This document shows, in pieces, positions 1-64,000 of a stretch of 64,000 bases of DNA. A program made the position numbers and the translations under genes. Source of the DNA: Parasitella parasitica NRRL 2501 (Eukaryota > Fungi > Mucoromycota); the NCBI GenBank assembly GCA_025201805.1, contig MU619258.1, positions 1 through 64,000 of the forward strand, read 5' to 3'. Each line of letters starts with the position of its first letter. The first letter of the stretch is position 1. A model generated the notes under the pieces. The model was given only the letters and a program-made list of their open reading frames with translations, did not search any database and was not told the DNA's origin.

Positions 1-293
1 CTCAAATGTCAAGGTGCAAACAAACTATTTGATATGTTACATCAGCTCATATTCTTGGATCAATCTCAACAATGAAACATATCAAACCAATTGACAATGA
101 TAACACGGTGTATTTTCTATTCGTTCATCAACAGTGACAACATACTATCACATTAATCTTTTGGTTATTACAGCTACCATCTCAGTTGTAGTAAATAATT
201 GAAGATATACTGTAAATACCCTGTATTTATATCATAATAAACGATATACTTCTTTTATTGTTCGGATACAGTTGAAAGCTGTGAATTATTACA
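1..293 (+). mobile_element. Probable 3' part of an LTR abutting the truncated viral RdRP
   Basis: TATA-like (TATTTATA ~224), AATAAA (~236) and terminus ...ATTATTACA at 293, the same layout as the TSD-flanked LTRs nearby. The left end lies outside the window. Confidence 0.35.
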
Positions 294-302
294 AGTCTCT
301 TT

Positions 303-1896
303 TTATTGTATTGAAATATCTGAAATATACATCAGCGATGAATTTTCGAAAGTAGTCGGTGCGACACCAGATTTTTGTTGGAACATGTAAAAGAGTTTGA
401 GACCTGCTTTGCTTGCGCGGACGTTATTTCCAATCTGACCGTTAGCCCAGCGTGTCAACAACCTCTTATCCATGCCGAGTTCTAGGAACCACGACATCAT
501 CAACTTGAAAACCATCATTTGCTGGGATTTATCAAATTTTGAGAAATCGTTCTCCAAAAAGACTCGGCGGGACGTAGCTTTGTCGTATACGTTCAAATGG
601 TCCTGTATGTCAGACATCGTTTTGGACGTGTTGAACATCACGTTTGGTTTGAGGATCTGCTGCATTCGGTCAAACAAGGCGCAATAAACTGGTGAGAAAA
701 CCATATTACTCTCCTTGCTATGGTAGACGACTGTCTGTGAAGCAGTATACTCTTTAGCGGCTGCCAACTCCATCTTCGGTTTCGCTTCAGCTTTAACAAA
801 GGCATCATAGACGTCGAGGACTGTTTCTGCATCAGTAAACTTGGAGTTTTCGATGCGACGAATTTGTGCTTCAGTCAAGCAGTTGATACGTTCTGCGATA
901 TCATCTTCGTTTATAGCGACCGGGTACTTCCGGAATTCAGCCGTCATCTTCTGGGCCTCGGGGATGCAAAAATTTTTGTATGCTCGGCCTAGTGTCTGAC
1001 GCCAGACCACGTTAAATCTTGAGCGGTTTCCAATGGTGGAACATTGCATTGTCGTTTCTGGAATGCTATAAGAGTTTCACGCGTAGTCTGCTGTCTTTTA
1101 AGTCCACAAGCAGTACGCAAGTTTGATTCAAAACCTGTAAAACTCTTCGGGGCATCCAGCTTTGAACGTTGGATCTTCAAGAAAGTAGTCTGCGCGTTCG
1201 TCACCACGTTTGCGTAATGCACGTGTATAGCGTCGAACTCACTGTCCACCAAAGAAACCCCAGCTAAAGTGCGGTCATACGCGGATTGTAAAACCTGCAC
1301 CGGACACTTTTCCTTCGCAACGGGCAAACTGGTAGTAGCATCCATAGCTGTAGACTGTAGCAACGGTTCGTGACCTGGACGCTCGAAGTGTTTAGTGGCC
1401 ACAGATAAAGCCAGAGTGTCGTCGCTGATACGTCTGAGTAGGTTGAATGCAGGGGTCGTAGTTTCTATGTTTAAATCGGGATGAACACGAACACTAGGGG
1501 TAATGTAGGTTTCCGATGGTTCAAGACGGTCTATCGCAACTGTCGTACATCTCGCGGCGACTGAGGTAGTTTGGGAAAGGCGGGACGGGAGAAGGTAGGA
1601 GGGGGAGCGGTAGGAGATGATACTACTTGGCATGGTACACGAGGCACCTCGGACGCTACGGACGGTTTAGTCAAAGTATCATCCATAGCATCTCTCAAAA
1701 GGTGTTCTATCGAAATTGCATCGCAGCCTTCGTTATGGAGTGAGTGATCAATTGAAGAACCAGCACCATTACTGTTGCTGCGAATGACGCAACCGTTACA
1801 ACGGGCTGTTGAGTAACAAGTGTAACCGCGGCGTTTTTCCAGGATAACCGGAGGAGAACTGTAGGTCCGGTTCGTGTTGGTAGGTTGGGCGATCAT
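303..1896 (-). pseudogene. Endogenous viral element, 3' part: linker plus RdRP_2-type (alpha/virga-like) RNA-dependent RNA polymerase, frameshifted twice and truncated after motif B
   Basis: LQSAYD..., SNLRTACGLKRQQTTRETLIAFQKRQCNVP (cf. tobamovirus [28 protein letters not shown]), QTVVYHSKESNMVFSPV, motif A LENDFSKFDKSQ (~522-557) and motif B QQKSGVAPTTFENS (~343-380). No GDD. ORFs 1531-1896, 989-1633 and 303-1049 each require a -1 shift to join. No introns evident. Confidence 0.93.
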
Positions 1897-1898
1897 GG

Positions 1899-2308
1899 TG
1901 ATCTGCCATAATTATAGACAGAAGATCATGACAATGTACTTCAATTGAAGATTGAAGATTGTCCAATGATGTGATGTGATACGCTTGTGTAAATTGGAGA
2001 ATAAAGTCTCTGTTTCAAATCAAGAAGGTTATTCCTGTAAGTAACACAGATCTGAGCACCAGGATAAAGGTTAAGGCTCTGTCAGATCAAAGACGTGTAG
2101 CCCTTGCTATATAACCTCATATCGTACCCTGTCAAGTAGATTGTCACTGTGAATTAGTCTTGTCAATTAGTAATCTAAATAAGTCACCATAAATTTATGT
2201 AGTTGTAAAAAGTATAAATAGCAGATGCAATTTCGATCTTAAATAAAGTATCTTTAGTTTTCGTATCTCGTTAACCTTTGGTTTTTTTATTATCTTTTTG
2301 ATCCAACA
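1899..2308 (+). mobile_element. Solo LTR (410 bp) inserted in the viral replicase
   Basis: TG...CA ends, perfect 5-bp TSD CATGG (1894-1898 and 2309-2313), TATAAATA at ~2213 followed by AATAAA at ~2242. Near-identical inverted copy at 8775-9402. Confidence 0.92.
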
Positions 2309-4762
2309 CATGGGACGTTTCGAATCCTTCTGAACTGGGCGGAACACGATCCCAACTGGGCGTGGATTCGGGACGACGGTCGCTGAGTTCACCGGTAAGT
2401 TCTGCGGAGGCGCGCCGTCTGGGGTGGTCGGATTCGCGGTTAGAACGTCCACTGTCTGTGCAACGGAAGGTTCCTGCCGTGTTTGCACGGGCAACGCAGT
2501 TTGGGTCGATACGAGTGTGTTAGTTGGCATAGTTTCCTGAGAAGAGTCTGATCGTTCGGAATCAGACGAAACGGACCCTTCACGTGAATGGTAGGAAGGT
2601 GGTGGTGGGTTGCAATCAGAGCAAGTGGTCCTGGCGTAGTCAGTGTGTAAGACGGGTTGCATACACGACTTGCAGGCTCTGTGTGCTGCAGAAGCGGATA
2701 GGATGTTTGTGGTGAATATTACCAAACGTTGAGCGGCTGGCAAGGTAGACGGATTTGTGACTACAGTGGGCGTTGATTCTTTGTACCGACGGAGCATTCC
2801 TTTGAGTATGAAATCTGGGTTGGACCGGAACTCATTGTCGACTTCTTCTTGGAAGAAATCAAGAGCGTCCATACGGAGTACGGTCTCAGCGTGGTCACGC
2901 TTAAGGACTAGCGGATCCATAGCCGTCGGAGTAATACCCGGAGGTTTGGATAAGGCGTTCCTGGACTTGTAATCAGACACTATAGTCGAGTTGTTAGCGA
3001 CGCGACGCATACCAGACAACATGTCGTTGAAGAAATCACGTACGGACGTAAATCCTGAAGTAAGACATGAAGAGGTCGTCGGTTCATCGCCAATGATAAG
3101 GTAACTAGGTGCAACTGTGATTTCCACGTTGAAGTCTAGGTCTGGCGTCTTGTGTAGGAACTTGACGAAAGCATCGTAGATCAGATTGATCGGTCCGTTG
3201 CGAGCGACGTACAAGACTTTAAGTCCGTGGTGAAGGACGAAGCGCAGGAAAGCGGAAGGTAAGAACCTTTTGGAAGCAGCAAGGCGATCTTTGAATTGAC
3301 TAGACATTATCGCTGCGGTAATTCCTTGTTCGTACACAGTGTAATAGTGATTGTAATAAAGGGCGGTGGCCAGTGCCATCTGATCTTGAGTCGTCATCAT
3401 CTGTTTAGCTTGACGGGAAACACCATCTACGATAAATTGCGAGTCTCGATTGTAGATGTGGCGGAAAACGTCTTTGAGGGCGAGACGTTCCTGGCGACCG
3501 GAAGGACCGACCTTGCGCGAAAAAGAGGAACAGAATTTGCGGGTTTGTCTGACTAATTCCGAGTCGACGACCAAGACGCGGCGGTTGTAAGAGGAGAGGT
3601 CGGCCTGGTTATGGTCGATAGATTTCAGCTCAAGAACATTCACGAGCGTCTTTCCCTTATACATGTTCAACCATAAGGGAAACTGAATAGTTTCGGAAGC
3701 GTCGAAATCTCTCTCGGGTCCAAGATCGACTATTTTAATCAGGTAAGTGTCAGGATACTGTGAATCGACTATCTCTTTGAGGTAGGTATTACCGACCTTA
3801 TCAAGAATGTGTCCCCTGAAATAAGTCTTGGTAATATACTCCGAATAAGCGCGATAATCGTACACCTGATTCCGGTTCACATCGTTCTTGAACACGATTC
3901 GGAGCGTGTTGGCGCTACGATCGATGAAGTACCTGGCATCGTAGGAGTCGATGTAACCCTCATCATTGTAGAGCATCTGAGGCGTGTATATGATCGATAC
4001 ATACGCAATTTTTGCCTCTTTGGTGCGCATGAACTTGGCCATATTCTGAAGACTGAGAAAATTGCCGGCACCGAAGACGGCTACAACAGCTGGGGCCTTC
4101 ACTTGGCAACTGAGGACATTTCCTGTACAGAAATGCAGATCCTTATTCTGCAGGAACGAGACGGCTGCAGGAAATAAGGGTTTTCCTGGGTTACCATCGG
4201 TACCCTTCCGTTTCAAAGAGGCGAGGCGGAAAGCTTCTGAGGCAATACGACGTACGACAGCAATGTCATGAGCAGAGCGTGAAGCCATGCAACAGTGAAC
4301 ATTATGCCGATAGTCCAGGATGTGCACTAGTGGGTTACCGCCGAATTCGACGAAACTGGTAGAGATCGAGCCTGCGAGTTGAAACAATAAATTTTGTGTA
4401 ACACGCAAATCGGCGTCGACGAGGGGAGTATCGGATACCTTTCGGGCGTGCAATTCGAAAGGGACCCCGGGGAACATGCGAATCAATCGACTCTCGTCAT
4501 CGGGAGAAAGACAGGTCTCGATGACAATGTTACGAGCGGATTTAGACATAGATTCACGACATACTACTTCTAGTCTGTCTGTAACACCTTGCCTTACTAC
4601 GTTGTAGATGTGGGACTTAGTGTCTGTAGAGTACCTTGTGACTCGACGGTTGTAACTTTCAGCACTCAGACCGAGGTGAGCAAAAACGCTCTGAACACTG
4701 GGTGGAACCTCTCTGCTATTGTTGCGGGGAGCTTCCGTTGGTTGTTGTTCTGGCCCGTTCAT
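2309..4762 (-). pseudogene. Endogenous viral element, 5' part: alphavirus-like methyltransferase/guanylyltransferase, CxxC-CxxC motif and low-complexity linker (818 codons without a stop)
   Basis: LSPDDESRLIRMFPG...FVEFGGNPLVHILDYRHNVHCCMASRSAHD aligns by eye with tobamovirus VSEEQTLIATRAYPE...[29 protein letters not shown]. Likely viral ATG at 4762, intronless. Confidence 0.88.
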
Positions 4763-4915
4763 TTGAATAGGTGAGATAAGATTGGTTGTTGGTTGTTGTG
4801 AGATGGGATAGTTTGATTTAAGTGGAGTTCTGTGTAGTGGAGTTTTCTGTGGCGTTATTTTATGTAGTTCTATCTGGCGTTGGCTTAGGCTATGGAAACC
4901 TAAGCAGTGTAGTAG
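4763..4915 (-). other. Putative captured viral 5' UTR
   Basis: About 150 nt A/C-rich, G-poor leader (CAA/CAAC repeats) with a 7-bp hairpin GCTTAGG/CCTAAGC (4883-4905), lying between the protease and the viral ATG. Confidence 0.6.
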
Positions 4916-5030
4916 ATTATAAGCTCTTGCAAAATCAATGTCGCAGAAATTGTCCATAGAACCAGAATCAATCAACGCAAATGATTTGATAGTAGATCCA
5001 TTAATGTTGAGAGTAACATCAACAATAATA
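4916..5030 (-). mobile_element. Ty3/gypsy retropepsin (aspartic protease) N-terminal fragment
   Basis: IIVDVTLNINGSTIKSFALIDSGSMDNFCDIDFARAYNL with the catalytic DSG at 4961-4969. It runs into the gap upstream. Confidence 0.88.
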
Positions 5031-5630
5031 NNNNNNNNNNNNNNNNNNNNNNNNNNNNNNNNNNNNNNNNNNNNNNNNNNNNNNNNNNNNNNNNNNNNNN
5101 NNNNNNNNNNNNNNNNNNNNNNNNNNNNNNNNNNNNNNNNNNNNNNNNNNNNNNNNNNNNNNNNNNNNNNNNNNNNNNNNNNNNNNNNNNNNNNNNNNNN
5201 NNNNNNNNNNNNNNNNNNNNNNNNNNNNNNNNNNNNNNNNNNNNNNNNNNNNNNNNNNNNNNNNNNNNNNNNNNNNNNNNNNNNNNNNNNNNNNNNNNNN
5301 NNNNNNNNNNNNNNNNNNNNNNNNNNNNNNNNNNNNNNNNNNNNNNNNNNNNNNNNNNNNNNNNNNNNNNNNNNNNNNNNNNNNNNNNNNNNNNNNNNNN
5401 NNNNNNNNNNNNNNNNNNNNNNNNNNNNNNNNNNNNNNNNNNNNNNNNNNNNNNNNNNNNNNNNNNNNNNNNNNNNNNNNNNNNNNNNNNNNNNNNNNNN
5501 NNNNNNNNNNNNNNNNNNNNNNNNNNNNNNNNNNNNNNNNNNNNNNNNNNNNNNNNNNNNNNNNNNNNNNNNNNNNNNNNNNNNNNNNNNNNNNNNNNNN
5601 NNNNNNNNNNNNNNNNNNNNNNNNNNNNNN
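5031..5630. other. Assembly gap (600 N)
   Basis: Run of N. Confidence 1.
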
Positions 5631-5958
5631 ATAAACAACTCAATAATATTCACACTCACGTAAGATTAGAATAGCTACGATAGAATTATCCTATTGACCT
5701 GATGAATGACCATCTCTAATCAACCCAACAAGTAGTATGATAGTTTACTACTAAGCCAGAACGGCTGATTAGAATTCATAACACAACATATAAAGAATAA
5801 TGGAACGGTTAAGAAATAACGAAACAATTGTCTGCTAGTAAGACGACACTCAAATAATATAAATAGAGATATAAAATAACAGCTTATTGCACATTCAATC
5901 TACTTTCAAAATAAAGAAGGATTTTAATCGTATCTTGCTTTTTTACACTTTTTTTACT
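5631..5958 (+). mobile_element. LTR fragment interrupting the gag C-terminus
   Basis: 5856-5957 is homologous to 8401-8504 (AATATAAATAGAG...AAAATAAAGAAGGA...TTTTACACTTTTT). Gag breaks off where a CCHC knuckle would be expected. Confidence 0.65.
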
Positions 5959-6857
5959 GCGTTTCGCTGCAGCTGCTTTTCAGTTTTAGATAACGGCTTT
6001 CTTCTGTTTGTCTTGTCAAAAGCATCAATTTCCATTGGCCGTACGTCGTCTTTCTCGTCTTCACGGATTGGAGGATTAACATGATGAGGCAAAGGTGCTG
6101 AACGATATGGTACATTAGTTTTAACATAAACGAATCCTTTATGCTGGTCCTTTTTGCTTCTTTTTCCATTCCTCTCTCTGAACAACATATCAAGATGAAC
6201 TACGAGATCTTGATACCCGACTAAAGATGTTGGTACATCAGGGCGGATCATCAATTCATCATGAATTTGGGAATTGATGTTGTTCTTGTATGCCCAAAGC
6301 AGAGCTTGTTCATTAAAATCGGTTAAGCTAGCATATCTTTTGAATTCAGTAGTAAATTCAGCAGCCGTCTTGTTGCCTTGTTTCATTTTCATGACCTTGT
6401 TCTCAGCTTCAGATACCAACGTAACATCGCCAAACATTTTTCTGATGGCAATAGTAAACTGTTGATAATTGGTTGCTATAGGGTCTTGATCAGGGGTTCC
6501 AATTGAATTAATGTAAGGTTAAATCCATTCGAATGCTATTGCGTCCATGAAAGAAGCTGCATAAATTATCTTGGTTTCATCATCATGGAAACGGGATGGG
6601 TTTAACTTGAAAACAATGTTGAGTTGAGTCAAAAATTTTTCCAAACGATTGTATCCGTCCCCATTGTAATTGATGCCGGTAAATGTACGTGGGTCATTTA
6701 CTTTGGGTTCGCGAATAACATTATCGTCTTTGAGCGAGACATTTGACAAAATTTGAGTCAACTGAGTAACCTCATCCTCGGTGAGATTCTTTGCTCCAGT
6801 TTTTCCAAGTTTCGTTTGTAATGCAAGAATATTAAGTTGATTGGTTGCCTTGTTCAA
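5959..6857 (-). pseudogene. Ty3/gypsy Gag (Retrotrans_gag, PEG10/RTL1-like)
   Basis: EPKVNDPRTFTG, FLTQLNIVFKLNPSRFHDDETKIIYAASFMDAIAFEW, MKQGNKTAAEFTTEF and VRPMEID. ORFs 6519-6857 and 5943-6437 are in the same frame, separated by one TAA at 6519-6521. Confidence 0.9.
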
Positions 6858-6970
6858 AAAGGTTGATTTATTGATTTGGATTTTGTTGCAGGGTTTCTGA
6901 TTTTATATATGCAAATCAAGTTTCAGATCAAGTTTTTGAAACAATTAGAACACAGTGAGTGAAAATATAC

Positions 6971-7273
6971 TGTGATGGAGTACAATTATCTAGTAGTAAG
7001 GGTAGAATGATGTACTATGTTAATGGACTATTGGTGTATCTAATTGTCGACATTGCTATCAGGGTTATTACTTACTATATAATATATGTAGATATTATTG
7101 GACAAGAAGTAATTGACAGCAATGCGGCGATGTTTATATGAACTATAAACTTATATGTAAACAACGATCGGTAGTGACAGATCAGGTTTGCAGTGATAAG
7201 GATGATTTATAGATAAGAGATTTTGCTAGTATATGAGAAATGTTTATGGTAATAAACTATAAAAGCTATTACA
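6971..7273. mobile_element. Possible LTR(s) upstream of gag
   Basis: TG...CA bounded AT-rich segment of 303 bp just 5' of gag, with AATAAA near its right end. No TSD, and orientation is ambiguous. Confidence 0.4.
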
Positions 7274-7379
7274 GATATTTTCACTAGCGTTTCAATATCT
7301 GGTAAAGGTTGAACCTATTTATAATAATTGAATGTTTCATGTAAAATGAGACATCATGTAATAATGTGAATCATTACAC

Positions 7380-8774
7380 TTGGGTAGACTGGTTTCACTT
7401 GTATACATAAGCAAGATTACCACTCATTCGGCCTACTATCTTCAAGTCATTCATACGGAGTACTCACGCCTCAGAAATTGTGTTTTACAACATGACATAT
7501 ACATCAAGAGCAAAGATCCTGCAAGCCAAAAGCATGGTGTATACAACTCAAGTAAAATGCATATTTTATATCATTTGACAGAAGACATTACGCGGTTTGG
7601 TTCGGCAATCTTCTACGAAGTAGAGAAAGGGGAACAGTTCAATAAGTTCATCCGTGAAACTCTTTTCCGAACTGTGCTGAAGTGATAGAACTTCCCACAA
7701 AAAGTAATTGAATGTCATCTCTTACGGAACTACCTTAGAGATTCCAAATCAAGCTAATAAACAGATTACCTAAATATCTAACCATGAAACCGCGAAGCAT
7801 TTATAAAAAAGAAATCGAACTACAAACCACATTTGGAACGCATAGACCAATGTAAGTGTTATAGATCAGTATAAACTGATCATCACATAAAAAGAATCTC
7901 CGTAAATAGTACCAATATGAACTTCAAATTACCCAGGATATTCCACAAAGATTACAATCGTCAAGACCAGGCTAGCATGGATTTAAGAAGACGTAATCCA
8001 ATATCAAGAACAAATAGAAACAACTCCAACACTCGTCAAATCTGCCATTGGTTATCTCTTTATCAATCCTTGCTGCCAAAACGTCCTGGATGAATAATCC
8101 AATATAATTTAGCTTCAAATCCATAATCATTTACCCTTGGAAAACTAGTATAAAAAGATAGTTTTTAATTGAGATTTGATGAGCTTAATCTAAAAAAAAT
8201 AAAGAACAGTTTTAAAAAGTATTTTTTTTTACATATTTTTTACTAGTAATTTCACAGTAAGGACTGGTCCATGCATGTCATTTACAAATGTGTCAGAAAC
8301 ATCGATATTACAATACCGTACTTGATTATGTAAAATCAAATACCGAAAAACCTGACTGACAGTTACGGCATAACTGACAGACAGACCGTTTACAACAACG
8401 AATATAAATAGAGTAGAAATGTCTAACCTTTGCACGTTATCTTATTCCAAAAAATAAAGAAGGAATTAAATTGTATCTATTGTTGTTTTACACTTTTTAT
8501 TACACGAACCAACAGACATAACCCGTCTAGAGATACTGCATTCGCTTTTGGCAAGCGGTTTATGTCCAAGCATGTGTTGACCGGTGGATGTTGGTTGGAT
8601 GATGCTGGTAATTGGAAGAAGGCAACTGACGCAGTTCTAGAAAGCCGTTCAACATTTTTCGTGCATAGTGGAAGAGATTTCGCTGATAACGATGATGGGG
8701 ATGACGAACATGATCTCAAACGTGGCGCTACTGGGTTATTCAGAGACGCTAATGGGGATCTATTTGTTGGTAAA
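7380..8774 (+). pseudogene. Fragment of a fungal CACTA/Plavaka-like transposase, split by an LTR insertion
   Basis: KMHILYHLTEDITRFGSAIFYEVEKGEQFNKFIRETLFRT|NRHNPSRDTAFAF reads continuously once 7673-8504 and one TSD are removed. This matches the KxHxLxHL...RFG...E.FN...R...NR..PSRD signature. Confidence 0.7.
7673..8504 (+). mobile_element. LTR-type insertion (832 bp; solo LTR or deleted element)
   Basis: TG...CA ends, perfect TSD CGAAC (7668-7672 and 8505-8509), TATAAATA at ~8403 and AATAAA at ~8453. Confidence 0.85.
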
Positions 8775-9402
8775 TGTTGGATCAAAAAGATAATAAAAAA
8801 ACCAAATGTTAACGAGATACGAAAACTAAAGATACTTTATTTAAGATCGAAATTGCATCTGCTATTTATACTTTTTACAGCTACATAAATTTATGGTGAC
8901 TTATTTAGATTACTAATTGACAAGACTAATTCACAGTGACAGTCTATACTTGACAGGGTACGTTATGAGGTTATACAACAAGGGCTACACGTCTTTGATC
9001 TGACAGAGCCTTAACCTTTATCCTGGTGCTCAGATCTGTGTGTTATATTAATAACATGGCAAGGTCTCACATCAGGATCTCAGATCAGTCCCAGGGTCTT
9101 ACAGTAAATCATGGGTAGTCATGATTTACATTATGCAGCTAGACAGTAGAACCCTAGTGTAATGAATGTGTATATAATACATCGAGAGATGTATTATGAA
9201 TAAAGGTGTAATTCTTTGGCAGATTTATTTTATCAGACTTTTGACATAACACTGCGTTACTTACAGGAATAACCTTCTTGATTTGAAACAGAGACTTTAT
9301 TCTCCAATTTACACAAGCGTATCACATCACATCATTGGACAATCTTCAATCTTCAATTGAAGTACATTGCCATGATCTCCTGTCTATAATTATGGCAGAT
9401 CA
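8775..9402 (-). mobile_element. Second copy of the 1899-2308 solo LTR (inverted), carrying a nested LTR
   Basis: Reverse complement of 1899-2308 with few substitutions. Flanks GTAAA/ATAAA give a 4/5 TSD match. Confidence 0.9.
9041..9251 (+). mobile_element. Nested solo LTR (211 bp)
   Basis: TGTTAT...ATAACA termini and TSD CTGTG/CTGCG. It is absent from the 1899-2308 copy, which shows the empty site. TATA-like and AATAAA motifs are on +. Confidence 0.88.
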
Positions 9403-9734
9403 ATAAAGTCTTTGTTTCAAATCAGGAAGGTTATCTGTAACACAGATCTGTATGATTGACAAACAATAAGGTACTGTCAGATCAAAGATCAATAACCTTG
9501 TAGTCTAATAATATATCGTACCCTGTTAAGGATATGATGTTGCTTGCAAATTATTCTTATCGATTAGTATCGACTAGTATTTTAAATAAGTCACCAAAAA
9601 TTTATGTGACTGCAAAAAGTATAAATAGCAGATGCAAAGTTGAATCTTTAATAAAGTAATCTCAAGTTTTCGCATCTCGTTAATTCAACGTTTCATATTA
9701 TACTTTTCTTATTTCGATCTTGCAGATCTCAACA
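9403..9734 (+). mobile_element. Older diverged, 5'-truncated member of the 1899-2308 LTR family
   Basis: Colinear with ~2000-2308 (AATAAAGTCT.TGTTTCAAATCA.GAAGGTTAT; AAAAAGTATAAATAGCAGATGCAA) and ends CTCAACA. Confidence 0.8.
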
Positions 9735-10070
9735 GTAGGATGTCTTCCCGACATCCCGCGATCTGATCTAGATGTATTCTTTGAATAAGCCTGGAACCTG
9801 GCAAGAGGTCCAATTACAACTTGTAGCTTATTCCTTATTTGCAAAAGAATTACCAACAATTAATATCATGATCCGTGCATTATGACTAAGTTAGATATGA
9901 CATATGTAGCCTTTATATGGATACAACAATCCAGTTTTAATTATATATCTATTTCGTATATTAAAACAAGATCGTCTCGTATTATAAGAATTGTTTTTTG
10001 TTAATTACTTGGGTAGATACTAATTTTTATTTCCTTAAACTAATTATACTTTTGTGCGTAAACATGGGGC

Positions 10071-10556
10071 ATGATTTATCAGAAAAAAAAGCTATTCAAA
10101 TAAAGCGGTTGTGAATTAATAGGGGAACAATCTCGTTTATTACATGAAAAACATGATGGTTTATATACAACTCCAGTGAATCCAAGTGGAATTGTAGGGC
10201 ATAAGATGTAAATGTGAGCTATAGTTTGATTGAGAATTGGACGTTAGATTGTACTTATTGTTCATGAACATGTCATATTGAACATGATCTATTGAGTTAT
10301 ATTCCTAGTGATTTATCAGAATGAGAAATTATTCAAATAAAACGGCTGTGAATTAATCAGGTAAAGATCTCGTTTATTACATGGAGAAAATGATGTTTTA
10401 TATACTAGTGAATCTAAGTGGGCTGATGGGAGGATAAAATACAAGTGTGAGACATGGTGTGATTTAGAGAATGGAACGATAGATTGCATCTGTTGTCCAT
10501 GAACATGTCATGTTCAGTTATAAATAAGGAACATGATCCATTGGGATATGTTCCTG
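10071..10556 (+). repeat. Two diverged tandem copies of a ~240-bp repeat
   Basis: TGATTTATCAGAA...TATTCAAATAAA.CGG.TGTGAATTAAT...TCTCGTTTATTACATG...CATGAACATGTCAT recurs at ~10072 and ~10309. A third copy is at ~53132. Confidence 0.85.
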
Positions 10557-11436
10557 AATTGTGTTCGGTTGGAAAATTGATACATCAGGGCAAAATGCGA
10601 TTGATTATTTATTTTCAATACATCAAATAGCGAGACGTAATTCCAATCGGCAACTTGGACATTTCTAAGCATGGATCAATATTTAAGAGGTTGGTTTCTT
10701 CTGTGGGTCAATTATATACTACGCAGGAAACCCTACTTTCCCCTCGCTGAAAGGCCATAATCTGTAATATTAATATGATTTCTAATACTGCTGAAGTCCA
10801 AGTCTGTTATCACCGAACAATATTGATATACTTTTAATTGTTGTTTCTTTGGCAACAAACACTTGCCTTTGCTTTCTGTTGTGTTTCGGGAATATGACTG
10901 TGGTTGTTTCTAATCGTTATCTCGTACAAGGAAGTCAACTCATTCGTGCAGCAGATGTTTCAGCACAACACCGATGGAGTTAAAAGTCAACAGTACGCAT
11001 AACAATCCATATTCCAATAACATCAATTTATTCACTGTGTCCGGATAAAAACCCACATGATCTCAACTGGGTTGAACCCCTTTCATCTTGGGCTGAATGA
11101 AGTTGCACTTTGTACCGCATCTCTCATGCCATGCCTTGGTTAATAAATAAAGCTTATAATGCTATCAGGATCTCTTTATTGAAAGAAAATTTGGGCCAGC
11201 GTATGTACTATTTATTTCGTTTTTCAAATAGAATTTGTCTACCGGTTCTATTTTTCGTCAAGCAAATAGGGCATTAATACCCATGTTGCTCTGCTGAATG
11301 ATTAGACTTTCAAGCTGCTTTGCGAACGTGATATTAAATAGAACGAGTATAGTCAAGTATATGATGATAATAGCAACTAATTCAATAAATGCTAATACTC
11401 AATATGGAGTTATATTCTATTGGAAAGAAAAAAAAA

Positions 11437-14400
11437 TTATCTTGTACTCATTCTTCTTGCTCGCGATCTTAATGTATGATCAAAAATGGGCCGTTTGCTT
11501 GTCTTTCTTACTCGCACTGGCTTTGTAGCCGCAAGAGATACAGCGGCTGTAGAGTTTGTAGATTGCATTGCGACCTGTACTTGTGATGATAAACTAGCTT
11601 CAGGCACTATAACGGCAGACAAGTGTCGAGCATGACGTCGATGATTGATCGCAGTAGACTTGGTCTCTTCTGGAATCACGCTATAAGGCGTATGAGCTGT
11701 CAGTGGGCTTTCAACTGCCTCCTTGTCAAAAAATAGAGGCTTAAATGAAGACACAACGGCAACGGAAGCACTCATACGCCGTCTAACTCCATGGCGACTA
11801 TCATAGGAACTAGGAATAGAATGTGGTCCATGACTAAAATCAAAAATGGTAGGACTGGTGCTGCTGCCATCTAGTAAAAGACTGGAGCTATTGTCTCCTT
11901 GAATATTTCGAAGCATCTTGTTTGCCTTCAGATAGATTGAGTCGGCATTGTGGGGTTGCGTTGAAAATGACTGCTGTAATGTAGTACTGACACTAGTTGA
12001 GCGCTGTCTACTCCTCTGCCGATCACTTCTTCGTCTGACTTTGACATCCAATGTATCCTTCTTTAATTTGTCCAAAAGACTATGCAAAATAGCTTTATCG
12101 TCCTCTGCCTCACCAGCTTTTCCTTTTAATGAACCAGCATTACTATTGGCACGCTTTCTCCTCTCTTGTTCTCTTTTCTTTAGCTTTTCAATGCGATCTT
12201 GTTTGAGGCGAACTTCTTTGGAATCTGCAGAGCACTTTTCCCAAGAGTCTGTGAATTCTTTAAATATGCCGAAAAATTCATTGGGTTGCATTTTTTTAGG
12301 ATCTTCGCCATAAAACGCAACAGCTTGATCATAACATTCATTCATTTTTTTCGAGAGCATGCAAACTCGTTTGAATTCAGTTGAGGCTTCTTTAAAGAAT
12401 GCGTGCATGGTTGTAGAGAATTTATCCAACTCAATGCCTTCATCGTGATCTTCTTCCAGCGGATAATGCTCTTGAAGTTCATTTTCCAACTTTTTCATCT
12501 CTGATTCTATTGCTTGATATTCCATGGCCATCTCAGATCGAGACACTTTAGATGCTAAACCACATTCGTCCAGTTCTTCCAAAAATGCCAATACATTGGG
12601 AAAGTTTTTTTCAACAGCATCGACGAGAAAATGGAGTAATGTAGTCGTTTTTGATGTTCCTTTGGTATCGATTAGCTATTTGTGGAAATAAGAATGACTT
12701 GAAAATTGACATGCACATATGGTATGGACATACCTTGTTGATACTAGCTATCTTTATTCCAAATGCTCCACCCCGGTATGTATTGCCATTTAGAAAGTTT
12801 CCGAGCAATAACACCAGCTGTGCAACGTATATTAGTGTGTTGTTCATCTGAAATGGAGATGGACTTACATGTAATAATTCCTTAAAGTTTTTTGCATCCT
12901 TCAATGCCACTGATGCATTATAAACAGAAGTCATTTGCTATGGAAACAAACGCCAATTAGCTGAAAGAAACTGCAGATCATGATAAATAAATACCTTGTG
13001 GAGCACAGTGTACCTTTCCCAAAATGTCGACTTGAAAAGCATGCATTCTAGTCTCTCTTTCAACCATTTTACTTTCAACATCTATCAGCAGTTGTTGAGT
13101 GGCTGTCTAGTATAAAATACAAAGTGTATACAAGTATACCTGAAGGCAGAATTTTTCTGGGATACCCAGCTTTTCAACATCTTCTAATGGTGCATCATTG
13201 TACATTTCAATCTTTTTGGTTTCTTCTTCAGATGGTAAATATTTGAGCAAGTTTAAGATAATCTGCTCGTCCAAAAAATAAGAGTCTAATCGCAAAAAAT
13301 AATATCTTATTTCATCAAAGGGGATATTTTTGGTAATGCTCTTGATGAATATATCTATGGTAAATTTGTCAATAAGAAAACGCTACACAAAAAAAAAGGT
13401 CATCTTACTCATGTTGTATGCTTTTTTAGTGTCCAACAAACGAGTTTCTTGCTTTGGTTGCTTGGCCTTATTCTCGACAGCTGGTTTTTGAGCAAATGTC
13501 AATTCCACATCATCAAAAACACCTGCTTTAGCAAGCTGATATTCCATAATTGAGTCGCTTGATTCCAGCTGTTTATGCAACGATAATTCAATATCCCTTT
13601 CAAACTCATTCCAAATGGTTTGCTGAATGTTTGCAAAATTCATCTTTTCCCATTCCACAAATTTCAACTTTTGTTTGGCTTGAAACGCACTTGGTTTTCT
13701 CCCAGTAACGCCAAGAAATAAAGGCGGAAGAGGTGGTGAAGATGCCGGTGTATTAGTGGTGTTACTATTTGGTGGTGCAAGTGGTGACTGAAGGTCTTTG
13801 GCCAATGGATCAAGTGGATGTGATGTAGACGGTATGCTTGTCAAAGACGAAAATGCAGGAGGTGGTGGTGGAGGTGGAGGAGGTGGTGGTGGAGGTGGTG
13901 GAGGTGGAGGAAGTGGTGGTGGAGGAGGAGGTAGTGAAGATAAAAGTGGTGCTACTGATGGTGATGGGGGCGACGGTGATATTGATGGCGATATTGATGG
14001 TGATAGTGATGGTGATAGTGATTGCGATGGAGGATGTGCCGCTAACGTGCTTTCTGAATAAGGAGTTGGCGCTAATGGAAATACAAATTCTTCAAAAGAA
14101 GCATAGCTTGGAGATGCCGCTAGCTCACCGTCAACCAGTACAGTGAAGGCAGGAGAAGATAATTGTTTTAATTTTTCGTCTCCTGATGGTGCAACTTCAG
14201 CCATAGACATTTTTGATTTTTGGCTCCCCAAAGTACTAGATGTCAAAGACTTTACAATTTCCCCGTCAGATGGTGTTTTGGCTGAGCCAGCAGTACTACA
14301 CTGAGATCTGTTTGTAGCTGTGGAGCTTTTCCGACTAGTACTTGTCAAACTAGGCGATTTTGTCATTGATTTTTTACTAGTAGAGTTATTTGAACCGACA

Positions 14401-16829
14401 GAATTGCCTCGAGATTTGACCTTTGTAACTGGATCCTGGCTATTTTTTCGAACAAAACTACCAATTTTTGATTTGAAAGATTGTTTCAATGATTCCGAAA
14501 ACCCGCCACCAGAGTGTTGATGTGTTTTGTGATTTTCGACAGGTGTTGTTGTTTTAGGTGATGGGATTTTCGGTGGATTATTCACTGCACCCGCAGTCCA
14601 GGAACTTCGTAGAGGGTTCTCAGTCTTTTTCGCGGTGGACTTTCTGCTCAGGGTGGTTTGCGGCGGAGGCTGCTGTCGAGGATGTTGTCGAGGTTGCTGT
14701 TGAGTCTGGGGATTAGGTTGGTGGTTAGGATGTTGTTGAGACTGTTGCTGTTGATTTCTAAAACTACGCCTCTTTGGAGAAGGGTTGCCATATTCTGTAA
14801 GACTACGTATAGAGTCATGTAATTTGCGCATCTTGGTTTCAGTATCTAGGAGCTCTGTCTTGTATTTTTCTTCTGTGCTTTTAAAGAATATCTTGAGCAT
14901 GGCATTGCTCTGTTTTGCCAAGCTAAGATCTTTTTCAAGATATTCAATTTTTGCTTCCAATGAACCTATCACATCATCTGTTCCATCCAAATGAGCCCTT
15001 CCATTATCATCATCTTCTATGATCTGCGAGAATCTGGGTATTAGACTTTGTACATTAAATTCAGGATCCTCAGAATAATGGCTAGTGCGATCCATCGCAA
15101 CTTGTTGAATCAGCGTATCAATCAGCTGATATTGATAGTGGCTATTGAGTGGTTCAGTATTTAAAAGGTCATTGTGCATAACTGTTTGTGTTCTTAATAT
15201 ACCTTTTTTCAGGATTATTTTGGATCTTTAACAAAAAACACAAAATGCTATGCAAATGCTGGTATGCTGGGGTATTTTGAGTTGCTTCTATTAGTAATTG
15301 AATCAACCTGACAGGATCCAAATCATAGTAAGATTCTATTTCTTCCTGAACGGTGTCCGCTTCCATATCATCTCGAAATTTTTGTATCGCCAAATTGATG
15401 TGTTCATGCTTCAATGTGCCCATTTTGAAAAATACATTGCTTATCCCAGCCTGTTCCAATTCGTATCCAAGGAGCAGCCTCTCTTTTCTATCTTCGATCA
15501 AATCAGGTCGAATGAGTGTATTGATGAATAAGACGCTGATGAATATATACTGTGTGATCTGCGAGTCGCCTGCTCCAACCATGCCTGTCATTTTCAAATC
15601 GTTGCTTGCTCCAACTGCAGATCCCATCTTTCCTCTGCCATCTAATGTCTTTTCCAGCGCCTGTATCCAAGCATCAAATCTACTGAAATCAGGCCCATAT
15701 TGTTTCAATAATTCCATGCCATTCAAGACCATAGATCTTCCATTGGGTAAAAAGCAAAATGCCGTTAAAGATTCGCAAGCTTGAGTTCTTGCTGGTATAA
15801 ATGGTGATATAAGAGACACACAGAAATTGTCAATGATACGAGCATGCTTAAATGCTTCTTGTAGCCCAGACTAATATTCTGTTTTAGTATACTAGCAGTA
15901 TCCGCTGCGGTCATTATACCTTTTTGTTCATCAGGGTATCCAAGCATTTTAATATTTCCAATTCAATTTTGTAGTCGTTTTGCGATCTAATTCATACTGG
16001 TTAGACTTATTACACCGTCCCAACTGCTGCGACATGCCTGTTTGGCTTCTTGTGTATTGAGCCTAATTCTTTAGCAAAGATTTGCATACCGCCGTCCTCA
16101 ATAAAACACTCTAACCAACTGAGGATAATTTAGAACAGTAAATAACAAAAAATGGTCTGCTGGTATTTACCTATCGGATGTTCGAACATAGTACGAAACT
16201 TCTAAAATCAGCTCATAGCTTATTCCCTTTTCTCGTTGTTTTAGAAGAATTTTAATGTAGTTTGCAGGTGCCGATTTCTTGGTTGTTGATCTTGATTTTT
16301 TGACAACTACGTGGGGCGTTGCTGGTGATTGTTCATCATTCAAACTCGCAAACTGCTCAGCGCTTAGATCCAACTGCTTCTACAGTGTCAAAGATTTAGT
16401 TACTGTTCAGCTACCCACAGCGCTACATACTGCCACTTCTGTAAATAGGTCTTCTTTTTCATCGTCATCATCTTCAGAATTGGGATGAGAAAAGTCAGTG
16501 TTGATCCATAATTTATCTGGTCTTGAATCGATAAAGGACTCTACTTCAAAGTATGTAAGCTTTTTTTTTTTTTTTTTTTTTGGCTGGCAAATCAAAACAT
16601 GTAACAATGTACCTGAAACATTGTGGGGTTGAGGAGTGTAGTTTGGAAAAGCGTCCAATTTGTATAAGGAAGCTAGCGTGTTTTCTTTCTTGGTATTGCT
16701 GTTTTTTGTGCTGTTGTTAATAATCGGGATACTAGAAACTGAGGATATGGACGTCCTTCTAGGATAGGGCCGTCTACTGTTGGTTTTTCTGGTGTTACGT
16801 TTATTTCCAATGTTGGATATAAAGTCCAT
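11437..16829 (-). CDS. Diaphanous-related formin (GBD/FH3-FH1-FH2-DAD), multi-exon
   Basis: Poly-Pro FH1 (~13860-13930), FH2 motifs KLKFVEWEKM, LLDTKKAYNM, LLLGNFLNG...GAFGIKI and FYGEDPKKMQPNEFFGIF, DAD-like ILHSLLDKL. GT-AG introns; exon limits approximate. Confidence 0.92.
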
Positions 16830-17881
16830 TCTGTTTAATAAATGCTCACACTCTCAAGTGTGGCATGTATTGTATAAAAAAGTGGGAGAAGAGGCAAGAA
16901 GAAGCAGCTACGAAAAAAGGAGAACAATAAATGTGGAAAAAGTTACACATTCTCTCCGTCATTTCAATTTTGTGACATGAGAAAAGTGGTGCACATGTTG
17001 TCTGTTGCAAGAGAGTACATGTCCAGAGATAATGTACATCTCAACATGATGGGACCACATCTTATTCATCTAAAAGTACTATCAAACAGATACCTCTGTA
17101 GGTTTTTCTGGTCTGGAAGCTCTTTCAGACATCCACCACTACTGATACACATTGATTTATTAGTACCGTATCATCATCAGACCAATCTAATCAAGTATCA
17201 ACCCCTTTTCTGTGACATTATCACAGGCTGTACCATGTCTTTTTTGGTCACTGAAAATAGCCGAATGCATCTACCGATCCTGAAAAACTCGTCGTTTTAT
17301 AGCATGGGCATTTAGTCTATGAACAAGCAGCTTTATGGTATAGCTAATGGTTAGACATGTAGTCGATGAATTAAGATAGACCCCAAAATATGCTTCATGT
17401 CGCCGGTCCGGTCGTTTAGTCAAACAAATGTTAAATGTTTAAAGTACCAGTCCACACACATTTAATACATTGTGAATGAATCGCAAGCATAAATTTTTTG
17501 TTTCTGATTCTAATAGCGACATGTATATCAACAAGTTGTTGAGCACAATAAAGCGGTTTTCTTATGATCATTTTGAATGGCTTAATGTATGCTTGTTCTA
17601 TTTTCCTTCTATATTTCGCCATGCTGTTGAGATGATTGTTAAAAATAGCCAATTTTGTCAAGAGTCGCATCATTTGAATTCAAATGCCCTAGATAAAATG
17701 GCAAGACATTTTTAACCTGCGTTGCCTCTGATTGAAAATATTCATCCATTAGAAGAAGCGAAAAAAACTTTATAAAAAAAAAAAAAAAAGTAGTTTATTT
17801 TCTCGATCAAGGGAAAAAGCATACGTGCAATTCACGTTTTGTAAGTGAAAAAAAAAAGAAAAAAAAAAGAAAAAATCATAG

Positions 17882-18203
17882 TTAAGCCAAGAAATATGAG
17901 GCAACAAAAGCGCATCCAAAGATAATAGCTTGCATGAGAATAGTTCCAGTTATACCAGAGCTCAAAGACAAGGCAGCACTGCTTTGAGTATTGGAAGGGG
18001 CAGCAGGGGATGTGTTGGTGGCACTAGCGGCTACAGATGAAGCCTTACTCTGAAGAGACTCAATGGGATTGGCAGCTACACACAATGTGTTTAAAACACG
18101 AGTCATTCAACATTTTGTCTCAATTACCTGAAGAAGTTTGAGCCCGAACAACAGCAATGATGCAGATGATAGCCAAAAAGATAGAGAGGGTCTTGGTATT
18201 CAT
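17882..18203 (-). CDS. Small secreted Ser/Ala-rich, probably GPI-anchored protein (~89 aa, 2 exons)
   Basis: Signal peptide MNTKTLSIFLAIICIIAVVRA, intron 18076-18127, S/A/T-rich body, SSA omega-like site and hydrophobic tail. Confidence 0.75.
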
Positions 18204-19156
18204 TATTATTTTGATAATAAAAAGGTAAAAAGGCACGATTGCAAACGTACAAGTAGCTTTATTTATATCTTTTTTTGGTTTCGTATGATGTAAACTATCG
18301 CATCCTTTGTATACCATCAACATGATATCATTGACAAAAACAGCCATCGGACTTTCCCTAGATAATGATATATCACTTGAACCATATCATGAAAACATTG
18401 CAACATGCTAACCAGGTTTATCAAGTAGCACACGTATCATTTCAGATTTCCAATGCATGAAAATTACGTTGTGTCAATCGGCTGGTGTTGGCACACTTGA
18501 GTTGGCTTGATGAAGGTTGTTGGGTGTACAGAAGGAAAAAAAAAAACTCTGTCAAAAAAATAAAGGGTGAATTGTCAACATATGCTGTACCAGCATCGTA
18601 TGTGTATATATGCAATGCCCAACATTGTTGCTGCCTCCAATGGCAGGCGTATCAGTCTATATAGTGAAAAAATAGAAAAGATCTAAACATTGTACATTTT
18701 TCAGGCACATTTATCTTTTGTAAATGCTCCATCAAGGCATAGGGAATAAAACTTATACACTCCATTTTATCACCATGTGCACCCTGCTTTTCTTTCTTCT
18801 TCCTTCTTGTTCTCCTAATGTGCCCTCTAATGCTTCGCCCCCTTAAAATTCAGCATGTATTCTATTGTTATCGATACCTGACTCGGTTGTTTGTTTCTGT
18901 ATTCAGCACACATCGTTATATTTATTCTTCTTTATGATAAAAGCAACAGCTCACCTTCTTGCAACTCCTTTAATCATCCCCTTTTATCTTGCTTTTTTCC
19001 CGAATAAAACGACCTCCTAAATGAATTCATATTGATTTTTTTCTCTTTTCCTTCTTACTCTCCATTTCAACGTTTGTCATAAGAATAGGTATTTACGCTG
19101 TGCACGAAAACTGCTATTTACACATACTCACTCACAGGCACTATTACTAGCATAAA

Positions 19157-21637
19157 ATGGCAGGCTTTCCTTCATGGGCTATTGCACTGGTTTTGATTAT
19201 AGTGATTGCAGTAGCGTCTGCGACAGTGTATTTGATATTTAGAAAACGAATTGGTAAAAAGCGAACAACAGTAGGAACTCAGGAGGGATCCATTTTTGAA
19301 AAAAGCATCGGCTCCTATCCATCTTCATCTGCTTATCCTGTAAAGCCTTTGATGCAGTTTAATAACGATGCCTCCGTTAGCACGCTAAAGAACAACTCCA
19401 ATACAACCATACCTCTCGCATCAGCACCACACTCGCCCTATACTTACGCCTCACATTTAGAAGAGAAGAGCAGTACGCCTCCACTAGCAATTTCCGTCCC
19501 CGTAAAAGACGACAATGCCTCTTCTGTTTGCACTGATGAAATTAAAATTAACTTGCCTTTGCCTCCTCCAAGCTCGTCCTTCTTTGCAGACAAGATGGAA
19601 CTGGACTCACATGAAGCAAACGACATTTACAACTCATACTTGACGCAGCAGCAGGACTATGTATCTATTGATTTGGACGACTCAAAGCCGTTCTTGTCCT
19701 CTGCAGCTGCAACTATACAGCAAAAGACGGCCACGATTCGCAGTACGCTGCGTCAATCCATGCGCAGGAAATCAACATCCAACAAATCAGCCAACGTTAC
19801 CCCTTTAAATCACTTTTTTGATAACATCAGCACTAATACGAGCACCAGCAGCATTCGATCGCCAACTAAGAGCCCTGCTGAAAGCACTCGCATGAGCAGA
19901 CAATCATCGTCCACGTCGTCAAGGTTCCATCGCTCCACTGCTGCAACGCCATCTCTCCCAACTACCGTCTTGCCTCCACCTTCACCCAGACCTGACTCTC
20001 CCTTGGAGTATTTCAGCCGCAACAGCAGTAAAAAATCACTAGTGCGCCATGAGTCGCCTGAGGAGGAGGAGCCCAATAGCAACAAGATCATGATTGACAC
20101 CATCCCGCCTGAATCGTACTTTAGTTTACCAGTCTCACCAGCAACGCCATCACCACTAAAGCCTGGAGCTACAAAAACGGTTACACCAACGACTCCTTCT
20201 TCCCCGCAGATAATCACCGTAACGACCACCGCCAACACAGACTACTCTATGGTGAATGAAATCAACAAGTACGAAATAGAAGAGACAGACGACGACAGCC
20301 AACATTCAAACGAGGAGGATCAAGACGTTGCTGCCAGCACTGACTCTCCATTGGAAGCGGCATCTGCGGCCCGAAAGATTATCAGATCAGCCTCAAGAAA
20401 GTCTCGCACTCGGTCCATGATCGTCACCGACGAAGCTGCTCATGCCATGTTTTCCAGCTTTGCAAATGGTAAAATGCCATCCACACCAACTTCAAGCGCT
20501 GTATCAAAGTATGCCACAGTGCGAGGGTCGAGTAAGAAATCAGCAGACATAGCTTTGGACATCAAGAATTGGACATCTACAGGTGATAAAGTCAGCGAGA
20601 CAGCTGCAGCATCCCCTAGCACACCGAGTCCAAAAAGATCCCTCATGAGCTCAACTGTGTCTGGATCAGCAACAGTATCTGGAAGAAGAGCATTGAAGTC
20701 GCAGCAGTCAAACTTTGGTCATCAAGGGGGCAGCAGCGACAATCTACTCGCAGGTCAAAGTGAGAGTGCAAAGAGCGCAACACTGGGGAGAAAGTCTGGA
20801 TCTGCTGCCTCAGCGCCAAGCCCAAAGTCTCTAAGAAACCTGTTCACTCGTCCTTTGCAAAATGATGCCAATCAACAAGAAAAAGAAGCAGTAAATAGCA
20901 GCCATCAGCACGATTCTACTGCACAAGTATCGATACCTTCGTCAACTCGCACGTCCTTAAGCATTGTAACAACAAATACTCACAACATGGAAAATAGCAA
21001 TCAAGAGTCTACCCCTGGCTCTCCTATCACAATAGAAGCAACCTCTCCTTATTCGTCTAAAAACAGCACACTCTGTAAGGCGGGTAATAATGTAGATACC
21101 ATTAGAAAAATGCTTCAATCCTCTTGGAGTGGAAACAATCTCAAGGAAAGCGGATCGAGTCATAGTTTATCTTCGTCGTCGGCTGGAGACCGAAATAGTT
21201 CGTATATGGGCAGCATAGGGTCGAGCTATCGACCTGTGGCCTCCCCTTTGGGTAGTGTGAACCCAAGGCTTCAAAACCAACATTTGGTTTCATTGTCGTT
21301 GAAAGCTAGCACAAGTCAAACCACACGTAGTCGACCATCAATGCCAATTGGGTTCATGAATGAAGATACCAGCGCAGAGGGAGGACCGGCTCCAACAGCA
21401 TCATTCTCATCATCAACTGTGCGTACTATGATCCCTGCAGAGGAGGCTGAAGGAGACCAGTCTGGATCAAAAACCCAAGAGAAGAAATCATCAATTGTTG
21501 GCTTACTGGGTTCACGACAACAGAACAGGTCTCATCAACCATCGAAATTGGGAAGTGATACCACCAAAAAGCAACAAACAGGGAAAACGCCAGCTCAGAA
21601 AGAGCGAGAAAAATATCTTAAATCCTTAAAGACCTAA
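19157..21637 (+). CDS. Single-pass membrane protein with a long Ser/Thr-rich disordered cytoplasmic tail, function unknown
   Basis: 826-aa intronless ORF with an N-terminal TM (WAIALVLIIVIAVASATVYLIF) followed by RKR. Confidence 0.8.
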   Translation: MAGFPSWAIALVLIIVIAVASATVYLIFRKRIGKKRTTVGTQEGSIFEKSIGSYPSSSAYPVKPLMQFNNDASVSTLKNNSNTTIPLASAPHSPYTYASHLEEKSSTPPLAISVPVKDDNASSVCTDEIKINLPLPPPSSSFFADKMELDSHEANDIYNSYLTQQQDYVSIDLDDSKPFLSSAAATIQQKTATIRSTLRQSMRRKSTSNKSANVTPLNHFFDNISTNTSTSSIRSPTKSPAESTRMSRQSSSTSSRFHRSTAATPSLPTTVLPPPSPRPDSPLEYFSRNSSKKSLVRHESPEEEEPNSNKIMIDTIPPESYFSLPVSPATPSPLKPGATKTVTPTTPSSPQIITVTTTANTDYSMVNEINKYEIEETDDDSQHSNEEDQDVAASTDSPLEAASAARKIIRSASRKSRTRSMIVTDEAAHAMFSSFANGKMPSTPTSSAVSKYATVRGSSKKSADIALDIKNWTSTGDKVSETAAASPSTPSPKRSLMSSTVSGSATVSGRRALKSQQSNFGHQGGSSDNLLAGQSESAKSATLGRKSGSAASAPSPKSLRNLFTRPLQNDANQQEKEAVNSSHQHDSTAQVSIPSSTRTSLSIVTTNTHNMENSNQESTPGSPITIEATSPYSSKNSTLCKAGNNVDTIRKMLQSSWSGNNLKESGSSHSLSSSSAGDRNSSYMGSIGSSYRPVASPLGSVNPRLQNQHLVSLSLKASTSQTTRSRPSMPIGFMNEDTSAEGGPAPTASFSSSTVRTMIPAEEAEGDQSGSKTQEKKSSIVGLLGSRQQNRSHQPSKLGSDTTKKQQTGKTPAQKEREKYLKSLKT

Positions 21638-22415
21638 ATACATTATTGATAAATAAACTAATTCAAGACAATTGTCGTTTCCAATAAGAGTTGTAGAGCA
21701 ATTCGCTCAGGGGTAAATTTCGATCAGTTGCACAGACTGTTGGAAATACTTTTCTACCCGCTAGGAGTTTCCCCCTGCCCTTAATTCTCGTATTATAAAT
21801 CGAAAATGTACAGTGCCTCTAGTGTCAAAAGACTGGCTGGCTGTCTTTACGAAATATCCACTAAAGCCATCTGTTCTACACGTCTGCTCAATAAGCGCGT
21901 CTGTTCGAATATGACATTTCAAATAGGGAATAGGGTTACAACTTGGATATAAAGAAAGTCAATAACTGGATGAGAGCAAATTTAATGCTGCATTTCAGCT
22001 ACTTTTAATGGTCAAAAAGCTTTAGAATGCGTCAAAATATTTTTATTAAGCCTTCCTTCATTTTGATCTTTTATTAAATCTTTTTTTGCCAGCTAAAAAA
22101 AAACTGTTTCAAGTCAATTTTAAAAAACGGTGATTCTTTCTACATCTATCTTTTCGGTGGAAATGCACCAGATGATAACTGCCAACGCTGGGAAAGCATT
22201 TGGTACGATTTCAAGTACTCAAATTGGTGCAAGTTGGTGTAAATTAGATAATTAAAGGTGCAAAACCAGACTCAGTGACAATTCTAAACATAGTCTTTAC
22301 TCGGAAAGCATTTTAAATGCTTCCAGGGCTATACCGTATTATCGGTTACGTGGAGAGAACACAGGTTTTTCAGTAAATTGCATCGAGAAGCACTGCAAAC
22401 ATTATATTATTTTCT

Positions 22416-24014
22416 TTACAAAGAAATAAATGCAACAATAAACACTAGAATCAAAGGTGGAAACTGTACTAATGTAAATGTGAATGGGCTGCTGATGTTT
22501 GGTGCTTGGTTCAATGATTGGCCATATATCCAAAACGGAGTACTATCGTTTGGATGACTGAAAAGGATGTTGACTAGAGTTTTTTGTTCTATTTTAGCCT
22601 TGACCTTGTAGCCAGTATTAATTGAATTGTCTATTACGGTCTTATTTTCGTTATAAAATGACCCAGTGTTGTGTATGGTAAAATCTTCTGAAATCAGCGA
22701 AGAAACTCGCTTGATGTAGCTTATCAATTGAGGGGGGGTATAATTGGCTTGCGACAGAAAAATCGCCATAGTGCCAGCAACATCTAATGCAAGAATAAAT
22801 ATATGTTTGTGTATACATTCGAGGGTGAATACGTACGAGGTGCTGCCATTGATGTGCCTGTGAGAGTATGGGTAGCTGTTGATGATGTAGACCAAATCGA
22901 TTTGATGTTAGATCCAGGAGCAAATATGTCGACGCATTTTCCGAAATTTGAGTAATAAGAGACTGAATCATCTTGATCTATAGCGCCCACAGTCATAGCA
23001 CCTGGTGTTGATCCAGGGCTATATTTGCAAGCATCTTCGCCGTAGTTTCCTGCTGCAATGACAAAGTGAATTCCTAGTGCAATAGCTTCTTGAATAGCAT
23101 CGTTAGTAGCTTGACTGTAAATTGCACCTAGTGATAAGCTAATACAATCTTTTTTTTTTAATAAATGAGCCAAACAAAGATGATAGTATTTTTTTTTTTT
23201 ACTTGACAATGCTTTTCGCATTTGGCTTTGCTTTGTGTTCTTTTACAATCCATTCTAATCCAACCAGGACGTCTGAAAGATGCCCATTGCCATGACTGTC
23301 TAGGGTTTTCACAGACACGATTTCCGCCTTCTTTGCGACCCCGTATGTCGTTCCACAACAAACGCCAGCAACAAAGGTACCATGGCCATTTGGATCTGAT
23401 GGGTCATTTGAATCGCCTACAACAGTTTTACCTATTCGTAATCTACCGGCAATGTCTTTGTGATCTTGGCGTATTCCAGAGTCCATCAGATATATAGTAA
23501 CACCTTGGCCTTGATCAGTCGCAAATGAATAACGCCCATCAGTGCCCTGGCGCTGATCAATTCGATCAAGACCCCAGCTGGGTGGATTTGTCTGTATAAA
23601 TTCCTGCAATGAAAACGTAGCATCTTTTACATAATAATGAACAGCATTGCTTTCGTCTGTATTGAACGTGATATTGTCAATGGTCATCGTTGTGTTTGTG
23701 TTCAACATTTTTTCTATGGCCTCTGTACGAAATTGAGCAGAGTACCATTTGAATTTTCCAATGCTATTATAGCTACTTGACGTAGTATTTCTAATGGCTG
23801 ATGATAATGTAATGGTTTTGTTGACATCGACTTGATGTAATTGCATCTGCTGGATTTGATTGCTGATTTTGATGGGATTGATGTCTGGCTTAAATATTAT
23901 AATGTAATTGCTGGAATCTATTAGCTTTGGTTGCGCTGGTCCTGCATCTCCTTGAGCAAGAATTATACTGGGAAATACCCACAAAGCAAGGCAAGCAAAA
24001 TGTAGTATAAACAT
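22416..24014 (-). CDS. Subtilisin/proteinase K-like S8 serine protease with C-terminal hydrophobic tail
   Basis: Signal peptide, SWGLDRIDQR, catalytic D (YLMDSG), H (NGHGTFVAG), oxyanion N (AAGN) and S (GTSMAAP). Two introns. Confidence 0.93.
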
Positions 24015-24422
24015 GCAGAAAAAAGATACAGCTGAAATCAAGTTTTTCAAACACAAAATGAATTCATTGTCGTACAAGGCAAATGGCAAATATTTATAAA
24101 CTTTGAATTAAAAGCTCATGTCGCACATTGTAAAACCAAACGTGTATTCTGCTTTGAGCTTTTTTGCTACTGCCAGAATCTATCACATTGCTACACCAAT
24201 GTGATTAGTTGCTGGTCATCTACTGAACGTGGTAATTGAGTCAATGTGAAACACCCCTAGTTACGTTGCGTGTTCATGAATCGAAAAGTATGTATCTGTT
24301 TTGAACTTATTTTTATGCTAAAAAATATCATATTTACAAACAGTAGGATATGCGCGGTGTAGCAATATATACAGTCTATATGCATCTCGCTTGTTTATTT
24401 CATGTATCAGTAAGCCGAAATT

Positions 24423-27400
24423 TTACACGCCTGAGGCTGGCCCATCATCTTCAGATCGATTGCGTTCAGCAAGCACATTTTCCAGCAATGTAAGGCGACG
24501 AAGTCTCTTTAGATTTAGCCAAGCAGGTAAATACAAATGGTGCTTGGTTTCCCGAGGGCCTGGAATCTCGTATGGAACAGTTGTTTCGTCTATAGATACA
24601 GAATCCAATAATAAAACATCACTCTTGTCGCCGCTAACTACACGTGTAGCCACTGCTTTAAGTATGACAGGATTAATTGGATCTTCATAGTCTGCAACAT
24701 GATATTGCGAAATCAATCTCTGAATTTGCGTAGGCGAAAGAATCCAGCAGACATCGTAAATATTCTCAATGTCCTCTAACGAGGCTTTTTTGAATTGGAG
24801 CAATTTGGTCGCTTGCATTAAATGCTCCAGCTGAAGTGTTCCCTCTGGAATACCGTGGCTTTTACACCATTCCTCTATACGTGTAATGTTGTACTGGATC
24901 TGCATGGCTGTTGCAAATGTTAGGATAGGCTAATGATGATATGTTACGGAGCATTACCTCGTTTCCATGTTGAAAAGTTCTTTCTCATCAGCAAATCATT
25001 GAATGCCGTGACGCCTGTCATTTTCAAAATCTCGGTCAGGACTTGATGCACGATCGATTGTTCCATGAAATAACAGCTCATAGTACGATAGACCTTGTTT
25101 AGAAAGTTGAGCAGGTCATCCATGCTAAATGCTGGGCCTGTGTTTCCCAATAACAGTTTGTTGAAGAATCTTCCCGAGTCATTGGTGATGAAGCCAGGGA
25201 GCGACTGACTTTCTACAACAGCAGCTACAACCATTTTGCTGTATTTCTTTTTTATTTCTCTCATCCATGCGTGGAAGATGTTGTCCTCCAAGCACTGCAA
25301 CTCATACTTGATATTTTGGAGCAGGTTTTCAAATTCCCTCCATCCGATTGAGTGGCCTCTTGCCTTCATCTCTGCTTCAATGCGACTTTCTGCCTGAACT
25401 GCAAGTGACAGCAGTTCGTGCACATTAGATAGCCAAAAAGCGCAGGGAATAACGGCATCTTCACCGGTATAACTCAAGCATTGCTTAGTGATGGTATCCA
25501 TCACAGAGAAGAGCAGATTTTCAGATTCGCGGTTGTAACCAATTCTCCACATATCATTAACGCACATGCTAATGAGATGGGCAGGAAACATTACTTCTTT
25601 ATGGGAAGGAGAGTTCTTTTCGCTCGGCATGGGTAGTTTGAGAGACTTGATCAGGCCCTCCAGCACTTCTTCTTGCAAATGTTCTTCTTGCCGCAAGATA
25701 GTATTGATCTCCTCTTCGGGATTATCGGAAATCACATCTAGATGGCCGCTCTTACCTCCAGCAATTGTATTCGATTGGCCAACGGATGTAGGACGAGGGT
25801 TCATACTATCCAACCCTTCTAGTGTACATATTTGATTAACAGATCTCTTGGAAACATCACTAGTGACCTCTGCCGAACTATTACGACGTATCTTCCTATT
25901 TGTCAAAGTATTGGTATGTGCTAAAGGTTTGATGCTATCTTGCGCTTCGTCTTCTGCAGTCTTCCGAGAAAGCTGACGACGAGTATTAGACGATGGGGAC
26001 ATGGTTCTACTACTGCTTGGCTTGGGGGCAGGAATCGAGCCTTGTCGTGTGTGTATTGCTTTGGCTAATTGGGCTTTCAATGCAACGATTTGAGACTTGA
26101 GATCAGTAACTTCTTTGTCGGTTGAGCCGTCAGCGTCTTTGTTTGCTAATTCTAACACAGTGTTCTTTTCCTTTTCACTTTGCAGATCCTTTTGTAATTG
26201 CTCTACTTGAATAGACAAGGTCGCATTCTTCTGTAATGCGGCGTCCCTTTCACTAGTAATTGTATCCAGTTTTGCGCTCAATGTGCTGAATTCTAGGCGA
26301 GGTACTGTATCTTGCGCTCTCAATTCAGATTCTTCCGCTAGTTTTGCATATTTATCATGCCATTGATGAATCTGCATCTCGAGTTGTGATGTTGTCTTTG
26401 TCAATACTTTTTTTTCAGACTCCAATGCAGAAACAGCTTGGTTCAACTCAACCACCTTGTTCTCCAGCTTGTATGAAACTTCCTTGAAATGATTTGCAGA
26501 CTTGGCTTCGGTTCTCAAGTGGAGCAACTGTTTGCGAGCAAAACGATGTCGAACAAAGGATTGTAAGTAAACCACAAACTGGATTTGCGCCTTGTACCAT
26601 TTTCGAGCGAGAAAACCACGCACAAGCTTTTGAATTAGGATTGCTGCATTGTGCTCTCGCAATTTCTGATACTCTTGGCGTGCCTTGCGTCGACGCACGA
26701 GTTTTTGGAGTTTTATGACAAAACTTTTCTTTTCCAAATACTGCTTGCGAGCTTCATATCTTTTAAAGTTCTTTTGAATGATGATGGCCGCCTTCTCTTC
26801 TTGAAGCTTTCTGAGCTGATTCTTGGCGTTCAACATACGAGCAAGAGATTGTAATCTGATGGCCATACCCTTCATTCTTAAATAGCGATGATGATAAACG
26901 AATCTACGAATGTTCTTTTGGAGCACTGTAGCACAAGCATCAAATCGATCAGATCGAAGCTTTTCCAAGTAGGCCAGCTGACCAGCACGGAAAAAGATCT
27001 TGGTTTCGCCTGTTTGATACCTATCCATGTCCGTAATACAACCATCTAATATCACTTGGCATAGTTCCTTGACATTTGGATTTGCCTTTGGATCCCAATA
27101 ACTAGATGGCACGAGAGCATAGTATCTATCAGCAAATTCCTCATACGTCCAGCGAGAAGGATAGCCTAAACAGCTGATGCGAATCGTCTCTAATACACCA
27201 CAGGCACGTAGTTGAGCCAACACCATGGGCGGCTCAAATTCCCAAGCGACTTTTGCTTCATTTGGCTTAATACAGCGAATATAGTGCACATTTGTATTTC
27301 CAATCGTATCCATTAGACTGATAAGTGAGTGCTTGAAAATAGAGCCTAGCGTTGGTTTTCTGCTGATCATGCTCTTTCTTTTACTTTCGGTCAAAGCAAC

Positions 27401-29623
27401 CTGATTTGCTGCTTCAGTTGGTTTAGCTAAAACTTGGTGGAGAAAAGTGAATTCAGACTTGTTTAATAATTCAAGATGCTCATCAGGCACTGAATCCTTG
27501 TTCTTTTCCAAGAAATTTTCAGCCTCGTATTGCACATCATGTGCATAATGAGAAATTGTAAAGGCTGCACTTGAGAATCGCGGCTTTTTGAAATGATTCT
27601 TGTATTCTGGCGTACCAAAGTTGTCGTATAGCTTCTGACAAAACGCATCGTCTGTACCAGCAGGTAGACGGGACTCCTATTAGTTGTAGATTAGGAATCA
27701 TTGTTGACCTCTTCAGCTACAGCATACGAACCTCATCTAATAACGCTAAAACGCCCAATTTACCTTCAATCATCTCTATGCATTTCTGATTATCACTGAA
27801 TTCGATAAATGTCCAGTTGATCTTTTCCCGCATATACTCTTCTTGCTCTAATTTGAATACATGCTGATTAAACTGCTGTTGTAGCTTTTCATTGGCATAG
27901 TTGATACAGAACTGTTCAAACGAATTCTTCTTGAAATGCTCGAAGCCGTAAATATCCAACACGCCAATAAAATTCTTGAGCTTCTCCGTATCAGGGCAAG
28001 ATAAACTATCATTGATAACACCCACAAGCCAATCAAAGAGATTGGAATAAATATACTTTGCCACGGAATCCTTGACTACATGGGCTTGAGTTGGATTCAA
28101 ATTCGTAACAATCTTTTCAGAGCGGGTGATAATCTGCTTTCTGACAATCCATTTTCTAAACTCCATTGAGTTTATTCCCAACAACCGGGTGGCGACCTGC
28201 AATGCTTCATCTGTATCTGACACTATAGCATCGCCCCTGCCAGTTACCTTGATATTCCCAATGTGTAACAAAGAAGCCAGTACTCTGAATATCTTCCATT
28301 GCAGGTCCACAGATAATCCGACAATTGACAATGCCTTTTGGGTACTCTGGAATTCATCTGCATCATCCACGCCTGGGATTTCTCCAGTACCGCTTTGGTT
28401 CAAATAATGAAATTCAGAATAATTGCCCAACTCGAAATCCGACTTTTCTTTGGCAGGGACACCAGCGCATAGCTAAATGGACGCACATCAGTAAATGAAG
28501 ACCAAGCTGATAAATAATCATATACACCATGTATATATATACATACCTGATAAAATATGTGATAATTTCGCTCAGTTTCAGGCTGAAATATTAATCGTGA
28601 TCTCTCCAATAAATACGTCTTTATCTTTGCACCGATGATATTTGCATCCGCATCAAATTGAATTTCTATATATTTACCAAACCGTGAACTGTTATCGTTA
28701 CGAGTCGTTTTTGCATTACCAAATGCTTCCATAATAGGGTTTGTTGCTGTATAAAAAAAAAAAAAAAGGTACTGAATATCATCATGCTGTGCGACATTCA
28801 TTTGATCGATTGTTACCCAATATTTGCTCCTCCACTTCTGTCATGGACCCGTCTGATTTTTTCTTTTTTTTCCCTGTTGATTCCTGATCATCTGCAGTCG
28901 CAAAATAACGCATGATAAATTTTGCGCTCACTGTTTTGCCAGCACCACTGTTTTTCACAGTCTGATATTAAACACCCTCTCACTGAATACTCTCATTTGA
29001 CGACCTACCTTTCGCCGGATACGACAATAGTCTGGTTTAATTGCTCTCTAATCATACAGCGATACGACTCTTCTGCAATGGCAAACAAATGCGGCTCTAG
29101 TTCGCCACGCCTTTTTCCAGAATACTGCTGGATGATATCAGGTTCGTAAAGAGATACACGATCAAACGGATTCACAGCGATCAAGACAATTCCGGAATAG
29201 GTGTAGATCAGATGCTGCATGTATCTTGTTCGAATAGTGTTTAGTACTGATAAAATTTGGATGCATTAGTCGACTACTAGTCTGACAGTGGGTTGCTACA
29301 CGTTGCGCATTACCTGCAGCCTCATTCAGGTAACTCAGATTTGTGAGATCATCCGTGTATTCCATTTTTGGTGGATTTCTGAGCGGTGGTAAAGTGGAAC
29401 CATTTGTCTTACTGATGGCAGCAATGGTTGATTCAAATACATGCTTTTTTCCGTCGCTGTCGTCTTCAAATGTAATAGTAATTGTATCGTTTTCGACATG
29501 ATTCGCTATACATGATGCTGAGATCCATCCTTCTTCTTTATCGGGGAACCAAGCTTTTGTTCCTTTTGTGTAAGCCTGAATAGCTTGCCTTGGGTCAAAG
29601 CCTGCCTCTTGCTCTTTTGACAT
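24423..29623 (-). CDS. MYO2: Class V myosin
   Basis: [12 protein letters not shown]-loop SGESGAGKT (split by an intron), [23 protein letters not shown] repeats, coiled coil and DIL cargo domain. Confidence 0.96.
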
Positions 29624-30012
29624 GTTGAATGAAAACAGAAAAGAGAGAGAGAAAAAAAAAAAAAAGGGTAATTTCAATCCAAGGACCCTTTTAACCCCCC
29701 TCCCCCCCTCCCCCCAAACAGGTAAAGATCCAAGAAATGTAGAGCGGTGATTTTGATATGTGCGAACCACTCAATTCGCCGAGATACTGATAATGAGACA
29801 GTGCTGGCTTGAGTTTTGAGCTGTAGCCATTTGCTGTCATCTTGCAATGGCTATACGGTACCCAACGGGAAAAGCATTCATGTGGCAGCTGGCATTTGCA
29901 GTCTGTGCAAGTGTACAGTGCTCATCTCCGCAAGATGACGTGTTGGTGGTCATTGTATGAAGCCACCCACACTGGATGGAAGAGGGATCAGTTCTTTTTT
30001 CAGCAAGCAAAC

Positions 30013-31123
30013 ATGAGTATCGCACAGGTAAATTTCGCACAAGGAATCAGTGCTGGGAAACATGTTTTCAACTTGTTTCTGATAGTGGTATTTTACAAAG
30101 GAGGAAATACAAGATACACCTACTATTCTTGACGGCAAATCGTTCGAACAGGAGCAAATTGACCGTATAAAGGGCTGCCATTATCTACTATCTGTTGGCG
30201 CAAAGCTAAATCTGTAATATACACTCTCAACATTGCACAACGTCGCAGCATGGTATTAATGGTAGAATATTTATATATATATAGGCCACAGCTAGTGGTA
30301 GTTACGGCAACCACCTATTTTCACAGGTTTTTCATGCGGCAGTCCATGGTTCGATACCACGTCTATGTGCGTAGGTCTACCATACCACTACAGCGCCTGT
30401 ATTAAGTAAATGTTATAGGACATTGCTGCAACTTGTCTGTTTGTTGCAACCAAAGTAGAAGAGTGCACGCGAAGATTACGGGACATCGTTGTAGCATGTG
30501 CCCAAAAGGGTCAGAAGAACGACAAATTAAAGCTGGAAGAAGATTCAAAAGTAAGAGGCCAAACACATTGCAGCTTCTAAAGGGAATCTAATGCCATACA
30601 GGATTTTATTCGTTGGAAAGAAACTTTACTGTATAATGAACTCATTGTTTTAGATACCCTTTGCTTTGATTTATCAGTAGAGCATCCACATTTAAGCCTA
30701 CTTGAATTTGAAAATCAATTGACCGGACAAGTGTCTTCATCTTCAATACGGAAAGCATGGATGCTGCTGTACCAAAGCTTAGGTGCTCCATTATGCCTGC
30801 TATACAGACCAAAGGTAGTTGCTGCTGCTGCTCTCTTATTAGCAACAAGTCTCTCCTCTACAGACAAATTGAAGGAAAACTGGTTTGAATCACTAATTGA
30901 CATTGACATTGGCCAAGTCTATGGTAAGTTTTTTTTTTTTTTTCTTTCTTTTTCTTGTCTCTTTTTCCCTATGGGTTCCTTGTATTCACACCATCAAAAT
31001 GTAGAATTAGCTGTGGAAATGCTGGAGCATTATAGAGAGCACTATCTAGTAAAATCCTCTGCTGCGACTTCACAAGCTAATTCTCCACATCCATCACAAT
31101 TACAACATACAAACGGCTTTTAA
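30013..31123 (+). CDS. Transcriptional cyclin (cyclin T/K, Pch1/Ctk2-like), multi-exon
   Basis: Exons read MSIAQ|WYFTKEEIQDTP, TATTYFHRFFMRQS, DIAATCLFVATKVEE and TLCFDLSVEHPH. Largely missed by the ORF track. Confidence 0.88.
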
Positions 31124-31360
31124 GTAGGCAATATTTCATTTTGCTATACAAATATGCATTTTTTTTTATTAATTATACTATCACTACATGTACTATAAAC
31201 AACAATAACTCTCTAATGAATTTAATACTTGTCTTGACCAAAGATTCATCTTAAAAGTGGTTCAGAGTTATTGGCTCAAAGTCCAAGTAGTAGAAACACG
31301 TTACCGCATAATATTGAGTCCAAATACAGTTTTAACAAAAAAAAAAAAAAAAAAAATGGG

Positions 31361-31401
<41 letters not shown>

Positions 31402-31444
31402 CTGGTCTATCAGTTGAAAGCTTTACAGACTTTATTACGTGTGG

Positions 31445-34400
31445 TCAAGACATAATGATGCTACCAGTTGACTTTGAAGACACAATGGATAGTCTTTTAC
31501 GGCCATGTGTTGTTTTTCCTTTGCTTGCCTTGGGGATATTCGTCTCTGGAACACCTAATTCAATGGCATGTTGAATGGCAAGATTAAGTCTCTATACAAC
31601 AAGAAGCGAATCAGAATTGCAATGTTGCGGCAAACAAAACGGTTGCACTTACTGTTGCAAGTCTATACTCGAAATCATAGCTCGAGAAACTTAGCGTGGA
31701 TTCCCAAAGCGATCTTGCTCGTTTATATTCTTCTGTACCCCAGCAAACATTGCCAGATTCCCTACAATTTCCATCAGCCAATGCTTCTTTAACTGCCCCA
31801 CAGGCAACGCTTACCAATATGCGAACGGTACAATCCAATTTGTATGCTTGAATTTTTCCTTATTGTCAATGATCCAATTGAGATGCACAATACCTTCTGT
31901 GAATTTATTGAGAGCATTCAGCACGCCCGCCTTCATCAAAAGAAGAGTGCCACGTTGATCATAGTAGTCAGGAGTAGCTGTATTTGGCACAAGCTCCACA
32001 GTCCGAATATCATATTCCAATCTCTCGCGTTCATATATGTTTTCCAACGTAGCTTCGATAGTTTCCAGGCATTTTTCAAGTGCCTCTGGAGCCATGCAAT
32101 GAAACGCATTCCAGGTATACAAAATTTCCAGAGCGGGCAGACTGAAATCAAGATCTTGATAGCCACTGATTTCAAAAAAGGCGACCCTGTTCACTAAATA
32201 CAGCTCGGTTTGAGATTTTCTCTTTTTATCGACGAGTCCAGGTGCCTCAGCAAAGGCAAGGATCGTCTCAGTTCGATTACCCAGCATCTCCATGCAAGCC
32301 CCATAAAAGTATTTCAGAAACGCAGGTGAATTGTACTTTGACTGCAATTCCAAGGCACGAACAGCGGCACTAGCCCAATCCAAGCCCATGGCAGAATTAA
32401 AAGCAATTTCAAATGATGCTAAATGGCCAATAGTCGTTTCTGCCCAATCACCTTGACTCACTTCAAATGTATAAACAAATGACTGTGTCGAAAGTGGCAA
32501 ATTTCTTGCTAACCGGGATACTCTGCCAGCAAAGTACAAGAAAAACGCAGAATTGGGATAGCTCTGCTGGGCATCCAGCAGACATTCAATGGCAGGCTGT
32601 ATAAGCTCTCTTGTGAGCACTTGCGGGGCAAAAGACGTCAAGATTACATAGTAGGATAATAGCCTATGATATGCATCATTTTAGCCCACTACTATACACT
32701 GTTGACGTCTAATAGCAACTTACATTAATGAGGCGAGTGGCGACCGAATACGCTTTCCCTCCAAGCACAGTTTAAGCAATGCGAATCCAAGATGCTTATC
32801 GGCCGTCCATCCAAACGCAGAGACGATTTTCAGGATTTTGGGCGGTAGCGAAGATAGCAGTAAATGAACAGAACCGATACCAAATTGTATAGCTGAAATT
32901 GTATCCTGATCCATGTATTTGTTAAAGTTTTGTCCCATGCGTTTGTATTCCTGCCAAACAAGGCTGTAGCTACTATATGCTCTGCGAAGGTTTAATCCAG
33001 CCTTGAGGTATCCTACAACGGTTTCCATAGAAAGGTATATAATGGCCATCAACAGACTGCATTCTGCTTTAATGACATGGGCACGGAGAGCGCCGTTCGA
33101 CATGAACTGCAAATCCTGAAGTTCGTATTTACTCAACGCACTAGTATTAGTTGGCAGATGTGTTGAATTGGACCCCATCAAATTGGTGATGTAGTGCGAT
33201 ACAGTATCTTTCAAAGGCTTTTTTGCTGAAGCTGCTTCGATTTGTGCGCTAGCGAAAAGATATGTTTCTGTTAGGTAAGCCAAAGCGGATTCAACATCTT
33301 TGGGGTTATAAGTCTAAATACAATGTTAGTACATACTGGTCGACATTGTCGTGCTATACACTTACTGTAATTGCTAATTTCATCGACAAAAGACATGGAC
33401 TTTGTGTTAGTATCAAATATGCATCTTTTTGGAAATCTTTACCCACCTTTGATAAACGCCATCGATCCAAGACCTAAAGCGTACAAAGGATCCCTAGAGT
33501 ATACAGTAAATTATTCACATGCACACAAACATATAAACCCTTCTCTCCCTCCCTCCCCCCGCCCCCCGCCCCGCCAGACTTCACATACTCTTTAGCCTTT
33601 TTCGCAAAGATTGCTTTCGCTTCTGAGAATTTGTTATTGAAAAAGCAATTCATACCACCCAGCATGTCCTCGTCTATGCAGCTACTTAGTATAAACAGCA
33701 TACTCGCCTGCTCAGTCATCCTTACCGAATTTTTCTTGCGCTCTGGGAGTTAAATGATTAGGCCTGACTGTGCTAAAATCGATTTTGGACAGAGGGATAG
33801 TGTTTGTGGTGGGTTTAGCTAGTGCAGCGGTAGTATTGCCACTAGTGCTGTTAGTAGAGGTTGGAATCTGTAAACTTTCTGAGCTTGTAGGGTGTAAATC
33901 ATCGTCATCTTTATTTTCATTCTGGCCATCTAGTTCGGCAGACAACATGGAGGGAGGAGGTAAACCAGGCGTAGGAGGAGTGACAAAATCTGCCATATTC
34001 TGACCGGCAGGCACATCAATAGAGTTGCGGATTTGTTCAAAGTGGGTAGAAATCTTGAGATCAGACACTGAAACCGCTTTTGGACGAGGAGAATCTGGCT
34101 CGCTAGCAGCATGTATGCCCTCTTGTTCTCTCTGTGCATCAGCTAATGAAACATCAGCCATTGCTTTGTCCTCTTCTTTCGGTGGACGTGGTCCTATACC
34201 GTCAGGCATTGCGTCAACCACTTTATCAGTTTGCTCCTCATTCTGGAACACAAGAGGCTCTTGTTTTGGGAGATTAGTCAATACAGCCCCTTGGAGAGCA
34301 GTAATCACGTTGGTCAAGTCTTGAGCGGTCTTTTTGTTGGTGCCGTCCTCGGCATCAGAAAACTCTTCTTGGCTGACTGACAAAGTGGCAGCTTCATCTT

Positions 34401-34518
34401 GCCTATTGATTTCCTCGACGATACCAATAGCAGCAGCATCTTGCAAAGTGCTTGGTAGCGTGAGTTGCGTAGATGGTTTATCTACTGCTTGAGATTGCTT
34501 ATTGTCAGCTATACTCAT
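31445..34518 (-). CDS. IML2/TTC39 (DUF3808) family TPR-like protein
   Basis: GMNCFFNNKFSEA, AECSLLMA, KAGLNLRRAY, LLLSSLPPKILKIVSAFG, YPNSAFFLYFAGR and YDFEYRL. Multi-exon. Confidence 0.82.
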
Positions 34519-36340
34519 GTGTGGAGGAAAATAGTCTTCTTATCGTGTGGAAGGATGAAAAGAGGGACGAGTGTTCGAAACAAGAAGGTTATTTAAATAA
34601 GGTGATGTCTAGCTTTGTTGATTGGGCAGTGTGATTGTATCACAAGCATTGACTACATGATACTGTACTGTGTATAATTTGTCAATGTCCGCGCCGTGGT
34701 GGTGGTTGGTTTACGATCCCAAAAGATGTGCTTATTTTCCTTTTCGCCTTCGAATTGAAATCGACTACTTGTCACTACTTATGGAAAAAAAAAACGTCAA
34801 CAAACCTGACCATGACATGGATTTATAAAGAGATTTGATTTGCATAGTAAAGAAAAAGCTAGGGCCTTCTCTGCCAGGTTCCTCTCGCATCTGGAGTACA
34901 TCACAAAGGCCTTATGCGGTTACTAAGCCCATTTGTTCCAAGGCACCAGAAAACAGGGAACCAAAAAGACAGACAAACCCCCAAGACGATAAAGCAGAAT
35001 TATTTCCAAATATCAATATACCTGGTCATATAAATTAAGCATCAAGATCTAAGATTCCAATTTGTATGTACAAGACCAAGACCAACCCAAATAGATCATT
35101 GGACAGTGAGATGCACATCCCAGGAGAGACTACTGTACATTCTAAAGTGCGTCAATGGAGAATGGGAGAGTAAAGGCCAACCTAATTTTAGAGCCAAAAA
35201 GTGGGTCTCCTCTTGTCCTTAGAGCTAAAAAAATTTCGCAACAAATCATTGATAATACGCAAAACAAAATAAAGACTTGTTCAGAATGTGTGAGGATTTT
35301 GTTTAATAGATAAAAGCCTTTAATCACCACAGCTCAGAGTACCAAACTTCTTTGCTGTACAAGCCTACATTATCTCAACTCTTCTGTACAGTTTTGTGTG
35401 TATGAATCAATACAATTGCATCTTCACCTAAGCTTTGGGTATGTACCTGCAAAGTATACAAGTAAAGCCGTTTATTCTTTTTGAATTCAAACGCTAAACA
35501 AGTACATATGTATAGCTATCATCCATATGTCCACATGGCCATGAATCAAAGGGAAAAAAACTTTTGCCAATACATAAATGAGAGTGTTTGTCTCCCAGGT
35601 TGCTCGCCCTCTCATACAACCTCGCAACCAAACATGCATGCAGTATTTAATGCGTTGCTATCTTACAACAATCAGAAAATATAGTTGTAGAAGAAATAAG
35701 AGGAGCTGATAATCAAGTAGCAGCTAATTGCACATATATCAGGGTACTGGGGGCAAAATTGACAGCAGAAAAATTCCATGTCTGGCAAAAACCCATAATT
35801 ACCAACTTCAACAACCAACTCCAACAATGGCTCCACGTCTATACAAGTGAAAGTGAATTTGCAGAACAGGCTTTGTTTCCTCTGGTGTTACCTTTCTTTT
35901 TTTTTTTTTTTTTTTTTTTCAAACCAAAAGTATGTATTGCATAAACTTACCTGGATCAGCTCTGCTCCCTAACAACACCGTAGAAATAACCACAATGGCT
36001 CCTGTAATGCCAATAATTGCCGCACAAACCAAAGTACGAAATCTCAAAGCAAGTACCTTGAATTTGCAGTAGTTGATAAATATATATATTAATTATCAAG
36101 GGTGAATCTTACTATATATCCTTCACACAATAGGTATGGCAAGACTATGCTCTGTCACTCATTATATAAACCTGACTTGTTAATCTCCCAAACACTTCGT
36201 GAGAATACTGGATGATGGCTGATTCTGACTATAGCGTCTTTTATCTCACGAAAATCAAGTGTTGCACAATTTCAAATTACAGTGACACTAGACATGTTTT
36301 TGAGCGACTGTGATTATGATGCAGCATTACATACAATATA

Positions 36341-38355
36341 CAGTCTTTTTATGGTTTCTGAAAGAAAAAGGTCAAGTAAATGATAAAGATCATGGTGATT
36401 GTAATAGTAAATATTAGGGTTTCTGGTAACAAACCTTTTCTTTCCGATAAAAGCTAAGAATTTTTTGAAAGAAGAGAAAAGTCAACTTAAAAAGATTTAA
36501 AGTGGGGATTTCCATATGATTTAAGGAAAATTAGTGGTTGCTTTGTTTTGTCCGAAGCGAAAGTAAAAAAAGAGAATGTATTGTAAAATAAGCTATCTTT
36601 AATTTGAAGGTAGTCTTTAAAAGAAGTTACGGTTGTCTATTGACAAACATCTGTGATTCTGGGTGTGAGTGTGTCTGTTGACTTTGGATCAAAAACCTTT
36701 AATTGATCTGGCGTCTTCTAGTGTAGAAAGCCTTGTCAGACAAGTACTAAGCTGGGTTCTCTATATCAAGTTGCACAGTACAACAGCTAGTCAAATCTGT
36801 GCCATCTCTTCCATAGTATTGCATTGGAATAGTTCCAAAGTGTGTGTCTTTGTATAGCCAGTGTAGATTTTAGGCGCCTACACGAACTTCAGTGTGTTAT
36901 TGTCAGAAAAAAAGACAAAAACAAGTAATTCAAAGTAATGCATTATACTACAAGGCATCTTTTGATTGCATATTTGCATAGATTAGAGCAAATTTTTGTA
37001 CTTTTAAAGTTGATATCAAATGAAGGTAGCGACTTTTCTGACTTTTTTCGGAAAAGTATTTTTCAAAATCGGAGCGTGAGGTCGTCAGGCCAGGTGCAGA
37101 CATGCAAGTACTACCATTAAAAAGCCAAGAAGCGCAGAATTTGAATAAATTAAATTTCAATTGTTTTTCTCTTAAATTGGGTCAGCCATAACTTCTCAAA
37201 AGCTAATACTTTCTTGAAAAAGACACCATTTTTCTTTGATAGCGGAGATTAAACGCGTCCAAAATCAGGAAGTAAACATTCTTTCAGAAACTCCATTTGG
37301 ACATTAAGAAATCGAAACTACTATTTTAAGGCAAGATATCATCTTCTGGCACTATGCATACCACCACTGTCAGTCTATGATAATAGCTGTATTTTTGGAC
37401 GCTCTACACGCTGGTATCATTTCATGATTCCCGTATGCTTATTGAAGGAATTCTGTCGAGAAAACCTCAAAAACACATCAAGAGGGATAAGTCAATATTT
37501 TGCTTAATCAGAGCGCATTTTCAGCCTTTCAGATCAAGGAATGACCTTTTACGATCATTTTCCTCCAATATATTCTTTAGTAAAAAGTTGCATTTTTTAG
37601 GTCAAAATCGAGAATAATGCATGATCAATGGTTTTGGATGGGTAGATACAAGGAAAAAACCGAAAAAATCCGTCATTTTGCATCGAAAAAAAAATCATGC
37701 TCAAATTGCACCAAAATCATATATTACATAGTTTTTTCCCTATGGATACTATTTCTGGTACTTTCAGGGCACTTTTGATTATGAAAATCAGTCAAAAAAT
37801 GGCACACAAAGCTAAATTTCTTGCTTTTTAGCTGTAAAAACTATCTATCTGAAGATAATACCACGTCAAATATCAATGCTAGTACATGACAAAGCTTTAT
37901 AAATGAAGTGTTTTTCATGCCACAAGTATACCTATCTTCATGGTAATATGGCAGCCTATCGAGTTGGAAGCCGAAGAGAATAATTAATGAAGACAATGTT
38001 TTTGCCGTAATGACCCCTTGTTATTTGTGAATAATTCGCAAGTTGCTAATTTGCTAGTGACAGAGAAGCCCTATTTCCGTTGTTCCTTATAATAACGCTA
38101 AACGTGTAAAATAAAAAGTAGGATAGAGGTGAGGATTGAGGTTTAGGGTAATATTACTAACAAAAGTTAAGCTTCGTAATAAGCTTCTAGTAGATGCCAG
38201 GTTATTTAAAAAATGTCGTTGTATTTATATGCTTCTTCTTCCTACTTGAAATCTTCCTAGGGAGACATTTCTCTTCTCTCCGAAACTACTCAGCTTTGAT
38301 CAGAAATAAAAGATTTATTGTCAGAAACCCTAATAATATTACCATAAAAAGACTG
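36341..38355. mobile_element. Degenerate Tc1/mariner-like DNA transposon relic (~2.0 kb)
   Basis: Left end TA|CAGTCTTTTTATGGT and right end ACCATAAAAAGACTG form a 15-bp perfect IR. An internal imperfect IR follows (ATTAGGGTTTCTG...AAAGCT vs AGCTTT...CAGAAACCCTAAT). No transposase ORF recognised. Confidence 0.65.
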
Positions 38356-38684
38356 TGTGTATTTTCATGAATATCTTTGATATAATCGCAAGGTTTTTGG
38401 TACAACTGGTTGTAAAAGCATATTTAAACAGCAATGCTATAGAAAATCTTCAAATTTCAACTTGATAGTCGCTCAATTTTATAAAGGACATTGACTGTAA
38501 AAAAAAAAAAAAGGTGCAGGAAATCATGTATCTATGCAATCGTTTGCATTGCGTGCCAAAGCTTTACTTGAACGTAAACGTACGTTATGTTGCTATTTCG
38601 ATTGTATATTTTATGTACATTTGCAATACAAACAAAACAAAAAAAAATAAATTATTACATTGATGAATAAAAATCTCAAACAAA

Positions 38685-41600
38685 TTATGACAACCCTGTG
38701 GGTTTGCTTTGCGAATCGGCAACTTCAGAATAGATTTGAAGTGCTCTTAGAATGTGCATAGGATCAAGTTCTACTGCTTCGCCCAGCTTTTCTAAAACGC
38801 CAGCAAAATTGCCCATTTTCTTTAGATACAGAGAAGAGGCAGCATTCTATAGGCAGACATTAGCGTAGTTTGCATCGTCAAAATAGGCCTCCCACATACC
38901 TCAATTCGAGTAACAAAATTTTCCATCAACATCACCAATTCCTCATCACATGCAACTTCATGCATACGCTTATTGAATGCTTGTGAATAGTAGGAATTAG
39001 CAATTAGGCTACCATCATCTATTTGGGTTAATTCTGTAGGCAAGTTCATGCGAGCATAAATGTTGTCGTCTGCAGCGTTCAGCACTACACCAGTGGTGAT
39101 GGATTCCAGACGAATCGCTAAATTACTCAACGACACAACAAGCGCTGGGTCTATTTGTCGGTTGTTGGTATTTCTGGAAGGCGCGAAAGCTGGTTGTTGT
39201 AGCACCTGCTCGCTATGAGGCTCAACGGCATCATAACCACTTGTATAACTGTCACTGCGCTGCTGAGTTGGTAACTGAGGCGAATTATCCGCAGTTAAAC
39301 CACCCGTACTGAATGGCGAAGGCTGCTCAGAGGGATGCTCTGTCAGTGGAGTTGGCGTAGAGATGATGGGTGATGGAGTCGCGAGGATTTCAGTCTTCTC
39401 CAGCTCCATGCGACCTGATAACTGCTTGGGGTACACCAAGCAAAGCATTTCTGGAGTTTCCAGGCCCTTCAAGCGTCTCTCTCCCATCTCAACCACATGG
39501 AAACCAAGGCGTTTGATCTGCTGTATATCTCTACCAAGTGAGTGAGTGGCAATAGCAGCATCAGAAGCCTCTGCTGAGCTTGTCTTGTCGTCTCCAAAGA
39601 CACCTGGCATCTCTCGAAGAGCAGCAATAACGTCCGAAGACACACAGATCTGCCCTCCATCGGCAGCATTGCAGATACGACTTGCTTTGTTCACCACAGG
39701 ACCAAAGTAATCCATGCGTTTTGTGATTGGATTTCGTTCGTATACAGGCGTGCCAAGATGAATACCCATACGAACAGATAATCCACGATAGATAATCTTG
39801 TTGTCCTTTTGAATTTCTCTTCCCTCCTCTGTCTCTAAAATGCCTGCTGGCCAGTCTGCTTCCAAAAGTTGGAGCTGCACAGTAAAACACCAGAGTAGAG
39901 CAGCAATCGTATCTTGGAAACAGACCATGAATGCATCGCCTTCCGTCTTGACTTCATAGCCTCCAATACTTCGCAACGTGCGTCGCATGACAGCATCGTG
40001 AATCTTGATGGCTGATCGCATATCTTCTGGCTGTGTGTCCCATAAAAGTGTCGAGCTCTTGATATCAGTAAAAACTAGTGCTACCTGATTTGTAGGTGGC
40101 GGCACTTCACGATCCAGACGTGCCAGAATAGTGTCGCTTGGGGATTCGTCTTTGATGCGTCGCTTGTTCTTGGCCATCATACCTGGCGTGCCAATGGGAT
40201 CATCCATCAACAAAGACGAATCCCCAACGCCACCCACTCGGCTTGAGCCCAAGTTCATGCCGCGTAAGTTACGGAAGCGCTTATCCCGTTTGTCAAACAG
40301 ATCGTTCACACCAATAATCATGACCATAACATTGTCATCGGCGCCATAAGTCAATGCAAAATCACGCAGTTTCTGGGCTGCCACCATCAAATCGTCCTTC
40401 TCCGTGCGTGCAATGTCAACAGCAGTTTGATAAGACATACGGTCCCAGAGCCCGCGAGAAGCCATAATCACAAACTCGTCATTTTCCGCTAAATTGATAT
40501 TCGAAATAAACGGATTGGCATTCACGACAGGGATAAGATGATAGTAACCAAAGCTGCGCGAGACATGCAGTTCATCGTTTAAAAGACCAGCATTGGAAAC
40601 ATAGCCGCCAGCAGCTCGAATGCGAGATATTTCACTTGGATTTAGGGGAATGTGTTTCTGCGTAATTTCATGTGCCTGGCCATTATTACGAGACAGCACA
40701 GCAAGAGCATCGCCCGCATTAGCCACATACAGTTTTGTGCCAGAAATATAGCACAGCAGAGCAGAAGCACCCAGGTCTTTGTCTGACGTATCCATAGATC
40801 CAAATTCTTTTTCAAGAGCCAAGAATGTGCGCCTCAAAGCCGATACAATTGTGTCGTCGTTCTTGTTCTTTTCCAGTTCGTTCGACAAGTGGTACGTCAA
40901 ATTGTCATTCAGGAAGCGAGTCAACCTGCAACCTGTCTTGTTGTTCTTGCGTCCGTCAAACAAGCCAAACAAGCATTCGTCGTCTCTGTTCCTAAAGCGA
41001 GGCATCACCAAGTCCCAGGTGGCTAAATGATCACTGGGGCCTAACCAATCCGCAACACCGTACGCCATGCTGTTGACTTCAGAAGGAGAGGTACGCACAC
41101 GACGATCATGGAACTCTTCAGGCGTGGATACCCCGAGAATAGTAATGTCCATCAGACCCAGCATTCTCAATCTCAGAAGGGCACTAAAGTCAGACAAGTT
41201 TTTCTCCTTGGGATTTTGCATTTCTGGGTGTGTCTTTTTGATCTCAAGACGCTTATTTCCGGACAAGTTGAGGTATTTAAGACCCAAGTTCCAGTTCCTA
41301 AAAGCGTGAAACCTCACGGTTAGTGTTGCGAGAGAATTTTTAACCTGTCATTGTGATAGTTTTTACCAATTCCAATCATAAGGCCAATTCGAGATGTTGT
41401 ACTTTAGCACATTGTTGCCTACATCCAGCACCAGCAGTTTCCGCAACTTACCAATTTCAGCAGGCAGTGTTTGCAGCTTGTTGCCATTGACAGCCAGCAC
41501 CCTCAAATAGCTTAGTTTCTCAATGTCATCAGCAGGCAACGAGGCCAGATGGTTGCCGGATAGATACAGCTCGTACAAATGTTGGTGGCAAAGACCTTCT

Positions 41601-43280
41601 GGCGGGATCTCATAAAGGTCATTAAAGCAGAGGTTGAGTGTACGCAGTTCCAAAAATAATGATAATGGAGACCAAATGTCATCTGTGAATCGATTGTCAC
41701 CTAAATACAGGTTGCGTAATGAAAGCGACAAGGGAGGCGGATGGTTTCTAGGGCTGGCAAAGAATGAGGGAGGGTTGAAATTTGGGGGCGGGCGAAATCC
41801 ACTTGAGAGCAGGTTGGCGGGAATGTTGCTTTCGCCATTGTCTGCTTTGCTGTTGTCGGTATCTTGAGTGGTTTTTGGCTGTGCTGGATTGGCAGAGGCG
41901 TTTTCTTTGGGAGCAGGTATAATAGTAGAGGATGATGTTGATCCAGAACTGATACTAGGTGGGGTATAGGGCTCCGGGAACGATTCTAACAAATTGGATG
42001 AGCAATTTAGTGTCTGTAGCGATACACAGAGCCAGATTTCCTTTGGCAACGACTTCAAGTTATTCTTTTGGACATCCAGTATTTTGAGATCAACTAGGTG
42101 AGATATTTCGGATGGCAAGGCCTCCAGATTGTTGCCTTGCACAGAGAGACGCAGTAGTTTTGTCAATGATCCGATGCTGCTAGGTAGAGTACTAAGTGTG
42201 TTGTTGTCTAAAATCAAATGCTCGAGTGATGTAGCATTGGTAAACAGATCGTCAGGCAGTGAAGATAATTTACAGTTGGCCAGGTTGAGGTCAGTCAGCA
42301 AGCAACGCTGATGTTTCAAGCTTCCGTCTGGGTTGTACACATGCAACGGATGCAGGTTGAACTGTGTTAAATGATTCTTGGACATGTTGAGCTGTCGTAG
42401 TGCCTGAAAGTTGTAATTGACGACACTAATAGCATTGTAGTCGACTGAAATAACCTCCAATTTCGGCAGCAAGTACAGCTCGTCCAAATCCGTAATCTGA
42501 TTCTGTCTTAAATCCAATTCCTGCAACTTTTCCAGTTTTGAAAAACTAGGCGGTAGTCGACCTGTTAGGCGGTTTGCAGTGGCAAATAGACCGACTAGTT
42601 GCGTCAAATTGCAAATTTCGTCGGGAAACAGAGTGATTTTGTTGAAGCTGATGTCCAAATAGGCCAGGCTTGATATTTGACATATGACCAGGGGGAATTT
42701 CGTGAATGAATTATTGGATATAAAGAGGATGGTTAAATGCTGGAATGTAGCGAATGAATCTGGGAGCATATCTAGCCGATTATTGTACGCTCGCAAGGTT
42801 CTCAATGTCGTCAACTCTTCTAATTTTGCTGGTTTCAGATCGCGGATATGGTTCCCTGATATATTCAAGTGCTCTAGGGTGGGAATAAATCGAATGGAAG
42901 GAGGCACTGCGCAGTAATCGTTGTTTGTGAGCCACAGTTGTTTGAGATTTTTGCACATTTGCAGAAAGTCCACAGGTATTTCCATCAACAAGTTCTGGGA
43001 CAAGTCCATCGATGCTATGCGAGCCGCGTATTTGTATAGAACAATGGGGATTGTTGTAAGGTTCTTGCCTTGAAGATCGACCCGTCTATAGGCTCCAAAT
43101 TCCTCTTCCTCTTGAATGGTCTGCGGGATGTTTGGGCCAAACGAAAATCGGTACAGGTATGAGTTGTCCTCCCGACCCACATCTTCGACTTTATCTTCCT
43201 CAGTGTACCCAATCTGCTCCAGCAACGACTTTTGGATTTGAAGTGGACGCTCGTTCAGCTGCAGAATACGCTCTAAACAG

Positions 43281-43347
<67 letters not shown>

Positions 43348-44538
43348 CACACATATATACAGTCAATTCACATTGCTTTACAAGCCCTCTCGTTCAACTC
43401 ACCATTATTATGCATAATCAAACTGAGCCTGTATTTACTGAGATCGTGTAAAAAGAACTTTCCGGCAAGCTTTTGGATTAAATCATGCGTGGTCGCATTG
43501 AGTGGTGCAATCAGCGTACCAAACGTGCCGTCTGGACGAAAGATGCGGATGCAGTAGTTTTTGCTGGGTATATTCCAATTCTCGTGCTCAACAACCGGAA
43601 AGTAGTCATTGGCTTCGTTTTTTGAGGAAGAGATGGCTGGCGTTTGAATTTCATCCAAGGCGTCTTCAGCGGGCTGTACCGCCCAGCTATCTGGCGGTGC
43701 CCAATGTTCTGCATTTTCATCCATGCTCTGTAAAGCTGCTCCTTGCTGCATTCGCATTCATTAGTGTATGCCAAGTAGTGTACGGCCAAATATTTTACCT
43801 GCGAAAACGACGCTCTTGGCTTGCTGCTCATTCTATAGTCTGCATTGACAATGCCATCCATTGAATTAAAATTTTGATCTACTGCACAGTTGTTAATACC
43901 GGACGCTTTGCTTGGTTCGCAAGCAGGAAACAACGTACGTTCAAGGCTTTTATCCCGCCTAGACTCTTCTGTCATAAAGTAGATGCTTCCTTCTGATCGC
44001 TCTCTCTCTTTTCCTTTCGAGTTACTGCTGGAGCTGCCAGATTTTTTCCTCTCACCAAGATCGTCTGCAAAGAGCGTGTCGTTTTGACTGTAGCTGTATA
44101 TGCTATTGTCATAGTCTCTAGATTTCTTTCGCGACGTCGAGATGGACGCTGCATCGTTTGCGTTTGCAATACTCAGCGAGCTTGCGGACGAAGGGCCAAA
44201 AAGCGAGGATCCCATATCAGATCGACCTGTATGTCGCAATGTCGCAAGACTGTTAGTAAGCTCGACTCGAGGACGCAGAATGCAGCCCACTCACTCTTCT
44301 TTCGCACAAATCTAAACAAATGTCTTTTCTTGTCTTTGGGCGCTTGCACTTGGAACGGATGAACAGAATCTAGTCGGCAATGATAAAATTAGCTTGTGCC
44401 AAATAGTTGCTATAGTGATACAATTACCGTTGGAATGTCGAGGAAAATCAATCGAATCCGAGACATTGATGCTTGGATTGGTTTTAGTTGGTTTATGCAG
44501 AGGCATGCTGAAGAATCTGCTCGCTGTATATCGACACG
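38685..44538 (-). CDS. CYR1: Adenylate cyclase (RA, LRR, PP2C-like and catalytic domains); 5' exon(s) unresolved
   Basis: WAPPDSW, CIRIFRPDGTFGT (RA), many LRRs, WPYDWNW, VFTDIKSST, GYEVKTEGDAFMV, RMGIHLG and MDYFGPVVNKASR. Confidence 0.95.
43284..43343 (+). repeat. (CA)n microsatellite within a CYR1 intron
   Basis: About 30 CA units. Confidence 0.95.
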
Positions 44539-44942
44539 CTGATAGCAAAAAGAAAAGAGAAAAACCTTTTCAAAGGGTAAAAAGGGTGCAAAAGGGAATC
44601 AAATATTGCACAGCTTTTAGATGTCCGTTGTATCACGGGTCATCAGTCGTTGAATCAGATATGATCGTTGGGTTTCTTGACATCTGCTCCTACTGTTTGG
44701 CCATGCCAAGTGGAGGCTCTTGCGCAGCCTTAGTCTACAAGCCAGTTTTGCTAATCAATAGCATCAGCCAAAGCAAAGAGTCCTTGTCGTGTCTTGCTCT
44801 CTCGCATCGGGACATTTTCATTACGGTAAAAAGAAAAACCTCAGGTTCCCTGGTTGCTCCTAATCACAAATCCCTGCAATTTACCAGCACATGGAGCGAC
44901 ATGAACATATCCTGAACATTGAAATCAAACTGTGCTGCCACA

Positions 44943-44946
44943 CTGT

Positions 44947-44986
<40 letters not shown>

Positions 44987-44993
44987 ACTGCTG
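44943..44993 (+). repeat. (CTG/CTA)n trinucleotide tract
   Basis: Visible imperfect triplet repeat. Confidence 0.8.
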
Positions 44994-45252
44994 TATCAGC
45001 CGATAGCAATCATGCCATCATCGGACGTATTCCGTATCGCCACTGGATTTAGCGTCTGTTAGACATTACAAGCATCCAGTATTTACTACCCACGTCATGC
45101 AACAATCTTACTCATAGTACAACGCCCATGGATCCCCTTAATATTTATTGTTTTAGCTGTTTATACAACATATGTCCCCTTATAAATACGCATTTTACGC
45201 ATTTCCTTCTGTATCACTCTTTTTGCTCTCCTTTTTTTTTTTTTTTTTTTTT

Positions 45253-45552
45253 NNNNNNNNNNNNNNNNNNNNNNNNNNNNNNNNNNNNNNNNNNNNNNNN
45301 NNNNNNNNNNNNNNNNNNNNNNNNNNNNNNNNNNNNNNNNNNNNNNNNNNNNNNNNNNNNNNNNNNNNNNNNNNNNNNNNNNNNNNNNNNNNNNNNNNNN
45401 NNNNNNNNNNNNNNNNNNNNNNNNNNNNNNNNNNNNNNNNNNNNNNNNNNNNNNNNNNNNNNNNNNNNNNNNNNNNNNNNNNNNNNNNNNNNNNNNNNNN
45501 NNNNNNNNNNNNNNNNNNNNNNNNNNNNNNNNNNNNNNNNNNNNNNNNNNNN
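45253..45552. other. Assembly gap (300 N) flanked by poly-T and poly-A
   Basis: Run of N. Confidence 1.
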
Positions 45553-45598
<46 letters not shown>

Positions 45599-45601
<3 letters not shown>

Positions 45602-47684
45602 TATGGATCGTCAGCAATGGTGTACAGCGCTATTTATCTGCCTCACAACAAAAGAGTGGCCATCAAAGTGATCGATTTAGACATGTTTGAAAGAAACCAA
45701 ATCGATGAATTAAGAGTAACTACAACGCCATACTAAAATAACAAGTCGCGCTATTGACGACGTCTTGAAATAGAGAGAAACAGCCCTGATGGCCCTGTCC
45801 AAACATCCACATGTGCTGCGAGTATATGGATCATTTGTCCACGGATCAAAGCTGTACATCGTCACTCCTTACATGGCTGTAGGGTCTTGCTTGGATATCA
45901 TGAAATTGAGTTTCCCGGACGGCATAGACGAAATTAGCATTGCGACTATCCTCAAGCAAGCGTTGGAAGGACTGGCCTATCTGCACAAGAATGGCCACAT
46001 TCATCGAGATGTAAAGGCCGGCAATCTGCTAATGGACCAAGACGGATCAGTTTTACTAGCTGATTTTGGCGTCTCCAGTTCATTGATGGAAACAGGCGAG
46101 CGAGGCGTTAGAAAGACCTTTGTAGGCACGCCTTGTTGGATGGCACCAGAGGTCATGGAGCAGGCGGACTACGACTACAAGGCTGACATTTGGAGCTTTG
46201 GCATAACTGCAATCGAGCTGGCTACAGGCCATGCTCCGTTTGCCAAGCATCCGCCATTGAAGGTCTTGATGATGACTCTCAACAACGATCCCCCCACTCT
46301 ATCTCGTGAGACAAACACCAACAAGTTCTCACGTACATTCAAAGAGATGATTGATACCTGCATGTGCAAGGACCCTGCTAAAAGGTAAATCACAACACCT
46401 AATACGTCCCTCTCACCATGCAGCTCAATCTTTGACCTAGGCCTTCTGCTGACAAGCTTCTATTACACCCTTTTTTCAAACAAGCAAAAAAGCCAGAGTG
46501 GCTTGCTAAAAACCTCATTGCTGATATACCACCCATCGAAAGCAGACCCATCAAAAAGTTTCCACAAAAGCAAGTTGCTTCGTCCAGCACGGACGAGTGG
46601 GATTTCAACGATGAGGCTGCAGCAGGTGCATCCCACCCACAAATACCTGGCTTAAATCCGCCGAAAAGACACATTTCGTTTGGCCATGTTGTGGTCAGAA
46701 AACCTTCGTCTTCATCGCAACACCAGGCTTCGGAATCATGGTCTTACTCTTCGTCCAGCTTTTCTGATAATAATGCACCATCAGTGCCATCACCACCTTC
46801 AAACACAAACCACTCTCCTCCGCCCAGAAAAGGGCGCGCTCTCAGTGACGATTTCCTGATTGAGGCTTCCAGAATTGCCCACAGCAAACACTACAACCAT
46901 TCGGGAGACGATGCAGCCAAACAGAAAGGTAGGTTTAATTTGAATCGCGAGAGAGTTAGGCATGGAAGTCTGCACGAAAAAACGCCCTCCGTTACTTTTT
47001 CAGAGGAAGGTTGCAAACCCAACGGAAAGCTGTTGTATCGCACTATCAGCCACGAGGATAACATGAACAGAAAATCTAGATTCAACACACAGCAATCATC
47101 TCCTCCTCCGCCTGCTCATTTGCAGGCCTTGCCTTTATCGCGCAACAACTCAAACGTTTCATCTGGGACTGCAGCTTTGACGAGAGAGAATTCAGCCCAT
47201 TCAAAGGGAGGCGACATCAGTGAATCAAGAAAGATCGGTCGATTTGAGTTGACTAACAATAGTGAGACGACATCGAGACAGCATAGTTATATCGAAGGAA
47301 ACAGAGAGATATCCCCTTATTCAACCGCACATTCCAGTAGCTCTTCTTCCTTGGCAAGAGGTCAGAAATCAATACCGGCAGTCTACAATCAGATAAACGA
47401 GCTATTAAGGCAAAATGACTCACAAAAGCAGCTCTTGTCAGAATTAGTCAGCATGTTTGAATTACCACGAACGACAACAGAGCAGAGCAAAAGCCATCAA
47501 GAGCTTGTCTCTACAATCGTAAGTTCTGGTCAACTGAAGGTCCTCAGCAAACATGACTAACCTTTGCATTTAGGATTCGCTTGAGCACCAACTGCAGTCT
47601 TTTCAGAGAGAAAATTTACTGCTACAAAGAGAGAATGAGACAATGCGCAAGCAAATAGATCAACTCAAGAACCCTTTGTCTTAA
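45599..47684 (+). CDS. Ste20-family kinase, OSR1/SPAK (Fray)-like; 5' end in or before the gap
   Basis: GYGSSAMV, VAIKVIDLD, HRDVKAGN, LADFGVS, TFVGTPCWMAPE, ELATGHAPF, GRF motifs and a C-terminal coiled coil. Confidence 0.92.
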
Positions 47685-48065
47685 TTTTCGTTTTCATTAT
47701 CATTATTGTAGTAAAAAATTAAAATATAATAAAAAGACACTCAAAAGAGAATCTTTCGATTTGAACAAAAAATTTGGGTAATCTTCCTTTGTGTCCCGCA
47801 TCCACGGAAATCTTTAGTAAAAGGCGAAAGATTTATCCGATATGAGCACAAGACAGAAGTACAAAGAAATGCTCAAGACGCAAGATTTCGTGGCCCTTTT
47901 ATACTTTTTTTTTTTTTTTTTTTTTTTCCATCGAGAGATGCAGGTGGACAGCTTAATTATAGAGTCACTGAAAGAGAAGGTTTAGGAAGTGTGGATGTCC
48001 AAAGTTGCCAATAGGATGACGGTACACAGACATTGTACAGGCACGTAGCACACCATTACATGACT

Positions 48066-48587
48066 TTATTTGTCCTTACCAAACAGAAACGATATATAAA
48101 CTATAGCGTTTTTGAAGCAATGGCAAAAGACATTAGGACATTTCATCACATCATGAGCATCTTCTTCAGCTGCTTTCCAAACTAATCCATAACGAGTTTC
48201 GAACGTACATTGATCAATGATATCAACCTTACGCTCAATAGCTCTGAGCATTTCATGAACAGTGCACAGTGCTCCGAGTTCTATTGCTGATGCTGATAAA
48301 CGACATGATGGACAACTATTCAATCTGGCCATATGCCAGCTTAGTTTATCTAGATTAAATCCCCAATTGCCAATACCTTCGCAGATAAAATAACCTTGAA
48401 AGCGTTCTGTCTGGGATGCTGGTATTTCGGTACATGATAAAACTGGCATGCTCGTTTCTCTTGGAAGACTGTAAATAATGTACGGACGCAGTCTTTGAAT
48501 ATAGTCAGTGACGGATGAAATCGAGTACCATTTGAATGTGGGTAAATTTGCTACAGAAGAGCAAGCTTCCCAATTGACATAAACCAT
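48066..48587 (-). CDS. Hypothetical Cys-rich protein (173 aa)
   Basis: Intronless ORF with plausible composition and CPSC, CxxH and CPNVFCHC motifs, divergent from Med22. Confidence 0.55.
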   Translation of the reverse strand: MVYVNWEACSSVANLPTFKWYSISSVTDYIQRLRPYIIYSLPRETSMPVLSCTEIPASQTERFQGYFICEGIGNWGFNLDKLSWHMARLNSCPSCRLSASAIELGALCTVHEMLRAIERKVDIIDQCTFETRYGLVWKAAEEDAHDVMKCPNVFCHCFKNAIVYISFLFGKDK

Positions 48588-48784
48588 TCAAGGAAAAAAA
48601 AAAAAAAAAAGATAGAATAAAACGGTTGGTTCGTTGATGTAATAAACTAATACAGTATATAGCCAAACTACCAACAACTGCAGATCTTGTTATCTGACCG
48701 ATGTGCAATGTCTTTTGGCCCTAAAAATTCTGCCTTTTAAAATATTGGCTCTCGTTTTCTTTCTTCTTCATTTTCAAAAGCAAA

Positions 48785-49268
48785 ATGGCTACATTGCCTC
48801 AGTTTAATACAACACAGACTGGACCACGACCAGTCTTACTTCAAATAGAAGACCAGTACAATAAAAGAATCGATGATGATGTAGGGAAACTGATCGACTG
48901 CTTTACAGATATTGTCAAAGTTGGTGAGGTAATACTGGCACCCTGAGGCTTGGATTTTCTACTGAATGTGTCTGTAGAATAAAGACAAGGATAAGTTCAA
49001 GGTGGCTCAAGAAGGATATCAAATAGAAAGTCAATCTGCACAAATCGTAAGATCATGCGAGTCTTTGCTTTCGTTGATTGGAGAATTGAAGCAAAATTTA
49101 CTCTTAAACGACACGAAAACATTGACAACTTTGCGGCAAACGAGGTCAGAAAGGTTGGTTGAAAACACTACAGCTATTAAAGACCGTATGATGGTCATGA
49201 AGAAGGAATTGGCAGAAACAGTGTATGATTTGGAAGCAGTATTTTATCGATCATTAACAGACGTCTAG
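48785..49268 (+). CDS. MED22: Mediator subunit Med22 (Srb6/Surf5), 2 exons
   Basis: YNKRIDDDVGKLIDCFTDIVK...SAQIVRSCESLLSLIGELKQNLLLND. Confidence 0.85.
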
Positions 49269-49351
49269 TTTAATAAACGACTGAATGTTTGCGTTGGATT
49301 GTCTATGGGAGTGGGGAGTGGGGAGTGGGGAATGTACACCACTGTTGTAGG

Positions 49352-51486
49352 CTATTTTCTTTCTTCTTCTTCTTCTTGATCTTCGGGACCCGCAAGTGAT
49401 TGCAACTGAACAAGTTTACGGAAAACGCCATTTTCACGGCTCAGTAATTCATAATATGTGCCTAATTCAGCAACACGACCATCGCTTAAACAAGCAACAA
49501 GATCAGCAGAACGAATGGTCGACAAACGATGAGCAATGGTAAACACGGTGCGACCCTGCATCAAGCGGTTCAATGCTTCTTGAACCAAAACTTCAGATTC
49601 GGAATCTAAGGCACTAGTTGCTTCATCCAGAATAAGGATCTTTGGATCTTTTAATAGAGCTCTAGCAATAGCAATTCTTTGCTTTTGACCGCCACTTAAA
49701 CTAATGCCACGCTCACCAACAACTGTATTATACTTGTCAGCAAAAGTATTGATGAACGATGCACAATTGGCCTTGAAAGCCGCATCTTCGATCTCTTGCA
49801 ATGAAGCATTTTCTCGACCATAGGCAATATTCTCGGCAATTGTACCAGCAAACAACGTTGGCTCTTGAGACACAACACCTACTTGCTCACGCCACCAACG
49901 TAAATTAATATTCTTGATGTCGGTATCATCAACGTAAATGTTGCCCGCAATGGGATCATAATAGCGCAGCAGTAGAGATCCAATTGTTGATTTTCCTGAC
50001 CCAGAGGGCCCAACAACTGCCACAACAGTGCCAGGTTGAACCGCTAATGAAAAGTTTTTGAATATTTGGGAATGAGGACGAGTTGGATAGCTAAAATCGA
50101 TGCCTTCGAATTTGATCTTTCCCTTCACATCACAAAGAGTTTTGCCGCTTTCCAGCTTGATTGGACTCTTGCGGTCCAGCAATTCAAAGATTCTGTCAGA
50201 AGCGCCAACTCCCTTCATAATTTCAGAGTAAAAAGATGTCATTCCTCCCAAAGCAGTGCCCACGTAGGCAGTGTACAGCATAAATGATGTTAATTCACCA
50301 ATTGTAATCACATTTTGCATCACCATTTGACCCCCATACCACAAGACGGCCAAAACTGCTAGATTGCCAGATAATCCAGCGGCACCAAAAAATGCAGCAC
50401 TAGCAAACGCTTCCTTTTTTGCTAATGTAAACACATCCAGCACACGAAGGCCATAGCGCTTTTGCTCTGCTTCCTCTTTGGCGAACGCCTGCACCGTACG
50501 AATACTGCTAATGCGTTCTTCTGCCACTTTGGTAATCTCACCCAATGCAGTTTGAGTCTTTCTCGACAATGTCTTTACATACCGCCCATATACAATACCG
50601 AATAAAGCAACAGGAGGAACAATAAGCATCATGATACCTGTCAACTTGGGGCTCACAACCAGCATCATTGAAGAGCCAACGGTGGCAGTTGCCAAGGCCC
50701 TACATACACATAGCACATCAGTGGATATCCAAATACGAGCAACAATCAGGCCATATTACCTAAGTCCATCACTCACATTTCCTGTCAAACTTTTCCCAAC
50801 TATGGCTGTATCAGTGGATAATCTTGAGATCAGTTCACCCGTTCTGTTTTTATCAAAAAAAGCCATGTCTTGCTTTAGGATTGACTTATACAGATCGTTG
50901 CGGAGACCCTGAATAATCCTCTCGCCTGCAATACGAAATAGCAGCACACGACCAGCATTAGCAGCTGCCCCTAGAACGAATACCATAGATAATGCACCCG
51001 CAAACTCTGGCATTGTCAGCCCAAGATAACTATCCATGTCAGGATGAGTAACAATGTCGATGATTTTTCCCATTGAAAAGGGAACAGACTTTAAAGGTTT
51101 AGCTTTACGCATCAAGAATACCATTGGTAACTTACCATGGTGATGGCAGACGATACCACCAATAATCCTGTGGCACCTTTACATGAAAACATGGTTAGCA
51201 TGCTCGCCCTTTTTTCGTATAATAACGCTTTACCTGCAATTCTCTTGCTCTCAGACTTTGCAAGGCGGAACAGCTTTTTGATTTCTCCAGGATTTGCAGT
51301 TTTCTTTGACACAGGAGTTTGCTCTTTCAATTCTTCCAGCGCTGCTCGTCGACATGATTGACTTGATGTAAAAGAACGATGCAAAGAAAGTTGTTGAAAA
51401 CCATTGAATTTGGAACTCGAGAGAAGTTTAGGTTGCTTTTTGCATAACCTTGTTAGCCTTATATTAGAGGCAACGCATCTGAACAT
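49352..51486 (-). CDS. MDL1: Mitochondrial ABC half-transporter MDL1/ABCB10-like
   Basis: Presequence-like N-terminus, FFDKNRTGELISRLSTD, Walker A GPSGSGKS, LSGGQKQRIA, LDEATSALD and IAHRLST. Confidence 0.92.
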
Positions 51487-53131
51487 GATGAATTGAAGAC
51501 AAAAAATAACTGTAAACAAGAGAAAAAAAAAGAGCTGCAAAACAAAACATGTACAGTGTGGCCGGTAGAAAAAAATAAACACTTTGCGTTCATTTTTTTA
51601 TTGGCCCAAGTTCGCTTTTTTGCAAATAGCTTTTACATCACCCAAAATTCGTCAAATTTCGCAATGAAGATCGGTGGGGCGACATCCTGGACATGTAATC
51701 GATGAGGCAAGGGACTTTAAAGAAATCCACCTTCCCCAATATGGCCAATGTTCTTGGAGCAAGCCAAAAGCTCAGGTGAGTTCATAAGAGAAGTGGGGCG
51801 GTATTAGTCAAATGATGGAGTAATAAGTTCGTATTTTCAGTTAAAACGTACTATTCAGTGAACGCCCTTTGGAAAAAAGGGACAAACCTACTTTGCCAAC
51901 CCTGCCTGTTCACAAACGCAGTGGACAAGTAGTCGTCCAAACTCATGAGGAAAGGAAGTGCAAGTCAACAAAGTGGTCAGGCGCCGTAACCATAGAACTT
52001 CCGCCCATGTCTTATAAGAGACGCGGTACTTTAGAAAAGCATCACACCGGTTTTTAGAAAGGAGAACGTAAAGTTGTCCATGCTCAAAGACGGGAGATGT
52101 TGGATATAATCTAAACAAAGTTAATGTTTAGCCTTGAGCATTATTGATGGTCATTGATAAAGCCAATCGAATTTATCTCATACATCATGTCATGAACAAG
52201 TTCCGCATTAGGGATTCCTGTAACATTCATGCAATTATTCAACTCATTTTCCGAATCAATGATTTAAATCATTGACCTGGCGCGATATTTCTAGTTCACA
52301 ATCGTCATGCATATGTGCCGTGTATGACGCTCTCTTCCACACGGAGAGCAAAGAACTGGTGGTATGTTGAGGATTTGGAGTCTATTCCTCAGCAACACCA
52401 CACGATAAATCACAACATTAGAAGTTGTCAGTATTCTCGTCGTACAGTATCGGTGTGATCGACGTTGATGCCAAGGTCAATTACACCATTCACAAATCAA
52501 TACATTCTCTTCGGGTACAGGTTCTATTTCAAAACCGCGAGGCAGATGCCCTGAATCTTATCAGATCGAAAACTTACATTCAGGAGCTTCAGGGTTCATT
52601 GAAGAAGGATTGTTTTGAGACAAATTGCTTGGTCAGTAAGAAGTAAATAGGTGCTTTGAACTCGAACTGTTTGCTGCCTATGTAGTCTCTGCTTACAAAT
52701 CATTACACTATTTTGTACCTGTGGATATAATACATATGGATGTACATATTTTTAGATGGTATGATATGGGCGTTATTATGATATTCTACAGCAAAATCAT
52801 TGCTTTTTTTATATGCATTAGTTTATGGTAATAAATGCTTTACAACGAATGCTGAGCAGAAATCAATTTAACCAAACTACTAATTGTAATGCATTTATGA
52901 GCATATGTTTGAAATCATGAACTCAAAGCTGATTTTGTACTTTAAATGAAATGAAATGATATCTTTTACTTAATATCAGTATCTATTCACGCCGAAATAT
53001 GTTTCAAGCTCTGATGTTTTATTGCTCGCATCAATTTTATTTTACTGAATGGATCATTATTAGAAATACAATCGGTGTTGATTAACAATCACAATTCACA
53101 CCTTATATGTTCAGCTACACAAATTCCTTGC

Positions 53132-53353
53132 TGATTCATTAGAATGAGAAATTATTCAAACAAGACGTTTGTGAATTAATCAGGTGAAATTCTCATTTAT
53201 TACATGGTTTATATACTTGTGAATCTTATGGACTGATGGGGGGGATACGATATATGTGTGAAACATGGTGTGATTTAAAGAGTGCAACGATAGATTGTAT
53301 TCATTGTCCATGGCCATGTCATGAAGTGTTATACACAAGGAGCTTGATCCATT
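53132..53353 (+). repeat. Dispersed copy of the ~240-bp repeat at 10071-10556
   Basis: AGAATGAGAAATTATTCAAA...GTGAATTAATCAGGT...TTTATTACATGG...ACATGGTGTGATTTA...AACGATAGATTG are shared. Confidence 0.85.
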
Positions 53354-53965
53354 CAATCTTTGTTATATCTACCATCTGGAAATTACCCAAACGACACACA
53401 TCACGAGACTATATATTTCAAACTTCGATACAGAAAACCGAAAAACGTTTTTTTGCAAATAACTTTTGATAGAGACATTGCCCAGTGGAAATCAAGTTAT
53501 GCTCAGATAGCGATGATCATGCCTGTTCTTATGGCGCATAAGACAATGTTTATTTTGCTGTTTATGGAAGCCTAGAATCGATTATATGCAATTCTGATAT
53601 GTAAATTTGTGATGTCATCTGATAACTTTATAGATATCGATGAAAACATGGAATCCGATGTTGTTGCCAGATAGAGGTGAGTCAAAGCTAAGTTTTCCAA
53701 GTTAGATCTCGGTTCTAAGGTCATTTTAGCACACGCTAAGAACAACTAATCAGCAAGCTGTCATCGGGTCTTGCAGTAATAAACAGATATTCAATGATAT
53801 AGCCAATATCTTAAATATAATCAGCAATAGTAGCAATGATGAGCATCTTAGCGAAAGTAAAGTTTTTGGGTTTTGACATTTAATTGCCAAACAAGATTAT
53901 AACACAGTTGACCCAACCTATGCGTATCAGGTTTTATTTTTTTCTCATTTACAAGAAAATTTAGA

Positions 53966-55798
53966 TCATTGCGAGGTATCAATCGTAAAATTAACAATTT
54001 GGGGCAAATAGGCGTAAGAACTAAGATCCAATATATAAATATCATCAGAAAAGCTGGAGCCATTGTAGCCACCGAATAAAAAGATTCTGCTATCGTACAA
54101 TACAGATGTATGATAACCACGAGGCGATGGTGCCTGGCCATATACAGTTCTTGTTTCCCAGCTCATATTGACTACATATCGAGTACCCGGAAACTTTAGA
54201 TGCGAACGTGATAATAGGAAGCATTTGACTTACCCAGATTCAACATTAGTAAGTCGTTCCGGTATTGGCTGCCATCGTGTCCTGCGAGAATAAACAGAAA
54301 GGATCCAACACAAATGGCAGAATGGGATAGTCTTGGCAGGTGTTCATCCAAATGGATAGGGTGCCACGTATTTGTCTCTAGATCCAGCACATGAATTCCT
54401 CCAAAGCACTCTTTACCATCACTGCCACCGAATACAACAAGCTTATTCCCTACCAAGGTGCCTGTATGATACCCGCGACACGTTGGCGTGTTTCCTTTTG
54501 TGTTGATTTGCCTCCATTCTTTTGTTTTAAGATCTAGACAATGTACATCGTTCAGTGCCTTGGTGCCATCCCCTCCGCCAAAAATATATATGGTGTCTTG
54601 CCAAAGAATGGATATATGCGCACGTCGCTCAGAGGGCTTCTGACCCAGCGTTTTTGGCCTGGACCATACCATGGTGTGTGTGTCCAGCATATAAAAATGG
54701 TTATGATACTTTTGGCCATCTCCTCCGCCGAATAGGTATATTCTACCGTTATTTGGGTTAACTAGCAAGCAATGTGCTCTGCACGCAGGTGGAAGTGTTC
54801 CATACACTCGAGGCTTAGACCAAGTAAATGTATCTAAACGCTTGCATTAATGGCGAACAAGCAAAAACAACGATAAAAGTCCTACCTAATTCCAAGACGT
54901 AAAGTGTATCCGAACATGAGTTCTTGCTGGTGCCACCGTAAACAAACATTTTTCCATCGTAAACAACACTTGCATGAGCTCTTAGTTTGGGCGGCCTTGC
55001 TCCGTACATCTCGGGGCTTGACCAATACATGGCAGGAGCAGGAGCATAACCAACCTCCTCGCCCGAGCCTTTCTGTTTATTCACTGCTGTTGCTGCTGCT
55101 TTTATGAAGGTCTTGTCATTCTCGATCGATCGACCTTCAAACATGGATTTCGCCTGCGTTTTTTCAGTCTTAGTAACAACAAGCGACGTAAAAGACGGGC
55201 TCGATGGGATCTTGGGGACTAATATTGGCGATTCTGTGTTAGTGCCTACAATTTAATAGCATCTCCATGTGTATATAATACTTTGTATTACTTGGGGTGG
55301 ATGATATTGTGTCATGATGTGACGATCTCGAGAGAATTGAATAGGACGGAAATGACTGGATAGATAGATCCGAAGTAGAGGAAGACCCAAACGTCTCGAA
55401 ACTTGACTGGGTTGTAGGCGATGGCCCAAGATGAGACGTCGAATGGCTATTTCTCATTCCTGTTGATGTGGATGTGGGAATGGGGCTTGATAGATTACTT
55501 GGTATCGGACTAAAATTCTGCTGCATAAAAGAAGGGCATCCTAAAGTCGAGCTACTGGAATTTGAATTGTGCGACGAGGTAGATGGTCTATGTATACATA
55601 CGTATTGCATTAGTAGATGAATACAACATACAAAACAGTTTCTATATACTTGGGTAGTGCTGATGTCTGGGGCCTTCCGCTTGCTGAAAGTGATCTTTTC
55701 ATCCGTGATATGATTCCCTTATTTTTCTTCCCATTCATGTTGCTTTTCTGGCTGGGGGAATCAAATTCCAAAGGATCATTCTCTTGACTTTGAGCCAT
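53966..55798 (-). CDS. Kelch-repeat protein with Ser-rich N-terminus
   Basis: Six kelch repeats (MFVYGG, IYLFGGGDG, IYIFGGGDG, VVFGGSDG, LAGHDG, FLFGGYNG). Multi-exon. Confidence 0.9.
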
Positions 55799-57038
55799 GG
55801 CAATTGCTCTTGTGTAAAAAAAAAAAAAAAAAAAAAAAAGGCGAAAGAAAGAAAAGAAAACAAGCTGCCAGCTGTTGAACAAGAGTAAATAAAGTTTCGG
55901 TCGTGTCACCATCTCCTTATTCAATACGATTGCACACTAGAAGAACAGTTTTATTTCATTGTTTAGTGTAGACTTTATGTACTTACTTGGGATATTAAAA
56001 TTTTCAGGGATTACTATATAGGAGTCAAAAGGGTCTATCAAGAAACTTGATGTACACGCAAGATTTACGTTCTAGCAGCAAGCTAAATGGGATCAGGGAA
56101 CTACAGCCTAGCCTCTGGTGTGCACAAATATCATAGTTTTTCAAATAGTATACTGTATTTTTATTTGCAATACCAGATTAGAATGAGTGTAGAAGATACT
56201 CGCGGGGGTTTTTTTTTAACATCTCATCAATCAACATTTATGTAGCATGAATTCATTCCTTAATATTTTTAAGCACCAGATTGCATTGCTGTCTAGCATT
56301 ACTTGGGCTCATCAGAATCATATTCCCAAAAAATTAATGTCCAACTTTGTTGTCGTTTTTTATAGGTTTACTTGCTGGAGCTTGCGAATCTAGATATCCG
56401 TACAGCCCAAGTTCTGTCATCTATTTTCCCGGTTTTTAACTGTGGGGTCCTCCTGAAAACTCTGCACGCAAAGCCGAAGGTGCTGTTCTATATGAATACA
56501 AACACTTCAAACACCTAGTATAGTCATCACGTAATAACACCCTCTTCCACGCACAAAAACATCACCACTATCCCCCCCCCCTTTTGAATATCGAATAAGT
56601 GTGATAAAACCATCGTCTTGATTAAAATACGGAGAAGAGTATAGCGTAGTTTTACTCTGCCTATGCCATTTATTTTTGAAATATGAAAGACTGAAATATC
56701 GAAAAAGGATTTATATGGTAACATGTGTATGCGAATGCATGTAAACTACTATGAATTGCTCTGTTCCTCGCTCTGTGGTGTATGTCTGACATTTTACAGG
56801 CAGGTAGCTTTGTGGGATAATTTTTTATCGAGTTGCACCGTATTGAAAGACACGCACTAAACTAGTTGAAAGCGCAGATGGGCATAGTTAAATTCCCAGT
56901 TGAGAAGTAAATCAACTTACTAAGCCAAATAGTGAGGGGCATCTGTATAACTTTGGTATTCCTTTCCATTTTTTTCTTTATTTTTTTTTTTTTGTTGTTG
57001 TTTGAAACATTCTACATTATTGACTAAATTTTTTATTG

Positions 57039-58145
57039 ATGGTCCTTGTTACAAAACTGACTAAATTGCTCAATATAAAACACCCCATCATTCAAGGTAT
57101 GCTGCATATACATGTATGATATCATATGTGGTTATCTTTGAAATTGACAGTTCGTTTTCAAGGTGGCATGCAACATATTGGTACAGCAGAATTAGCATCT
57201 GCAGTGTCGAATTCAGGGGCGTTGGGTATCTTGACAGGTTTGACCCAACCCACACCAGAAGCTTTGCGTAAGGAAATCAGGCGCTGTCAAACCATGACAG
57301 ACAAGCCTTTTGGAGTCAATCTGACATTTTTGCCTGCTATCAATCTTCCTCCTTACAAGGAATATGCCCAGGCAATCATTGAAGAAGGAGTTCCAATCGT
57401 AGAGACAGCAGGAAATAATCGTAAGAAACTAATATATAGCCTGTGGCACACAGACACGCAACTCATATTTCTTGGTTTTCAAGCTGGAGAATACATTAGA
57501 ATGTTCAAAGCAGCCAACATTAAAACTATTCATAAATGTGTGGCTGTTCGCCATGCGTTGACAGCTCAGCGTCTTGGCGTTGATATGGTGTCCATGGACG
57601 GGTTTGAATGTGCGGGCCATCCAGGCGAAGATGACATTACAGCACTCATCTTGTTGGCGAAATCAGCGCGAGTACTAGATATCCCATTTGTTGCCTCTGG
57701 AGGCATTGGAGACGGCAGGGGCTTAGCCGCAGCTTTGGCTCTTGGAGCAGAGGGGGTCAACATGGGGTCTCGATTCATGTGCACACAAGAAGCGCCGGTG
57801 CATGAATCGATCAAGCAAAAGATGGTGGAGTCAGACGAGCGATCGACAACGTTAGTCTATAGGCCTTTTAAAAATACAGCTAGGATATTCAAGAACAAGA
57901 TTGCTGTTGAAGTGAATCTACGCGAAAAAAACCCCAACGTCAAGTTTGAGGACATTGTCGAACTGGTTGCAGGCGTTCGAGGCAAACAAGTGTTTATGAA
58001 CGGAGACAGTGATTTTGGCGTTTGGACGGCTGGCCAAGTGTTGGGCCTAATTGACGATGTGCCGACTTGTGATGCGTTGGTGAATCGCATGGTGGATGAA
58101 GCCGAATCGATTGTAAGAGTTCGACTTTCTGGCATGATTCAATAA
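57039..58145 (+). CDS. Nitronate monooxygenase / 2-nitropropane dioxygenase family flavoprotein
   Basis: HPIIQ|GGM, TDKPFGVN, DGFECAGHPG and ASGGIGDGRGLAAALALGAEGVNMGSRF. Two introns. Confidence 0.92.
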
Positions 58146-58287
58146 AATCCTATTAAGGCGGGGATTTACTTGGTGACATGAAATAAGAATGATACAAGCA
58201 CTTTTTTTTTTTCTTCCCTTTTTCTTCTCTTTTTGTTTCAATTCTTATACGCCAACAACCGTGTTTACAACTTTTAAAGGAAATAAT

Positions 58288-59744
58288 ATGGGCCAGACAC
58301 TCTCTTCACCCATTACCACAAAGCACACTACTGAGGGAAAGGACAAACGACTCTCGTTTGGCGCTTCGTCTATGCAAGGCTGGAGGATAAGTAAGACTTG
58401 TATAGGTACAGAATCAACATGCGTTAAAATCTCCTTATTGCTTGCATACTAGACATGGAGGATGCCCACACCCATATACTGAATTACGAGAATACTGGTG
58501 CCAGCTTTTTTGCTGTGTTTGATGGACATGGAGGTAGGTAAAGCACGCATCTCTAATGCAGACGGTTGGTTTATTCGTTGCTTTGGTAGGTGCCAATGTA
58601 GCCAAATACAGCAGCAAAAACCTCTATAGAATCGTGATGGAATCGGACGATTTTAAAAAGGAAAAATTCAAGGATGCCCTTCGCAAAGGATTTTTACAGA
58701 TTGACCAGGATTTACGTGCAGGTATGATAAATGCGTAACACGAGTTTTGGAAAAGCGTTAGCTCACATTTGCATAAATTTCCACAAAAAGACCCCGAATA
58801 CGAGCATGAAACCTCTGGTTGTACTGCAATTGTTGCATTGCTAACAAAAAATAACGATTTGTATGTCGTAAGTATGGATGCATTCGATAGTCAATACTGG
58901 ACTAAACCACATGATGAATAAAGAGCAACGCTGGCGATTCTCGTGCAATCATCTGCAGTGATGGACAAGCCATCCCTTTGTCCGAAGATCATAAACCGGG
59001 CAACCCAAAAGAGACTGAGCGTATCGAAAAAGCTGGCGGACATGTAGAGTTTGGCCGAGTTAATGGTAACACGACCATGGCAAATGGCTGATGTATTGGG
59101 GTCTGACCAAGTCTTGACAATAGGAAATCTTGCATTGTCGCGGGCTTTGGGTGATTTCGATTTCAAAAAGGCAAAAGTGCCAGCAGAAGAACAGGCTGTA
59201 ACAGGTTTGTTGGATCCACGAAATTTTCTAGAATGACTTTTTTTTTTTAAACTCTTCTCACCGATCTGTTTCAGCTGATCCTGACATTACAGTGCGTACA
59301 ATAACTGACAAGGACGAGTTTATGGTGTTAGCTTGCGATGGAATTTGGGATTGTCTATCCAACGAACAAGTAGCTGCATATGTTCGAAAGCACGTTGCCA
59401 ACAATGTCTCATTAGAGGAGATTTGTGAAAAACTGATGGACAGCTGTCTGGCTGACTCAACAAGCACTGGTGGAGTTGGGTGTGACAATATGACGGTTGA
59501 AATTGTTGCATTTTTGAATGGTCAAACAGAGGACAAATGGTATGCGAAAATCAGAGAATCTGTCGCCGCTCTATCTCCAATGGATATTGTCAACAGTATT
59601 GATTCTCCACAAGAAGTTGACGTTGATAAAAGAGGTACTAAGTCTGAATCATGACAGTATTCCGTTGACGAATAGAGAAATGCTCACAACTTTACCTCTT
59701 CTTTATTAGACCATCAACCAGAGAAAGAAAAAAAGGCTGAATAG
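58288..59744 (+). CDS. Protein phosphatase 2C (Ptc2/Ptc3-like)
   Basis: MGQTLSSP, SSMQGWR, MEDAH, VFDGHG, NAGDSR, LALSRALGDF, LACDGIWD and GCDNMT. Confidence 0.93.
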
Positions 59745-59969
59745 ACATCATACGTAAATATTGAAATGACATTTATTTGCTATTTTACGACCTTTCACAT
59801 TTGTGTAAAGATGTTGTACACTTACAATGTTAATAAATAATCCCCCCCCCCTTTTTTTTTTCTTGAGTATTTCATAGTTTATCCTGCAGTTGTTGCATTT
59901 GCTTTTGCTTTATGCAAGAATCCAAGATTAATGATATGGGATATTTACATTTTATTTTGATTACAAGAT

Positions 59970-60838
59970 CTATTTAGTATTGACGCCCAACTCTGGAAGC
60001 CTCTCGATGACATATTTGTGATTGGCAATGTACATGATAGGGATGCCTGGTACTTTGCGAATACGACGCTTCAAATCGCGATCACATGTCGCCACAATAT
60101 AACACTTGTGTTGCATCACTCGATTCACCAAGCAATCATCTGCATAGGTGCCCTTATGAGAGCATGGAAGGCGTTCAAAGCGAGGGTCTCGGGCGATTCT
60201 GCTCGTCGGGTTAAAGATCTGTCACGCTAAACATTGCAAATTTGTTATCTACTTACTTTAATGCAATGCGATATTTGGGCCCTAATTTCTCCAATTCTGC
60301 TAAAACACAATCCGTAATGCAAGGAACAGCTATCACACAGTAACTATTAGATAATGAAATGCACAAACCCGGGAACAGATACTAACATTTCGCATAAAGG
60401 CAATCCATCATGGATTTGACAAGTTCGAGCTTATTTTGAATAGAAAAGTTAATGAAATTGGTATCGACCAAGATGTGATATGGAGGACCAAGCGCACTAT
60501 TATATTGGAAAAACATGGAAGAAGCGACTTGGGGACTAGATGATAACGTTGGTTAACAAACGAGAAGCTCACACTACTATACCAAAGCACTCACACATGA
60601 CGTACAGCTTTCTCTTCCTTCTTCTCCTCTTTTTTCTTTTGGTTTTCTCGGTTATCCTTCCTACAAGTCTAATATTAGTCAACCTAATTGCAAAATTTGT
60701 CCTTGTGCCTACAATCGAGTATCGTTTGTGCTGATCATACGTTTGACTTGTGCAAACTTTCTAGTGGTTCTGGCTTTACCCTGAGCAGCATAAATTAATA
60801 CATGCTCGACTGTCTTTGCAGTAGCTATCCCTTACCAT
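59970..60838 (-). CDS. FCF1: rRNA-processing PIN-domain nuclease Fcf1/Utp24, multi-exon
   Basis: M|[27 protein letters not shown] and [19 protein letters not shown]...[23 protein letters not shown]. Not in the ORF track. Confidence 0.92.
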
Positions 60839-62088
60839 GATGTGAGATATGTGGTATGTATGGAAGAGAGATATTGCAGTTTGATTTTTTTTTTTTTTCT
60901 TCTTTCATGTTGTGACCTTTTTAACTGTAATCTGGACTGCCAAGCAGTCGTACAACGGCAACTGTTCAATGAAATAAACTGCAATTTTGCAGTTATGAAC
61001 CTAATACTATGAAAAGCTATGTCATCAGTTTCAAGAGCCAGTACGATAAATGCATCGTCTATCTTGAGCTAGATTAACTTGGGTTATCAGATTTGGAGAG
61101 AAAAAATCCAGTAAAGCTAATGAAATGGAGCTCTGGTGGTTCACTCATCTGCTGCCCATAACTGGCTCGAAGCATGACGTGATAGATTGGCGACTAGCGA
61201 ATCCGTGGTTGCTCAGCATCTGATGATATTGAAACAATTTTAAAATGTCTGTAAAACTCGCTGAACTCAAGACTGTGCATGCTTAAACATTGGTAATCTA
61301 TGTAAAACATTGGGATCTATGTAAATATTAACAGCATCAGCCAAAAATATTCTTATCGGGCGTGTTACTGTAGAGGGTTTACTCAAAGCCATATCGTAAT
61401 GCTCCGATTTCATATGTTTCATCTCAATATATAGAATGAAGAATAGAGTGATTTTCCCTTGCCACAGAAGACAATGGCAAAAAGAGTTGATGGTATCTGT
61501 GATTATATCTCAACCACGCCTCTTTTTGGAGAATATAAACTTTCACAGATTTTATCTCCGGATTCGAGAAATCATTGAGTCATGGTCTAAAGGCCAATCA
61601 ACCGAGCAACGTCGTTTGAAATGCTCGATATAGAAAGGCTTTTTTCCACGGTGATGGGCATATTTTGTGCGCAAAACATTACAAATGGTTTTAAATGTAA
61701 TATGTCAAAATATCGTGAGAAATACTGTACAGTAGCAAAAGTCTCGTATTCCTACTCTCGTTCGGATTCTGTTACTTCCAGTGTATCAGTCAACCACTGT
61801 GAAGCAATGATAACTCGGACCGGATGATAGAAGAAACCATATGACTCAGTTACCCATAAAAGTATATTGTTCAAATGATTGGGGACGTAGAGACCTAGCG
61901 CCGTCTGTTTCGACACTGTGTGAGACATGGGCTATTTTTTGGGCTTCGATCCCATATAATAAACGGTTCAATTGAGTAAAACTAATTCTTCGTTATTCTC
62001 TCTCGTTTTTATTTCCTATTCTTTCCATCTTTTTTGGTTTTTTTTTTTTTTTTTTTTTGCTGAATCCAACTAGACCAAATTATACAAA

Positions 62089-63464
62089 ATGTCTCTGGAA
62101 CTTGATAATTTAGACAAGAAAACTAATGATTTCCAAGAAGGACCCATTACATTTGAAGCTTATAGCGGTAAATTGAATACACAGACCAAAAAGATGTTGC
62201 AGATATTAATTGTTACCATGTAGAGGCAGATGTAGATTTTTCCGATGAAGGACTGGTGGACATTGACAGAAGCCACGCAGGCTCATCATTTCTCGCATAT
62301 TTTAATGTGGTTTGCGTGGTAGCAGGCACTGGTACTCTTGGGCTTCCTTACGCTCTTCGTTTAGGTGGTTGGATTGGCATTTTCATCCTAGTTTTGGCAT
62401 GGACCATGTCAGTTTATACCGGTATTCTGCTCATCAGATGCCTGTATGCGAATGGTAAGCGTCGCCTGTCTACCTACAAGGAAATAGCTACCACATGTTT
62501 TGGTATCATCGGCGGCTGGATCACTTTTTTCTTCAATGCTTGGATTCTTTTGGGCGCTCCTATTCTATATATCGTTCTTTCTGGCGCAAATTTGAATGAA
62601 CTTTGCAAAGGCACTGCTGGCGAGATCGGCACTTTGCCTTGGAGCATCATTTCTTGTGTTATTGTTGCTGTTCCTTTCATCCTTGTAAAGTCAATGAAGG
62701 AAGTAGCTTGGATGAGTGCGCTGGGCGCTGTTGCCACTCTCGTCGTTGTTATCATATGCTTGGTTGTCGAATGCATTGATAGGAAGACTTTAGGCGATGT
62801 ACATCATGATGCAGTCATTTGGCCTCAGTTTCCTATTGCTTTGAGCACCATCTCCTTCTCATTTGGTGGCAACGTTGTTTATCCTCACGTCGAGGCATCG
62901 ATGAAGAGGCCTAAAGATTGGCCAAAGGTGGTTGCTGCTGGCTTGAGCACCTGCGCTGTCTTGTATTTCCTTTCTGCTGTCCCGGGTTATCTAGTTTATG
63001 GCGACACTGTCAAATCTCCTGTCTATGAATCCATCAGCGATGGTGTCCCCAAAATCATTGCCATTGTTGTCATGACTTTCCACGTGCTTACAGCCACTCC
63101 TATTTTGCTTACTTCGTTTGCTTTAGATGTGGAGGAAATGCTCAATGTTACAGTTGAACGTTTTGGTAGACTCAAGGAGTTTTTGATTCGTGCTTCTCTT
63201 CGAATTGTAACAGTCGTTTTTGTGGGTGTCATTGGCGCTGTTATTCCTCACTTTGATGACTTGATGTCCTTGATCGGTTCGTTTGCAAACTGTGGTTTGA
63301 TTTTTATCTTTCCCATCGTATTTTATTTCAGGCTTACGGGATTTAGAAACAAGCCAATTTATGAAATCGCTTGGTGCTGCCTCACTATTTTAATGGGTCT
63401 CGTTGGTCTCATTTTTGGTACCATTTCATCCATTGAAAATCTTATTGCTGATTTCAAGAGCTAA
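62089..63464 (+). CDS. Amino-acid transporter (Aa_trans, AVT1-like)
   Basis: NVVCVVAGTGTLGLPYA, FSFGGNVVYP and about 11 TM segments. Short first exon. Confidence 0.9.
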
Positions 63465-64000
63465 TCAAGTCATACCTTATTCAATCTGTAAATAACATTG
63501 TACGCTGTACATAGAATATCACTTCATCATTTTCTTGATATATAAAAACACATGCAATACACCAAAATTCACTTTGATTTATTTGCAGTTGGATGCTTCT
63601 AATCGAGATGTGATACTTGCGCATACTTTTTATGTTTATACCAACGAAAAAAAAGCTAATAAACAAGTACACATTGTTATACAAAAACAAAAGTTGGCTA
63701 TAGACCACGGCCTGTTTCGATATTGGTATATCAATTATAAATTTGAAAGCTGCTTTTCTATTTTGTGCAACTTGTAAATCATTATCCCGATCAAGAAAAA
63801 GGGTTTAGACTTGTCTGCTGTTTTCCGAAGATTTCGTGCCGTTTGAGCATGCATATGACACACTCAATAGTAAGCTTACAACCTTGGCATACAAGTGTAT
63901 ACATTTGAATATTTTCTGCCCATCTTGTATGACATATAAGCAGTAAGGTCTAACGTATGTCTTGGTTTTGCTTGATATGCTTCTCTTATTTATGGTGGCT

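Follow-up and report, generated by a model that had tools for sequence, protein, structure and literature searches.

Which enzyme turns an RNA virus into fungal DNA? RNA-virus sequences are already known in fungal genomes, and the enzyme that made the DNA has so far been assumed rather than seen. We analyzed 64 kb of the Parasitella parasitica NRRL 2501 genome (contig MU619258.1, positions 1 to 64,000; henceforth the window), in which the 5' half of a Ty3/gypsy retrotransposon is fused in sense, in genomic DNA, to sequence of a positive-sense single-stranded RNA (+ssRNA) virus. At this locus virus and retroelement have remained joined, and one can name the element family, the predicted priming mode and the junction. 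The chimera is broken by nested long terminal repeats (LTRs), by frameshifts and by a cut before the GDD motif, and the locus is likely a dead fossil of a retrotransposon copying enzyme that switched onto viral RNA.

On the minus strand, the features run in the order 5' LTR, gag, 600-N gap, protease start, virus-type leader and viral replicase gene, and at least 4,161 nt (about 4 kb) of the replicase gene are present within the window (Table 1). A sequence-only reading of this DNA had placed gag, the protease motif LIDSGS, a leader and an RNA-dependent RNA polymerase (RdRP) in this order on one strand. Profile searches confirmed that order through matches to Retrotrans_gag and RdRP_2, but gave no methyltransferase or protease match on the window pieces. 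The span of that reading, 303-6857, covers gag to RdRP; the cognate 5' LTR lies outside it, and three nested LTR-like repeats were overlooked. As it had stated, no reverse transcriptase (RT), RNase H or integrase is encoded in the sequence, here the whole 64-kb window. The 3' end of the element lies beyond the window, which ends before the 3' junction, the 3' LTR, the polypurine tract and the target-site duplication of the element. The earlier reading that viral sequence took the place of pol is therefore only a possibility, as the remainder of pol could follow the virus. Rfam gave no match in 1-11500.

Table 1. Coordinates of the gypsy, viral and nested-repeat features in the window
Feature	Position	Strand	Description
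Partial LTR-like repeat	1-334	plus (from TATA-like/AATAAA positions)	ends in CA; cuts viral RdRP gene
Viral RdRP piece, motifs A and B	335-1076	minus	RdRP_2 E 3.6e-40 (303-1076); cut before GDD
Viral linker and RdRP N-terminal piece	989-1666	minus	RdRP_2 E 5.7e-7
Viral linker piece	1531-1898	minus	third frame; ORF and stop maps place a probable second frameshift between 1666 and 1533
Solo LTR in viral gene	1899-2308		410 bp, TG...CA; CATGG target-site duplication
Viral replicase 5' part	2309-4762	minus	putative nsP1-like capping fold (Mtr1 type), Cys-rich stretch, low-complexity linker
Predicted viral 5' leader	4763-4912	minus	9-bp hairpin (4905-4883), then G-poor A/C-rich repeats
Protease-virus junction interval	4906-4927	minus	best estimate 4913-4906
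Gypsy aspartic protease, N-terminal part	4913-5029	minus	LIDSGS; cut off by virus
Assembly gap	5031-5630		600 N; bridged by no listed contig
LTR-like repeat near gag 3' end	5631-5971	plus (from motif positions)	ends in CA
Ty3/gypsy gag	5972-6848	minus	Retrotrans_gag E 7.9e-7
Predicted primer-binding site	6958-6968	minus	2 nt inside LTR; complementary to 7275-7285
Cognate 5' LTR	6971-7378	minus	408 bp, TG...CA; TATAAA at 7323-7318
Predicted self-primer	7285-7275	minus	within cognate 5' LTR

We compared the gypsy part with an intact relative, L082, which encodes protease, RT, RNase H, integrase, SH3 and chromodomain, of which the window has the protease start only. The start of the 5' LTR matches the start of the L082 3' LTR behind the L082 polypurine tract, with a score of 33 that was reached in 0 of 2000 shuffles. 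Gag is 78% identical to P0003 over 6848-5973, carries a single in-frame stop at 6521 and has no ATG where its relatives start. The protease (5029-4928) is 60% identical to that of L082 over 35 aa; Pfam gave no protease match on the window piece itself, and RVP_2 was found on L082. These similarities tie LTR, gag and protease, via L082, to what is probably one chromovirus family. The earlier claim that gag and protease share an element family held, both matching L082, and this tie spans the 600-N gap and rests on family likeness. The complement between the predicted primer-binding site and the LTR is 11 nt long, was reached in 4 of 2000 shuffles and has only two matches in the window. The site is paired in the fold (z -5.19), and the predicted priming mode of the element is Tf1-type self-priming.

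The viral replicase gene is present in pieces. Piece 989-1666 is in another frame than piece 335-1076, with a frameshift near 1013-998, and GDD is absent from every minus frame. The sequence-only reading had missed both frameshifts and the truncation before GDD, and also the lack of a helicase. The closest relative of the viral RdRP is P0001, with 44% identity at 998-333 and 37% at 1591-1013. The proposed methyltransferase stood in part: Pfam Vmethyltransf did not match the window ORF, but the 5' ORF aligns to P0001 (24% over 658 columns, E 2e-47), which carries both Vmethyltransf and RdRP_2. A structure model of the viral 5' ORF (pLDDT 69.9) matches chikungunya nsP1 (E 5e-15, TM about 0.5), which suggests a capping-enzyme fold. 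The viral part has no intron and no host-like composition, and its CpG observed/expected ratio is 1.16-1.21, while gag and three host genes lie at 0.58-0.87.

The virga-like identity first given to the virus was not supported. No Walker A motif of a helicase occurs in any minus frame, and the RdRP falls outside a 17-row clade of long, mostly helicase-bearing replicases in a quick tree. In the same tree, whose rows include no named viviviruses and leave out P0055 and P0078 (without RdRP match), it pairs with P0001 (support 99) outside an 18-row clade of vivivirus-sized (3.5-3.7 kb) contigs. Loss of a helicase by deletion was considered and rejected: P0001 is collinear and likewise without helicase. 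Because a putative capping fold and an RdRP without helicase resemble vivi/jivi-type RNA1, it was likely one segment of a segmented lineage that was captured and not, as had been proposed, a virus genome. We regard the virus as an undescribed helicase-less lineage in a Mucorales host. A word-indexed search of the 5' ORF against longer proteins found nothing among 4521 candidates, a full HMMER search with this ORF returned 62 matches, and a first metagenome scan with the RdRP confirmed 0 of 108 stretches. Related capping-domain relics occur under Parasitella and Phycomyces labels (P0020 and P0036); P0020, which shares the species label of the locus, is a second Mtr-like protein, 26% identical. 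A second copy was seen at 4386-4447.

We located the protease-virus junction by similarity to L082. The ungapped match peaks at 4927 with more identities to about 4913, a breakpoint set by a relative with only 60% protease identity. Protease similarity running on into the leader was rejected as being at chance level (1171 of 5000 shuffles). The junction is flush, without visible filler, and frame -1 is open from the gap to 2197, so that neither stop nor gap separates protease and viral ORF, as had been claimed. The predicted leader is 150 nt long with 7% G, and none of 2303 coding windows was equally G-poor. It folds with a z of -3.05, resembles the leaders of related viral contigs and lacks a (CAAAA)n repeat, its other short repeats being A/C-rich. 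Its hairpin begins at most about 10 nt from the end of the protease similarity. Among 12 related leaders, the stem begins at contig nt 1-13 in nine and is lacking in three, contig starts not being mapped RNA ends, and a z of -2 was reached by only 3 of 10 folded leaders; the hairpin is a weak argument. The start of the viral ORF lines up with P0001 (residue 77 to 79). Judged from these comparisons, the break is predicted to sit at or within about 20 nt of the viral 5' end, in agreement with the fusion start that had been expected of a template switch.

Contig evidence came from four runs of four studies, one of them possibly the source, with the run type only guessed as DNA. Contigs bridge the junction in all four runs, with >100 nt on either side, and a solo LTR flanked by a target-site duplication lies inside the viral part; the chimera is therefore chromosomal DNA, and the earlier claim of a junction in contiguous genomic sequence was upheld. 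The runs carry small differences of their own, show none over 307-1924, and all contain both frameshifts. The insertion looks young because strains differ by few bases. In total 17 runs were listed, with no RNA run among the carriers. Eleven of them contain a word fraction of 0.00-0.06, some sharing the X5/X6 sample label, and we draw no conclusion of absence from these values. The X5 label 'organism B' was not counted as a second species.

The later history of the locus comprises three insertions of LTR-like repeats, one into gag and two into the viral gene, the gag stop and the frameshifts, and the first 10 kb of the window are a pile of nested LTR-like repeats. The CATGG duplication flanking the solo LTR occupies 1894-1898 and 2309-2313, and this LTR differs at 8 of 410 positions from an inverted copy at 8775-9402. 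An inversion between the two was rejected because each keeps its own flanking duplication (CATGG/CATGG and GTAAA/ATAAA). At the repeat 1-334 many contigs pile up and loose ends mark 334. This repeat was rejected as the cognate 3' LTR: it has no match to 6971-7378, and its score against the start of the L082 LTR is below that of the 5' LTR. The repeat 5631-5971 likewise has piled contigs, with loose ends at 5971, and is 76% identical to 8401-8503. The gap is predicted to hold the rest of this nested LTR, the end of gag and the gag-pol frameshift region (272 nt in L082).

We consider it probable that viral RNA was packaged together with the gypsy RNA and that the RT of the element, having copied it as far as the viral 5' end, switched to element RNA. 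In an infected hypha, viral RNA would have been taken up into a gypsy particle, and minus-strand DNA from the predicted self-primer would have moved onto it at a 3' point outside the window. At the viral 5' run-off, the enzyme would have been forced onto gypsy RNA in the protease region and would have completed copying through gag and the primer site, and the cDNA would have been inserted by the integrase of the particle. The virus stands in the sense of the element, as copying of plus-strand RNA predicts, and its start at or near the predicted 5' end is what an RT template switch would leave. Copy-choice recombination between LTR elements and RNA viruses has been described in animals (PMC6797480; PMC5177903).

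Viral cDNA made separately by any reverse transcriptase could instead have been patched into a double-strand break in a resident gypsy copy, which would then be the landing site and not the maker, with the rest of pol beyond the viral 3' end. Insertions do collect in the first 10 kb, the far end lies beyond the window, and a full-length cDNA would likewise end at the viral 5' end. We nevertheless judge this unlikely: the same-sense orientation and the flush junction fit copy choice, and the three nested repeats are of other families and later than or independent of the fusion. Break patching gives no reason to favor the sense orientation, although this is a one-in-two argument only. A fusion at the RNA level, with the viral RdRP changing template between viral RNA and gypsy RNA and with later retrotransposition of the chimeric RNA in trans, would give an identical 5' junction. 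Template switching of RdRPs at RNA ends belongs to general virology. This route is very unlikely, as it needs a second event for the gypsy 3' end, whereas RT copy choice takes one round and has direct precedent.

The 818 codons from 4762 to 2309, without stop and in frame with the protease, together with an NCBI gene model for a hypothetical protein (P0019), could also suggest a domesticated fusion gene whose protease-leader-capping domain frame was kept for a host function. This is scarcely credible: two of the four runs (X1 and X4) have lost one base at 4241, gag is interrupted by a stop and an insertion, and under 1% neutral change a frame this long would stay open in 42% of cases. Of six strain differences in this frame, five are non-synonymous, much as random change would give (74% expected), and these small numbers suggest that the viral ORF drifts like neutral sequence. 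A misassembly, or contaminating cDNA of an infecting virus, might be suspected in a region with a gap and many repeats, from runs whose type was guessed, and where contigs enter the nested LTRs by only 28-29 nt, short of the 31 nt needed for bridging a joint. Against this stand the bridged junction in four runs with their own differences, the frameshifts that they share and the target-site duplication around the inner LTR, and we regard an artifact as extremely improbable.

Today the locus is most likely inert as a protein gene; LTR promoters might at most drive virus-like RNA from it. If the template switch is true, it is one way in which fungi take RNA viruses into their chromosomes. The locus also offers a defined place for testing inherited antiviral small RNAs in a fungus, and Mucorales are a fungal order with a well-studied RNAi system. 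The heritable RNAi memory suggested by the sequence-only reading found no support, and the viral ORF drifts like neutral sequence. In a far-reaching reading, Mucorales chromovirus particles would as a matter of routine make DNA of entire mycovirus segments by reverse transcription and store it behind an LTR promoter. The locus would then be one such capture, complete from LTR to LTR, of a segmented virus not yet described, and a further genomic copy would already have been made from it; the sense LTR and three nested LTRs in antisense orientation would yield dsRNA and with it RNAi protection that is passed on, the fungal equivalent of the mosquito memory of endogenous viral elements (EVEs) and piRNAs, with P0020 and P0036 as further products of the same route. 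We think this reading quite doubtful. To our knowledge, fungi have no piRNA pathway.

Our literature search found no fungal case of a copy-choice chimera between an LTR retrotransposon and an RNA virus, whereas animal cases are known. Geuking et al. 2009 reportedly described a retrotransposon-mediated LCMV-IAP recombinant cDNA from a non-retroviral RNA virus in mouse; this cDNA is said to be somatic and experimental and not inherited, unlike the Parasitella locus. In the nematode Bursaphelenchus xylophilus, eBxnv-1 is a nodavirus RdRP inside a Bel/Pao LTR element (PMC5177903). It is described there as RNA1 of a +ssRNA virus in a degenerate LTR element, explained by RT copy choice, with low copy number and a strain-level distribution. 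It differs in its animal host, in its element family and in the length of its viral part (1.7 kb as against at least 4.16 kb joined to gypsy here), and both its LTRs and its expression were shown, whereas the Parasitella locus is known from the 5' LTR and from sequence alone (PMC5177903). The Parasitella junction, unlike that of eBxnv-1 as reported, lies at the predicted viral 5' end and inside the protease (PMC5177903).

Virus-LTR hybrids are also described in Aedes aegypti, some of them Ty3/gypsy-virus hybrids joined in the viral 5' UTR and not driven by homology, and a genomic CFAV EVE there is flanked by a Ty3/gypsy LTR and gag (PMC6797480). That account concerns an insect piRNA system in which antiviral small RNAs were shown, whereas the Parasitella locus was read as DNA only (PMC6797480). 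In yeasts and other fungi, totivirus-derived non-retroviral integrated RNA virus sequences (NIRVs) are known (PMC2805616; PMC13756089) and, like the Parasitella locus, are RNA mycovirus sequence inherited in a fungal genome (PMC2805616). They derive from dsRNA totiviruses, are described as old and under selection, and the authors of this early paper called a retroelement signature in their flanks not obvious, whereas in Parasitella the retroelement is joined to the virus (PMC2805616).

On the viral side, segment 1 of viviviruses, vipoviruses, jiviviruses and pucciniviruses is reported likewise to encode a divergent Mtr1 and an RdRP in one ORF without helicase, behind an A/C-rich leader (PMC12282112). 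The Parasitella viral part is longer (>4.16 kb as against 3.65 kb for FaVvV1 S1), and its leader is without the (CAAAA)7-8 repeat described for that group (PMC12282112). On the retroelement side, the primer site adjoins the 5' LTR and is complementary to an LTR stretch just downstream of the TATA box, as described for Tf1/Tj1 (PMC4600332); the Parasitella element differs in being a broken member of a Mucoraceae family, with self-priming predicted from its sequence only (PMC4600332).

The chimera is well supported as an object. Six of the 17 sequencing runs listed, from five studies and of a DNA type that was guessed, contain 0.92-0.95 of the sequence words. Among the four runs whose contigs we aligned, X3, X4 and X5 each gave one 611-nt contig over 4448-5030 with 3 differences, and an X1 contig spans 4802-5030 with zero differences. 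The protease-virus junction (~4905-4920), which the sequence-only reading had placed in contiguous sequence, is indeed crossed by >100 nt on either side in all four. The frameshifts within 335-1898 are also present in 4/4 aligned runs. Contigs enter the inner solo LTR nested in the viral gene by 28-29 nt only, and its joints are not formally bridged. Because X1 is possibly the source of the assembly, and X3 and X5 have the listed differences in the viral part in common and may be one strain, the locus is carried by two or more haplotypes in addition to that of the possible source. Contigs over 4448-5030 are somewhat deeper than their neighbours, a depth that is not equal to copy number.

The retrotransposon half was compared with database proteins and metagenome contigs. 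The window is fungal DNA, and proteins related to its gag carry the species labels Parasitella parasitica (74%), Rhizopus arrhizus (58%) and Mucor plumbeus (50%). Of 136 stretches picked up by a gag-alignment scan of metagenome contigs, 2 were confirmed. One of these (L082:1-4226) is a Mucorales-type chromovirus that is almost intact; its pol is complete and lies in another frame than gag, and it serves as family reference. From the gag end it continues in a second frame with pol (protease, RT, RNase H, integrase, SH3, chromodomain), followed by a polypurine tract and the beginning of an LTR. Its similarity to the window covers the gag end and the protease start (5029-4928, 60% over 35 aa); comparison of the rest of its pol with the window gave no match beyond the protease. 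Its LTR start aligns to the window at 7378 (score 33, 0/2000 shuffles), against scores of 16-26 for the three other window repeats. Of the 16 proteins checked, two, the M. plumbeus gag model P0012 and another member of its cluster, run on into the same protease-start motif. Since L082 matches all three parts and the P0012 gag continues into the protease motif, the sequences place LTR, gag and protease in a single family. The order of gag and protease, and their origin from one element type, thus hold as first proposed, though no contig bridges the assembly gap. The gap-equivalent stretch in L082 is 272 nt, which would be compatible with the gap provided that a nested repeat fills the remainder.

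Coordinates of the chimera parts and of repeats in the window
Feature	Position	Strand or orientation	Remarks
Cognate 5' LTR	6971-7378	minus	TATAAA at 7323
gag	6848-5973	minus	78% identity to P0003, a gag relative
Assembly gap	between gag side and protease start		600 N
Inner solo LTR	1899-2308, in viral gene		410 bp; CATGG duplication at flanks
Inner-LTR sibling	8775-9402	inverted	216-bp insert, about 9042-9257
Partial copy, inner-LTR family	9402-9730, directly after sibling		75% identity
Tandem small repeat	10072-10555		two diverged copies, unit about 237-249 bp
Related third copy of small repeat	53132-53353		43 kb away
Inverted repeat	36412-36506 and 38241-38335		95 nt, 78% complementary, 1.7 kb apart

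In the viral half, RdRP_2 matches at 303-1076 and 989-1666. The best relative, P0001 (1391 aa, on a 4336-nt contig; RdRP identity 44%), is collinear with the window viral gene starting at the N-terminus and carries Vmethyltransf and RdRP_2 without a helicase. Neither Walker A nor GDD was found in any minus frame of the window. The visible viral sequence is 4,161 nt with the inner LTR excluded, and P0001 extends ~160 residues past the point at which the window gene is cut. The RdRP of the proposed methyltransferase-RdRP order was recovered by Pfam; the methyltransferase had no Pfam match in the window ORF and is indicated by a structure model (pLDDT 69.9, 8-sequence alignment input), whose best PDB match is chikungunya nsP1 (E 5e-15) and which, among viral models, matches martelliviral replicases. 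Of eight long viral ORFs derived from IMG/VR hits, seven have an RdRP without helicase and one is methyltransferase-helicase. A quick tree built from 49 RdRP rows, with no named vivivirus among them and with unsettled deeper branches, pairs the window with P0001 (support 99); the pair lies outside a clade formed by 18 vivivirus-sized contigs (99) and also outside one formed by 17 long replicases (98). Given the helicase-less layout and this RdRP position, we call the virus vivi-like in build, apparently neither vivivirus nor virgavirid. The initial virga-like label is therefore dropped.

Near the junction, the similarity of the protease to that of L082 is secure up to 4927 and plausible to ~4913. 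A candidate continuation of this similarity into the leader was rejected as chance. A 9-bp hairpin runs from 4905 onward (z -3.05), followed by a leader with 5-7% G, below all 2303 viral coding windows; in L082 pol, 8 windows out of 3581 are as G-poor. Twelve leaders drawn from 24 related viral contigs >2300 nt have a G fraction of 0-0.18 past nt 35, and in 9 of them a stem starts at nt 1-13; z -2 was reached by only 3 of the 10 folded. Because the viral N-terminus is in register with P0001, with the hairpin and G-poor leader, the break is likely at the viral 5' end. By arithmetic, a random break on a 4.6-kb RNA would fall inside the 150-nt leader ~3% of the time. An enzyme running off the 5' end of its template and forced to switch would produce such a break; end-joining of a full-length viral cDNA explains it too. 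We consider template switching by reverse transcriptase the probable mechanism.

Both halves are now damaged. The viral gene carries two frameshifts and has been split by two LTR-like insertions, and gag is broken by an in-frame stop at 6521 and an LTR-like repeat at 5971. The long frame has 5/6 non-synonymous strain differences, against 74% expected at random (small numbers), and one base is missing at 4241 in X1 and X4. Because of the broken gag, the split viral gene, the near-random differences and this base loss, the locus reads as a young insertion in neutral decay. A second contig at 4386-4447 with five differences (four non-synonymous) occurs in 4/4 aligned runs, pointing to a further, incomplete copy of this viral 5' region at another genomic site. 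In the repeats at 1-334, 1899-2308 and 5631-5971, TATA-like and AATAAA motifs are ordered on the plus strand; these nested repeats would be antisense to the virus (3/3, not significant) and are candidate promoters. The inner solo LTR differs from its sibling at 8 of 410 bases. The repeat pile is limited to the first 11 kb. Farther on, the 95-nt inverted repeat may represent old DNA transposon ends, and 11437-63464 holds ordinary fungal genes, judged by reading ORFs (presumably formin, subtilisin-like protease, myosin V, adenylate cyclase, STE20-like kinase, ABC transporter and amino-acid transporter).

The window ORF is already in the databases. P0019, a P. parasitica (Mucoraceae) hypothetical protein on a 324-kb record whose name gives no viral label, is identical over 618/618 residues queried, and its gene model begins in the protease and continues into the viral frame. 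P0020, a second capping-domain protein (26% identical) on a 2265-nt NCBI record with the same species label, has the window ORF and P0001 as its nearest relatives and is likely another relic of the same virus group or another segment. A Phycomyces nitens hypothetical protein (P0036, 809-kb record), for which a Pfam search gave no match, contains a viral capping-like domain related to these; it may be a relic of an RNA virus in a different family of Mucorales. A Nippostrongylus brasiliensis gene model (P0034, 149-kb record) joins a viral methyltransferase to DUF1759, which we take to be a Bel/Pao gag-region domain, and is a candidate virus-retrotransposon neighbourhood in a nematode.

LCMV-IAP is reportedly a further virus-retrotransposon chimera. 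The mostly open-access literature that was searched yielded no fungal retrotransposon-RNA virus junction, although supplementary EVE tables may include the locus, and no virus relic of Parasitella; nor did the available portions of PMC11371549, PMC12027680 and PMC2864245 contain such a junction. The accessible parts of the sources describe virus-LTR chimeras in mosquito cells and genome (PMC6797480) and in a nematode (PMC5177903). Segment 1 of viviviruses and their kin, as partly available in PMC12282112, has a methyltransferase and RdRP without helicase, the same layout as the window viral ORF. In the cognate LTR, an 11-mer ~35 nt downstream of TATAAA is complementary to sequence 2 nt outside the LTR (4/2000 shuffles); these two sites are the sole matches across 64 kb, and they pair in the predicted transcript fold (z -5.19). 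This predicted self-primer layout would be the same as that described for self-priming Tf1 and Tj1 in the available text of PMC4600332. Fungal RNA-virus relics are known, and whereas in an early study, as far as its accessible text goes, a retroelement signature was not obvious (PMC2805616), here a retroelement is joined to the virus.
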